From positions 4,136,181 to 4,200,180 of the forward strand of contig MU060312.1 of the NCBI GenBank assembly GCA_013265495.1: a stretch of DNA of 64,000 bases, in the 5' to 3' direction. The stretch comes from Vicugna vicugna (lineage: Eukaryota). The notes beneath the pieces are model-generated. The model was not told where the DNA came from. It made no database searches and saw nothing but the letters and a program-made list of their open reading frames with translations. Below, in pieces: positions 1 through 64,000 of this stretch. Both the position numbers and the translations under genes were made by a program. Position 1 is the stretch's first letter, and every line of letters begins with the position of its first letter.

Positions 1-129
1 ACTAACAAAGTGAAACCAGCTTAGATAAGGCAATGGAAACAATCAAGGGACTGATTGAGACAGAGAGCAGGCGGTTGGCAGGGAATCTCTGCTCTGGTAG
101 AATAAAGGCTTTGGCTGGCATTGGTTGAC

Positions 130-480
130 CATACGTTTGCTAATCAGATTCCATATACTAGCATTAGGGGGCACTCCTTGAAGCTTGGAGTTAATTTTAT
201 GAGAACTAAAGATTGTACCACTTTACAAAATGGATAATAATGTTCCAGAACTTGTTACCCTCAAGAGGTGGCATGGACTAGAAATATAAATTAATTTAAG
301 AAGGGTATAAATAAATTCATGGGTAATTGAATGATAGTGACTATGAAGGGAAATAAAAGCTGTCCAGGACATACCACTGACTTTTGGAGATTGAGGTCGT
401 GAGAGGCACCACCACTTGGTCCCCACAGCCATGTGGAGTATTCATGCTGCAGAACACTGGTCTGACCTACTACTCACTTA
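130..480 (+). mobile_element. CR1/L3 LINE 3' end remnant
   Basis: agaacttgttaccctcaagaggtgg...aatttaagaagggtataaataaattcatgg and ...actggtctgacc resemble the CR1 RT C-terminus and 3' terminus (by-eye recall). Confidence 0.55.
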
Positions 481-2454
481 AGCTGTGATTTGCTAAATAC
501 AGAACAGTTGGACTTAGAATAAGCAGTGAAATTTTGTAGGCAATTAATAATTGTGAAGAAATCGAGGAGAGATTATAGGAATATTATTTTCACTGTTTGT
601 ATTTATAATCTTATATTGTGTGTACCTGATAGGGAAGTTTTAGAAAACAGAATTTGTCCTGAACAAAGACTTCTTACTGATGATAAATGAGAACTTTTCA
701 ATTTAGTTTTACAAATCAAAAAGTAAATTGATTTTCTGATGTGAAGTAAAAAAAAAATTTTTTTTTAAGCTAAAGGAATGTGCTAAGGTAGTCCAGATAG
801 GTTGGTTATTTTTCAGTCTATTAAACAGCATTGTTTATGGCCCGGAAGTTATCTGTCAGGAGCAAGGGCATAGACAAAAATGAACGTGGGCTCCATAGCA
901 ACGTGAGCTATGTAACGAGCTTGCTTGTGTGGCAGCCTGTTCTGGAGTTTAGACATTGCTTGACTCTTGACTGCTTTGCTGGCTCCTTCAACCTTATGTT
1001 GTCTTTTTTTTTTTTCCCTATTATTCAAGGGACGCTGAACAAAATTGGAAGGAATTTAGTTTTACTGTACAGGGCTTACAATAAGCACTCAATATACATT
1101 TGTTGATAATGTTTCTCACTTTTCAAGCATGAAGGAGTAATTTCAGGAAATTGTGGAGGTTTTTTCCCTCCTTAGACAAGCCTAAGGACACGATTTATTT
1201 TTCTTTTTAAAATAAGAAAGTGAATTTAAAAAAGCACCTGAGTTGTTTAGAAGTCTCACTTGAGAATTTAGCTTAAGGGACTGTAGATTGTGCAGCAATT
1301 GTAGCATTTTGACTTGTAAACTTTATTACCTTCTAGCACATTATTTTTGACTGGACATGTTGACATAATAAAGTTTCCTCATGCCGTTGATTCAACCACA
1401 CATCGGCTTAGCATCTGAATTCCTTGCTGTGGGGAATTTTCAGTCTGTCTCCTATGCATGAAAAATAGCATTTGCTCTCTGTGAAATCGGGAGCCGGCGG
1501 AACTTGCCACACAGTAATGACTAAAATGTAGCTGTTGTGAACTTGTAATTTTTCCTGTGCTTTTTGATTTCCCATTTTGTAGAATTTACCTGGAAGTTCT
1601 CAGATTTATGATGAAAAACAAACAAAAATTAAGGAGCCGCTATTAAATATAAATTGTTATAACATACTTTTTGATAATTCTCAGACAGCAATCATTAATC
1701 CAAAATAAATTGCGTTTAGTTCTAGATTCATGAAAAGCACTGATTTGGTTTAAGAAATGATAGATAACATTTGATGTATATTTTTCTGGGCTGTGAATTG
1801 CTTACTTAATACACATACACAGAGTTTCATGTTTAAAATAATATATATGGTTTTGTTACCTGCTACGCCTTTAGTCCAACCTCAGTAATCCATGGACAGA
1901 CCTTTTTGCTCTTCAGTACATATTATCTGCAATTAGATTCATTCATTCTAATGGCTCTGTGATATCTTATTGAGTAAAATATCATACCACACCCTCCTTG
2001 AACCAGTCTCTGTCGATGGACATTTAGACCTTTGGGCTGCTTCCGTGTGTCTGAGTGGGATTGCCATCGTGGAGGTGTGGTGGACACCTTGCTTACATAT
2101 GTCTTTGCATCCTTGTTTCATATTTTCCCTTAAGATGAATTCTCAAAAGTAGAATTCTGTGTTGAAGGGTTATTGTTCCTATACATATTGTGACCTGCCT
2201 TAAATATTTGACTTTACATACTCAAGGGGAGTATTTCAATATTACTTGCTCTGTAATGCTTTAGAATTATGTAAAGTGAAAAATATGAAAACTTCCTGTT
2301 AAGTACCTAGGAATGTTATTATTTATCAAATAGGAGATTTACATCTAAGCATCAATAAGCAAGAATGGTTTAACATAAATATATTATAAAAAATATAAGG
2401 GAGAAGTATAGATTCTTTCTTTGTTATTAAGTGTATACACATATTCTGCCAGTA

Positions 2455-2725
2455 GTTTTTTAAGGTATAACTTATATATGATGAAATGCTCAGATCTTAA
2501 GTGTACAGTTCGATGAGTTTTTACAGATACGTGCATCTATGAAACCACCACCCAATTAAGATACAAAATATTTTCATCACTCCCAGATGCTTCCTCATGC
2601 CTCTTTCTAACTAGCCAGATATCCTTCCTGGGACTCCTGTGAGGATTTCATGGGTATGTATTTACGAAGGGAATTGCTGGGTCCTAGGAAAATGCACCTT
2701 GAAACTTAGTGGGAAACTAATTTCT
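2455..2725 (-). mobile_element. Old L1 (L1M-type) 3' end fragment
   Basis: aaatgctcagatcttaagtgtacagttcgatgagttt...aaccaccaccccaattaagatac is a typical antisense L1M 3' UTR. Confidence 0.7.
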
Positions 2726-3384
2726 AAAACTTCTTTAGAAATAAGGAGAATATAAACCTGATCATTTCCTCAACTTCGAAGTATGAGCGAAGATTTTGGG
2801 GTATGGTAAAATGAAAAATGGGGCCTGGCCTTCTGTACATTTAACATGATACAGAGATATGAAAGCTAATACTCATGTTCTTTATCAGAGTAGTTTCCTA
2901 AAATAAATATTTAAAGTGAATCAGTCATTTTTAGCTATACTTTCTCTCTCCAATACAACTTGAAAGCATTCACATTTCTTTGAAAACTGTAGTAAATTTT
3001 TTGTTACTGTGTATGCTTATGTTCCACTTTACGATCCTGTTTATTTAGAAATCAGAGAAATCAATGTTTGTTTTTCTTATTTTAAAAGAAAAAAATGGAA
3101 AATCTCTGATCTTAGGCATTTTCTGGAGATCTTCATTTGGTTTAGTTTAGTGATAAATGTCCAGGGCATTTTCTGGGTGGTAATGAGTTGAAGGGTTAGC
3201 ATGCAGTAGCTGAGGGCACTCTGCCGCTGTCAGGGTGAGGTTTGGTGTTTTTAGGCTGTTGGATGAAACTTAACATATGTGTATCAAAGACTTGGTTGAT
3301 ACAAATGATTTCAGTTTTATAATGTGTTCCTTCATTAGTTTGAGATTTTGTATAATAAATTGATTTAGTAATCCACTGAACAAC

Positions 3385-3640
3385 ATTCATTTATTCATTC
3401 AACAAACACTGAGTGGCAGGCCCTCTTCCAAGAAGGCATACCATGAGTGTAGGAGTGTAGTCTAGTGATAAGGACAAACAGTAAATACATGAACACATAA
3501 TTAAGAGGTTAACTAACTGACTAAATCTAACCTTCTCCCCTGTGGTAAAGTTGGAAATAGCACGAGATTGATGGTCGTTGGGGCTGTGCTTAGTTAGGCT
3601 GGTCAGGGAAGGGGTGGCATCTAAGCGAGAAGTGCTTTGC
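3385..3640 (-). mobile_element. L2 LINE 3' end fragment
   Basis: attcatttattcattcaacaaacactgag start followed by ggtcagggaagg, typical of antisense L2 termini. Confidence 0.6.
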
Positions 3641-6520
3641 ATCCTCAGTTCTCAGCACTTGGTTCCTGGTACTCAGTTACTTTTGGTTAAATTTCATTTG
3701 CATACAACAGTTTGGCAGTGTTATTTACCATGAATGTGGTTGAGAGCTAAGAGATAAACAAAAAGACTGTCAGTAGCCAAAATTAATTTTATAAAACTTG
3801 AGGCAATAAAAACTCTCATATGCTTGTCATAGACTCATCCCTTGGGCTGTCATAATTTTAACAATGTAATGGGTTTCTCAGTCCTCAACAGATTGTCTTG
3901 AAGGTGGAGGTCAGTGACGAGCAGTGGCTGAGTGCTGATGGCATGTGAGGAGATGGCAGGGAGAGTTACTCTGGGGTTTAGGGGGTGGGCTCTGGGGCAT
4001 TGCGTGTGTGGTGGCTCCACCCTTCAATTTCTGTTTCTTACTAATGATCATTTGGTTTAAGATGTCAGAAAAGCATATAATAGATCTTTGAAAGCCCTGC
4101 ATCTAAATTGATTAAAGCAAAAACATTATCGATCATTAAAGAATTTAGGCTTGAGTTCCTGACAGCTGAGATCCCTATTTAGAAATTGGAAGCAGCCCAT
4201 TTTGTGGATGGAGATGTAAGATAATTATCGTTATGTGATTGGTTGTATTTACACAGCTGAGGTACAAGAGGACTTGCATTTAGATTTCACACATTTCTAA
4301 TGCAGAGACTCTTAAGCTAGACCAGAATTTAGTAATCTCTGTCCAGTGTGGCTCCCATATATGGGCAGTAGATCGAATGCAGCTGATTGGCCCCAGGTCT
4401 GACAGCCCAACTGTACTGTGTTACAAGTTATCACAGGCTCTCTGAGGGTTAGGTGCAGTTAGTATCAAATAATGAGACCATGTATCTAAAAGAATAGCAA
4501 GTAGGTTTTTAATTGTGGAAGACAGTAATAAAATCTCCCAAGCAGGTGCTTTTGATGGTTTTCCCTCTGAAGTTCGCTGTGTTCTGCACATTGTTACTAC
4601 GGATCCATTGATGACTTGCTTACACTACGACCCGTCCTGTCTTCCCTGCACCTGACTTGCTTCCAAACTTTTCAGAACTGGAACAGATAGTAACAGATTC
4701 TTACAAGTTCATGACTGCTGTAGCATTAGGAGGCTCCTGCAGTATGTCCTGTTGTTGTCTTACTCAGAAAATAGAGCCCCCCCTCCCATCCCAAACAACA
4801 CTTCCATATTGTGTGTAAGGGTTTCTATAAACCAGAAAGTCAACATATTAAAGTGCAATTCATAGGGGAGTTGCTGGCTGTGTTGACTGAGCTTTACAGT
4901 CATTTTAACACTGGCAAAGTGTTATCCTAACTGCTTCAAATCAAACTGCAAAGATGCTTGTGTGAAATATAGTATTAGATATCAAATCAAACATATGGGT
5001 GTTGAACGGAAGGATATGTGTTGTGGTGGTATATGGTATTCTAGCATGTGGAGTTGTATTTTATGGAAATTCTTTGGCTTGGTTTATGGCAGGGACATAC
5101 ATTCATTATGAGATATCAAGCTGTAAAATAAATACAAGCAAAGAATTCAACTGTGCTGTTGAATGGTTTTCAATACAAACTTGTCTGTTCTACTAACTTA
5201 GGGTCTGTGTGATGAGAGGCGTTTGTAAGGCATTGTGGCCAAATGTTTTGTCACCATTGCTGACAGCTTGAAAATAATTCAGATCAGGTCAAAAGGAATA
5301 TGAACTTTAGCTTTTTGCATTTTTTTCCTTTTACTTCATTTTATGTGTTACGAATTACTGTGCTAATTGGTCTTAGAGGCAAAATGTTGAATATTTCCCT
5401 TCTTATTCCTCTTTTTCCTCATTAAGTATTCTGTAGTGAATTTGAGTTTTAAGTGTGTATCTGGAACTGATGTCTGAATTCTGAAGTGTGTGGGCTTATG
5501 GGGCTCAAGTTCTTGGAGTGCTCAAATGGACCATATTGTGGCATTAACATTGACTTCATCACTCCCGTCCCAGGAGTGCTTTTTGCCATCCTGATATCTT
5601 GTTTTTCTTTTACTCCCGTTTTCTCTCCCAATTAGGAAAAAAAAAAAGTCAATAGATTTCTCATTTGAAAGAAAATCAAAATATATCAGTGATGTATTTA
5701 TTGCATGAGGAAGGAAAGATTTTTCTTTGAACAATGATTTCAAGAATTTTTACGCTTATGTAAATTAGAGCTAGAGAAGGCACATCTTAGGCCATTTTGT
5801 CTGTATCTCAGGTATTTGTGGTGTACTACACTTTGCTTTACATCATTACCTGTTTTATCAACTAGGAAAATACTATCCTTATATTATATCTGAATATCTT
5901 TCCTTCAAGAACTCGTATTGGTGGTTATATTGTTTGATAAACATAGTATTGTTTTCTGAAAGGGTTTCATTTGATTGTAAAGCAATGTTGTTTCTTTCTA
6001 GCAAAAATAAAAAGTGGAATTGCTAATGTAACTGATATCTGTTACAAATGTAATTGAAGTATTCTGACCTTAGTTGAAACAAACATGCCCCCAAACCACA
6101 AGCGTCCTACAAAGTATTAAGTATTCGTAAGTGAACTTGGACTGGAGTTCATTTTCATTTGAGTGTTGCATGAGAGTGGGTTAGCATAATGCTTCTTTGA
6201 CTTTCTTAGCAGAGTCTATTTTTAATGTCAGTATTAGGAGCTCTACCTCGCTCCCTAGATTTGTATGAAATGATCAATGTTTGATATATGATAAAATTTT
6301 ATTTTTTTAAATTTAAATAAAGGTCATTATCTTTTGTTTTCATTGATAATATGTGAGTAGAAGGTAATATGCCAGTTTATCTAATGGAGAGAATATTAAA
6401 AATACTGAATTCAGTTGCTCAATAAAGAACCCACTCTATGTCGCTGAATTGAAACTGTATTTGATTTCATTGAATTGCACATTTTGACTTTCTCATTTGC
6501 CTTGCTTGACTTCTTGACAG

Positions 6521-6670
6521 ATGCCGCCTCAGTATGGACAGCAAGGCGTGAGTGGTTACTGCCAGCAGGGCCAGCAGCCTTACTACAACCAGCAGCCACA
6601 GCCTCCGCACCTCCCCCAGCAGGCGCAGTACCTGCCATCCCAGTCCCAGCAGAGGTACCAGCCGCAGCAG
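6521..6670 (+). CDS. ARID1B: ARID1B internal coding exon, 150 nt / 50 aa ([50 protein letters not shown]), phase 0-0
   Basis: Acceptor ttgacttcttgacag|ATGCCG at 6520/6521 and donor CAG|gtgagc at 6670/6671. The peptide matches my recollection of the Q/P/Y-rich N-terminal region of human ARID1B (about exon 4 in NM_020732 numbering, from memory). Confidence 0.97.
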
Positions 6671-9029
6671 GTGAGCGCAGCTCCTGGTCCCCAGGCCTCT
6701 GTTCTGTGCTCGCAGGCTGGATCAGGTTCTGAGACATCTTCCTGTCCCATTTAAACAATTTCTGTTCTCAGTGGAAAAAGTGTAGTTTTGAGAAAATGTA
6801 AATCAATAACCTAATCTAAACTGTTTATGAATGGATGTTTGAGATGGAAAGGTGGGAGGAATGACTGGTTTAATAGCTTCTTACATTATTGGTTAGTGAC
6901 AGCAGAAAATGTCAGTCATTTCATGTTCTTGTTATTTGTGTTCTGAATCTTTCAAGAAAGTGCTTTGTCACTTTGAGGCTTATTCAGGAAAATGGTTTTA
7001 TCATTTAATCTTGCTAATTGGCACATACGTGGTATTTTTATCTTGAGCTTTTTTTTAAATTTGTTTTTGTTATAATGGTAAGTGCTACTATATCAAAACA
7101 TTGTTGCCTTTGGCAGTGTTACTCTTCCTAAACTAGCTTATAAACAGATAATCACTTCAATTACAATATATTAAAATACTAAAGGGAATCATGTACTTTA
7201 AGTATGTTAAGCAGTTTCTAGTTTAAATTAACCTCATTAAATACTCTTTGGTTATTGGGCTGTGCATTTCAGTTGCACAGTTTGTAGAAAGATAGTACGT
7301 GTGCATTTGGTACAGAGATTCGGTTTCATCCTATTTTAGTGAGTGTCAATGAGTGATGTTAAAAGACATCATGAGTTAGGGACCCGTACTCTGAAGTCAA
7401 GTAAAACTTTCATAGCATTTCCAGTCGTAAGCATCAAAATGTAAGTTTGCATTTTATATTTTCCTCACCTTTCTTTTTTGTGGGGTGGGGGTGGTGAAGA
7501 GAGGGGAAGACAGTGACATTGACTATTCAGTTTTAAAGTGCTTCTTACACAGCTTGGAGAGAATGTTGATGCTAAGCAAAAATATATAAATATATGAAGC
7601 TTAATTGTAATCATTCAGCTGATTTCTTAGATTTCTTAAGAATTTTCTTGGCTTCTTTGGAGTCTTTTCCCATGTGACTTTTATTTAAGAGTTTCAGAGA
7701 GAGTTTATAACTAAAAAAAACACATTAAAGCAACAGCTGAGATTGAAGATTCTACAGAATCTTGTTTTTTACGTATATGTTTTCAAAATTTTGCTGTTAT
7801 ATGACGCAATTTATAGAGGTAGGAATGTACATTATTTAGTCTGGTCTTTTATTAAAATGTGGGAAAATAAAATAACCTTTCAATATCATTTCTTTTTAAG
7901 TAAGAAAGACTGGTATCTGGGTTTATGATATATAAACTTATAGGCTTTTTCATGGGCTTTTAGAGCCTTATTAAATTTCTCTATAGACAGAATGTTTTGT
8001 AATGTCATCAAAGTTTAAGGAGGACTCAACAGAGAGATTACATTACTCATTTTACTTTGGTGTGCTGAAATGAATCTCGGATTATAAAATCAATTTGATT
8101 AAGGATTCTGAGTGCCTGTCATTTCCTTCAAGACGAAGTTCAAAATTTACTTCCTTTATGAGGCATTCACTGATGACTTCTTCCACATGGCAATTAGTTA
8201 TTTAATATCCTTAATATTTAAATATTTAAAACATACTGCAGCTAAAATCTTTAATGAATACTATTTTAATGTGCTTAGTTTAGGTCTGTTTTATGCTTTG
8301 ATCAGTTCTGCCATTGTTGTATTGACTTGAATACGATAAATTATATGTCAGGAAATACTATATAAAAATGACTCTTTAATGTAAATATTGTCATTTTGGG
8401 TATATTCTGAGGAAAACCAGTATATCTCAAAGCATGTTGGAAATTTTTTCTTCTTTTCATACTCTCTAACTATACAATGTCTAAATATTTTTTTAAGGTT
8501 CAATAAACTCATTGTGGGACAGAGAAGTAGAAATTGGAGTTATTTAGGTAGCTTAATCGGAAGGTCTGGTTTGACAGGAATAGTTTTGGTTTTTAAGGGA
8601 GTTAAATGTTTGAATAGATTGGGTAAGTGCCTCTAGGAAATGAGATCTAGTATTTCAGACATAGTTAACACCTCTAAAACCAGAATAATCCCCCCAAGTC
8701 TATCCCAAAACAAAGTAAATACAACCACTAGAGTATTTTAAAAATCAAGCCCAATTTAATAAGAATATATAATACTGAATTCACGTACATTTAAAATTAA
8801 CCAAAGTAGCTCAGTTGTATTTAATATAAGAAGCCAGACCAGTGTTTCAAAACAGGCAGAACATTCCTTCCTGCAGACATTCCTTTTGTTCCCAGATACA
8901 GAGTACACAGTCTGTTGACTTTTGTATTAGGGCATCATCAGCAAATACGACTTTGTGTCTTTAGTTAATGTGATTGATACAAAAGGTACATTCAGGGTTC
9001 CATTAAGATACCTCACTTTGTGTCTTTAA

Positions 9030-10230
9030 CATTTTTTAAATGTGTAATGTTTTGAATAAATACATTCATGTGTTTCAAAAATGTACAAGTTCAAGGAGAT
9101 GATTCAGATCCAAGGCTTCCACCACAGCTCCTCTCACCTATCTCACCGCCCACCTCACCTTTGCCACATGACCGCTTCATTAGTTTATTGTATGTCTTTT
9201 GTTAGTTTCAGAGTAGAAAAATACCATATTTTAATTTTTAACTCTAACTTTACACAAATGTTGGCACACTGTATGTAACATGCTATAAATGTCTTCTGTT
9301 CTTTGTCATCCCCCTTCCCCGCCCACTTAAATATATTTCTGTAGATCTTTCCAAAGGAGTACATCAGGCAATCTTCCATTCTTTTTTATAGTTTCTTTCC
9401 ATTTTATGGACATATTATAATATATTTAACCAGCTCTCGTTTGATGAGCATTTAGATTATTTTTAGTTATCTGCAATTCAAACAATACTGTCATGATGCT
9501 TTGTGTATATGTCATTTCATAAATGTCCAAGTGTGTCTGTAGGATAAATTCTTGGCTGTGTCAGCGGGTATATGCAGTTGTAATTTGGGTAAATATTGCC
9601 AGATTGTTTCTCTTAGAGGTTATACCAATTTATACTACCACCATCAATGTGTGAGAGTCCCTGCTTCCTTACACATGTGCCAATAGCATGGTTTTAGGAA
9701 ACTTCTGGGTTTTTGCCAATCTGATAATGTAGCTTTGATTTGCATTTATCTTGTTAATGAGTGATGTTGAACATTTCATGTTTAGAAGTGCTTTTGTTTC
9801 CCTTTTTCTGGACTGTTAATTCATGTCCTTTTATCTTGAATTTTTCTGTTCAGTTGTTGGTCTCTTATTGATTTATAAAAAACTATATGTACTAGGGAGA
9901 CTGGACCTCTATCTAAAATGGATTACTGAGAACCCTTCCTCATTGTGTCATTTGTCTTTTGATATTAATTTTTCTTTTTTTTTGTCATGCAGAAAGGCTT
10001 TTTGAATTTTTTTAGTCTTTTCTTTTATGATACCTAGATTTTATTTTAGTGGAGTACGAGCCTTCCATACTCTGAAGTTACAAAGGAGCTCTCCCATGTT
10101 ATTTTGTAGTATTTTTATGGACTCATTTTTGTATTTCACTTATCCTAATCTATGGAGAGAGGTATGATCCAACTTAATTTTTTTTTTCTAGATGGCCAAT
10201 TGGTTAAGTAACTTTTCTTGTGTTGACTGT
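9030..10230 (-). mobile_element. Old L1 (L1ME-like) 3' UTR/ORF2-end fragment
   Basis: Characteristic antisense L1 blocks such as ttataccaatttatactaccaccatcaatgtgtgagagt and ttttgccaatctgataatgtagctttgatttgcattt. Confidence 0.75.
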
Positions 10231-10586
10231 TGTATTAGGTCTTGCCAGAGAAACAGAATGTGTGTATGTGTACATATACATAGCCTATTGGTGGAATTGA
10301 CTCTCACACTTATGGAAGCCTGGCAAGTCCAGAATCCAGTAGTGGGCCAGGAGGCTGAGACCAGTAGAGGAGACGGTGAGCATGAAGCCTGAAGGCAGTC
10401 TGCTGGAGAATTCCCTTTTGCTTTGGGGAGTGGGAGGTGTCTTTTTGTTCTGTCCAGGCCCTCAACTGATTGGATGAAGCTCACCCACATTATGGTGGGT
10501 AAACTACTTTGCTCAAGGTCACCAATTTAAATGTTAATTTCATCCAAAAACACTCTCCAAGTTGATAAATAAAATTAGCCATTACA
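10231..10586 (-). mobile_element. MLT2 (ERVL) solo LTR inserted into the L1
   Basis: Begins tgtattagg...ccagagaaacagaa, contains ggcagtctgctggagaattcc...caactgattggatgaagctcacccacattatg and ends caagttgataaataaaattagccattaca. Confidence 0.85.
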
Positions 10587-10900
10587 GTTATTTTTTCCCC
10601 ACTTTTATTATTTGTTGAATTCTCTTAGGTACAATGTTTGAGGTTATTCTGAGAATTTTATTCTCTTCCGTTGGTCCTTCTGTTAATGTCTCAGTACTAT
10701 ACCGTTTTTATTATTTTTTTAGTATCTGGTAGGGTTAATACATCTTCATTACCTTTCATTTTCAGATTTCTCTTGGTGATGTGTGTTTGCTTGTTTTTCA
10801 TATAAACTTTTCATTTCTTACCATGTTTTTTCCTAAAAATTTTGTCTTTTTTGTAGTTATTGTAATGGAATCTTTTTTTTTTCATTGTACCTTTTTCCTT
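10587..10900 (-). mobile_element. Old L1 ORF2 remnant (continuation after the LTR)
   Basis: gtactataccgtttttatt...tagtatctggtaggg...tttttcatataaactttt resembles antisense L1 ORF2. Confidence 0.55.
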
Positions 10901-11454
10901 TTCTGTGAAATAGGTGATACTTATAAAATAAGGAGTAAAACAAAAAGAAGTACCTTATTTGAATGATTAACAGCGCACTTATAATAAAGCAAGCTGTGTT
11001 TGGCTTGGGTTGCTGTGGGCCAGGGAGATACATGCTCCTGATGAGCCTCATGAGAAGTGTGGGGTTGGGAGGTTTATAGAGTTGTGTGTATGTATTGGGT
11101 GTGTGATGGATGGTTCTAAGAGGAATTAGGGACATGAGGGTCAGTTTGAGCTGGCTGCTCTCAAGAAGTGAGGGCATTTGGTGATTAGGTGTCTTAGTTT
11201 GGACCTGCAATGTGGGATTGAAGCGGCCGGGCTTGTCATTGGTAAAGAAGCACCTGTCACTTAGACAAAGACAGTGTTAGAAGAGGCGGATGTTTAGTCA
11301 TTTTTGTTGTCCAGAAGTGGCCTTGTCCATATCTGCTTTCAGCACTGCTTCTGTGCTGTTGGGGAAGCTCTGCTCCGCTTGTTCTCGCGGCCAGTTTTCC
11401 TTCTCTTCTCACATTCCCACCCCAGCATCCCTTGTCTTCCTGAGTGACTTCTCT

Positions 11455-13460
11455 CTCCATTTCTTCACTTGTTTAGGTAGTTTTAATTTCCTTTATAACA
11501 TTCTTCAAAAAGAGCTGTTGTACCTGTTTGGTTTGAATTTTCCTATTTACCTTATTTTTTGTTGCTATTATAAACAGAAATTTTTTATTTTATTCGTTAT
11601 TACATTGTATTTTCTCATTGTTACAGATATATGCAAATATAATGAGCTCTGTATATTAGTTTTTTCCCCAGTTCCCCTTTAGGTTCTTGTTAATTCTACT
11701 AACTCTAATCATTTATCGTCTCTTAGGTTTTCTCGATCTTTTTTTAAAAATTGCTTTAAAAAGAAAACGCTCCCTTCTCCCCCTGTTTGTCCTTCTGCAG
11801 ACCGGCTTCTCCAATGCACTGTTTGAAAGGACTGTCTGTTCTTGTATTATCTCTGACTTAAAAGAAGGCTTTTAGCGTTTCATCATTAAATATAATGTTT
11901 AGTTTTTTTTTCCTTTGTGGCTGCCCACTATTAGACAAGAAAGTTTCATTCTTTTCCTAGTTTGCTAAGAATTTATCATGAGTGGATGCTGAATTTTACC
12001 TTATGTGCCTTTTTTTTAATCTATTGAGACGATCACTTTGTTTTCCTCTCACAATCTGTTACTGGGGTTTACTACATTTTTTTAAAGTATTGAACCAAAT
12101 ATGCATTCTAGAATAAACCTAGCCTCATGATATATTATCGTTTTGTACATCACTGAATTCAGTTTGCTGACATCTATTTAGGTTTCTTAAATCATTGTTC
12201 ATATTGGACTGGACTGTAATTATCCTTGTGAGGTTTCGGTGTCTGTATTAAAGAGTTTCGTAAAAATGAATTGGAGACTAGTCCCTTTTTAAACTTACCT
12301 GAAGACTTTATATTAACATTTGGAATTACCTGTTTTTGGTAGAAGCGTCTGTAAAGCCATAAAGGATTGTGTAGCCCTTGGTTCTTAGCTTTTGTCCCAT
12401 TCTTGGTCTTGTTTCTTTTTTGAATATAGGTATATTCAAGTTGTAGAATTCTTCTTGAGTTAGTTTTTTACTTGTATGTGCTCCTATATCCATTGCATCA
12501 AGGTTTTAAAGTTTATTAACATAAAGTTCCTAGTAATCTTTCTTTCTTTAATCTTTATAACATCCAGAGTTAAGGCATTTTAATTCATAATTTTATTGCT
12601 TCTTTCCTTTATTCTTGATTAATCTTGCCAGTGGTTTGCTTTTCCAAAGCCAGTTTGGTCATTGCCCTCTTTATTACATGTTCTTTTAGAAGTTTAATTA
12701 AATTCTGTTCTTTCTTTGATTATGTCTTGCTTTCTATTTTACTGATGTTTATTTTGCTTTTCTTTTTTATAGTCAAATGATTTCTTAGCTTATTTGAAAC
12801 ATTTTTTTGGTCTGATGAAGCCAAATATAAGACTAAAAATTTTCCTCTTGAGTACTACTTTGGCTGAATCTCTCAAATTTTGATATGTGTTATTTTTGTT
12901 CTCTTTTAGGTCTAAGAATTTCCTTACTTCCTTTCATCCTTTTTTGTGGGGGAGGTTATTGAGGCCTGAGTTTATATTCTATTCACTGAGAAGGATTGAT
13001 ATATGCTGTTGCCAGTTGCCTGTGAGCACTTGTCATTGGAAATCATAATTTGTATTTTATTTTGTAAAATTAGTTATTTAAAAAATTCTTCACAGGCTGA
13101 TAAACAGCGATACAGTGAGCACTTTCATTTGCTAACCCGGCCATATTCAGATGTCTTCAGTTGTCTTCAGAATGCCTTGATGGCTTATTTGTTTTAAGCC
13201 GAATTCAAACGATATTAATACATTGATTTGGTTCTTAAGTCTTTTTATCTGGAACAGTTCTCTCTTACCCCCGCCCCTGTTTGTGCCTCTGATATGTTGA
13301 AAAAACTTGAGTCAGTTAGTTGTCCTGTGAAATGGCTTTATCTGATTGTTCTCCCTTGATGTGGCTTACTTTGTTCATCTAGCACCTCTGTTTCCTATGA
13401 ATTGCAAGTTAGAGCCAAAGGATTGAAGTTAAACATTTTTGTTTGTGATTGTTGTAAATC
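11455..13460 (-). mobile_element. Degenerate old L1 (ORF2 and UTR-like remnants)
   Basis: ttcctagtttgctaagaatttatcatgagtggatgctgaatttt...tctattgagacgatca...gtattgaaccaaatatgcattctagaataaacc is a typical antisense L1 ORF2 stretch; no intact ORF. Confidence 0.7.
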
Positions 13461-13489
13461 ATGTCCCGAGCATTTAGGTCACTGCTCCT

Positions 13490-13695
13490 GTTCACTGGAG
13501 GGTCTGTGACCATCCCTTTGAGTGAAGAAGCCTCCAAGTGGTTCCAGCTCCAGCCTGAGACATTGTGATGAAGACAGACCTTCCCTTTAGTACTCTGTCC
13601 AAATTCCTCACCCACAAAATCTGTGAGCATAATATATTCTGTTGGCTTTAGGCCGCTAAATTTGGGGTGACTTGTTACACATCGTTACTGACATG
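13490..13695 (+). mobile_element. MLT1 (MaLR) LTR 3' part
   Basis: ccaaattcctcacccacaaaatctgtgagcataat...ggctttaggccgctaaatttggggtgacttgttacaca resembles MLT1 LTR ends. Confidence 0.55.
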
Positions 13696-13991
13696 GTTTG
13701 GATACTTTATAGGTAATGCTGTGAGTGTATTACATCAGGATGTTTAAACATCCTAATATTTCATTGTCCTATAGCAAGTGATATTAAGATTGATCAGTGG
13801 GTTCAGGTGATGATGGCCTCTGGGACCACTTTAAATGGAATTCTCATTTTGAGGTTTTGTAGGGCACACCATTAAGTGTTAATTTTGACCAGAAACTCTG
13901 GTGATGGTTAGCCTGTGGTTGCTATTTCTCAAAGGAGCCATTTTTTAATTCCTCCTATCTCTCAGTATCAAGTTGAGGGACAGGTGTTTCT

Positions 13992-14037
13992 TGCTTCTCT
14001 TTAGTGGGGTTTCTGGCTTCTCTTTAGTGGGGTTTCT
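13992..14037 (+). repeat. Tandem duplication, 2 x 23 bp
   Basis: (t/g)gcttctctttagtggggtttct repeated twice with one mismatch. Confidence 0.9.
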
Positions 14038-15607
14038 TGCTCTTAAATGAGGGGGTATCCCTTCTTTGTCCCCTACTTCATTTGAAAGGGATTGTTTCAT
14101 GTTTTACTCCCTTTGGGTGGGCCCTGGAGTCCTCCTTTCTCCTGTTCCCCGTATAGTCATCAAATGGAAAGTTAAAATCTATAACAGAATCTGCTTCTGT
14201 TGCTCTCTTACTTTCCATGTTCTCAGTTTACTTTCTGAATCCTTGGTTTTACTCATGCTCATGCCAAGTTTGTGATCCTTTAAAAAGGCATGTTATCCAC
14301 TGTTTTAGATTTTTCAGCCATCGACATTAGACTCTCTAATCTGCCGTGCTGCTGAAACTGGTACTCCCTTTTATTTCCCAGTTGTTTATCTGGTATCTTG
14401 TATACAGTTTAAAACTATATAAGCATGTAATATAATAGATACTTTAGAACATACAGACAATAATTCTTATTTTATAATGAAACTTTTCTAATGTCCCCAT
14501 TACTGTTTTTGAAATAAATCCATAGATATATGTTACCTACACAAAATTCATAGATAATATGTGTTACTACCCAGAATTTTAAGCAAGTCAGAATAATGCA
14601 CTAACTGTATATGGAAAGGTGAAGGGAAAGTAGTACATAATAAAATGTTGTCTATTTAACTCAATAAATGCTTGGACATGATTGCATTGAAGACTCGTGA
14701 GATGGATGCTGTGTGTGTATGTGCGATCACTGTGAGCTTGACAGCTACAGAGTGAGACTGATACAGGAGGGTTGCGTCAGCCGCTCAGATGTTCTCAGCA
14801 GGGTCGTCAGGGGAAATGTCATCTTTTAAGGTGCTGAGCGACTCTTGGTCAAAGCCCGAACAAAACAGAAATATAATCTCTCAAGATACATTGGTATTCC
14901 TAGAAAATTCAGCATATAATAAGGTTATTTTGAGAATACTTTGTTCTTACATGCAAAATGGAATTGGGTTCTAGCTTTAGACAAATAGTTAGCTTTTTGT
15001 GTAGTTTGTTTTTAAATCTAAATGAACGTTGGGACGTTTGACATGATTGCGGGATGTGACATCATTTTCTCATACATCATAGCACAATCTGGCATTCCTG
15101 TCTCACACCCACCACGTTTCATGGCATTTCTTTATACTTCTGCAGCTAACTGCCCCCTTGGAATCTTGTCAATACATGTAACTTACATGCTTCCTTATTT
15201 TTTTCTGAAAGAAAATTCATGTATAATATGAGTTATCTAGATACAAAATTTCAAACATCAGTATAATGCCATAAGTGTAATGGAAAGGCCAACAAGTAGA
15301 TTATAATAAAATATTGTGTTTTTCATAAGTAAATGCTCAGACGTGTCTACATGTGAAATAGAGGCTTGCACCTGTATGTGTAATAACCATGAACTCCACT
15401 GGTACAAATGATTGTCGTACAGTTATGTTGCCTGAACAGCCCAAGATTGTGAGCAGGGTTCGAATCCATGGGATTTATTACCATATAACAGCAATTATAT
15501 AAAATGAAAACCTCTAACATTTTAAGTAACATGCTCACGGCGTTTTTTAACAGAAAACGTAAGTTACCCCAAAGTGTGGTGATATCCTGAGTTTTTAAAT
15601 AAAGTGT

Positions 15608-15626
15608 ACACACACACACACACACA
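15608..15626 (+). repeat. (CA)n microsatellite
   Basis: Seen directly in the sequence. Confidence 0.9.
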
Positions 15627-16557
15627 GAGTAACAGAATAAATGGGCTTGGTTTATTTTTTCAGTTGTAGACCAAGTGATTAATACAGCAGTGAAATGCAC
15701 TGTCCAGTCACCATTTTATTTACTCAACATGCTGACATTTCCTTCTTTTAAAAAGTTTTGATTTTTAAGTCTTTTAAATAAATAGTTATTTGAAGAAGTT
15801 GCCTCTATTTGAAGAGGCTGCATTTTTGTATCCTAGCTTATGTTCCTCAAACTCCTTTACACAAGATTTAATAATTTGGTATACTGGAGAAAACCTCCTT
15901 AAATGCCATGTAAGTTTTAATTTTTGTTTTGATTTTTGTTTTGTTGTAAAGTTTCCACTTGCCTTCCATTTCATCATTTTTGAGTTCTAAAGTATTATAT
16001 GCCAGTTTGTTTCCTGGTTCACTGTCCCCTCCTGGCAAACTCTCATTGTCTTCCTTTCTCCTCCTTTTACCTGTAGACTCATACTCTTTTTCCTTTTCCT
16101 TTTAACTCCTGTTCTACTTCAGACCCACTCCTATGAGATGCTGGAGAAGAGATCCTGTTTTCTCTTGTGGCACACATTTCTCCCGGACCTTCTACCCACT
16201 GCTTGTAACGGATGCAGCTGTTAGATATTGAGGGCAGTGTTCCAAGAATCAAGTAACCTGCAGGGAGACGCCTGGTGTAGAAATCAGACTGTCTGTCAAT
16301 ACCCTTTCCTTTGACACTGGTCTTGTGCTGATTCAGCTCCGCTTCCAGGACTGTGACAGTTGGCAGCCTTGCAGAACACTCTATTTCATGACTTTAATCT
16401 ACACTGTTGTTTCCATAGCCAGAAAAATCTTTCTTTCCTTAGAGAAAATTTGTAGGAGGTAACTGTATTCAAGTCCCAGTTAATTTAAAGAGTATATCAG
16501 GATGGATCTTTAAAAAACAAAACAAAACAAAACCAAGTTTAAAGCAATGAAGAGAAT

Positions 16558-16935
16558 AATTGCTTTTATTATCAAGTTGCTTAACAGACTCCTGTGTTAA
16601 CATCTAAGTGCTAGGCAATCAATGGCAGCAAACTATAAACATCCCTGTCTTTGCTCTTACAATAAAATCCTGTAAAGCAAATAATATGACCACTTCAGTA
16701 ATTTAACACAGACCTCCTATGGTTAATTTTCTCCAAAAGCTGCCGAACAGGAGTGGCTTATAAATTAGTATTATTCTGTCTTATAAAGAATAAGAAACAA
16801 AGATTGGAATAAATAATTAACAATAATAATAAAGAAATGTTTATGCCACAATGGATCACCATCAATATGCTTAATGAAACTTCTGAATTCCTTCAGAGAC
16901 TTCAGTAGAAAGTTACTATGAAATATTTTACCCTT
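16558..16935 (+). repeat. Left arm (378 bp) of a near-perfect inverted repeat
   Basis: Reverse complement matches 17760-18141 by hand alignment, except for 2 substitutions and a 4-bp indel. Confidence 0.95.
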
Positions 16936-17084
16936 CCAGCTGATAGAATTATTTCAGATTCTTGAAAGAAATATTGGATATTACCAATGCATACTTCTCA
17001 AGGCACAACTTTTGTCTTTTTAATATTTTTTTGACTTCAGGTTTAGTGGAAAAATTGCAGAAGGCAGACAGGAAGAGCAAAACA

Positions 17085-17370
17085 TAAACTATGTATTGAA
17101 TCCCTCTGTGCTTGGGTGTGCTCTGTATACTATGCTGGGAATCCAGAGTTAAGACGTTGTGTCTGAAGTGAAGGAACTCCAGTTGAATAGAAGGGTCAGC
17201 ATATGCAGGTGACGTTACAGCAGGAGAGCTGTATTTTCAAGCTATGATTGGATATTAGTAGAAGTGTCCCAGTGGAGGTCCTGAAGAATAAATAAGAGTT
17301 TGCTGGTGAGAGAAGAAATGATCTTGGGGTAGGACCAGTTAGTTCTCTGTGAGAACAGAGGTAATGCCCA
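17085..17370 (-). mobile_element. L2 fragment inside the inverted-repeat spacer
   Basis: tatgtattgaatccctctgtgcttgggtgtgctctg...gctgggaatccagag and ggaggtcctgaagaataaataagagtttgc resemble antisense L2. Confidence 0.5.
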
Positions 17371-17759
17371 ACCCTGAATGATACTGAACTAGACTCTAAC
17401 ATTGGGGTTTGATAGTCAAGGTCATTTAGAAGGACTATATTAATTAGGCTTGGAACTGGTGACTTATGTTGCTATTTCTCGATGATTAAGAAAGAAATAA
17501 AAGGCTATTGTTCAGTAAATTTTTTTAATCGAAAATAATTCTAGTTCAGCAGTTCACTTGTAACAGTGGACCACTCAGTAGTTAAGCCAAGTGGAAGTCT
17601 AAGTCTATTTATATATGCATAGGTAGACACAAGTGTTTGTATTTTCTAAAATACCTTTATTTAGCCATCTTTGTGGACAGAATTTTTCAAAAGGAGATGC
17701 AGTAAACAAAGTATTTGGCAAATCGGCATCATTTTGAAAAGGAGATAGCATTGGAACAT

Positions 17760-18141
17760 AAGGGTAAAATATTTCATAGTTAGTAACTTTCTACTGAAGT
17801 CTCTGAAGGAATTCAGAAGTTTCATTAAGCATATTGATGGTGATCCATTGTGGCATAAACATTTCTTTATTATTATTGTTAATTATTTATTCCAATCTTT
17901 GTTTCTTATTCTTTATAAGACAGAATAATACTAATTTATAAGCCACTCCTGTTCGGCAGCTTTTGGAGAAAATTAACCATAGGAGGTCTGTGTTAAATTA
18001 CTGAAGTGGTCATATTATTTGCTTTACAGGATTTTATTGTAAGAGCAAAGACAGGGATGTTTATAGTTTGCTGCCATTGATTGCCTAGCACTTAGATGTT
18101 AACACAGGGGTCTGTTAAGTAACTTGATAATAAAAGCAATT
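17760..18141 (-). repeat. Right arm (382 bp) of a near-perfect inverted repeat
   Basis: aagggtaaaatatttcatag...aacttgataataaaagcaatt is the reverse complement of 16558-16935. Confidence 0.95.
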
Positions 18142-20479
18142 TGAATGTCGATTGATAAATATATTCTTTGCTTTAAAGGTGATTGCTACTGAAGCCAGGG
18201 GTGTCCTTTGCATTTGACTCTCCTCCTTCCTTCTTGCTGACTTGCTTACAGTTGTCTTAGGTTTTGAACCAGGGCTGAGGAATTTCCTTTTACGTTTAAA
18301 GAGCTTGTAAGCATCTGAGGAGGAAACTTTTAAGTTACCTGCAGGTCTCTCCAAGGCCTGCTCCTAGGCTGATTTCTGCTTGTTGGCTTGGGTAGCCAAC
18401 CACGTAACTGCTTCTAGACTTGGGTTGGAGCCACTCCTGGGAGCTCGGGTGGTGCTCAGATGGCTGGAACCAGCAGCAGGCTGCCTGGTGGGCCTTTGTC
18501 TGGCCTGGCCAGAGGTGAGAAAAACTGGAATGAGAAAGTGGCGACTTCCCTCTCTCTGCTACTTTTCTCTCTTGACAGACAGACCAGTGTATTAAAAGCT
18601 CATCACTAATTTTGAATATACAAGTAGATATAATTTGCTGCCCTAAAAGCTTCAGTTTGTATAGAATGATCAGTTCCATGTGTGTATTTGTGTGCAGTTT
18701 GGTTATTCCTGAAAGCTTCTTAAATAAACAAATAGAAAAAACTACTGGAGAATGAGGAAACAATATTTTGAGAATGTTAGGATTTGATGTAAATGTTTTG
18801 TTGTTGTTTCTGGTTGTTGTAAAAATCAGGGTGATCCTATGCAACTATGTCTGCCTGGGTCTTTGCTTTTATTTTACAAAAGTGGAGAAAAGCAAGAAAA
18901 ATTCTCACATTTTATACAGATTATCTCCAGTAATAAAGCATTTTTGGCTCTTTGATGGAGAACTTTCAATAGTTCTTCTTTTTATGTTTTGGGTTGTAAC
19001 TGGCACTCTTAACTGCATTGGATTATAATTTGATAATTTTCATGTTTAAAATATTTTTAAAATAATTTTTTCTTTCAAGTACCAGAATCAAAGGAAAACA
19101 AAGCCGGGAAGTGAGGAATTATATAGCAATAACAATGTTTTCAATACTTAGTTTACTTTTAGAAAGATAACAGGAGCTTCCCCCTGAGAAGAGCGCCCTG
19201 AAAGCCACAGACAGGCTTGGAGCGTGTGCGCAGCCCGGTCCTGGTTTAGGCTGCGCTCAGACTGTCTGGCATCTGGTCGTTAGAGAGTATCTGGCTTGTT
19301 CAGAAATATGCGAAAGATCCAGTCGGCTGGCCACGACTGTCTGCTGTGGTGGTAGAAGAGGAAAATCTTACATTGTTTAAGATGTGTTTCATTAAAAGCT
19401 GAAAAAAAAACCCTCAAAACACAAGAGCGGGATTTGATCTAAAAAATCATTGAAGTTCCATCCATACCCTGCTTCTAACACAGCTGTAATGGTAGGTGAG
19501 CTTTTTCCATTCTTTGCCTCACTTTTTTCCTCCCCCTCTCCACCATCTCCATCTCTGTCTCTAACTGCGATGGAGCTGTGGGACTGAACTGGACGCCCTG
19601 ACCCTTGGGTGCACTTGGGACGTGATCTCTAGCTCTTTATCCCAGTTGCCCGGACTCAGCGAGCTGGTGGAGGAGGAAGCCTGTCCCTCTGTGGACGGGG
19701 ACATTGTGTGGAGCTGGCTCTCACCTGAGTGTGGCTCTCTTTGTACCCCTTCAACCTGCTCTCCTCTCTGATGACCCACCCCTTTCCCCCCATTGGTATT
19801 GAGGGATGAAGTTGAAGATAGAGTCGGTTATGCAGTTAAAAGCATCGTCCAGGTTCATTATGTTTATTCATACAATTCTCCTTCCTTGATATTCAAATTC
19901 TGGCACTAGGGAGATTGAGAAATTTTTGGTTTTCCTGGATTGTTTTTTTTGCTACTCTCAGCTATCTTCATTTGTCTTTAAATACTCATTTCAATTTGTT
20001 GAAGTATGGAAAATGAAGTGAAACATAACTTACATATATATCATTAAAATTCTTCCTTCATCAATCTTTGATTTTTAAAAATTCTTAGACTAACAAGCTC
20101 TGTGTATGTTGTATTCCAGAAGATTATCTGCAGATGTTTGACACATAGGGTTACTTTTAGAATTGCATTGCTTGTGTGGGCAATGGCCACCTTTTTTTCT
20201 GAAAGGATAGTGGGACCAGCCCCAGTTCACTGACTGATTTCCCTCACAGTGCTAGGCTTTTGGCGAGAGAGAGGAATGGATCTATGTGTCTTTGCACTAG
20301 CCTTGGGAGTGAAAGAAGGATAGAGATACAGGGTAAAGCAGAGCCAGTGTGTAAGTGCACAGCTGAGGTTTTCTTAAAAAAAGGAGGGGAGGAGAATTGT
20401 CTGTATCAGGATCACCTGGGGTGTTTGCTCAAGTTTTCTTACTCCAAACCATGGCGGATGGATATTAGTTAATATAGTA

Positions 20480-20560
20480 ACAGTAACCCTCAGAGGTCAT
20501 ACAGCAAGTTGTGCCTGAATGTGGTGGAGCTTGCGTTTGATCCCAACTCAGTTTTAATCT
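20480..20560 (-). mobile_element. MIR fragment
   Basis: cagaggtcatacagcaagt...ggagcttgcgtttgatccca resembles the MIR core. Confidence 0.5.
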
Positions 20561-20673
20561 AAAGCATTTACTGTCTTCTTTAGTATTATTCACAGTAGAG
20601 ATACATTTTGTTCCAGAGGTAGGCTGATATGCAAGCCTTAAGGCCCCTGATACAGACCTTTGCAGTTGTTAAC

Positions 20674-20765
20674 CCAGGGTTTTTCAAACTTAAGTGAGCA
20701 TTAGAATTGCCTGGAAGGCTTATTAAAACGCAGATTACTGAACCCTACTCCCAGAGTTTCTGACT
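20674..20765. mobile_element. MER5A (hAT-Charlie) fragment
   Basis: ttcaaacttaagtgagcattagaattgcctggaaggcttattaaaacgcagattactgaaccctactcccagagtttctga matches the MER5A pattern. Confidence 0.75.
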
Positions 20766-20769
20766 GTGT

Positions 20770-20935
20770 GGTTTGGCCTGTGGGTGAGTTACTCAACCCC
20801 TGTGCCTCAGTTTCTTCCTCTGAAAACAGTACTTACTTAACGGAGTTGCTGTCGAGGCTACAAGCTGACTCAGTGAGTGAAACACGTGGAAGAGTGCGTG
20901 GTGAGTAGCACGTGTTACCTCACTGTTAGCCGCTC
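20770..20935 (+). mobile_element. MIR fragment
   Basis: gggtgagttactcaacccctgtgcctcagtttcttcctctgaaaa is the MIR core. Confidence 0.65.
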
Positions 20936-21029
20936 CTGCCAGCAGCGTCACGGCCTCAGGAGAAAGTCCCAGTTCGGTGGGTCAGTGAAATGTTTGATTC
21001 TTATTCTTAAATGTGGTTGTAAGTAATGT

Positions 21030-21195
21030 AAACAACAATAGCTGACGTTTATTGAACAGTTAAGTGTCACAGTGCTGTTTGCTTAAAGATGGTCTCTCCT
21101 TTAATCCTTAATGCAACTTTTGGGGGTAAGTTCCTGTATCTTGGTTTTATGGATGAGGAAATTCTTTGGGTAGTAAGTTATAGAGCTGGGATTTA
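21030..21195 (-). mobile_element. MIR fragment
   Basis: aacaatagctgacgtttattgaaca...tttaatccttaatgcaac...ttttatggatgaggaaa. Confidence 0.6.
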
Positions 21196-21204
21196 TTTTT
21201 ACTC

Positions 21205-21226
21205 TGATGATGATGATGATGATGAT
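21205..21226 (+). repeat. (TGA)7 microsatellite
   Basis: Seen directly in the sequence. Confidence 0.9.
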
Positions 21227-22139
21227 TATTACATACACTATTTTTCCCTGTAAAAAGCACAGCTGGACATTTACTATGGCTAGTTTGCCTTACGGGTTTA
21301 TTAAAATAAATTAATCTATTAAAAATCTTATTTATTTGAGTCCTTAACTCTTGAGTATCTTCATATTTCTGTTTGGTAATTTAGGAAATAGGATTTTAGA
21401 CAACCACGTGGCTTCCGTCCTCACGCTGGACCCCTTGTTAGTTTAAGAAGTTTTTGCAAAAATCTAAATAAAATAAAATTAAAAACTTCTTAAGTCTTGA
21501 ATGCCAGAGTGGTGGCCTGGGGTCCTAACTTGATTGACACAGGGGACACAGCTGCTCTTGCTGGTGGTCCTCTCTCTGTTCTCCAGTCCTCTCAGGGTTC
21601 CTCTTTGCTGCAGGTGTAGGGGCAGCTGCAGCCTCATGTGTACTGGTAAGTCGTGTGTCAGAGTAACATTCTTGTTGATGGCAGGCTACAACTGTAGTGA
21701 GGAATCTATTATCAATATTAATGAGACGTATCAGAAAGAACGTTTCATAAAGTAGCTTGGACAAGCCTGTTGTTTTTCTAGAATATTTTTCTAAAATATG
21801 GAAATAATTGTTTTTTGAATTCTTAGAAAATAAACAGTATTCTAAACCTAGCCTTTGGACTCATTGGTATATATAGTGTATTACAGGGAATATGGCTTTG
21901 ATATAAACTTAGGATCTGTCTATGGAATCAGTAGGTAAAAAAACATTTGAGCTTTGGTTGTGTAATTTTCTTTTTTTAACTAATATAAAAGAGCAAGGGT
22001 AAAGGAAGATGTAGAAGAAAGTATTGATATAGACTTGGAACTAAAGTGATCTCCCATGATCCTAAACAGATGCCAATCATGATATATAAAAACCCTGTTC
22101 ATTCAGCACTGGGAGACACTGACCCTGAACCTTCCTGGG

Positions 22140-22270
22140 TTAGCTCAACCCAATATGGTTTCCAGAGTAGGAGACTTAGAAAAACTTGTTCAAGGTCGCA
22201 CAGCTAGTGAGTGCTCTTGAAGTTGGAATTTGAGCCTAAATTGGTTTGACTCAAAGGTTCTTGGTCTTTG
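22140..22270 (-). mobile_element. MIR fragment
   Basis: aacttgttcaaggtcgcacagctagtgagtg...ggaatttgagcctaaattggtttgactcaaagg. Confidence 0.65.
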
Positions 22271-22279
22271 GAGAGATCT

Positions 22280-22740
22280 GTCGCTGGAGAAGGCATCTTG
22301 GAGTCAGTGAAATAGGAAACTGGGCCTTTAACAGGCTGGTTCAAGGTAAATGTAAGATTGTAAGATTTAGGCAAGGAGGGCAGCTTGGTCAGGAGATGCG
22401 GTCCAAAGGGTCACTGAGTCAATAGTAAGGAGATTTAACCTTGGGGTTCCAGGGGAGAGAGAAACAGGCAAGATTAATTTGTTTAAGATTATAGAGGGAT
22501 TTTTTTTTAAAGACAGCTAAGTATTAGGATTAAGTAGTACAGCAAACATGTTAAAGATAAAATGGGAGGTTAAGAAATTGTGAACGATTAAATGATCAAT
22601 GCATAGTAGGCTTTCTTGGGAGAGCGAGGACTGAAGGCAAGGGACCAATTAAAAAGTTCTTGTAGTCCTTCGGGTGAAAGCTGAAGTCAGCATCACAGTC
22701 TTAGCCCCAGTTCTGGATTCCTGAACTTGTCTTTCATACT
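22280..22740 (-). mobile_element. L2 fragments
   Basis: Purine-rich degenerate blocks such as gaggactgaaggcaagggaccaattaaaaagttcttgtagtc resemble antisense L2. Confidence 0.45.
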
Positions 22741-22754
22741 GTTCACTCCATTTT

Positions 22755-23700
22755 CAATTAAATGGAAATTTTCAAACAATAAACAGAAGGAGACAGAGGT
22801 ATAATGAGCTCTGTGCAGCCATCACGCAGCCTTCAGTGATTATGTGGCCGGTCTTGTATGCAGGCTCTCTCTCCCTTCACCGCCAGCTCCCACCCTCAAT
22901 ATTATTTTGAAGTATATCCTGGATAATGTATCATTTAATCTGTAAATATTTCATTATATAGCTCTGAATGATAAAGAGCTTTTAAAAAGAAACAAACATA
23001 ATACAATTATCACACTTAAAATACAATTTTTTCAGGGAACTATATTCAGTGTCTTGTTAATAGCTTATAATGAAAAAGAATAGGAAAAGGAATGAATATA
23101 TATATATATATCTAAGTGACAGTGTTGTACACTAGAAACTAACGTTCTAAATCAACTGTAATATAAAAAAATGTTAAAAATACCATGCTGAGCATACAGT
23201 AAGGGCTCAGTGAAAGGCAACGAATCAAACCACACACAGACACACACAATTTTTTCATGCCAATTATCCAATGTTCAAATTTCCAGTAGTTTCATAAATG
23301 GAAGAAATGTTTTTGATTAATTTATATTCTGAGGTAGTTTAATCAAGATCCAAATAAAGTCCGATCCTACAATTGGTTGTTACCTTTTCATCTCTAGGGT
23401 TTTCCTCTGTCTCCATCTCTCCCTTTCTCTTTTTCTTTTTTCTATTACAACTTACTGAAAAAACTGGGTTATTTGTCTAGTAGAGGTTCTCACAATATGA
23501 GATTTGCTGATTGATTTGCTGTGGTTTAATGTATTCCTCAGTCTTTTTTAATTTCCTGTAAACTGATAGATATATAAGCTTTATCAAACTCATTAGCAGG
23601 ATTTTTTTTTCTTTTACTAGAGTATTTCATTGCTGTTTTATCCATTAGGAGGTAAAGGATGTGTTGATTTTTCTCTTTTTTGATGGCACCATTGATGCTC
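22755..23700 (-). mobile_element. L1MC-type 3' UTR, interrupted by a younger L1 3' end at about 23035-23185
   Basis: aatggaaattttcaaaca...tattattttgaagtatatcctggataatgtatcatttaatctgtaaatatttc...caattatcacacttaaaa, resuming at about 23255 (aatgttcaaatttcc...aatcaagatccaaataaagtcc). Confidence 0.65.
23035..23185 (+). mobile_element. Cetartiodactyl-type L1 3' end (5'-truncated)
   Basis: cagggaactatattcagtgtcttgttaatagcttataatgaaaaagaata...tgttgtacactagaaactaac...taaatcaact followed by an A-rich tail. Confidence 0.75.
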
Positions 23701-23734
23701 ACCATAGTCTTTCCTTCCCTCTAATTTCCAGTAA

Positions 23735-23766
23735 ATATATGTATATATACACACACACACACACAC
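23735..23766 (+). repeat. (TA)n-(CA)n compound microsatellite
   Basis: Seen directly in the sequence. Confidence 0.8.
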
Positions 23767-23994
23767 TTTTTTTTTTACTACATTCTTTTGCAGACATCTT
23801 TTTGCCTTAAGACTGCCAGTAACAAACAGCAAAATGTGTTTTGTAGCACATTGCTACCAGGCAGTATAGCTGTTAACATGATAAATATTCTTGGACATGA
23901 GCCCAAGTTTTGTTCAGTTTTATGTGTTTGTCCTCATACATTTATTTTTGAATTGCTGTATCTAATTCTAAATGTAAGCTCTTAGAAGGCGTTC

Positions 23995-24870
23995 AGTCAT
24001 TCACCAGGCTTTTGGGTACCTGTTGGTGCTCAGTGCTGGGAACCCCAAAGGAAGTATTAGTTTAGTTCAGGAGATACACAAGCAAATAGTTCAAGAATTT
24101 ATAATGCTGCATTTTAGGAGCACATCTGAAGTCGGCGTGAGGTTGTTGTTTGGGGGTGTGGTGGAGCTAATTTCTAGCAGGATCTTGAGGACAGCCAGAT
24201 GCTTTGCAGACATGGAAAGAAGGGCATTCACCTGGACCGAGAGGGCTGCACGTGCAGACAGGTGACCCTCTGGGAGCCTGTGAGCAGTCAAGTGGGTGAA
24301 GCTGAGGACTTGCACTGGGCCCCGGGGAAGGCCAGGGTGAAGCTGAGGTGGCAGCTGGAGGTTGTTTGACAAGCTTTTCTGTGCCAAGCCGAGGACTGTG
24401 GGCCTCCTTCTGCAGGCACGCGGAGGAGGCCTTTTCCAAGCAATAGCACGCCGTGGCTGTTTGTATTTTAGCAAGTCTGCTCTGGTGGTGTGGCAGGCAC
24501 GAGGCTGCAGTGGAAAGGGGCTGGCAGTTGGAGGAAGAGGAAGGGGATGGACTTGGCCATGATTTTAGGTTTGGTCATGTGCAGATGTACACGGATAGTG
24601 AAAGGGATGAGGTGTGTGGGAAGGCTCTGAGGAGCCCCACGTGGATGGTGACGCCCTTGATGAGGTGGTAACCTGAGGGAGGAGGAGCAGGTAGGAGAGT
24701 CATTTCTTCACATTATGAGTGCAGGAGACTTGTTTGTAATGCAGATAAAGTATATTGGACTTGAAGCAGAGAGATTTGGGAATCACCACCATCCAGGCGT
24801 CAATGTGGAGTCCTTGGGTGAAAGAGAGGAACCAGCTGAGGAGCCTTGAGTGAACGTCATCTGAGGCGGT
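23995..24870 (-). mobile_element. L2 LINE fragment (about 0.9 kb)
   Basis: cagtcattcaccaggcttttgggtacctg start; gatggacttggccatgattttaggtttggtcatgtgcagatg and ggacttgaagcagagagatttgggaatcaccaccatc are typical antisense L2. Confidence 0.7.
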
Positions 24871-26154
24871 AGGATGGGTCTCTCTATCTTGCTTTCCATC
24901 AGCCTGTGGGCTTGAAACAACTATTTGATGATAATGAGTGGTAGGGAGAGTGGCCCTGTATTCAAATTTGTAGGGGGTTTTGAATGTTAATATTTCTTCT
25001 GTTCATAATATTGTAATTGAATGTTTTGGAAGTATCCCATATATAAAATACTTAAGTTATAATTTTTGAAAGAGGAATTTAGGAGAATAAGAGGAAGTGT
25101 AGGATAATACCTTAAAAAGTTAACTTAGATTAAATCCTTATTATGATGGTGCTTGAAGCTTCCTGCTGTCTGTGAAGTACAGTGGGGATTTGTCTACCAC
25201 GTTGAGCTACTAGCCCTGTGCTCAGACTCTAGCTGTGCGAGTTGCTTAAGGTTTTGTTTCTTCATGGTAGAAGACAAGGTGATGGGTAATAGGGACTTTC
25301 TCATGGGGTTGTCGTATAGACAGGCTGCTCGGTGCCTGTCACAGAGCCCCGCCTGCAGTGTCAGCTGGCCTGGCAGCAGTGTTTCCATTAGGGCGTTCCT
25401 GAGGACGCAGGTGGGTTGACGGCACCATTCTCAAAATAGGTTCTTTATAGATTTTTATTGTTTTCTTTTTGGAGAGGATATTTTAAATTTATAAATGTAC
25501 AAACTAAAAATAGGTCAGTAGCACGCAAAGTTTCTCAAGCAGAGTGACGGTTTCACTTGCGCGGGGCAGCCCTGCGTGGCCAGTGGGCGTCGTCTCTGTG
25601 GAGCTGAGCCCGTCTCCCCCCACTGCCGCGTCGTACATGCAGGGACCCTTTCTGTGTCCCGTCGGTGGTTGGGGTTGATGGTAGGAGTTCACAAAGCAGG
25701 AAGAGAAAAGGAGCAAGAAATTATTCTGAGCTAGACGTTGCAGGGTGTTTTGAGGCTACTGAGATCCCCGTCACCTCACTCTGGATCACTGTGGTAGTAG
25801 TAAGTGCCATCACCATTCTCTTTCGGGTACATCTGTACTTCATTTGATTGTTGAGAAAACATCTCTTAAATATCACGGTAATAATCACATGTTCTAGATC
25901 TAGAAGCCATAGTGGCTCCCTGTTGCTTTTTGTTTCAGATCTGAAGCTCCCTGCAGGTCTTTAAAGACAACCAGGTTTTGCTAACTTCTGGACTTATCCT
26001 TCCCAGCCTCTTGGTACCACAGCCATTTGTTTGTCTAAGCTGTTGTCTTTTGTTACTGTCTACCCACCCTCCCACCTCTTCCCAGTCTCAGTTTGCTGCC
26101 TTTTATACTGTGGTTAGGCATATTGTGATGCTAAGATAAACATCTTTAGTAGAG

Positions 26155-26690
26155 TGATGGACTGTTAGTGTAAATTGACACTTTCTTTGTTGAGAGCACT
26201 TTGCCAGCCTCCATCAAAATTTTAAATGTACCAGCCCTTTGGCAGAAATTCCACTTGTGGAGATTTATGCTACAGAAATATTTCACTTGAAGATGTTTGC
26301 ACAAGGATGTTCTGAGAACAACCTAGATGTCCATCAATAGGGGACTGGTTAAATAAGCCACAGGACTGACAAACAATACAATACTATGTAGCATAATAAA
26401 AAGAATAAAGTAGATATTTAGATGCAGATAAATAAGGCAATCCACAATGTATTGCTAAGGGACCAAAGAATAGACTGTGTACAAAAATATATCCTCATTG
26501 CTTTTGAAGGAAGAGGGGTTTAAATTTATTTTTGTACTTGGTTATGCACTGAAAGATTGTGGAAAGATAAATAACAACCCGTTAGCAGGAACCTTTGTGG
26601 AGGGAATCATGGGAAGGAGGAGGCAATCTTTCTTTTCATTGTTTATCTCTTGGTATCTTTCAAATGCATACCACGGGAATATTTTTCCCT
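26155..26690 (+). mobile_element. L1ME-type 3' region
   Basis: gagagcactttgcc...catcaaaattttaaatg...aattccacttgtggagatttat...aacaacctagatgtccatcaataggggactggttaaataa. Confidence 0.7.
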
Positions 26691-29600
26691 TTTCATTTTT
26701 GAAAGATTTCCTGGACATTTTATTCTACATTTTCTTCAGAGTCTCATGTTGCCATTAGTACTTAATTCTTTCATTATAAAAGAAAAGAAGCACTCTTGCT
26801 CCTAACCTTTCCAGTGTACCCAGGTGACAGTTATCACACTGTAAGATGTTAAGTACCCAGCAAAGGGAGTGGTCCATGCAAGGTTTTCAGTATAAATGTC
26901 TAGACATTTGTTAAAAGTAAAACATCTAAGTGAAAACTTCTGAAATAAATGTGTAAGTGCCCCTATCTTTAGCTCTTTTCACACTTCTGTTGTTTCTTGA
27001 GTCAGTCTCCCTTTACCTTTGACCCACAGCATAAAGAAGGTTAAAACCAGAATCCATCAATGGTGAAAAGTTGTGGGTGAATTGAAGAAAAATAATACTA
27101 ATAAAGGACTCTGAGAGGGTCAACCACATTCCCCTTGTGTGGTTCTTCTGTGTTGCAGTATTATCACAGTGTAATATTCTCTTCAGCAGTCACAGCTGTG
27201 TGTACATATGGCAGAAGAACGCAATGACTAGTGTGTGAACTGGTGTACAAGCTAGTGTGTGCTGGTTTAAACTTAGTAATAACAGAGATGGCAATGATGT
27301 GTTAAAAATGAAAGCTGTACTTACTGGTTTGTTTATGCTTTGTTGTTTGTTTACAACATGTGATGCTCAACGTAGTTCTTATTTTCTGATCCTGACACTG
27401 CCCTCGAATTGTCTATTAAATTATTTATTCCTACTTACTCTTCCTGAGATGAAAATAAGTACCTACCAGAGAGTGAATATAGCTCTGAAGGGGAAAAAGC
27501 ACAGGTCTGTTATGAGATAGAACTTTTATCTCTTTATTAAAGCTGCCAAGTGTAGACTTTATAGCCCCTGTGTAAGTTGTATTCAGGTGATGATTGTTTT
27601 AGGTTAAAACCTGGTTACCTTTTCTGGATGTTCTCTCAGTTAAATGAACCCTTCTGCTCAACCTAAATTGAGGCAGAGCAAGTTCCATTTTCAGTGATCC
27701 TCACTAAATTTTGTTGGTTTTATTTCCAACTGTATTTAATAATTGAAAGCCTCGTGTGGTTAGGAAAGCCTTAAAAAATGAAATGTAAAGTCATAGTAAA
27801 ATTTTCTGATGGCTTTCTTAGTCTGTTAGTTCAGTGCTGCTTATTTTAGCGGGGACAGCATCTGAATTAAAATGTGTGTTTACTGTAGTTGTAATGTTCT
27901 TTTTCAACTCTTTTAAAAATCAGTCCATTTAACTACAAAGAGAAAACAAAAGGAAATTTAAAAGGCTAATAAGCAGAGGGCATGTGAGCCTGCCTGTTCC
28001 TGTTTCTTAACAGAAGTTTACTAAAACAAGTATCTGAGCACTGCCCGTAAACCTTGTGTGCACAGACGCGTGTTTGAGGCGCAGGCAGGGATCTGCTCAT
28101 TTGTTTGCCCGTTGTGAGGCTGTCCTGCACCTTTGTGGGGGTTTTTGTAACAGAGTGAAGGCCCCTGAATGGAGGCCTTGTGCCATGCTTGATTTGAAAT
28201 CCTCTCTGTTAATCTAAAGGAACCTGCAGGACACGCAGCTGGAAGTCCATGTGACAAGTGAAAGTCTGGGATCCAGAGCAAGTGGTGTGTGTGGAGGGTA
28301 GGGTGTGAGAATGGTAATCATCTTTGGCTTTTGTCCCCTGCAGCCTAATTGTTACCCTCTGCCAGCAGCCAGACTGAAGAGTTACCCTTTTAAGTATCCT
28401 TGGATTGCCTGTGCTCAGAGACCTCACCTAACTGTTATCAGATAAAAACCTGGACACCTTGTTGTGATTCTCTTACAGGAGTGCAGTACTGACTGGGCAT
28501 TCTACATCACTGGTAGCGGTTAGGTATCTTGATTGATTGTGTGCGTGTAGATGTGTGTAGGTTTATGTGAAGAGAACGAGTTGCTGGGGAAGTGCTGGAT
28601 TGTTGGCATGTTCTTCAGAACCTGTGTGAAGGCAGGTTGCACCAGCACTTGGCTAGTTAAGTCTAGTTGGTACAGCTTGTGTGCTTTTAGTACCAGCTAT
28701 TGGTGCAAAGTTTCTTGGCTTCAGAAGCTGTGTAATTTTAAGTGTATACCGTGTGAGAAAGGGTAGGCCAGCAGGAGCTTTTTATAGGGTTTCAACTGAT
28801 TAACATTAATTTTTAAAGTAATATTTTGAGGATTTAACAGAAGTAGAATTTATATATAATGTTTCTTTAATTCTAACACATATTTAAGCTGACAGAGGAA
28901 GGGAGAGAATTTTATTTTTAAGTGATATTTTCCATTCTTTTTTCCTCTCTAATCAGAAACTGGTTCTTCAACTCTCAGTGCCAATTAAGACATGCTATAA
29001 TGAGCATTTAACATTCCGTCCTGCCGTCTGATTTCAGGTACAAATGGTGGTTGAATGTTTAGTAACTGAGTGTACATGAGACAGCCAGAGATCTGGTCTC
29101 CAGTAAGCTTGGTGTGGTGTAGTATTTGGTTTATATAACATGATTTCATCCTCATACCAAAACCATGCAGAATACCTCCAGGAAAAAGGTTCAGTTGGGT
29201 GCCAGAAAGGCTATGTTAACAGTAAGCTTCTTGCACCTCAGCAGGTTTTTGGGGTGTGTTTTGTTCCCCACTACTATTTTATTCTTTATTGTGGTTCTCT
29301 GGAAAGTATGCCACGGGAACATGTGGAATTCTGTACATGAGTGTTTATTGGTTTTGTAGACGCTTCAGAATACTGTGAGCTTAATAACTATGTTGTTTTT
29401 GTGGGTTACCGACAGGGCATATTAAAAGTCAGTTGATAGTAAATTTTTCATTGATTGCTTTAACATTTTCAAGGTAATATTAAAGACAGTTCAGCCAAAG
29501 TCAGAATTGAATAATACCATGAGCTTTTGGTTTCCTCTTGTTTGAGTTTGAGTATAACTGGCTTTCTTCCCCATCTTTTACTGACTGTCACCTTCCTGCA

Positions 29601-29873
29601 AAACTCAAATACGGACTTTAGTTTGTATGGTTGCATAATAAATTTAGTTGTTAATTATATGTATTTTTGCTTTTGAAGATTCAGTACTTTTTATATTTTG
29701 TTTTTGCTTTTGATAAAATGTTACAGAAATGATAGCTGTAAAATACTTATATGTCTGATTAAATGTAACATGAGTTGATAGTTCGTGATAAGCCTTTGGT
29801 ACATTTTCTTTACCGGAGAAGTGCATAACCCGCTGAGAAATTTCTGAAGTGCTTTGCATTTGTGTTTGTCTAG

Positions 29874-29984
29874 GACATGTCTCAGGAAGGCTATGGAACG
29901 AGGTCTCAACCTCCTCTGGCTCCCGGAAAACCTAACCATGAAGACTTGAACTTAATACAACAAGAAAGACCATCAAGTTTACCA
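29874..29984 (+). CDS. ARID1B: ARID1B internal coding exon, 111 nt / 37 aa ([37 protein letters not shown]), phase 0-0
   Basis: Acceptor tgtgtttgtctag|GACATG at 29873/29874 and donor CCA|gtaaga at 29984/29985. Translation continues directly from the 6521-6670 exon (...RYQPQQ|DMSQEG...), as in known ARID1B. Translated by hand; not in the ORF track. Confidence 0.96.
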
Positions 29985-31210
29985 GTAAGACTATTAATGT
30001 GCTGATTTAGAAATGTAATTAGTTACAGATTTCTAAAAAGAGCGTTTGTTTTTTGTTTGTTCTACTTTATGTTAAGACATGGGGGAGAAGTTTCTGGATT
30101 TCAGATATATTTGTGGTTTATTAATTTTTTTAGAGTTTCCATCTTGAAGGAATGTGTAGTCTTGAATAAGTTTGTTTTATTTGTAGGTATCTCTGAGTCT
30201 GGTGATTGTATGTATCTCTGAGTCCAGTTGGAAGCTTTTATTTGGCTGATAGGTTTTGTGGCAGAAAGACGTTTCTGATGTACAGTTGTGCTTTGCATAG
30301 CCTGTTGCTTTCTGGTGGTGATTCAGAACAGAGATAACTATATAAGAGTTAAATGTAAAGGAATTCCCATTTGTCAAAGGATATAAATGATAAGATAAAG
30401 CATCCGGTGGTAGTTTGAATATCTTCTGGGATTTTATGTAATGAGAAATCACCCAATCTTTTTTCACCCAGAAGAAAGTATTTTAGTTTAAAACTGGAAA
30501 AAGCAACTGCTAAGTATTTCCTCAAGCAAGTCAGTGTGTTGGGTCTATATTCACTGGAGTAGTAGCTGTGTTACAGTATTATAGGGCACATGTTAATGCT
30601 CTTAAATAATTCATCTGTGCTTAATTTTCTTTCTTTTTTATCATGGGCAACCTCATTTAAATGAGGTTTTCCTTATGAATTAAAAGAGTACTTCTGTGCA
30701 AACAAATTTTTATATTTATTTTCTTGTTAAAATATTTTGATTTGAAGAATTATCATTACTGCTTAATCTCTATTAAGAAGTTTTATTTAAGATGGAAGTT
30801 CAGGCTAACCATAATTTTAATTTGAATTTGAAATATGTTCACATTAAGTAAGATTTATGATATTACTTTTAAACATTTGAGAACCGGCATTTGTAAAGAA
30901 TGTTATACATTTGGTGTGCATACAATACCCATTTTTAAGTTAAATGTAGCCTTAGAGGAGAAGGTAAGTGATGGCTACAGAGTGTCTAGTATCTTTGAAT
31001 CTGATGCACATGTGTTTGAAACCCTAATTTTTAATAGCTTTTATTTCTGTCTTCGGAGGTGGGTGAAATTTATTGTGGTCATTTTTTGGTCATATTGGAA
31101 TATTTATTCTCTAGTTATTTGGTTTTTGAAGGAGTGGAAAAGGTGATGGATTCTATATTATGCTGCAAGCTTTTTTCTTTAGCAGATAGACAATTCACAG
31201 CTTGGTGAAC

Positions 31211-31212
<2 letters not shown>

Positions 31213-31240
<28 letters not shown>
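31213..31240 (+). repeat. (TG)14 microsatellite
   Basis: Seen directly in the sequence. Confidence 0.95.
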
Positions 31241-31244
<4 letters not shown>

Positions 31245-34200
31245 CAAATGTTTGTGAATGCTGTTGATAAATGCAACATTTGCTGAATATTTGGAAATTG
31301 GCTTGTGGTTTTAAGGATTTAAATTGACTCAAGAGAAGCAAGTGGACAGTGAATTCCACTTCTTTTCCAAGATTTTCAGTGTTTCTAGAGGAGCTAGAAA
31401 CTTTGTCATTATCTGGTGATGTGAACAGTTGAACAGGTTGGAGAATTTGTTATAAATTGATACCAATTTTCTATGTAGCTCTGATAGTTGGCACTGTACT
31501 ACTTTCTTCATATCCGTTTGAACTTGGTGTCACTCAGTGAGCTGTGCTGCTTTTCATGGCTCTGCTCTGGGATGAATGGTTGACGTTAAACTAACGCTAG
31601 AAGGGAGTTGAAGTGTGGTCGTACTGCTTTGGGATGGTGTTTTTCAAGTTGAAAGGGGGCTCTTATATTCATTAATAGTTTGTCTTTCCAGTTTGTTCTA
31701 TTTGTATACATTTAATGGCTTACTTTCTTCCTGAATGTTTGTCTTGCCTCCTTCCCAAGAGGATTTAAGGTTGCTCATAATATAAATTTTCTGAGGAAGC
31801 TGTTAAAAAAAGAAATGCCCTAGTTGGTATTTTCTTTCTTTTTTGGTAACTCACAGATAAATAGGATGCTGATTGACTAAGTAACATTTCAATAGTCTTT
31901 TTTCAGAGAGGAAAGTTTCTAGGATTTTATGGTATTCATCAGTTACTGAATAAATCACAAATCATAGGTCTGTTGGTGTTCCTACCTATACACCCCAGTC
32001 CCAATCTGTTAAGATGAAAATTGACTTTATTTAAATGAATTTTAGTGCTCCACTTTTCTTTCACCAGGCTTTGTTTGTATAGAAAATTTTTCTGTATGGG
32101 GTTTATAAATATACTTTTATTTATGTAGGCACTGCATCAGTATTTTGTATACAACTAAGGTAATTATACAGTTTTGGGAGAGATTTGTTGGTATTCTGTA
32201 TGGCTCTAATATCATATATTTTAACTGTTATTAAATATTTGATTTATTTTATCTTACTTGAGATTGGAACAGCACAAGCTTTATTCAATGGCCAAAGAAT
32301 GGAGAAGTGGAAACCTAGTTTGCAAATCAAGTTCTCCTCTGATTAAGTATTTTATTCTCTAACTTGTCTAAACTGATACTATAAGTACTGTGAAACTGTT
32401 ACTTGTTATCACATCTGAGTTTATTATTGGGTCTTTTGTAGATTTATGCTGTGTTTTTCCTTTTCAGGTGTCAGTGATATAAATTTTGTCTTTTTACTCA
32501 GGGTTAAAGGCAATCCATCATATTTGTAATCTCTAGTTTTGTAATTTTGAACTTAGGAAATTCTAAGTATTATCTATACATTTTTAAAAAATGTAGTAAA
32601 ACTGATTCTTATAATCAAGTCTTTATCCATTATATATGTGACTATAAAAAGGAAGCTTCTTAAGTAGTTGTTTAATTTTTTGCTTGAATTGAGCTAGATT
32701 GATAGGTTTTATATTTTTCTGCACGTGTGATATTTTCTTTAGCATATTTTTGTTACACAGTTAACTTTACAAGAAATTAAGTATTTCCTTATGCTAGATC
32801 TAGAATTTAATCTCTCAGTTAAGTTGTCCTCTTACCATTGTTTAAATTGGTATTTGTCTGTATTTGCATGTCATTAAATTCTTGGTGATCTTCAGTAACT
32901 AATGCAGTTATGTTTTCCAGCTGACTGAGCTCTTCAGCTCATGCACATAAAGCAAATGACTAATAAATTAATATTTGCCTTCTTGTTGTCTTGGGGCCAT
33001 GACCATTTTACTTAGTGCACACAGACCTAAGCTCAGAACAGATCTTCCTTTATAATGCCCGCTGACTTCTCTACCTCTTAATCACATAGCCTTCTCCCTC
33101 TTGAGGGACATAGCTTACATACCCTTGGTATTACCATTGCTAACAAATCTTAGCATATAGCAAGTGATGTAAAAATTAGCTTGAGGAACTCTGTCTCTTT
33201 GGAATATTATCACTTAAAATTCAAGCACATATTATAGTTTTTTTCTGTCTCTAATATTGATGTGAAATGAAGCCATCATTAAGCAAAATACACAGTGGAA
33301 AGTGTAAAAAACTGCTATAGCTTATCAGTTCCTTTATTTTATAAACATTGAGTATATCTCAATTTACATTCTAAGATAACCACCAAAATATGATTTAATA
33401 TACTTTTTATTGAGTCTTTTGTTACTTTTTCATTTCTTATGGCATTTACTAGTCATCCTTTTATTGCAGTTACTTTTATAGTTGTCTTGTGCCCCCCTCT
33501 CCCCATTAGACCAGGATATGTTCAGAGAATCTATTCTGTTTGTTCAGTAAGTATTTTCCTAATAGAATTTATGTAAGAACTTTTAAATATATTCTTCCCC
33601 AGTTTCGGAATTTTCTTTTAATTGCTCACAGGATCTTTTCCAAAGTATTAAATTGACATCAGGAGAACTTGCGTTCTCCATATGCTATTGATACTAAAGG
33701 ATTATATGAGTGTGATGTCTGTATTAGGAGGGTTGTTTTAGTCTTAAAACCATTTTCTTTTATTATAAAATGGAATTTGAATTTTACCTTGGTAACCGTA
33801 AGCTTCAAGAGAAGAAGTGGGTACTTCTTTATAGTTAAGCTAAAAGTAGTGTGAAAACATTATTTTTTTAGTAATGTATATTTTAAATTGTTACAATAAA
33901 TTGACAGTGATCATAATTTCAGTAAGTACAATACAGATAGATACGTTGTTAATAAAATATGAACATGTATAGAAAGTAGACAAAAAAAGTTTGATTTTTT
34001 TTTTTTTAATCTTCCTTGTTCTAAGCAAATAGTGCTTTCTCCTCCAGGGATCTGAAGAATTGCTGATATTTCTCAATTTAGAAATAACTAATTTGTTTCA
34101 TTCTTCAGAGAGACCTGCCACCGGTTTATGGTTCAGATAGCAGGTCCGTTATTCTGTGTACCTAAGATACAGAATATGATCAGTCATATTCTAATGTCCT

Positions 34201-37183
34201 TTGAGAAAGCCCATCAGGTCATTAAAAACCTCTTCCTTAAATAGGAAGTATTTAAAGAAGTAGACATGAAAAGGGTTTGATCTTTCCAAGTTTAATTTGA
34301 AAAACCCTAAATGTCACATGGAATAGTGCTTATGGCACTTTTGTTCAGTTTGCAATTTGGAAGGAAGTACTGAGATTTAGATAAAACATATAGTTTATTT
34401 TTATTAATTATGTTTTTATTTTTAAATTGTTTTGCCCTTGGTGAAAGGAAGGAGGTAGTAAATGCTGGTTGTTCTTTGAAAGAGAGAGTGTTAAACAGGA
34501 TATTGGAAGCCTCAAAGAGAATGGTTTGAAAACTTATTATAGTATCACCAAGAATATTCTTTGGGTGTTAGGTTTTCAACAGAGCATACAATGATCTGCC
34601 TTTACTGAAAAAGAATACTTTTTGTGTCTGTTTATATTTTAGTCTTTAATGACACTTCTATTGGGTGGTGGTAGATGGTCATGTACTTGGGGGCATGTAT
34701 GAAAATTGATGACATGTTAATAGGGACATTTTAAGTGTGTGGATTTGATAACATGATTCCTGTGAATGATTGGAAACTGTTGGAAAAGGCTAGGTGAAGT
34801 GTTTTTAAACTGGATTTTCATTTTAACAAGTCCTCAACCCGTCTAGAAATACAGATTGGTAATAGGATCTTAACTGGGTAGTTGGCAGGTTTTTGCAAAA
34901 GTTAAAATTTACCAGGTAAGAAATAGATATATGGCTGCTGAACAAACTCTTTCCAAACTTTTTATTTGTATGTTGAGCTTGATTTAAATGGTTGTCATTG
35001 AAAGGTTAAGAGTGTATTTGTCTTCTGTTGATTGATTGCCCTCAGATCATCCCGAACATTTAAAAAATTCTAAGTTAATAAAAGAGAAACTTAATCTATT
35101 GTCACCTTATCTCAGTGTTCAAGCATTGATCATTCCCGTGTGCAACTGAAGACATCAGCTGTTTGTTATCAGAGCTGCCTAAATGTTATTAGACTATGAT
35201 GAGTCTTGAAGTTATGAAGTCATAAAAAGTGGGCCCCTGTGAAGGGAGCAGGAGGTTCTCTGGGATGTGCCTTGTCGGGGAGAGAGACTCCCTGTACGTC
35301 TCCTTGTACATTTGGCATAGTTTTGAAACTGAAGGTACAGACACATACTGAAATTTTGGAGACGTGTTAAATGGAACATGCAACATTCATTATTGTTTCT
35401 TACCTAGGATTTACCATATTCTCAAATGTAATTTCACTCACTGGTCTGTTCTGTGTGGAAATGTCAGTACTTTTTGGATTAAGACTAAGAGAAGCATGTA
35501 AAGACCTTACTTGAAAGTCCTAATTTAGGAAAAGTGATTCTTACAAATGTTTATTTTCCAACATAGATTATTTCTTTAAGATGTGATACTCTATAATTTT
35601 ATACCTCCAGAGTATTTTTGTGATATTGGTAGTCATTCTGAGAATAGACGAAATAACTGAACTTGGGCGAGTTGGAAAGATATGTTTCTCCCTCTTTCAA
35701 AACAATCTTCCACTTAAATATTTGTTCTGTAAATGAATATTCAATAAAACCTCACCAGTTTGGATTTCTTCCAGGTTAAAGCAGGCTAAATATATGGAAA
35801 GTTTGAATAAATTAATATTTAAAAAGAACTTTAGTTTGCTTTTAAATAACTTGAATGTTTGTGTGCAAAGTGTTTCTAAATTGAGATCTTTCAATCCTTT
35901 TGAAATAAGTGGATAATTCTAAATTCATTATAGCTAAGATATTTGCTTAGTGGCAATGTGTTATTTTTAAACATTTATTTAATTTTTAAAAACGCATTTT
36001 AGCTAAGCACACCCCTGCAAGCTTTTTTCACAAAATATTCTGGAGCTTTCCATTTAAAATATAGGGGAAATGAATTTTAACCCATTTTATAGGACTGTCA
36101 ATTCCAAAAAAAAATTAATGAAGGAGTACTATAAAAAATAGACACTAGACAAAATTGCAGATGAAGAGAGGCTGAAACATAACTGATTTGCAGGATATTG
36201 GTTTTGATAATAGAAGGATAACTATGATCTATAGTTGATAAATGAGGCTCATTAAGTAAGGGATGATAAATGCAGATATTCCTGGCTAATGGAAAAGTCA
36301 GCGTACAAATTTTGCTGTAACAAATGGGGGCCTGGAAGGTTTTGACCAGCATTCAGCTCTTCAGATGACCCATGTGAGGCCAAGGGGCTTTCTTTGTGGC
36401 CCCACAGCCTGGGGTGCATGCAACTGTCAGGCCTGTCTGCAAATATCTGCAGAACCTTATCTGGACATAAGCCTCTCTTACCAGAGGGACGTCTCCAAGA
36501 GCCAGGGGGAGAGCAGCAGTGCTGGGCTTTCTTCATGAGCCACAAAAAGCAGTGTGTGTGAGGGATTCTCACATGTGAGCACGCGGGCACGGATGGAAGT
36601 GTTTGTCAGCAGCGTAGCTCCCTCGAGTTTTAATTTTAATTTTTTATGATAGAATGGTAAAGCAGCGGCTGTTCAGAGGTACCTTTTCTTAGTCTGACCT
36701 GCTGTTTCTGTTTCTATGAATGGCAGTTCTTGGCGTATTGAGCCAGAAAGCCCCCTTCCTCCTTCGTAATGCTCCTCCTATTCTCTGGTGTGTCCAGGGG
36801 TCGCGGGCTTCCTCCAGATTATTCAGGCATGGCCATTGTAAGGCGCTCAGTGCCTTTTACTTTATAGTATCCAAGTTAGGGAAATAAATTTTAATTACAG
36901 ATTTCCACTTTGTGGGTAACTGAAGGCACACATCTGTTTTATATAACAAAAGATATATAACCAGCAGGAACTCATAGTAGCATTTGTGGACTGGTTAATT
37001 GCTTTTATTTTTCTTCTGAACTGAAAGTACCTATTTTTAATATTAACTCTAAGTATAGGATAGGAAATAAATATATGTAGAGAAGGTTCTTACCTGAGAG
37101 CCAGATTTTCTATTCTTCCTTCACAATGTAAGATGTTAGAGGTGTCTCTCTCTCATCTTTTTTCTTTGCCTTTGCCAAATTGT

Positions 37184-37347
37184 NNNNNNNNNNNNNNNNN
37201 NNNNNNNNNNNNNNNNNNNNNNNNNNNNNNNNNNNNNNNNNNNNNNNNNNNNNNNNNNNNNNNNNNNNNNNNNNNNNNNNNNNNNNNNNNNNNNNNNNNN
37301 NNNNNNNNNNNNNNNNNNNNNNNNNNNNNNNNNNNNNNNNNNNNNNN
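37184..37347. other. Assembly gap (164 N)
   Basis: Run of N. Confidence 1.
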
Positions 37348-38781
37348 TTTAAAATAGAGACTGTAATTTAAAACAGGCAGTTTGATGCCCCACTGAACTT
37401 TGTTTAAGCCTGGAATAAAAGAGGGGAAAAAAGCTTTAAGCCACAAAAAAGTGACTAAGCTTTCTCAACCACTTTTCTTCATAATGCATTCTATTTCAAA
37501 AAAAAAGTTTCTAGGTACTGTTGTTGGCTCTTTCCACAGAACCTGCATTTTATCCAATGTTAGGTTGTGATGTGTGTGTCTCTTCCCTTTATTTCATTAG
37601 CAGGCTGTCACTGACTTTTTAAAGTGTTCCGAGTAGTGTTCATTTGCAGTGTAACCTGTGTGCTGTGTGCATCTGTGCACATTGCCCACATTCAGTGTGT
37701 GTGAGAACATTAATTCTAAATTAAACACATGGTTTTTAGTATTTACTTATTGATAGCTAATTTTCTAGAGTTCTCTTGATTTAAATAGTACCTCATTATT
37801 AGACTGGACTGATAAAAATATTTAACTGTATTTTTTTGTTAGGTCATTATAAAAATGCTTAGCTGGAATCAGTTTATATTATGCCTTCTTTTTCTCTCCT
37901 CAGAAAAGAGAAAGTGAAGAGCTTATAATGACTTGTATGGAAGGAATGGTGACTTTGTTTTGATAAAGCAATATATTTTGACCTGGAGACCTGTTCTAAT
38001 GATGATGTTGAATGGATCACAAGGCGAAATCTCCAGCCAAGGTTCTGGTCTTGAGCAATTCATGTCAGTTCTCAGGACCTGCCTGTCCTTGTCTGGAAGA
38101 ATGAACGTTAGAAGATGTCAAATGAGAGAAGTGCAGTCATCTTGAAATCTTCAGTGATGGCTCCTGTACTCCCCTGGTGGTCCCCTACCCATTCTTAGGA
38201 GCCATTTGCTTTTGAACATATTTAAGAATTTGGGGTTGCCTAATTGAGTGCGTAGCCTTGTCTGTAGGTCATGGGGGAGCCATGGGCCTTCTTGTGGTCT
38301 CTGTCTCTAACATCTCAGAGACTGCAGAGGTCTCCCTCCCCTCCCCATGTGATCAGTTTGGGAATCTGATGTGTTTGAGTCTAGGGAGGTCTAGGGAGCA
38401 GAAAAGTTCATGTGAGAAATTGAGAAATATGTATTCCAGGTGTCTTTATGACCAATAAAGTGGGTGGTAGAAAAGGCAAATAAGGAGGCTGCAAGACAAT
38501 GAAGTCTTGCCTTTGTGATGCAAAGTCTGTATGCCTTTTCCTGCTGGACGCGTGGGAGTCCAGTGGAGACAGTTCTCTGAAGCAGGATGATCAAGCAGCA
38601 GTGGGTTTTAATTTCATGCTGGTGGAAGGAAGGTCCCGATGCTCTATACCTGAGGTCTCTATTTACTTCTGGCACTCCTGGTTTACATTTGTATACTATA
38701 AAGTAATTGAGTAATAACTCTGCTTTTTAAACTGAGATTTACCACTAGTGGAAATATTAGCAAGCCAGGAACATGAAAATC

Positions 38782-38836
38782 TTTTTTTTTTTAATTTTTT
38801 TTTTTAATTGAGTTATAGTCAGTTTACAATGTTGTG
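38782..38836 (-). mobile_element. Very short 5'-truncated cetartiodactyl/camelid-type L1 3' end
   Basis: Poly-T followed by aattgagttatagtcagtttacaatgttgtg, similar to the start of the 44399 element. Confidence 0.6.
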
Positions 38837-40736
38837 AAAACCACTTCTTTTTAATGAACCCAAACCAGTTTCATGGATAATGCCCCTTGCATCACTGCGT
38901 TTTGTTTGTGTGCGCTTTTTGTTTTAAGTCCTTGGACTCACTGGCTTGATTTGGGTAGAGTGCCGTGTTACTCTACCCAAAAGTCTTACTTTTACTCCTC
39001 TTTCTGTCAAAGCATGAAATGTGTGCACTGAGGGGGGTGGTCATAGACTATACCAACCCACAGTTAAATGTTTTCTCTCAAAGTAGGCCAGAATGAGTGA
39101 ACCTGGTGACCACTGAGTGACAGGACAGTACAGCAGTATCCTGTCCCTGTCTGAAACCTGCCCTGATATTGATTCTCTTTTTTTGTTTTCAGAATTTTCT
39201 GTTGTAAGTAGTGATCTTCATTAGTCTTTATTTTTCCAACGGATTTGGGTGGTTGAGTGCAGTGAGCCACTTAACACCTTCTGATGACACTAAAAATATG
39301 TGGTTGGTCTTTTGTAAGTATCTGTATCTGGATAAAATTTGGCTTCAAAATAATAACTATATACTATATATATAATAATTTATTGGATACCATTTAAAAG
39401 TGTCTAGTTTTATCTAAGTGAAAATTTCAGTTAATTGACACAGGAAACTGCTAGTAAAAGAAGAAGTATGCCCAGAGTAGGATTCTTAGTGAATACCTTA
39501 GTGAATAAAGTTTAATATGAACTTTAAAAACAGGACTTCCTGACGTCTGTTTTGCCTGCTGAAAGCCACATGCCACCCTATTCTTCTGTTTTTGAATGTC
39601 TGGGACTTTAGGTTACCGAGACAAGTGAATTGCTCCATGCCTTTTATTTATGAGAAGCCTTCATTTTCAAAATGCCTTTATTACCACTGAAGGCAGGGAG
39701 ACTACTTTAGACCTATTGTATTATGTCACTAATGAGATTGACTCAGATAATTAAAGAAGTGATAGCAGTGAGAACGCAGAGGGAGAAAGTTGTTGAAATA
39801 AAAGGAGGAATGAATGGTTGATGCTTTCAAGGTCTTTAAGCTGAGTGACCTGGAGGTGTGATTGTGTTGCTGACAAACGCAAGGAAATGGTGATGGGGAG
39901 TTGGTTTAGGGAGAAAAGAATAGCCAGAGATTTTATGAGATTAAAAAGCAACTCCTGAGTTACTGTGCTGGAATTCTAGAAGTTCTAAAGGAAAGCAATT
40001 CATATTTGTTACCAAAACCTTATTTTTTGTATAGTTCTTCATGTAAGAGTTAAACCATTGTCATAGATAGACGTTGATGTTCAAAGAATGATAGCATTGG
40101 CCATAGCTTTACATTTTATTTAAATTCTTGGAGGCGATTTGAAGACTATCATAGCAGAGTTTGTATAAACAACTTGGAATAAGATGAGAGTGCAGTCTCA
40201 AGAAATAGATGAAAAAAATATATAAATGCCAACAGAATTGTATATGTGTATATATATATATGTATGTATATACAGTTTGGTTGGCATTCATGGCTGGTCT
40301 CATTTTTCGTTGCTTTTAAGATAGTGCAGTAAGTTTATACCCTAGTGTGTTGCTTTCCTTGGCTCGGGGTAAGTTACTTTATATTGCCTTGTTTGGTTTA
40401 CTTTTGAATGATTTAGACTTTGTTCTTTTCGTACCAATTTATTTTGGAGGAACATTCCTTAGCTATCTCAATATAATTTCTTCTTTTCTGAAGCTTATTT
40501 TGAGTATATGGGTTTGTGAGCCTAGTATACAAATTTATGTCTTGTTTGTTTGTTTTCATTTTTTGAGGGTGACTGGGAGGGGGCAGGAAACCTGGTTTTA
40601 ACATGCTATTTTTGTAATATGTTCTCTTTTATTTTAGAAATGGTTTACCCCTTTGATAACCATGTATTTCTGTGATACATTTGAATCTCAGCAAAGGAAA
40701 TGGGACCTTAGGGAGATTACCATGAACTCTGAAGGG

Positions 40737-40739
<3 letters not shown>

Positions 40740-40775
<36 letters not shown>
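40740..40775 (+). repeat. (CT)18 microsatellite
   Basis: Seen directly in the sequence. Confidence 0.95.
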
Positions 40776-40781
<6 letters not shown>

Positions 40782-42314
40782 TTTTCTAATCAAGCCCCTC
40801 TCCACTTTTTTCTTTGGTTTTTAAAGTGCTGTCATTTCACTTCCTACATAAAGAGCAGAGGTTTAATATTGATGAGGTTTTAAAATTAAATGTGTGTGTT
40901 TTTACATATTTAATTTGATTCCAATTTTTAAAAAGTATCTCCCAGATGTGAAAATAGACACACACGAATGGCGGGAAACGTGGCTCAGTGCAGCAGCCAG
41001 GGCGTCTTGGCGAGCCTGAGCTTGTACCATTGCCGCAGCGGCCCGCGCGTCTGCCCCTGCATGTGCCTCCATGTCCTTGTAAACTTTGGATGTTGAACCT
41101 AAGTCCTTTTTTAAAAAAATAAAACCGGTGTTTCCCCACTTTTGATTAAGTCATGAGTGTCCTTGAATAAGTATGAATGTGCTCAAATTTCTCTAAGTGT
41201 TTTTGCTTTTCGTAGTTACTGCATTTAAGCTTTTCCTTGGCTGTCATGTCTACATGTTGATATCCTTGATTAAGGCACAAGATGTGACTCTACACAGAAA
41301 AATTCAATTACATTTAACAATCATTTATTGATTTCCTCCTGTGTTTAAAATTTTATACTAGATATAACGAAAGAAAAATAAAAATTAATTACTTTACTAG
41401 CTTATTATTGTTTGTTCTTTCCTATAATATATTTGGCAATAAGAAATCAATGAAAAAACACATCTATATTTGGGATACTTGTTATTTAAAGTACTTTAAC
41501 ATATTATCTCATTTTTACCTTTAGAGAACCATCTACAGAATCTGCAGAATTCATACTTCCGGCGTGTGTAATTTCAAAGAAATGACTTGCCGTTTTGTAG
41601 AAGTCTTGAATATTTAAAAGCAATGACAGCTATATCAAAATTATATTCACCTTTTATATAAGACATTAAAGTGGCATTTAATAACATATTATCAGTGCTT
41701 GTGTTCTTAAAAGGAGAACCCTGCCTCTCAGCACTTTTGTGAACACTTGGCTTGGTGGAGTAAGAATGATGATGCTGGTTTTCTTGAGTCACTTCATGAA
41801 GAATTTTATTATTTTTACACTTTTTTTCCCCCAACTTAATTTGTACTTTCTATTTTCATAGGGGTGAAAACAAGATATTAAAGGTCTAGCCATCTTTGAT
41901 AAGACTTTTTGTCCCTTTTTGGGGTATCAGATTTTGAAAAGTGTACCTAACTACGCATGTTACGGATAACACAGCACGTTCCCGTGTGCCGTGAACTCAG
42001 CGTCACTCCTGGGTCCTTCCCTTTACCCCTTTACATCACTGCAGAGAAAACATATGTAAAACCTTCTAGTGTGGTACTTGCCACATACGTATGTGCTCAG
42101 TAAATGTTAATTTCGTACCTGTTTGCCCTCCTTCTCTTTTGGAATTGCGTTTGGCTGCCAGGGCCTGTTAATATCACTAGTCCACCAAACTTCCCTGAGA
42201 TTCAGCATTCCTGTCCTGTGGAGGTGGAGGACGGGGACAGAGGCATTGCAGAGGCACAGAGATCATGAGAGCTGACTCTCAGCTAAAACTTTGTTTCACT
42301 GACTCCTCTCCTGT

Positions 42315-42342
42315 TACTTGAACCTCAGTACTTGAACCTCAG
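42315..42342 (+). repeat. Tandem duplication, 2 x 14 bp (tacttgaacctcag)
   Basis: Exact repeat seen directly in the sequence. Confidence 0.9.
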
Positions 42343-44398
42343 TACTGTTGACCTCTTTGGATAGAGAGATTGGTGTGAACGGCACTGGGGTTCTTCTGCA
42401 CTCATTTTGATTGTGTATTCTTTGTTTTTATTTACCACATAACAGAAGAATGCCAATATGAGAAAACTACATTAACATACATTGTAATTTAAAATAATTT
42501 TCCCAATATTGTGCTGTCATTTTTAGTTTTAAGTGCTGCAGACTAAATTACTGGAGGAAGGGGAGGGTGGGAATGAAGAGGCAAAATCCTCTATGGTTCG
42601 TTTCTTGACTACTTATCAAAAATTACAGCTATATAGTTTAGGCATTTGAAATCTACTGATAATTCAAAAATGTAATATTGGTCACTGGTTTTATACGAAT
42701 CTGTACTCCCAACAATATACTTAACTAAATGGCTGCAGTTTACTTTGGAGTTTATTTTTCCCTTGCTCTTTCCAACTTGTGGTATGAACAGTGAGTAATA
42801 AAATCACCAAAAAGAAGAGAGAGTGTAAATAAGAAGAAGGTATAAACAAAGGCATGGCTAGAAATCTACATTGCTTACAATAAAGTCTGCTTTAGAAAAA
42901 CTCTTTAGATTTTACAAAGGGTTTTCAGATTTCTGAGACAGATAACTGTATGAACCGTAGTGGTTGTCCAGGAAAAGCCAGGTGGACTGTGACACATCTT
43001 TAGTGGGAGACTGCAGGTGGTGAATCAGGTAAAATAAGATATCCTTTTAAATCAAATAACGTAAACACTCTATCCATCTATCCATCTGTGTGTCTGTGTG
43101 TCTATCTATCTGTGACATAGACATGCCTAAATAATTTTATTAATATAGGAGATACACCTTTTTGAATTCTGCCCTTTTTTGTCTCATTTGATTCAATGAT
43201 GTTAAATAAATATGTTGTGAGTCAGGTGGTATTTTGTAGGGGGAAATACCTGTTTTTAGCGTTGTTCTTTTAGACAGTTGTATTGATTGGTGTTTAAAGG
43301 ATACATCCTAAATAGGGCACTTTTACAAAAGGGTAATTCATAAGTCAACTATATTTAGACAGCAGTGGAAGCTAGTAAAAAGGTACTTGGACAAATTATA
43401 GAGGAAATGAATATGACTTTACAGTTGTAAATAAAGGTATTTTACTTTTGTCAACATTTTATTGACTATCCTGTCATATCCTTTGTGTATTATGCTGACC
43501 ATAACCAGTTTTACTTCTCAATTTACCTGCAAATATAGTTTCTTATTAAAATACGTAAAATTTAATGTAATTAGTGCATTTTTTGACCTCTCTGACTGAA
43601 TTTTTTTATGCTGTGGCATTCTAGTATAAAGTATGACCCAGATGCTGTATAACTTAATGATTAAAGTTAAAGAATACAGATTTTTTCATCTACAAAAGCA
43701 TTTAAAAAAACAGCTTAAACGTCTTTCAACATGTGTCCCTGTGAATTACAAATAAATTTGTTTACCTTTAAATATACCGTGGCCACTTTCAACTGAAAGA
43801 GTCCTGTTGTGACAGAAGGTTTTCATTTCCTGTGATGTTTTTATATAGAATTTACAACCTATGTGCTTCTAAAAAGGATTTGAGCTGACCTACAGTAAAA
43901 CATTTGTATAAACTGAGACTACTCAAAGTGGAATACAAATTAAAAAAAATGTTTTAAAAAGGGAGAAGCAGACAAACCATGATAATGCAGTACCATGAAT
44001 AACTATTAAATTTAAGGCTGCATTCCTGACTACCAAGGTAGAATGGGAAAACTGAGGTTATTTAATTATTAACATAATATGGAAAATATTAAGAGGCATA
44101 CCACTTTTCTATTATTTTGTAAAAGGAAATATTCTATAAAGGAACATATAAAATACTCCTGTGAAATAATGAATAATGATGCCAAAATACGAGTTTTCTG
44201 TTTTTTTTTTTTAGCGTTAAAGAAGTTTTTCATGTTACTTGGGATGATTATCCAGGGTCTTTTAAATTAGGTGTCCAGTGACATAAATGAATGAATGATT
44301 GGCTGTTTTTTCTCTAACTTGCTCAGCTGTCAAAAATTATAAATTCACCAATTCTGTTCAACTGAGTAGCTTATTGAGCCATTTTCATTTCACAGTAA

Positions 44399-44668
44399 TT
44401 TTTTTAAATTGAAGTATATTAGTCAGTTTACAGTGTATCAATTTCTGGTGTACAGCATCATGTTTCAGTCATACGTATATATTTGTTTTCATACTCTTTT
44501 TCATTATACATTACTACAAGATATTGAATATAGTTTCCTGTGCTGTACAGAAGAAACTTGTTATTTATCTATTTTATATATAGTAGTTAATATTTGCACA
44601 TCTCATACTCCCAGTTTATCCCTTCCTATCTCCTTTCCCCTCCCGGTAACCATAAGTTTGTTTACACA
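44399..44668 (-). mobile_element. Cetartiodactyl-type L1 3' end
   Basis: ttttttaaattgaagtatattagtcagtttacagtgtatcaatttctggtgtacagcat...tacaagatattgaatatagtttcctgtgctgtacag...ggtaaccataagtttgttt. Confidence 0.85.
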
Positions 44669-46189
44669 GTGATTTTTAAAATTAACTATTTTGTAAGCAT
44701 AATATATGTTGCAGGATGAAAGTCATTTAGTAAGGAAATAGTTCTTGCAAAGAGAGTATCTTTTGTCAACTTATTTTTCTTTGTTTTGTGGGATAGAGGA
44801 CATTTTCTTTATAATTTGGCATTTTCCTGTTGCATGTTTTTACGGGAGAAGATTGCTAATCTTTGGATTTTAAGAATTGGGCTTAAGATTATTGGTGAGA
44901 CTGATGATGGCCTACAGTTTGCAATGTAAGCATTACACTAAATGGCTTAATAGATATAGCCACTCCAATTTATATCTTGTGGCAAAATTCATGTGATTTA
45001 TTTTTCTTGTACCTCTTGGCTTGAGTACATTATAAAATTGGAGATGTGTTTTATCAGGAGAAAAAGGATAAATCCATAATCTGTCAAGTTTCTTCAGAGT
45101 TGAGTGGGGAGGAGGAATGCTAAAGCTGGTGTGGTGTATCTGTGTATCTCCCTGATCCCCCACCCCTAGGACTGCCCATGGCAGAAACTTAGACTCCAGC
45201 TTTATTTTGGTGGTTGTGCCTTGTGCTTTAGCGACAGTGGGTATGAGCAGCAGGCCAGTGACCCGGGAAAGGGTGAGGATCTTGACACCAGCCCTGATTG
45301 GAGTCCGCAGCTGTCTTTCCCTTTTGCCACTCCTCAGCCTTTGCAGGGAAAGGGACCAGGGTGTGTCCTTTAGATCTGTAGAAAAGGGGCAGCTGTATTG
45401 TGCTCCTGTTGTTGAAAGGGAATGGGACATTTTTGAGCCCCTAACCATACCCGATGGAATTTAACAAAAAGACAATTTAACATATATTTATTCTTATAAA
45501 ACAACAGTAACACTATAATAAAGCTATTTCTGTTCATTTGTTGGCCAGTCTAGTCATGTATAACTTCATTCAAGTAAAAGCAAGTCCTAGTAGTTGGTAG
45601 TTCCTCCTTGTAGAGAATCTTCAAAAAATCTTTAACATTTGGTATTTCATTACCTCTAGGAACATTACTTGCTCAGGATTTTGTAGCTCTCTCACCTCTA
45701 GTGGTGCTTTTAAAAACTGTTCAGCTGCAAAGTCATGAAATAGCACTGTCTGTGTCAACTTTATTCATTTATCTTTTTAAAACACAAAAACCTGTAAATT
45801 GGCAAATTGTTTTTTAGTATTTTCCCTTCAGAGGGCTTAAAAAATATCTTAAGTATGTTGGGATTAGATTGGGTGATTGGGAAAAAACTCCGAGTCAGGC
45901 TAGCTGTTCTCTGGTAGTTGAAGTGCACAAATCGATTTTGCTCCCTTAGCTGGCTGCTTGTGCTTAAAACAGTTTTTGACAAATGCCAGAGTTTCACAAA
46001 TGTAGGAGTAGCAGTTATGGAGGTGGTTTTGCAAGTCCCTTGGAACAGCCATGCACATCTTCAGTCACTCTTAATTTGAATGAGAAAGGGGATGGTAGAA
46101 GCTATTTTTATTTTCTCCTGGGAGCAAGAGAAAAGGAAGGCAGAACTCTGTACCATGTAATTTTTAAAAAGAAAAAAAAAATCGAATTC

Positions 46190-46337
46190 NNNNNNNNNNN
46201 NNNNNNNNNNNNNNNNNNNNNNNNNNNNNNNNNNNNNNNNNNNNNNNNNNNNNNNNNNNNNNNNNNNNNNNNNNNNNNNNNNNNNNNNNNNNNNNNNNNN
46301 NNNNNNNNNNNNNNNNNNNNNNNNNNNNNNNNNNNNN
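46190..46337. other. Assembly gap (148 N)
   Basis: Run of N. Confidence 1.
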
Positions 46338-46432
46338 CTGACACCGCCTGGGTAGAATATTCTTACCACTCCCTCTGGCTGCTGGAAGTCTGAAATTACA
46401 TCTTTGTCTTTGAAGTCAGGCATACTGTTAGC

Positions 46433-46446
46433 GTTGCTATGGCGAC
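46433..46446 (-). promoter_or_regulatory. RFX X-box motif (GTCGCCATAGCAAC)
   Basis: Exact fit to the consensus GTNRCC-N(0-3)-RGYAAC; function not demonstrated. Confidence 0.45.
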
Positions 46447-46453
46447 AGGGTGG

Positions 46454-46751
46454 NNNNNNNNNNNNNNNNNNNNNNNNNNNNNNNNNNNNNNNNNNNNNNN
46501 NNNNNNNNNNNNNNNNNNNNNNNNNNNNNNNNNNNNNNNNNNNNNNNNNNNNNNNNNNNNNNNNNNNNNNNNNNNNNNNNNNNNNNNNNNNNNTTAANNN
46601 NNNNNNNNNNNNNNNNNNNNNNNNNNNNNNNNNNNNNNNNNNNNNNNNNNNNNNNNNNNNNNNNNNNNNNNNNNNNNNNNNNNNNNNNNNNNNNNNNNNN
46701 NNNNNNNNNNNNNNNNNNNNNNNNNNNNNNNNNNNNNNNNNNNNNNNNNNN
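46454..46751. other. Assembly gap (140 N + ttaa + 154 N)
   Basis: Run of N interrupted by an isolated ttaa at 46594-46597. Confidence 1.
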
Positions 46752-47229
46752 GCTCTGTTGCTCCCTTATTTTTTGGACTTAACCCATTATGGTCTTGATC
46801 TTCTAAGATTTCAGAGGAGACAAAGTTCTAAGGAGGAACTAAGCTTTTAAAATATTAAAAATGAACTACGTGTCTTATTTTTAAAACTCTGAATCTGACG
46901 GTGATAATTGGTCAGTCTTTCCCCATGAGTTGCAGCAGTAACTATTTTTTAATGTTTCTTTTGTTTCAAGTTTCTGTTTATCCCCTCTCCTGTACTGTGT
47001 CTTCACATAGGATATTTAAGGAGAGACTGCTTACAGTTGTGGGGGACTGTGGGACATTTTGTAAAGGTTTTAGTTAATGTAACTTTTGAGGATTTAATAA
47101 TGTTCTCTCACATATTAAGTCTTTTTGGTTTAAGATCAGTTAGTTACTTATATATACATGTGACTTGTTGATTCTTGATTATTTTGTTGTTAGAATAATA
47201 GAGAATCTTGAAAGTTCATATAATATATA

Positions 47230-48100
47230 CATGTCCCTCCATACCGGATATGTGAATTGCTTCTAAAATATAATTTCAATACCTTTTGCAGTGGAACTTA
47301 CCACTTCAGAAAGTATTTAATTTCTGATAATTTAAATTGTTAGGAAATTCTTCCTGATACTAACTTGAAATACTTTTTTGGATTTGTATTCTACTTCTGC
47401 CTTCTTAAATCACACAAGACAAATATCAATCTATCTTCTGTAATATGGCTGTTCAAATATTTGAAGATTATTGCTATTTTACCTGAATTTTCACTAGGCT
47501 AACTAGTTCCTTTAAGTCTGTTCCCAATTAGGTGGTTTCAAGTCCGTCTACCGCCATGTCCTTAACTCTTTGATAAACATCATTTTGTGTAAGCACCTTT
47601 AAATATGAATCTGCAACTAAACTGAATACTCCAAAGTTATGGTCGGTATGGAGCCAGCCTGCCACTTGCTTTGTTCTAGACTGTCATGATCTGGGGTGGA
47701 CTAGGTTTTGTAGCAGCTGCATCCCACTCTGGTACTCTGATAGGAACTGCTTTTAAGGCATATGTTTCTTCCATCCTGCAGCTGCGCCCAAACCCAAGTA
47801 CAGTTTTCACATTTACCCTTTTTGAATGTGGTATTTTGGGGGGAGGGTCATTGTGTAAGCCTGCTAACATGTATTTGGATCCTGAATCATCCATTGTGTT
47901 TATTGTAATTCTTAATTTTATGTCATCTATAAAATCTCATAACAGCTCTTAATATAAAAAATTAAGTTAAATAGACCAAATGCAGAACTTTTTCACATTA
48001 TGATTTTTGCTGTTCATCCAAGTATAATAAGTCTAGAGATGCTGAATGTTCTAGGTCATATCCTACATACTAACCACGACACTATCCTAAGAAACTTAGT
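47230..48100 (-). mobile_element. CR1/L3 LINE remnant (about 0.9 kb)
   Basis: ttgttaggaaattcttcctgatact, ggctgttcaaatatttgaagattattgcta, aactaaactgaatactccaa, aaacccaagtacagttttcacatttaccc and tcatccaagt are collinear with antisense L3. Confidence 0.65.
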
Positions 48101-49479
48101 CAGTGATTAGGTAGGTTTCCAGAACAATTTGGCCTATACTATGTTATGCATGTTACAGTGCTATTTTTAAAAATTAATCATTGTGAATTATACATGACTT
48201 TTCAGTGAAATAATACATATAAAGTCTTTATAATATTGAAAGTTAGACATAATTTGCTTTTGAGATAATTTTATCTTCATGAAACGTAACTTTTCTGTTG
48301 TGAGAGAAGAAAATCTACTTTGTAAACCAGTTCATCTTGCTACCTCTACATCTGCATTGTATGCATCGGAGCATTCTTCATCCAGCAGGAATATTCAAGA
48401 TAAACATCAAGAAAAGGCAGAACTACCGGTGTCCATCTCCAAAAGGACCCTAGAAACAGGGCCCTGAATGTCATGGGTCCAAGGCAGAAGATAATCCCGC
48501 TGGTCTTGGGATCTTAGAAATGAAGCAGTCCCGTTTGAGGGGCCTGCGATTTCAGGGAATGGGACTGTTGATCACAGAAGCCACGGCCTGTTCCGTCAGG
48601 ATGGTTACTTGAGACAGCAGGTAGTGGTTGTGAGGGCCTCCCCTTCTTCCTTGTTTCCCTATATTCATCTGTGTATCTGACACATGACCCGTGCTTTACT
48701 TTTTATCACCAACTGTCCAGAATTTCTGGGTACTGGGGAAGTTAAATCTGGGTAGTCTTTCCTGAGCATGCAAACCTTGGGGAAGACACGCACTGGGGGT
48801 GTGGTACTGGGGAGGAGACCCAGGCACCTGCTTCTGTAGTACAGAGGGCTTTGCATCCTTTCTCACCACTGCCTGTGGGAGGGGAGGGAAGTGTGAGCCT
48901 AGAGGGTCACTTACAAAAAAGGCATTCTATTTTTGAACGAGTCCCAGGTCCTTTCATGTATTCTTGGAGGGTAGGCACACAGTTTGTGCTTACATTTGTG
49001 AAAAGCTGTCTCCTCCCTCCTCACATCCATATCCATACCTTCTTTCTCTGGCAGGAGCCAGGGTTCAAATTCTAGAGATAGGTACCTGGGAGGCAGACAC
49101 TTACAAATTCAAAATCTGACAATAAGTTTCATAGATTAGAAAACAGAAATTACTTCAGACCAGTACTGGTTCATGGAGTGGAAAGGTGGGAAATGGTCCT
49201 CTACGGATGGCCTCCAGGGACAGCATTCCTCTCCTTCATCATTTAGTAGGCAGTATACAGCTGGTGACCATTTACGCTTCTTTAACTGACTAGCAATTTG
49301 GCTTGAATTTGGGGTGAGGAATGGGCAGGTTCTCATTCCACTCAAACTTTTCATGAGATTTTCATTAAATGAACCTCCCTGAAAAGGAAAAATGTCAGTG
49401 AGTTTTGGTTCTGAATATTGCCCTGTTTACAGCATTTGTAGCAGGAGGAGTGTTACAGGGACTTCTGGGTATTCTGGGT

Positions 49480-49655
49480 CACCACTGTCCAGTGTTGGAA
49501 ATACTCCATATCTGTGTGGTCTAGTAGGTTAGCCGCTAGCCGTGTGTTGCTGCGTAGTGCTTGAAATAGGGCTAATATGAGCAATCGAATTCAAATTTAA
49601 TTAAATTTAAATGGCCACATGTGGCTAATAGATACCATATTGGACAGTGCAGTTC
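49480..49655. mobile_element. MER3 (hAT-Charlie) MITE
   Basis: cactgtccagtg...tagccgctagccgtgtg...gtgcttgaaat...aaatttaaatggccacatgtggctaatagataccatattggacagtgcag. Confidence 0.75.
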
Positions 49656-52600
49656 TAGATTACGGATCCTATGTAGTCATGTTTTTACTACAAAGTAGAT
49701 TTTGATGAAAATAACAGCAAGTTTACATTAAGGCTTTCAGGTTCTTGGCATATAAATCACTGATTTATGATGCATTCTGAGCTAGCATTTAAACTTATTC
49801 ATACGTGTGTGTGAGAGATTGTAGGTACAAATATATTTTAGATGTAGAGTTTATCTGTTGTTGAGTTTTGGTTGTATAAGGTTGAAAACCAAGATTTCAG
49901 GAGTAAAAATAATTGTACATTCAATAAGTAAATGCTGTGCGAGTGGGTACTGTTTTAGAAGTTAGAAAGCTGAAATGTTTACATGTCTTTCCACTTGCCT
50001 GTTTGTTTATCTGTGCTTTCAATGATCTGTATTTACTGGGAATAGTTACTGCAGAGGCGGTTACATTAAGGATGTTTTCTGGATGCCCCCACCTTCCTCC
50101 CACGTACACACCAGGATCAGGTTCAGCCGTGAGGAGCCTGGGCCCTTGGACACAGTCTCTGGGTCAAGCAGTGCTGTCACCCCGTGGGGAGTGGAGCATC
50201 GTGTGGATGGAGTTCCCGGCGTCTGCTTGCCTGCACCAGTGCGCGAGTTTCAGCTGGAGCTTTGGGATGTGGAGTGTCGGATGTCTTAAGGCCTGTCACT
50301 TGACGTCTTTCTCATAACATGGGTATCATATCTGAGATAGCTTGGGGTTGAGCCTCTAGTGTTATAATTGCCCTTGAATGTGTACAGATAGTGTCCACTG
50401 ATACTTAGAATTTTTTCCTTCTGTTTAGTTGCAAAGAGCAACGAGGTGTTTTCCACTGTGTGTCTCAGATAATTTGATATTTAGAGCATTAGGGTAGGTG
50501 GCAGTTTCAGGTCAGGATAGGAAATTTTCAGCCTCTTGACTTTTTAAATGTGATTTCCTCATTTGCCAGGTGGTGATGGAGATGGTGATGCCAATGAAAC
50601 CCTGGTACGGAGTCCATGTAGTTGTCCCTTCCCAGGGCCCCCAAAAAGTGGGTTTTGTATTCTGTCAGAGAATCTGTGTGTAACAGCGTTTTCCCTTAGA
50701 TTTAAGAGCAGCTACTTCATTTACTTTTCAATGTTCTGCATGTTTAGAATTTTCATAAGAACTATATTTTACATTCAAAGCAATGTAGTTGAGTAGTTTG
50801 AATAATATGTTCCAGGATTTCCGATTCACTTGTCACCACCTTCAGAACTTGACTTTGGCTTGTTTCTACACTCATTTTACCAAACATTACATTTTAACAG
50901 TCATGATACAGTCAACACGATGTGTCTGTTTCCTGATATCAAAGGGTTAAATGCTGACTGATTTTTTTTTTTCCCCATAGTCATTATTCCACACCTGGGA
51001 ACGTCTTTTTATTTTTAAACTGTTTACTTCCCTCCCATCCCACCAAGAGGACGAAAAACGCTAGAAATGAGTAATAATAATTTCTCAATATTTGTTTGAT
51101 TCTGTGGCATGCTGTACACTTCAGCATCAAAAGTAGATGGATGGGTTATTATTGCGAGTTGTTCTTACTCATTCAGTCTATAAACCTAATTTGTTTTATT
51201 TATGATGGAAGAAGGGGAATTTACGGATTCATTTTACTAAGCAATCCTTGAGTCTTTGCAGTGTGACATTGGTGATGGATACATTCCTGTTTTGAAGAAA
51301 GATGAAGAAATACAGAGTCCCTGAGACTATGAAGCGCTTTTTGGCAAACATGTTTGGTTGCGGCATATATACATTTGCCCATCTGGTGGTGGAGTGTTTA
51401 AGTATTCTCCCAGTGTCTTCAGTATTTCTTTTGAATAATCATTATTTTTAATTACAGTTTGGATTTCTCTTTGCTCTTTTGAGGAATAATAGTCTCCACC
51501 CCGCCCCCCAACCTTTCGGAAAAGTCAGTAATCTGGGTAATTTCTATTAAGAAAGCTTTATTAAAGCCAAGGAGTGATTGTAGTCCAGTTAATGAAGCAA
51601 AGCACAAAAGATGATGAGGACAGGAGTGATAAGGAGTTAGTTCACTAATGAAGCAAAGTACTTTTAAAGGTAAGGAAAAATCAAGAAGCCCCCTGCCCTT
51701 TGTTTCAACCTTGTTATCTAGAATTTTCAGTTAAATAAAATCATTAACTACTTATACATGCCTAAACTGAACACAAAACCCCAAAGACAGTTTAATTATC
51801 GTACTTTTGTTAATAAGATTATGGGAAGGTTATTAAATGAGTCTGTGAGACTTGCATAGGAAGGATGCTCTGTAAAAGTGGAATTCTTCTATTAATAATA
51901 CTTAGCTTGTGTTCTATTAATGATTGAATATAATATTCAGCTTTTTAGTCTAGTCTGTGAAGGGTGGAAGCAAGAAAATGACCTTACTTCACTCTGTTGG
52001 AAAAGTCTTGCCTAATTTGAGTGTTTGTGGTTACAGTGTGTACAGTTTCATTCTTCAAAATGACAGATGTATTGTCTTATTATCAGGACATTTTCAATAA
52101 AATTTTAGCTATTTGCTGAAATTTTACAAGACATCTTTCTAAAGAAAGTGTAACAGTTGTAGAGTTGTTGTTGACCACATTGTCTGAGTCTGTCCTTTTT
52201 TAATGTATCATTGGTTTAAAAATATGGATCCTTCTTCACCTTCCCCTAGTAAGTAAGTAATATTTAAAGCTTGAGATTTCTCCTGCTATACTTTTCTTTG
52301 TATATTGGGTGAAATCTGTAAGAGTACTGTTGAAAGTGCAAAGTGATTTAACAGATACATTTGAGGCATTTGGCCATTAAGGTTTTTTTTTTCTGCTGAG
52401 AAAGCACTGAGGTATAAGCTTCAAATGGGGGTTGGGGGGGAATGTGAATAATGCTTTCTGCTTGTGATAGATAGCTCTTTGTTGAACTAAGGGACATTTG
52501 AAGAGAGCTAGGTCACTTTGATTGTTAGGAAGAGCATTTCGTTTTCTCAAATCAGGATGGAAACAGTCTACTCTTTAAATGAGTTGAGCTGAATTGACTT

Positions 52601-53653
52601 TCTTGCCCCCCAACACAAGCCTTTCTTTAATCTTTACTGGCGCATGAGAAGTCTGCACACCATGTCTCTTTCTCTGGTTTGCTCTGTCTCTGCCCACGTT
52701 TCCTGGTTAAATTTTCAGTCAGGGCTGTCTTTGAAGATCATCCACTTCTTGATTTAACCGAGAACATTATGTTCATCCTAAACTACTGTTGTGATTTTTT
52801 TAAAAGCAGTATTTCATTTTTCTTTACAGTTTCTAAATTTCTTTGCTTAAAAATGAAACAAATTTTTGTCTTCTGATGGGGACTTGGGCTTTGTACATGC
52901 GTGATGTGGCATCTGTTTGTGTGACAGATGTCCTTTATTGACTCATAGGAAGTTCCCTTGTGCATTGATATAATGGAATTATTGTTCTTAAAAAAATTTA
53001 TCCTAATTTATAGTAAACAAAAATTATATTTTCATTTGGTAATTATATTAGTTCAATCAGCAAGAAATAATGTGCATAAACTTTGTTTTATTGACAAACT
53101 AAAGCACTATTTTTTTTTTTTTATGAGCCAATGTGTTTAGTTTGTGTGGGTTTGGTGTGCATTCCTTTGAGTCGATTTCCATGGGGCAACTATTGGCTAA
53201 AGCTTAAAAATTAAAGCAACAACTTCACTTCTAGTCTGCGTTTATTTTTATGTACTTACAGGGCAATTGTCAGAGGAGAACCCCAAATTATTCTTTGGAA
53301 ACAAAAGGGCCTGGTAAACTAGAACAGGATTTGGATTTAGCAAAGTTACAGGGTTTTAGAATTATAGGCACACAACACTTTGCTGTATTTTTTAAGGCTT
53401 GAATTTAGAGAGGTGATTTTGTTCAGTGAAGAAGCAGAATTATTCCTTGAACATTTTATTAAAAAGAGGCCCTGGAAGTCTAGAAAGCAGAGCTCACTGT
53501 ATTTTCTTGTATATACTTAATGGTGCCACTTTGAAAAACCATTGCAAAATGAGCCACCTTTTTACTTCGTTAAAAAGGAGCAAATAGTTGTAAAATGGAA
53601 TGTTGATTTCTAAATTTGAAGTTTTATGTGTTCTCACAGGAAAGATAAGAAAT

Positions 53654-53780
53654 CGCCCCCCTAGAAATCAAAGAAAGAAACCCCAGCCCCGCGGCTCTCG
53701 CGGAGCTGTCTGCTGCCCCGCGCACGCTCCGCGCCTCAGTTTCCCCCGAGCTGGGGCGACTGCATCAAAAACGAGTGCCG
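53654..53780. promoter_or_regulatory. CpG-dense micro-patch (candidate regulatory element)
   Basis: 14 CpG in 127 bp, counted by hand, in otherwise CpG-poor intron. Confidence 0.35.
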
Positions 53781-56700
53781 AAATAGTTTGTTTAATGTTC
53801 ACTCAACCTTCTTTTATTGTCAGACTTCAAGCCAGACTACATTTTTAAAGTGTGATACCGTTCCATACAACTAGGTCTGTATTTTGGAGAGAGAAGTGAG
53901 AGAAATGACCAGTAGGGACCTTTGGGAGGTGGTGAATGCTGACTTAGAAAACTGTGACTTTGACTCTTCCCGTGTGGAGCGGAGGTGACTTCTTTCATAC
54001 AGCCGCAGGTCCAGCCCTTCAGCTGCTTGCTGGCTGTTGCCCAGTGGCAAGCGCTGAACCTCTGAGTCTCTGTCCTCATCTGAATCGCCCTGGGGCCGCA
54101 GGGGCCTGGAGCTGTTCCAGGAACACAAGTGCTGGGCGCTCACCTGCTCCTGCTCCCTACCTCAGGGTCACCACTTAAATGACCTCTTGTTTGAAGCCTG
54201 GTGATCAGCAGTGTTACTGGGAATACCTGAAATTAGGCATGAAGTGCAAGGTCACTGTATGCATAGTTTTTAATCTCCTGTTGAATGTGAAATCAATATA
54301 CAGGCACTATTTGCTGGTTGTTTCTTTAGAAATAAACAGGCACACGAGGCTGAGGAACAGATCTCTGATCTTATAAGGCTGAGATTTTGTTTACTGAGGG
54401 ATGTATTTTTAAAAAGAAAATTCATTTTATTTCTATGTATTCCAAAATAAAGTAAGAAGCACCATGTGGGAGGAATGGCCTGCCAGTTTTTTTTTTCTTA
54501 CAAAAAATAAGTCAGCTATTTTTGCTAGAAAGAATGGATATACTGATTTATTTCAGAGTAACTTTATATACACATATATACCCTTTTAAAAATGCTATAA
54601 AAGGGTAAATGACAATTCAGCAGTAAATTCAGATTTCTCTTTTCCCCCCTTAATTGTCCTTAAGTGGTTTTTCCTGAAAATGTCAGAATAAAACCAGGGT
54701 AAAATTCACCTCATTGTTTCTTAATTTTGTTTTTGGTTTTTTATTTTTAGAAAGTATTTTTTCAGAAATCTGTGCCTGTGTCAATTTCTTTATAGTTGTC
54801 ATAGCTTATTTATAATGGGTCTGTTTGTTTTAGTGGGTTTAAAATCACTCTTTGTTTTATTTACAGTTTGTTTAACTGCTGCATTCTTGCAATCAAATAA
54901 GGAATGTAGAGTTAGATTAGGAAATAAGAAAAGCCTCGAGCTCAGTGAGAGAAGTTTCCTCTTTTTAAAAATAGCTTTACTGGTCATTCTAATGACATAG
55001 GTAATATGTTCATCATATATTTGAGATTAAGTTGAGATTACTAATTTCTGTATCTTTGATATTTTTCTGTGTATACTCGTGGATAATTTAGAGAAACAGG
55101 ATCATGCCTATATCCTGTTTTATAACCTGCTTAGTTAGAAAACTTAACGTAATTTCTTGTTACGTATAGTTGTATACCATCATTTTAAATGGTTGCATAG
55201 CATCCATATGGAGTAAGCACATTTAAGAAAATATTAAGCCTAGATATACTATATAATTAGGCATTGCATTTTTGAGTTGTCTTCTTTGTTATATTGATCT
55301 TTAGTGTTCAAAATGATACTTAGTTTTTAAAAATTCTGAGTAGTATTCACTAAGAATGAACAAATGCTACTTTAAATTAAACCAGAACCATGGAAGAGTT
55401 TGTTTTATATAAACAAACAGGATTCCGTAAAACAAACTTTTCCTCTTGGTATATTTATTTGAGATTCTCGTTTACAGAAATTGTATCATGTTTATTTTGG
55501 GAGGAGAAGATTTTAATGTGCTTATGAGGTAGCAGTCTGAGGCATGACTGATAATCTGTAGCATGAACTAGGCATGGTGTCAGTCTGGGTTCTGAGACAG
55601 TGTTCTGTTCCGTCTGTCTTCAGAATAAAAAGTGCTTGCCAGGTGTGCAAAGAAGCTCTCCTTGGTAACACTTGGATGAGAACTTCTTGCATACCATGCT
55701 TTTTGTTTCCATTTCAGAATCTCTTATGTCTTCGAGGGAAGTCACAAAGATTCTGCATTTTGGCTTACAGTTATGGGGAGCCCTGTGTCCCGTACTCTCC
55801 CCGCCAAGCCTGGCCTTATCTTGGACTCAGCTGCACGCCTTATTAACTCGTCTTGTGACCTTTGGCTCCTCAAGACTAGGAGCTGTCAAGGCTCCCTGTG
55901 ACATCAGTAGTATGAGACTTGAATGGATGTACTGCATATGCTGAATCAGCTTTTTTGGTTCCCTTCCCAATGAGAAAAGCAGGCGCTGTCTCATTTTAAG
56001 AATTTATTGCTATCTTTTGGTGACACTTTTGAGACCACTCTGCTTATTTGACTAATAACCAAATGGAAGCTAATAGTCTGTTTTGGCCATTGAAGCCTAA
56101 AATCCTACTAATTTCTTCCCTGGACCAAAAAAAAAATCTCTCTATGCTTATGTGCTGAGACTACATACTGCCTAATTTGGTACTTTGTGTAGGGAAAATT
56201 AGGCCAGGATTATTTGAGAGATTTGTGGTTTTAAATTCTTTTTTGGTAGCATAATCGTATGTATATGTATCAGGTCACAGAAGGTTGTGTGCATGGGTTT
56301 GTATATCTCTGTGCTCACAAAAATTGTAAATTTGGAGGTATTGATTCTGCAAAAAAGAGGATATGGTTTTAAACCAGTTCTTTTAAACAGCTTAACCTCA
56401 GTTGAAGTATAGATTCTCTTACTTGAAAAGGTTTATTTTTCATATTTTAGGAAACTTACTAAGGTTTATGCTGTCTGTAAAGTTTTTGTTTCAGATATTT
56501 GGGGAGAATTGTTCTTTGGTTCTTTTTTATTTTAGTTTGTAGGAATTGAAAAAATATGAAAAATCAAAATATTAAACATGTGAAGTACTAAATAAAGTGT
56601 AATAAGCACTAGAGGACATAAGAATGTGTTAATCTCAAAGCTGCATGATGATTTTTGTGTTGTGAAAGGTTAACTTTTCAATTGTAAGACTTGATTACTT

Positions 56701-59559
56701 CTCAAATGAATATTTCATAACAGTTATTTTTTTCATCACATATACATCTACATACATATTCTATTCCCCTTGTGGTAGACATTGGTTAGCAGCAGTTTGA
56801 AATTCAGTTATTCTGTCTTTTTTTTTTTTTTTTGCATAGAGCAGCTGTGATTAAGCGTTTTTTATTTAAAATTTTTTTCTAATGGTTCAAAGTACTAAAA
56901 TAATTTAGCAGTGCTTTCTTGCATTGGAAATGACTGCATGGCTTATTCTCTAAATTTTGTCTAGGCTTATCCCTATTAAGAATGTGGTACTGGTGTTTTC
57001 CACCCTCACACAGGCACTTCTGTTCATCTAGACGAAGCCTCTTTTTCTGAAGTAGCTATCTTTCTTACTCAGTCTCCCTTCTACTTTATCTTAGCAGTGT
57101 GGATGGAAAGTGTGTGTCATTTAAGAAAAATTATTGTTGATTATTCCCTGACTGTTTTGCCCAGTTTAGCAGGGGTTAATGCAAGAAACTAAATTTGCAT
57201 TTCATGAATATATATTAATACTTATAGAAGGCTTAGAATGCTTATATTAAATTTAAAAACTATGGTTTCAATATAAGGCAAAAGCTTTGTTATACAAATA
57301 TAGTTAACTTTATAGATTGCTAATTATCTTTGGGAGGAATTTGTGAACAATAAAATTTTTTTTATTGCTTGATTATCCAAAAATCTTACATAAATGTACA
57401 TTTGGAGTCTATCGTAGATTATGCAAAAATTTGATAACTTTTCCTAAATTCTGAGAATTTTCAGATTAGACTTACTAAATTTTGTCTTTAAGATGTAGAC
57501 TGTTTATATTGCTTGTGTTTTAATTACTGGGATGTATTCTTTGTCTGTTTGCATGCTTTGCTTCTGTTTTATTTACTGCTTGCTGATGCGTTACTAGCAG
57601 AACTGGACGGATCTCTGGCCTCAGCACAGGGCCCATGGCTCCTCATAGTACCTCTGAGATACTAAGGATGTGCTGCCCAGTTTCTTTTCAGTAAATGGAA
57701 TGAGTCTCCATTTGTATATACTGTTGTATGTCATTCAACAAGTAGACCTACAGCGAAACAAATTGTAGTTAACCATTTCTTGCTTAACTTGAAATTCATA
57801 TTAAGACTTTAGAGTAATATTTTAATGTTTGGTATATTGCTGTCCACAATACACCAAGACTTTAAAATCTTGTTAATCTTCTTATTTTGATAGTGTAAAT
57901 GTTAGGAAAGAGTAGTTTCGATTTGTGGAAAGAGTTATTATAGTACAAACTGATAATTTTTAACAGCCCCTTTTTCTAGCTCTTTTAACAACTTAGTCCA
58001 TTTCCCCCTTTCTCTCTGTATTTGCTCTTTGTTATGGTGATAATGTTGTCCTACTTTTCAGTTGCCTTGATTAGAGATTTTATCTGAACCGTCATTAGAG
58101 ATATATATAAACCTGTCTTTTGAGGGACTTTGAAAGGGTCATAGTATTCTTAGTGTTTTTCAAAATATATCTTACATTTCAACATTTGAAGGTATGTGAT
58201 ACTGAATACAAATTAGTTTCAGACATACCTATGTGCATGTACATACACACCACTTTCTAGATAAGAATAGTCACAGTATTAAGAATCACCATAGGAAGTG
58301 TCATTAAATAGGTATGAAAAAGTCATGAAGATAAATCAGCTGTCACCCATGAGGTTAATGATTAATTTGGGAAGGAGATTTTTTTCCCCATCCTGATCCT
58401 TCCCTCTTTTGGCTCGTTTTCACTGCTCCCTGAAGGATGAGTAAGAAAGAGAAAGAGGAGGAAGGAAAGAGTGTTGTGCGCATTTGTGTAATTGGTGCAT
58501 CAAATTTATTTCAGTGCTTTAAAAAATAATACTAAGTTGTCTTATGTATTTCATTTGAAATAAAAATTTCTAATCTGCTGTTAAGGATTAAAGCATATAT
58601 TGTATTCATTATTGTCATCATCATAAAAATTTAAGTCTTAGACTTTTCTGAATATATTCAGTATTGTTTGAATTGATCAATGAGTTGAAATTACCTGTTC
58701 TTTTAACGTCAGCTTGTGTTGTAATTGTATTTGAAACGTTAACATCTTATGATCCTCCTTTTGGGGGGCTTGCGGTTATTTTGACAGTGCTGGAAATAGA
58801 TCCACGAAGAATTTTGATTCATCCGTAGGGAGCTTAGTTTCAAATTTTATTTTTCTTTCAGTGAAGTAAATCTTTGCAGTAGATGTATGCAAAATTCAGA
58901 TTCGTGTAAATTTGGGGGCACTCAATTTGTTCATTATGTCCTAGGAAAGGATTGTCCTTTTTTTCACCATAGGTCACCAGTGACCTTTCCTGGTCCCTGT
59001 CTGTTCACTGTCTGTGCCTGCTGGGTTGGAGTGTGGGAAGAGCCCCTCTTTCCTGTGTTAACCACACATCCTTGAATACCTTCTCTGGGTGTTGTCCACC
59101 ACCTGGAAATGATTCCGTTAAACTGTTGTTATTGGTGATGCTGCATGGTAGCCAGTATTTTAATTTTAAAAATGAGGGCAAAAGGGAAATTGAGTGACAA
59201 TGTTAGTGATGAGAAATCTGTCTGAAAAACATAATATAAAGATGTGAAACATCTGGAGATGATAAATGTAGAAAATCTTTTATCTTATCTGATTATTCAT
59301 TGCCCATTAGCAAGAAAGTAAATCCTCACTGGAGATTATGCTTAGAAGGAAAACCGTACATTGTTTCTTCCCTTCTTCACTGTTCTCATCCTCATCTTCA
59401 TCATCACTCTGTCTGGTGTAGAACCCCCCATGTGATCACCTTTACTCTCTGGTTTTGTACATGCTTTTAGAAATCTTCTGTGTGAATGTAGGATTACCTA
59501 CGCTCTCAAAATTCTTGTCTCCTCCAGTGTTTGTAAGAATAGAATCTGATGGGGTTAGT

Positions 59560-59730
59560 TGCATCTGAGTTTGAATCTCAGCACCACCACTTTATGACCT
59601 GAGCAATTTATTTGACTTTTCACCTGGTTGGTTGTGCAGAAAATGGGTATAAAATTTCTCTTTCACAGGGTTATTGTCAGGATTTCTTGAGATTATGTAC
59701 ATACAGCATCTCAATAAATGGTTGCTCATT
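59560..59730 (+). mobile_element. MIR
   Basis: ctgagtttgaatctcagcaccaccactttatgacctgagcaatttattt...aaaatgggtat...cacagggttattgtcaggatt...ctcaataaatgg. Confidence 0.65.
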
Positions 59731-61019
59731 TTTATTGTTAGTGATTATCCTGGCTTGAGGTTCTGTGCTGGCTGCTTGTAGTGAAGGAATGGGAGCAGAG
59801 CTTTTACAACTGTGAGTAGAACCCAGACAGGTTCTGGCTGCGCATTCAGCGTGCAGCTGGGTGACTTTTGCTCCAGAGAGAAGCACTGTTGTAAAAGATA
59901 TTTAGCTTCTGGTAATGTTCGTTCTGTTTAGGAGTTGAATTTTTTCTTTGGCTGAGAAGTTTAATTTAGTATGTATTTCTGGAAAATACATTCCATGTTC
60001 CAAAGACTTTGACTTAGAGATGAACTCTTAAGTATTGCAGCTTATGTCTAAATTATTTTGAGAATGGATACCAAGTAAAAACATACCTTGCTATGAATAT
60101 CTCAGTTGATTTTGTTTGTGTATGTGTGTGTGTGTCAACAAAATTATCCAGAAAATATTTAGTATGAATGCAAATCTCTATTCAGAATAAGTTTGTTGTT
60201 CTAGGCTAAAATTGTATCTCTTTCCAGCCTAAGGATTGGGTGGTGGTTAGATTTGTACTGTTGAACTGGTTGGAATTGTACTGTAGGCTCTCCCTCTGAG
60301 TACTGGTATATGTTTTATGACAGGAGAGTAGTTTGAATTAACTTTGTTTAAGCTACTGAACTCACATGGTAGGCAGGGAGCCAGAATTTTCTACATTTGT
60401 TGAAAAGAAGTGTCAGGAAAAACATTTAAGGCCTCATAATAATACAACAATTACTTTACATATAGTGATTACCCAAATCCAAGTTACTTAACCTTACTCC
60501 AACGGCACTAGTTTTATAACTATTAATCTCTTAAATATAGATGTATGGCTTAATATATGTGAGCTTTATGTGGCCAGGACAACTTAAACACTGTAACATT
60601 TGTTAAATGTCCTATTAAACGGGAGCTAAAAGAATATATCAGTTTTATATCCTGATTTTCTAAAGAAAAAAACAATGTCTAATAACTTGCAAGTCTCATT
60701 AACTTCAATTTAATTTTCTCTGTCTTGCTTATTTTTTTTTCTGTAATGCCTTTTTGCATTGACTAGTTCCAGACAAACCAATTCTAGGTTAAAGCAATTC
60801 AGACTTTGTAAGGAAAATTAATGTTTACCTTTTCAGTGTCAATTAGTGAATGTAGACATTCTGTAGAATTTTGTATTTGATTTCTATGAATAAAAGCTTT
60901 GAATTTTTAGAACATTACTTTTGGTTGTATATTTTTAAAAGCATTTGGCATTTTATTCTATAACACTTGAAATGTACTTTACCTATTTTAATCAAGATCA
61001 CTTAGTAAGTCTGCCATGA

Positions 61020-61170
61020 TGTTTTAAATTTTAGATAAAGCACAGGAACTATATTCAATGTCTTGTAACAACCTATAATGAAAAAGAATATATATGTGTA
61101 ACTGAATCACTATGCTGTATACCAGACACTAGCACAAGATTGTAAATCAACTATACTTCAATTTAACAAA
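61020..61170 (+). mobile_element. Cetartiodactyl-type L1 3' end
   Basis: gcacaggaactatattcaatgtcttgtaacaacctataatgaaaaagaatatatatgtgtaactgaatcactatgctgtatacc...ttgtaaatcaactatacttcaat. Confidence 0.8.
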
Positions 61171-62164
61171 TTTTAGAATATTAACAATAGTTTGTTCTAA
61201 ACTGTTTTAATCTTTTTTCATAAATACTGCCAAATTTTTGTGGTTGGTAAACAACAATGAAAAGGGACATCCTTGGTTATAGAACAACTGCTTGTAGCTA
61301 ACAGTGAAACATTATTTAATGTCCTGTATTCCTTCTGTATTGTTACACTTCTCTCGCTTTCCCTCTCTGTGCTCACTGATGCAATAGAACATTTGGGGTG
61401 CCTTTTGCCTTCAGCTGCCTCAGATTTTGCTTGAGTACCCTGAGTGTTGTATGCATTGTTTCTATATCTTGCTCCAGCCACCTGCCTATCATAGGCTGGA
61501 CCTGGTTCTCAGCCTTGTGTTGACCATCCTGCCTCCCTACTCCTGGATCTCTAGTGGAGAAACATAATTTGGCCCAGTTTGTATCTTGTGTGGAAGATTG
61601 CTAATTTTCTCTGAGTGCTGATTTTTCTCTCTGCTGCTGGTATCCGTTGCCGGGGAAGCTCTGATGCTAGTCACACATATAAACGACGGACTGCTGCATC
61701 CTCTTTCATCCTCATGCATCCTAAAATTCACTGTGGATGACATTTGTAGAAATTTATCTTTAATGAAGTGTAATTACCCCAAGGTAAAAACTGAAAAATT
61801 TGAGAGATTTTTGGGCTTTGGATTCAAATAGACTTGAATTTCAAACATTCTTGTTTTTACTTTTACTTTCCTGTGATCTTGAAAAAATTATGACTTCTTT
61901 GAAATTGCAGTGTCAGCAATAAAGTGAGCCTCCTATCCTTATTGGTAGAAAATTGAACTATGTAATGTAAAAAGATAATGAATTCCTTACTGCATACAGT
62001 AGGACTTAGTTTATTCCCATGTCATTTAGCCTCAAACTCTTTGTTTTTTAAATGGGGTTAATAACAGCATGATGTAACATAGAGTTACTGAAAAAAGCAT
62101 GTGTATATACAAATAAAATTTCTGAACAAGAGATACAGCAAACAGTAAGCAGTGGATGGGAATT

Positions 62165-62683
62165 TGTTAGTTTCCTACTGCAATGTAATAAATTACCACT
62201 AATTTAGAGGCTTGAAGCAACACCCATTTATTATTTCAAGATTTCCATTGGTAAGGAATCTGGGCATGGTACAGATGAGTCCTACGCTCAGAATGTTAGT
62301 TGGTGCTGGGGTATCATCTGAGGTGTGGGTTTCTCTTCCAAGCTCATGTGGTTGCTGGTAGAATTTATTTCCTTGCAGCTGTAAAACTCTTCTACAAGGC
62401 CAGCTGGAGGAAATCTCTCTGACCCTATTAAAAGAGCTCTCCTGATTAGGTCAGGCCCACTCAAGAGAACCTCCCTTTGGATGAATTTAAAATCAGTTGA
62501 TGGGTAGTCTTAGTTTCATCCACAGACTCCCTTACCATTGCCATATAATGTAACTCAATCGTGGGGTTAATAGCTCAACATATCCATAGGCCCTTTCTGC
62601 ACTTACGGGGAGGGGATTTTACAGGATATGTACAGACAGGATCCAGGCATCTTGGGAGCCACCTTAGAATTCTGCCTACCCCA
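62165..62683 (-). mobile_element. MLT1 (MaLR; MLT1E/F-like) solo LTR
   Basis: Starts tgttagtttcctactgcaatgtaataaattaccac, contains ccaagctcatgtggttgctggtagaattt and ends ttgggagccaccttagaattctgcctacccca. Confidence 0.85.
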
Positions 62684-62879
62684 GAGTAGGAGAGGATTAG
62701 GAAAGATGTACGTGCCTTCGTTTCTACAGTTCTGAACTTCAAATTAAAAATGGTAACCCAAAAGCCTAAGACAATTCTTTTTATTCACTTGACAGGAGTG
62801 TTCCTTCAGAATTCCTAAATAAAAATTACAGGATTGAAATTCTAGAAGGCATTTTAGCTCATATCTATGTAGTCAACAA

Positions 62880-63130
62880 GAGAAGTTCTCAAATGTTTAT
62901 TGAGCACTTGCAATATCTGAGGGACTGTGCATCAGAAATAAGAAGTAAATGGTCTAGGCTGGTAACTTTGTTTTGTAGATGGAGGACACAGGGTAGGGGC
63001 AACCAAAGGCCCAGGGGAGTCCAGTGGTTAGCTCAGTGTCACAGCACCAGTGAGTGAGGGCTGGAAGTTAGTTACCTGCCTACTTCACGTGTTACCCTCA
63101 ACTTTGTCTCTCTGAGTATAAAATTATGCA
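62880..63130. mobile_element. L2 3' fragment (minus) followed by a MIR-like fragment (plus)
   Basis: caaatgtttattgagcacttgc...; ggggagtccagtggttag...aactttgtctctctgagt. Confidence 0.4.
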
Positions 63131-63674
63131 AATCTACATTCTTAAGAATTTTTCCATAGTAACCAGTGGAGCATGAACATTTTTAGTAAGCAGGTAAACC
63201 TAAACTTGGGTACCCTAGTTTGAAATCAGAGGCCTCTCTCACTCACTGTTTGTTGAAATAGGAGGATGTGTCTATATCTTTTCAGGTAGACCCTTACTCT
63301 CTCCTCGGTAATCCTCTAGGACTCGGGTGAGCGCTGGAATTACAGCAGTCTCCCCGTGTGGGACTAGTTCTAGCCAGAGGGGCCTATAGAAATCAGAAGT
63401 GGAACTGGTTGCAGTTCAGAGATACTGCTCCTGAAAACAAAGTCTTCTAACAAAGGATCCACCAAAAATGTTATCCTAGAAATTCTAGTAAAAAATATTA
63501 CATGAAAGAGATGCTTTTAACTTTCAACAGTTTTTTTGGTATTTTTATTTTTTTGAAGGAAATAAATACAAAAACCATAGAAATAATTCATACTTTATTT
63601 GGTTGGCATCTATTAATGTTGCATTGCTGCAGCAGTCTCACATTATATTATGCAAGTAAAAAATGCTAGTCTGG

Positions 63675-63860
63675 GTTGTGCTGTGCAGTACAGTAGCCAG
63701 CAGGTGCATGCAGCTGTTGAGCACTTGGAATGCGACTGGTGCAACTAAGGAGCTGAATTAGAAATTTTACTTAATTTTAATGAATTTAGAGTTCAGTAGG
63801 TACATATAGCTAGCTATTGTCATATCAGACAGCACTGAATGTAGAACATTTCTATGGTCA
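63675..63860. mobile_element. MER3/MER33-like hAT MITE
   Basis: gtgctgtgcagtacagtagccagc...gttgagcacttggaatgcgactggtgcaactaaggagctgaatt...cagacagcactgaatgtagaacattt. Confidence 0.7.
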
Positions 63861-64000
63861 GCAAGTTCTTTTAAACAGTTGTGATGTAAGTATAGTTTCT
63901 AAGTTCATACCATAAAGAGCTAACTAAATGGGCTTTAATATCTATTCTGGTTCTTAAATTCTGTGCTTTATTGTTTCCTATAAATTCCTTTAAAACACAT

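What the first reader, a model, noticed from the sequence alone, without database searches (positions are those of the whole stretch)
16558..18141. Near-perfect 380-bp inverted repeat in non-TE intronic DNA of ARID1B
Seen: 16558-16935 is the reverse complement of 17760-18141, with only 2 substitutions and one 4-bp indel (agttactatg vs agttactaactatg), around an 824-bp spacer. The arms do not resemble any transposon I recognise, while other old repeats in the window look far more diverged from their consensus. The right arm follows the T-rich bias of the sense strand and the left arm is A-rich, so the left arm is probably the derived copy. Established: long inverted repeats in pre-mRNA form dsRNA bound and edited by ADAR, and inverted repeats can mediate inversion of the spacer. 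Inference: this could be a large pre-mRNA hairpin or an inversion/gene-conversion hotspot in a dosage-sensitive gene.
Basis: partly seen in the sequence, partly recalled or inferred. Interest (0 to 1): 0.75.

Follow-up and report, generated by a model that had tools for sequence, protein, structure and literature searches.

The report
Small inverted duplication in ARID1B intron
A 0.38-kb piece of unique intron DNA in a camel's ARID1B-type gene was copied backwards 0.8 kb upstream; the copy is real DNA shared by four related organisms, but it looks like an ordinary scar of faulty DNA copying or repair, and its effect on RNA is untested.

Summary
Window 16558-16935 is the reverse complement of 17760-18141, with 2 transitions, one 4-bp indel and an 824-nt spacer. 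It is not an assembly artefact: independent short-read contigs from four organism labels (three studies) cross all four arm junctions. It is not a transposon: arms, spacer and flanks have no other copy in the 2.03-Gb genome, and there is no target-site duplication, Pfam hit or Rfam hit. Strand-composition asymmetry places the window inside a roughly 380-kb + strand transcription unit that ends in ARID and BAF250_C exons, as expected of ARID1B. The same asymmetry favours the right arm as the original and the left arm as the inverted copy (likelihood ratio about 56:1). The 4-bp indel is a later slippage loss, absent in one organism. A 3-substitution cluster in one common haplotype seems to sit in both arms. 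With the arm differences confined to the arm ends, this suggests but does not prove arm-to-arm gene conversion. The sense RNA would fold into a 377-bp stem (361 bp uninterrupted, about -650 kcal/mol); no RNA data could be laid. This scan has already noted several similar local inverted duplications elsewhere in the same genome. Verdict: real, ordinary, probably neutral.

The parts
16538..16557 (.). Left outer patch of extra homology (a 10-nt block, 5 extra nt, then a 5-nt block) directly abutting the left arm.
   Evidence: local alignment to the reverse complement of 18163-18177; one search shows extra outer pairs in the RNA fold (helix runs 3, 10, 3).
16558..16935 (-). Left arm, 378 nt: the inferred derived, inverted copy. 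It is A-rich and C-rich on the + strand, against the local sense-strand bias.
   Evidence: repeat; none of 288 background windows is as extreme; LR 56:1; junctions 16557|16558 and 16935|16936 crossed by contigs in 4 runs.
16579..16590 (.). The two arm-distinguishing transitions (16579 and 16590). They are shared by all four organisms laid and form G.U wobbles in the sense RNA.
   Evidence: alignment; the left-flank contig ends at 16620 = 16590 + 30 in every run, as expected at a k=31 branch point; 361-bp uninterrupted helix.
16834..16866 (.). Cluster of three substitutions (16834 G>T, 16865 A>G, 16866 T>C) in a common haplotype of organism B, apparently in both arms.
   Evidence: X2 core contig; nine B runs at share 0.94, which equals the loss of 63 words in each of the two arms; none higher; other B runs hold the reference-type words, so the cluster is polymorphic.
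16915..16919 (.). Site where the left arm has lost one TAGT unit (a 4-bp slippage deletion). The deletion is absent in organism D.
   Evidence: (the X12 contig carries the undeleted form, and its collapsed core is 349 nt rather than 328 nt).
16936..17759 (+). Spacer, 824 nt of unique intron sequence; the loop of the predicted hairpin.
   Evidence: single copy in the genome; one contig, 16889-17810, spans it and both inner junctions in 3 runs; 16915-17789 in X12.
17760..18141 (+). Right arm, 382 nt: the inferred original segment, with composition typical of the sense strand.
   Evidence: (junction 18141|18142 crossed by a contig starting at 18079 in all 4 runs).
18142..18162 (.). 21 nt next to the right arm with no counterpart on the left side (an indel at the outer breakpoint).
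   Evidence: and direct reading.
18163..18177 (.). Right outer patch of extra homology to 16538-16557.
   Evidence: (pair I2).

Best explanation
This is a genuine local inverted duplication of unique intronic DNA. A segment now at 17760-18141 (perhaps up to 18177) of a large 5' intron of an ARID1B-type gene was copied once, in reverse orientation, and inserted about 0.8 kb upstream at 16557|16936. The likely cause (inferred) is a one-off template switch of a replicating or repair polymerase onto the opposite strand and back; the alternative is an inverted templated insertion at a break. This happened before the four sampled organisms (camels, according to earlier notes of this scan) diverged. 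Later, the left copy lost one TAGT unit by slippage. The arms may have been kept alike by arm-to-arm gene conversion or by repeated template switching. Because the + strand is the sense strand, the pre-mRNA should form a 377-bp near-perfect hairpin with an 824-nt loop, which would be removed with the intron. The most likely status is a neutral structural relic. Shown: it is real, two-copy, non-TE, shared among organisms, and its polarity is known. Inferred: the mechanism of origin, gene conversion, RNA folding in vivo and neutrality.
For: Reality: in each of 4 runs (4 organism labels, 3 studies) separate contigs cross the left-flank/left-arm junction, both inner junctions plus the whole spacer, and the right-arm/right-flank junction. 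They break exactly 30 nt past the arm-specific differences, as a k=31 graph must. The collapsed core lies at about 1.8-1.9x neighbouring depth in 3 of 4 runs.
Not a TE: the arm has exactly two places in the 2.03-Gb genome, and the spacer and both flanks have one each. There is no TSD, no Pfam hit over cut-off and no Rfam hit.
Gene context: ARID exon at C5599:4383489(+) and BAF250_C at 4407847(+). The + strand AT skew flips from positive to negative at about 4.01-4.04 Mb and stays negative through the window.
Polarity: within that transcription unit, none of 288 non-overlapping 380-nt windows is jointly as extreme as the left arm, and LR is 56:1 for the right arm being native.
Order of events: organism D has no 4-bp indel between its arms.
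Conversion hints: all 3 arm differences lie within 33 nt of an arm end (p = 0.005), and the B-haplotype cluster appears in both arms.
Hairpin: MFE -879.5 kcal/mol for 1.7 kb; duplex -647.5 kcal/mol; 361-bp uninterrupted helix.
Literature: fold-back and template-switch routes to inverted duplications and RNA hairpins are established (PMC3907307, PMC5453318, PMC8794818).
Against: No outgroup with an empty site could be examined, so the insertion event and its age are inferred, not seen. Microhomology at the junctions is 0-1 nt at the inner junction and ambiguous at the outer one, so no specific mechanism is identified. The arm identity needs no gene conversion if the duplication is young: P(no difference in 328 nt) is 0.19 at 0.5% divergence. 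The B-cluster argument rests on contigs that drop minor paths. In X2 the core contig lies at only 1.07x neighbouring depth, although depth among single-copy contigs varies up to 2.3-fold within a run. No RNA evidence of transcription, folding or editing was obtained.
Confidence: 0.8

Rival explanations
1. Ancient inverted repeat (older than camelids, possibly pan-mammalian) whose arms look young only because continuing gene conversion keeps re-matching them.
For: Arm differences are confined to the arm ends. There is an apparent concerted 3-substitution change in both arms of a B haplotype.
Against: The homology stops abruptly at both boundaries. The inner flanks show no decayed homology (shuffle p = 0.42), and only about 15 nt lie beyond the outer ends. 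The left arm still has fully inverted strand skews, which long residence in the intron or reciprocal conversion should have blurred. Two substitutions in 378 nt fit an age a few times the organisms' own divergence (0-3 differences in 1541 unique nt).
Confidence: 0.12
2. Functional RNA hairpin: the inverted copy is maintained because the pre-mRNA duplex is used, for example as an ADAR or Dicer substrate, a splicing or processing modulator, or a source of small RNAs.
For: The predicted stem is exceptionally long and perfect (361 contiguous bp, -647.5 kcal/mol). Medians for edited non-repetitive human dsRNAs are 144 bp, 30 contiguous bp and -185 kcal/mol (PMC11838218). Both arm substitutions are G.U-compatible in the sense RNA. 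The structure is kept in four organisms.
Against: Two G.U-compatible transitions have a 1 in 4 chance expectation. The organisms are so close (0.2% or less) that retention says nothing about selection. There is no Rfam match and no RNA run with usable coverage. Intronic dsRNAs are removed with the intron and are reported to be non-immunogenic (PMC12695637). Several similar neutral-looking duplications are noted elsewhere in this genome.
Confidence: 0.06
3. Assembly artefact: two haplotypes or a fold-back chimeric read mis-joined, so that only one arm exists in the animal.
For: Near-perfect palindromic structures are a known product of chimeric reads and mis-scaffolding (general knowledge). In X2 the core contig is not at double depth.
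Against: All four junctions, with their arm-specific variants, occur in independently assembled contigs of 4 runs from 4 organism labels and 3 studies. Core depth is about 1.8-1.9x in 3 runs. Twenty runs from 9 studies hold 0.89-0.98 of the words.
Confidence: 0.01
4. Single-copy non-autonomous DNA transposon with 0.38-kb terminal inverted repeats.
For: The overall geometry fits: long terminal inverted repeats around a short non-coding core.
Against: There is only this one copy in 2.03 Gb. No TSD beyond a chance 4-mer. No transposase remnant. Homology continues raggedly past the supposed termini. The right arm's composition is that of the surrounding intron.
Confidence: 0.02

Closest known systems
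Local inverted duplications and inverted templated insertions made by replication template switching or fold-back repair (FoSTeS/MMBIR-type events; fold-back inverted duplications with a spacer, PMC3907307; short-range template switches, PMC5453318 and PMC7954356; template switching that creates RNA hairpins, PMC8794818)
   Same: A unique local sequence is copied once in reverse orientation close to its source, leaving a single-copy spacer. There is no TSD and no mobile-element features. The outer breakpoint is ragged, with small indels and nearby substitutions.
   Different: The size is intermediate: arms of 0.38 kb, against tens of bp for short-range template switches and tens of kb to Mb for constitutional fold-back duplications. 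It is interstitial, with no terminal deletion. Junction microhomology is not evident.
Sex-chromosome palindromes with arm-to-arm gene conversion (human Y P1-P8, X palindromes; PMC3723533, PMC8327919) and actively maintained inverted repeats in C. elegans (PMC1803023)
   Same: Inverted arms of more than 99% identity around a unique spacer. There are hints of concerted change in both arms, and differences are confined to the arm edges.
   Different: It is 20-1000 times smaller, presumably autosomal, and carries no genes in its arms. Gene conversion is only suggested here, and there is no evidence of selection.
Intronic inverted-repeat dsRNAs edited by ADAR (inverted Alu/SINE pairs) and hairpin-RNA (hpRNA) loci
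   Same: Two inverted copies in one transcript are predicted to form a long intramolecular duplex.
   Different: The arms are unique DNA, not SINEs. The duplex is far more perfect: 361 contiguous bp against a median of about 30 (PMC11838218). No editing, small-RNA or expression data exist for it.
Other local inverted duplications noted by this scan in the same genome (SV2B, ZHX2, SORL1 and GALNT14 introns)
   Same: The same architecture: arms of 0.1-0.7 kb of unique intron DNA and spacers of about 1-6 kb. All were judged real and probably neutral.
   Different: They are independent loci. Those notes are unchecked here, and their ages are reported to range from polymorphic to pre-placental.

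Membership tests
Local inverted duplication (template-switch or repair scar) | Exactly two copies, close together, in opposite orientation | tested here: met
   two places in the whole genome, 824 nt apart, on opposite strands.
Local inverted duplication (template-switch or repair scar) | The copied sequence is unique local DNA, not a dispersed repeat | tested here: met
   arms, spacer and flanks have no further match at E <= 0.001. Caveat: very old, highly diverged TE ancestry would not be seen.
Local inverted duplication (template-switch or repair scar) | One copy sits in native context and the other is an insertion (empty site in an outgroup) | tested here: inconclusive
Indirect support: strand skew gives LR 56:1 that the left arm is the inverted insert.
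Local inverted duplication (template-switch or repair scar) | Breakpoint microhomology and/or breakpoint-proximal errors | tested here: inconclusive
   The inner junction has 0-1 nt of microhomology. The outer junction has 5-nt and 21-nt indels and two substitutions within 32 nt, which is compatible but not diagnostic.
Assembly artefact | Junctions unsupported by independent reads or samples | tested here: not met
   all four junctions are present in contigs of 4 runs from 3 studies.
DNA transposon or MITE with long TIRs | Multiple copies in the genome | tested here: not met
   only this locus.
DNA transposon or MITE with long TIRs | Target-site duplication at the element's ends | tested here: not met
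   the best match is a 4-mer with a 1-nt offset, which is chance level.
Palindrome maintained by arm-to-arm gene conversion | Arm identity above 99% | tested here: met
   2 substitutions and 1 indel in 378 nt.
Palindrome maintained by arm-to-arm gene conversion | Concerted evolution: lineage-specific changes present in both arms | tested here: inconclusive
   The X2 core contig carries 3 changes and no reference-type path. Nine B runs sit at share 0.94 and none higher. Other B runs keep the reference type. Contigs can drop a minor path, and arm phasing needs raw or long reads.
ADAR-edited intronic inverted-repeat dsRNA / hpRNA locus | Both arms lie in one sense transcript | tested here: met
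   the arms lie inside a + strand transcription unit inferred from skew and from downstream ARID and BAF250_C exons. This is inference from DNA, not RNA data.
ADAR-edited intronic inverted-repeat dsRNA / hpRNA locus | A-to-G mismatch clusters or arm-derived small RNAs in RNA data | not tested
RNA-like runs held only 2 of 7 words.

The most novel reading that the evidence does not exclude
The arms are actively homogenised by frequent arm-to-arm gene conversion, even though they are only 0.38 kb long and 0.8 kb apart. The resulting near-perfect 377-bp hairpin in ARID1B pre-mRNA would then be processed (hyper-edited by ADAR or diced into small RNAs), so that it influences processing or the level of a haploinsufficient chromatin-remodeller gene in this lineage.
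Probability: 0.05. Interest if true: 0.6.

Novelty: new member of a known kind. Interest (0 to 1): 0.27.

Why it matters
On its own it matters little. It is one more small, lineage-restricted inverted duplication of the kind that replication or repair errors leave in large introns, and the scan has already noted several in this genome. Three things make it a useful specimen. It is cleanly datable relative to later events: a slippage deletion, and a 3-substitution cluster that seems to have spread to both arms. It therefore offers a tractable test of whether gene conversion operates on sub-kilobase autosomal inverted repeats. And it would give the pre-mRNA of a dosage-sensitive gene one of the most perfect long intramolecular duplexes one could expect from non-repetitive DNA. 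That makes it a natural probe for how nuclear dsRNA of this quality is handled (ADAR hyper-editing, retention, dicing) in this species.

Tried and rejected
1. Assembly artefact: rejected, because all four junctions are present in four independent runs.
2. Transposon with long TIRs: rejected. It is single-copy, has no TSD, and no Pfam family passes its cut-off. The only hit, PirA-like at 16.1 bits against a cut-off of 27 in a flank ORF, is chance.
3. Known structured RNA: no Rfam match at E <= 1 in 16000-18700.
4. Fetching orthologous contigs from other mammals through a spurious 169-aa flank ORF (search for homologous proteins): no hits, so no outgroup.
The frequency estimate therefore rests on 264 kb.
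6. Testing the B-haplotype cluster with a 121-nt query: it showed the cluster is polymorphic within organism B, not fixed. This weakened my first reading that all B runs lack the reference type.
8. Depth as copy number: single-copy contigs differ up to 2.3-fold within a run, so the 1.07x core depth in X2 is neither explained nor decisive.
9. Decayed homology inside the spacer ends: none (shuffle p = 0.42).

Full report
**Observation.** The repeat is exactly as described. The repeat finder reports arms 16558-16918 and 17781-18141 at 99% complementarity. A gapped alignment extends them to 16558-16935 (378 nt) and 17760-18141 (382 nt), around an 824-nt spacer.
- The arms differ at two transitions, left-arm positions 16579 and 16590.
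- They also differ by one 4-bp indel: the right arm has two TAGT units in tandem and the left arm has one.
- The central 328 nt are identical.
- It is the only inverted pair of 80 nt or more within 10 kb in the whole window.
- It is the only pair with arms of 100 nt or more in 264 kb sampled from this contig.
- Just outside the arms lies a short split patch of further homology: 16538-16557 against the reverse complement of 18163-18177. On the right it is separated from the arm by 21 nt with no counterpart.

**Is it real DNA?** Twenty DNA runs from five organism labels and nine studies hold 0.89-0.98 of the sampled 31-mers of 16300-18400. I laid Logan contigs of four runs on 16200-18500: X1, organism A, possibly the source animal; X2, B; X12, D; X14, E. 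These come from three studies. Each run gives the four contigs that a k=31 graph must give for a true inverted repeat:
- left flank up to 16620, crossing 16557|16558 and carrying the left-arm alleles, ending 30 nt past 16590;
- 16889-17810, covering both inner junctions and the entire spacer;
- a collapsed arm core of 328 nt;
- 18079 onward into the right flank.

No run shows a joint or an alternative junction. Core depth is about 1.8-1.9 times that of its neighbours in X1, X12 and X14, but only 1.07 times in X2. Single-copy contigs differ up to 2.3-fold within a run, so depth is weak evidence either way. The junction contigs are what count. The mis-assembly reading is excluded, and the structure predates the split of these organisms. 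They are very close: 0-3 differences in 1541 nt of flank and spacer.

**Is it a mobile element?** No.
- The arm has exactly two places in the 2.03-Gb assembly, and the spacer and both flanks have one each.
- There is no target-site duplication around the whole unit or around either arm.
- No ORF has a Pfam hit over cut-off.
- There is no Rfam match.

**Gene context.** On the same contig, + strand, an ARID exon lies at 4,383,489 and BAF250_C at 4,407,847. The only other BAF250_C locus, on contig C11847, has its ARID exon 10 kb away, as in the compact ARID1A (identification by elimination; inference). In 10-kb samples taken every 20 kb, the + strand AT skew is +0.00 to +0.16 from 3.74 to 4.03 Mb, apart from one sample at -0.01. 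From 4.036 Mb on it is -0.07 to -0.18, mostly with positive GC skew, and stays so through the window. This is the known sense-strand asymmetry of transcribed mammalian DNA. It implies a + strand unit of about 380 kb that contains the window. The repeat therefore lies roughly 120-130 kb into an ARID1B-type gene, in a large 5' intron, and + is the sense strand.

**Which arm is the copy?** I used 288 non-overlapping 380-nt windows of that transcription unit as background (mean AT skew -0.109, mean GC skew +0.075).
- The right arm is typical: AT skew -0.095, GC skew +0.160.
- No background window is jointly as extreme as the left arm: AT skew +0.085, GC skew -0.136.
- A bivariate-normal likelihood ratio is 56:1 for the right arm being native and the left arm inverted. 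Background windows are that misleading in 0.3% of cases or fewer.

Direct proof, an empty site in an outgroup, could not be obtained. The only indirect route I found, a spurious flank ORF searched against predicted proteins, returned nothing.

**Later history.** Organism D (X12) has no 4-bp difference between its arms. Its spacer contig carries the undeleted form on the left, and its collapsed core is 349 nt long and reaches the inner boundary. The left-arm deletion is therefore a later slippage loss of one TAGT unit, shared by A, B and E. Together with 17129 (G in D and E), this fits the tree (((A,B),E),D).

In X2 (B) the core contig carries 16834 G>T, 16865 A>G and 16866 T>C, and no reference-type path is present.
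- Nine B runs have share 0.94. That is exactly the loss of the 63 words covering these sites in both arms (126 of 2071 positions).
- No B run scores higher than 0.94.
- A 121-nt query over the cluster shows that other B runs (X18, X19, X25-X28, X33) hold the reference-type words. These runs had lower shares, or were absent from it, so they carry other haplotypes.

The cluster is thus polymorphic and sits on the haplotype that is otherwise identical to the window. If only one arm carried it, random bubble resolution should have left the reference path in about half of those nine runs. This points to a concerted change in both arms, by gene conversion or by template switching between the arms (compare PMC8604942). 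It rests on contigs that can drop paths, so it is not proven.

All three arm differences lie within 33 nt of an arm end (p = 0.005). This fits conversion that rarely reaches the edges. It fits equally well with error-prone synthesis next to the breakpoints at birth, a known signature of replicative repair (from my own knowledge, not checked here). The arm identity itself needs no conversion if the event is young: P(no difference in 328 nt) is 0.19 at 0.5% divergence.

**Mechanism of origin (inferred).** To write the reverse complement of 17760-18141 into the + strand at 16557, a nascent + strand must leave its template, copy the + strand itself from about 18141 or 18177 back to 17760, and then return. 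That is a double template switch across a fork or during break repair. It belongs to the family of events described for fold-back inverted duplications with spacers (PMC3907307), and for short-range template switches that create hairpins (PMC5453318, PMC8794818). Microhomology is 0-1 nt at the inner junction. At the outer junction, the 15-nt displaced patch could be the remnant of a slightly longer copy, or a pre-existing short inverted repeat that seeded the switch. I cannot tell which.

**RNA consequence (predicted only).** The sense transcript 16500-18200 folds with an MFE of -879.5 kcal/mol.
- The arms pair over 361 uninterrupted bp, then a 4-nt bulge, then 16 bp more.
- The two substitutions are G.U wobbles.
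- The duplex energy is -647.5 kcal/mol.
- This is far beyond typical non-repetitive predicted human dsRNAs. Edited ones have medians of 144 bp, 30 contiguous bp and -185 kcal/mol (PMC11838218).

Such a duplex would be a good ADAR substrate. Being intronic, however, it should be removed in the nucleus, and in human cells such dsRNAs are reported not to be sensed by MDA5 (PMC12695637). No RNA run held more than 2 of 7 words, and my one read-laying run was used on DNA. Expression, folding and editing are therefore untested.

**DNA stability.** Published work finds that distance between inverted repeats reduces their ability to cause rearrangements (abstract of PMC10164571). With an 824-nt spacer, and the same structure in four organisms, I see no sign of a hotspot. 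Spacer inversion cannot be assessed with 31-mer contigs.

**Comparison and verdict.** Earlier notes of this scan report several two-copy inverted duplications of unique intron DNA in this same genome, which they call an Old World camel: SV2B, ZHX2, SORL1, GALNT14 and others (unchecked here). All were judged ordinary scars of replication or repair. This locus is a further member of that known kind. It is real, non-TE and lineage-shared, the left arm is derived, and it is probably neutral. Two questions remain open and modestly interesting: arm-to-arm conversion, and the fate of the RNA duplex.

Noticed in passing
window 16834, 16865, 16866 (equivalent to 17865, 17834, 17833 in the right arm): Three substitutions clustered within 33 nt mark one common haplotype of organism B that is otherwise identical to the window over 2.3 kb. 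So tight a cluster may be a single multinucleotide event.
   Followed up: partly
window 16591-16918 / 17781-18108, run X2: The collapsed arm-core contig of X2 lies at 1.07x the depth of its single-copy neighbours, against 1.8-1.9x in the other three runs. The core is the most AT-rich part (GC 0.32), so library bias is possible. Unexplained.
   Followed up: partly
G000:C5599 about 4,006,000-4,036,000 (upstream of the window; loci L019-L021): The + strand AT skew changes sign here, from A>T to T>A, and GC skew turns positive. This suggests a boundary between a minus-strand and a plus-strand transcription unit, that is, the likely 5' end of the ARID1B-type gene. L017 (3,956,181-3,966,180) has the highest CpG o/e (0.45).
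   Followed up: partly
window 37184-37347, 46190-46337, 46454-46593, 46598-46751: Four runs of N (606 bases in all).
   Followed up: no
window 16790-16910, runs X34-X39: Six RNA-like or metatranscriptome runs, including 'reproductive system metagenome', hold 2 of the 7 sampled words. That is the share expected of the variant-type arm, but it is too few words to interpret.
   Followed up: no
window 17129, 17331, 17396, 17560: Spacer differences between organisms: 17129 A>G in D and E; 17331 A>C in D; 17560 G>A and +T after 17396 in E. Together with the 4-bp indel they fit the tree (((A,B),E),D).
   Followed up: partly
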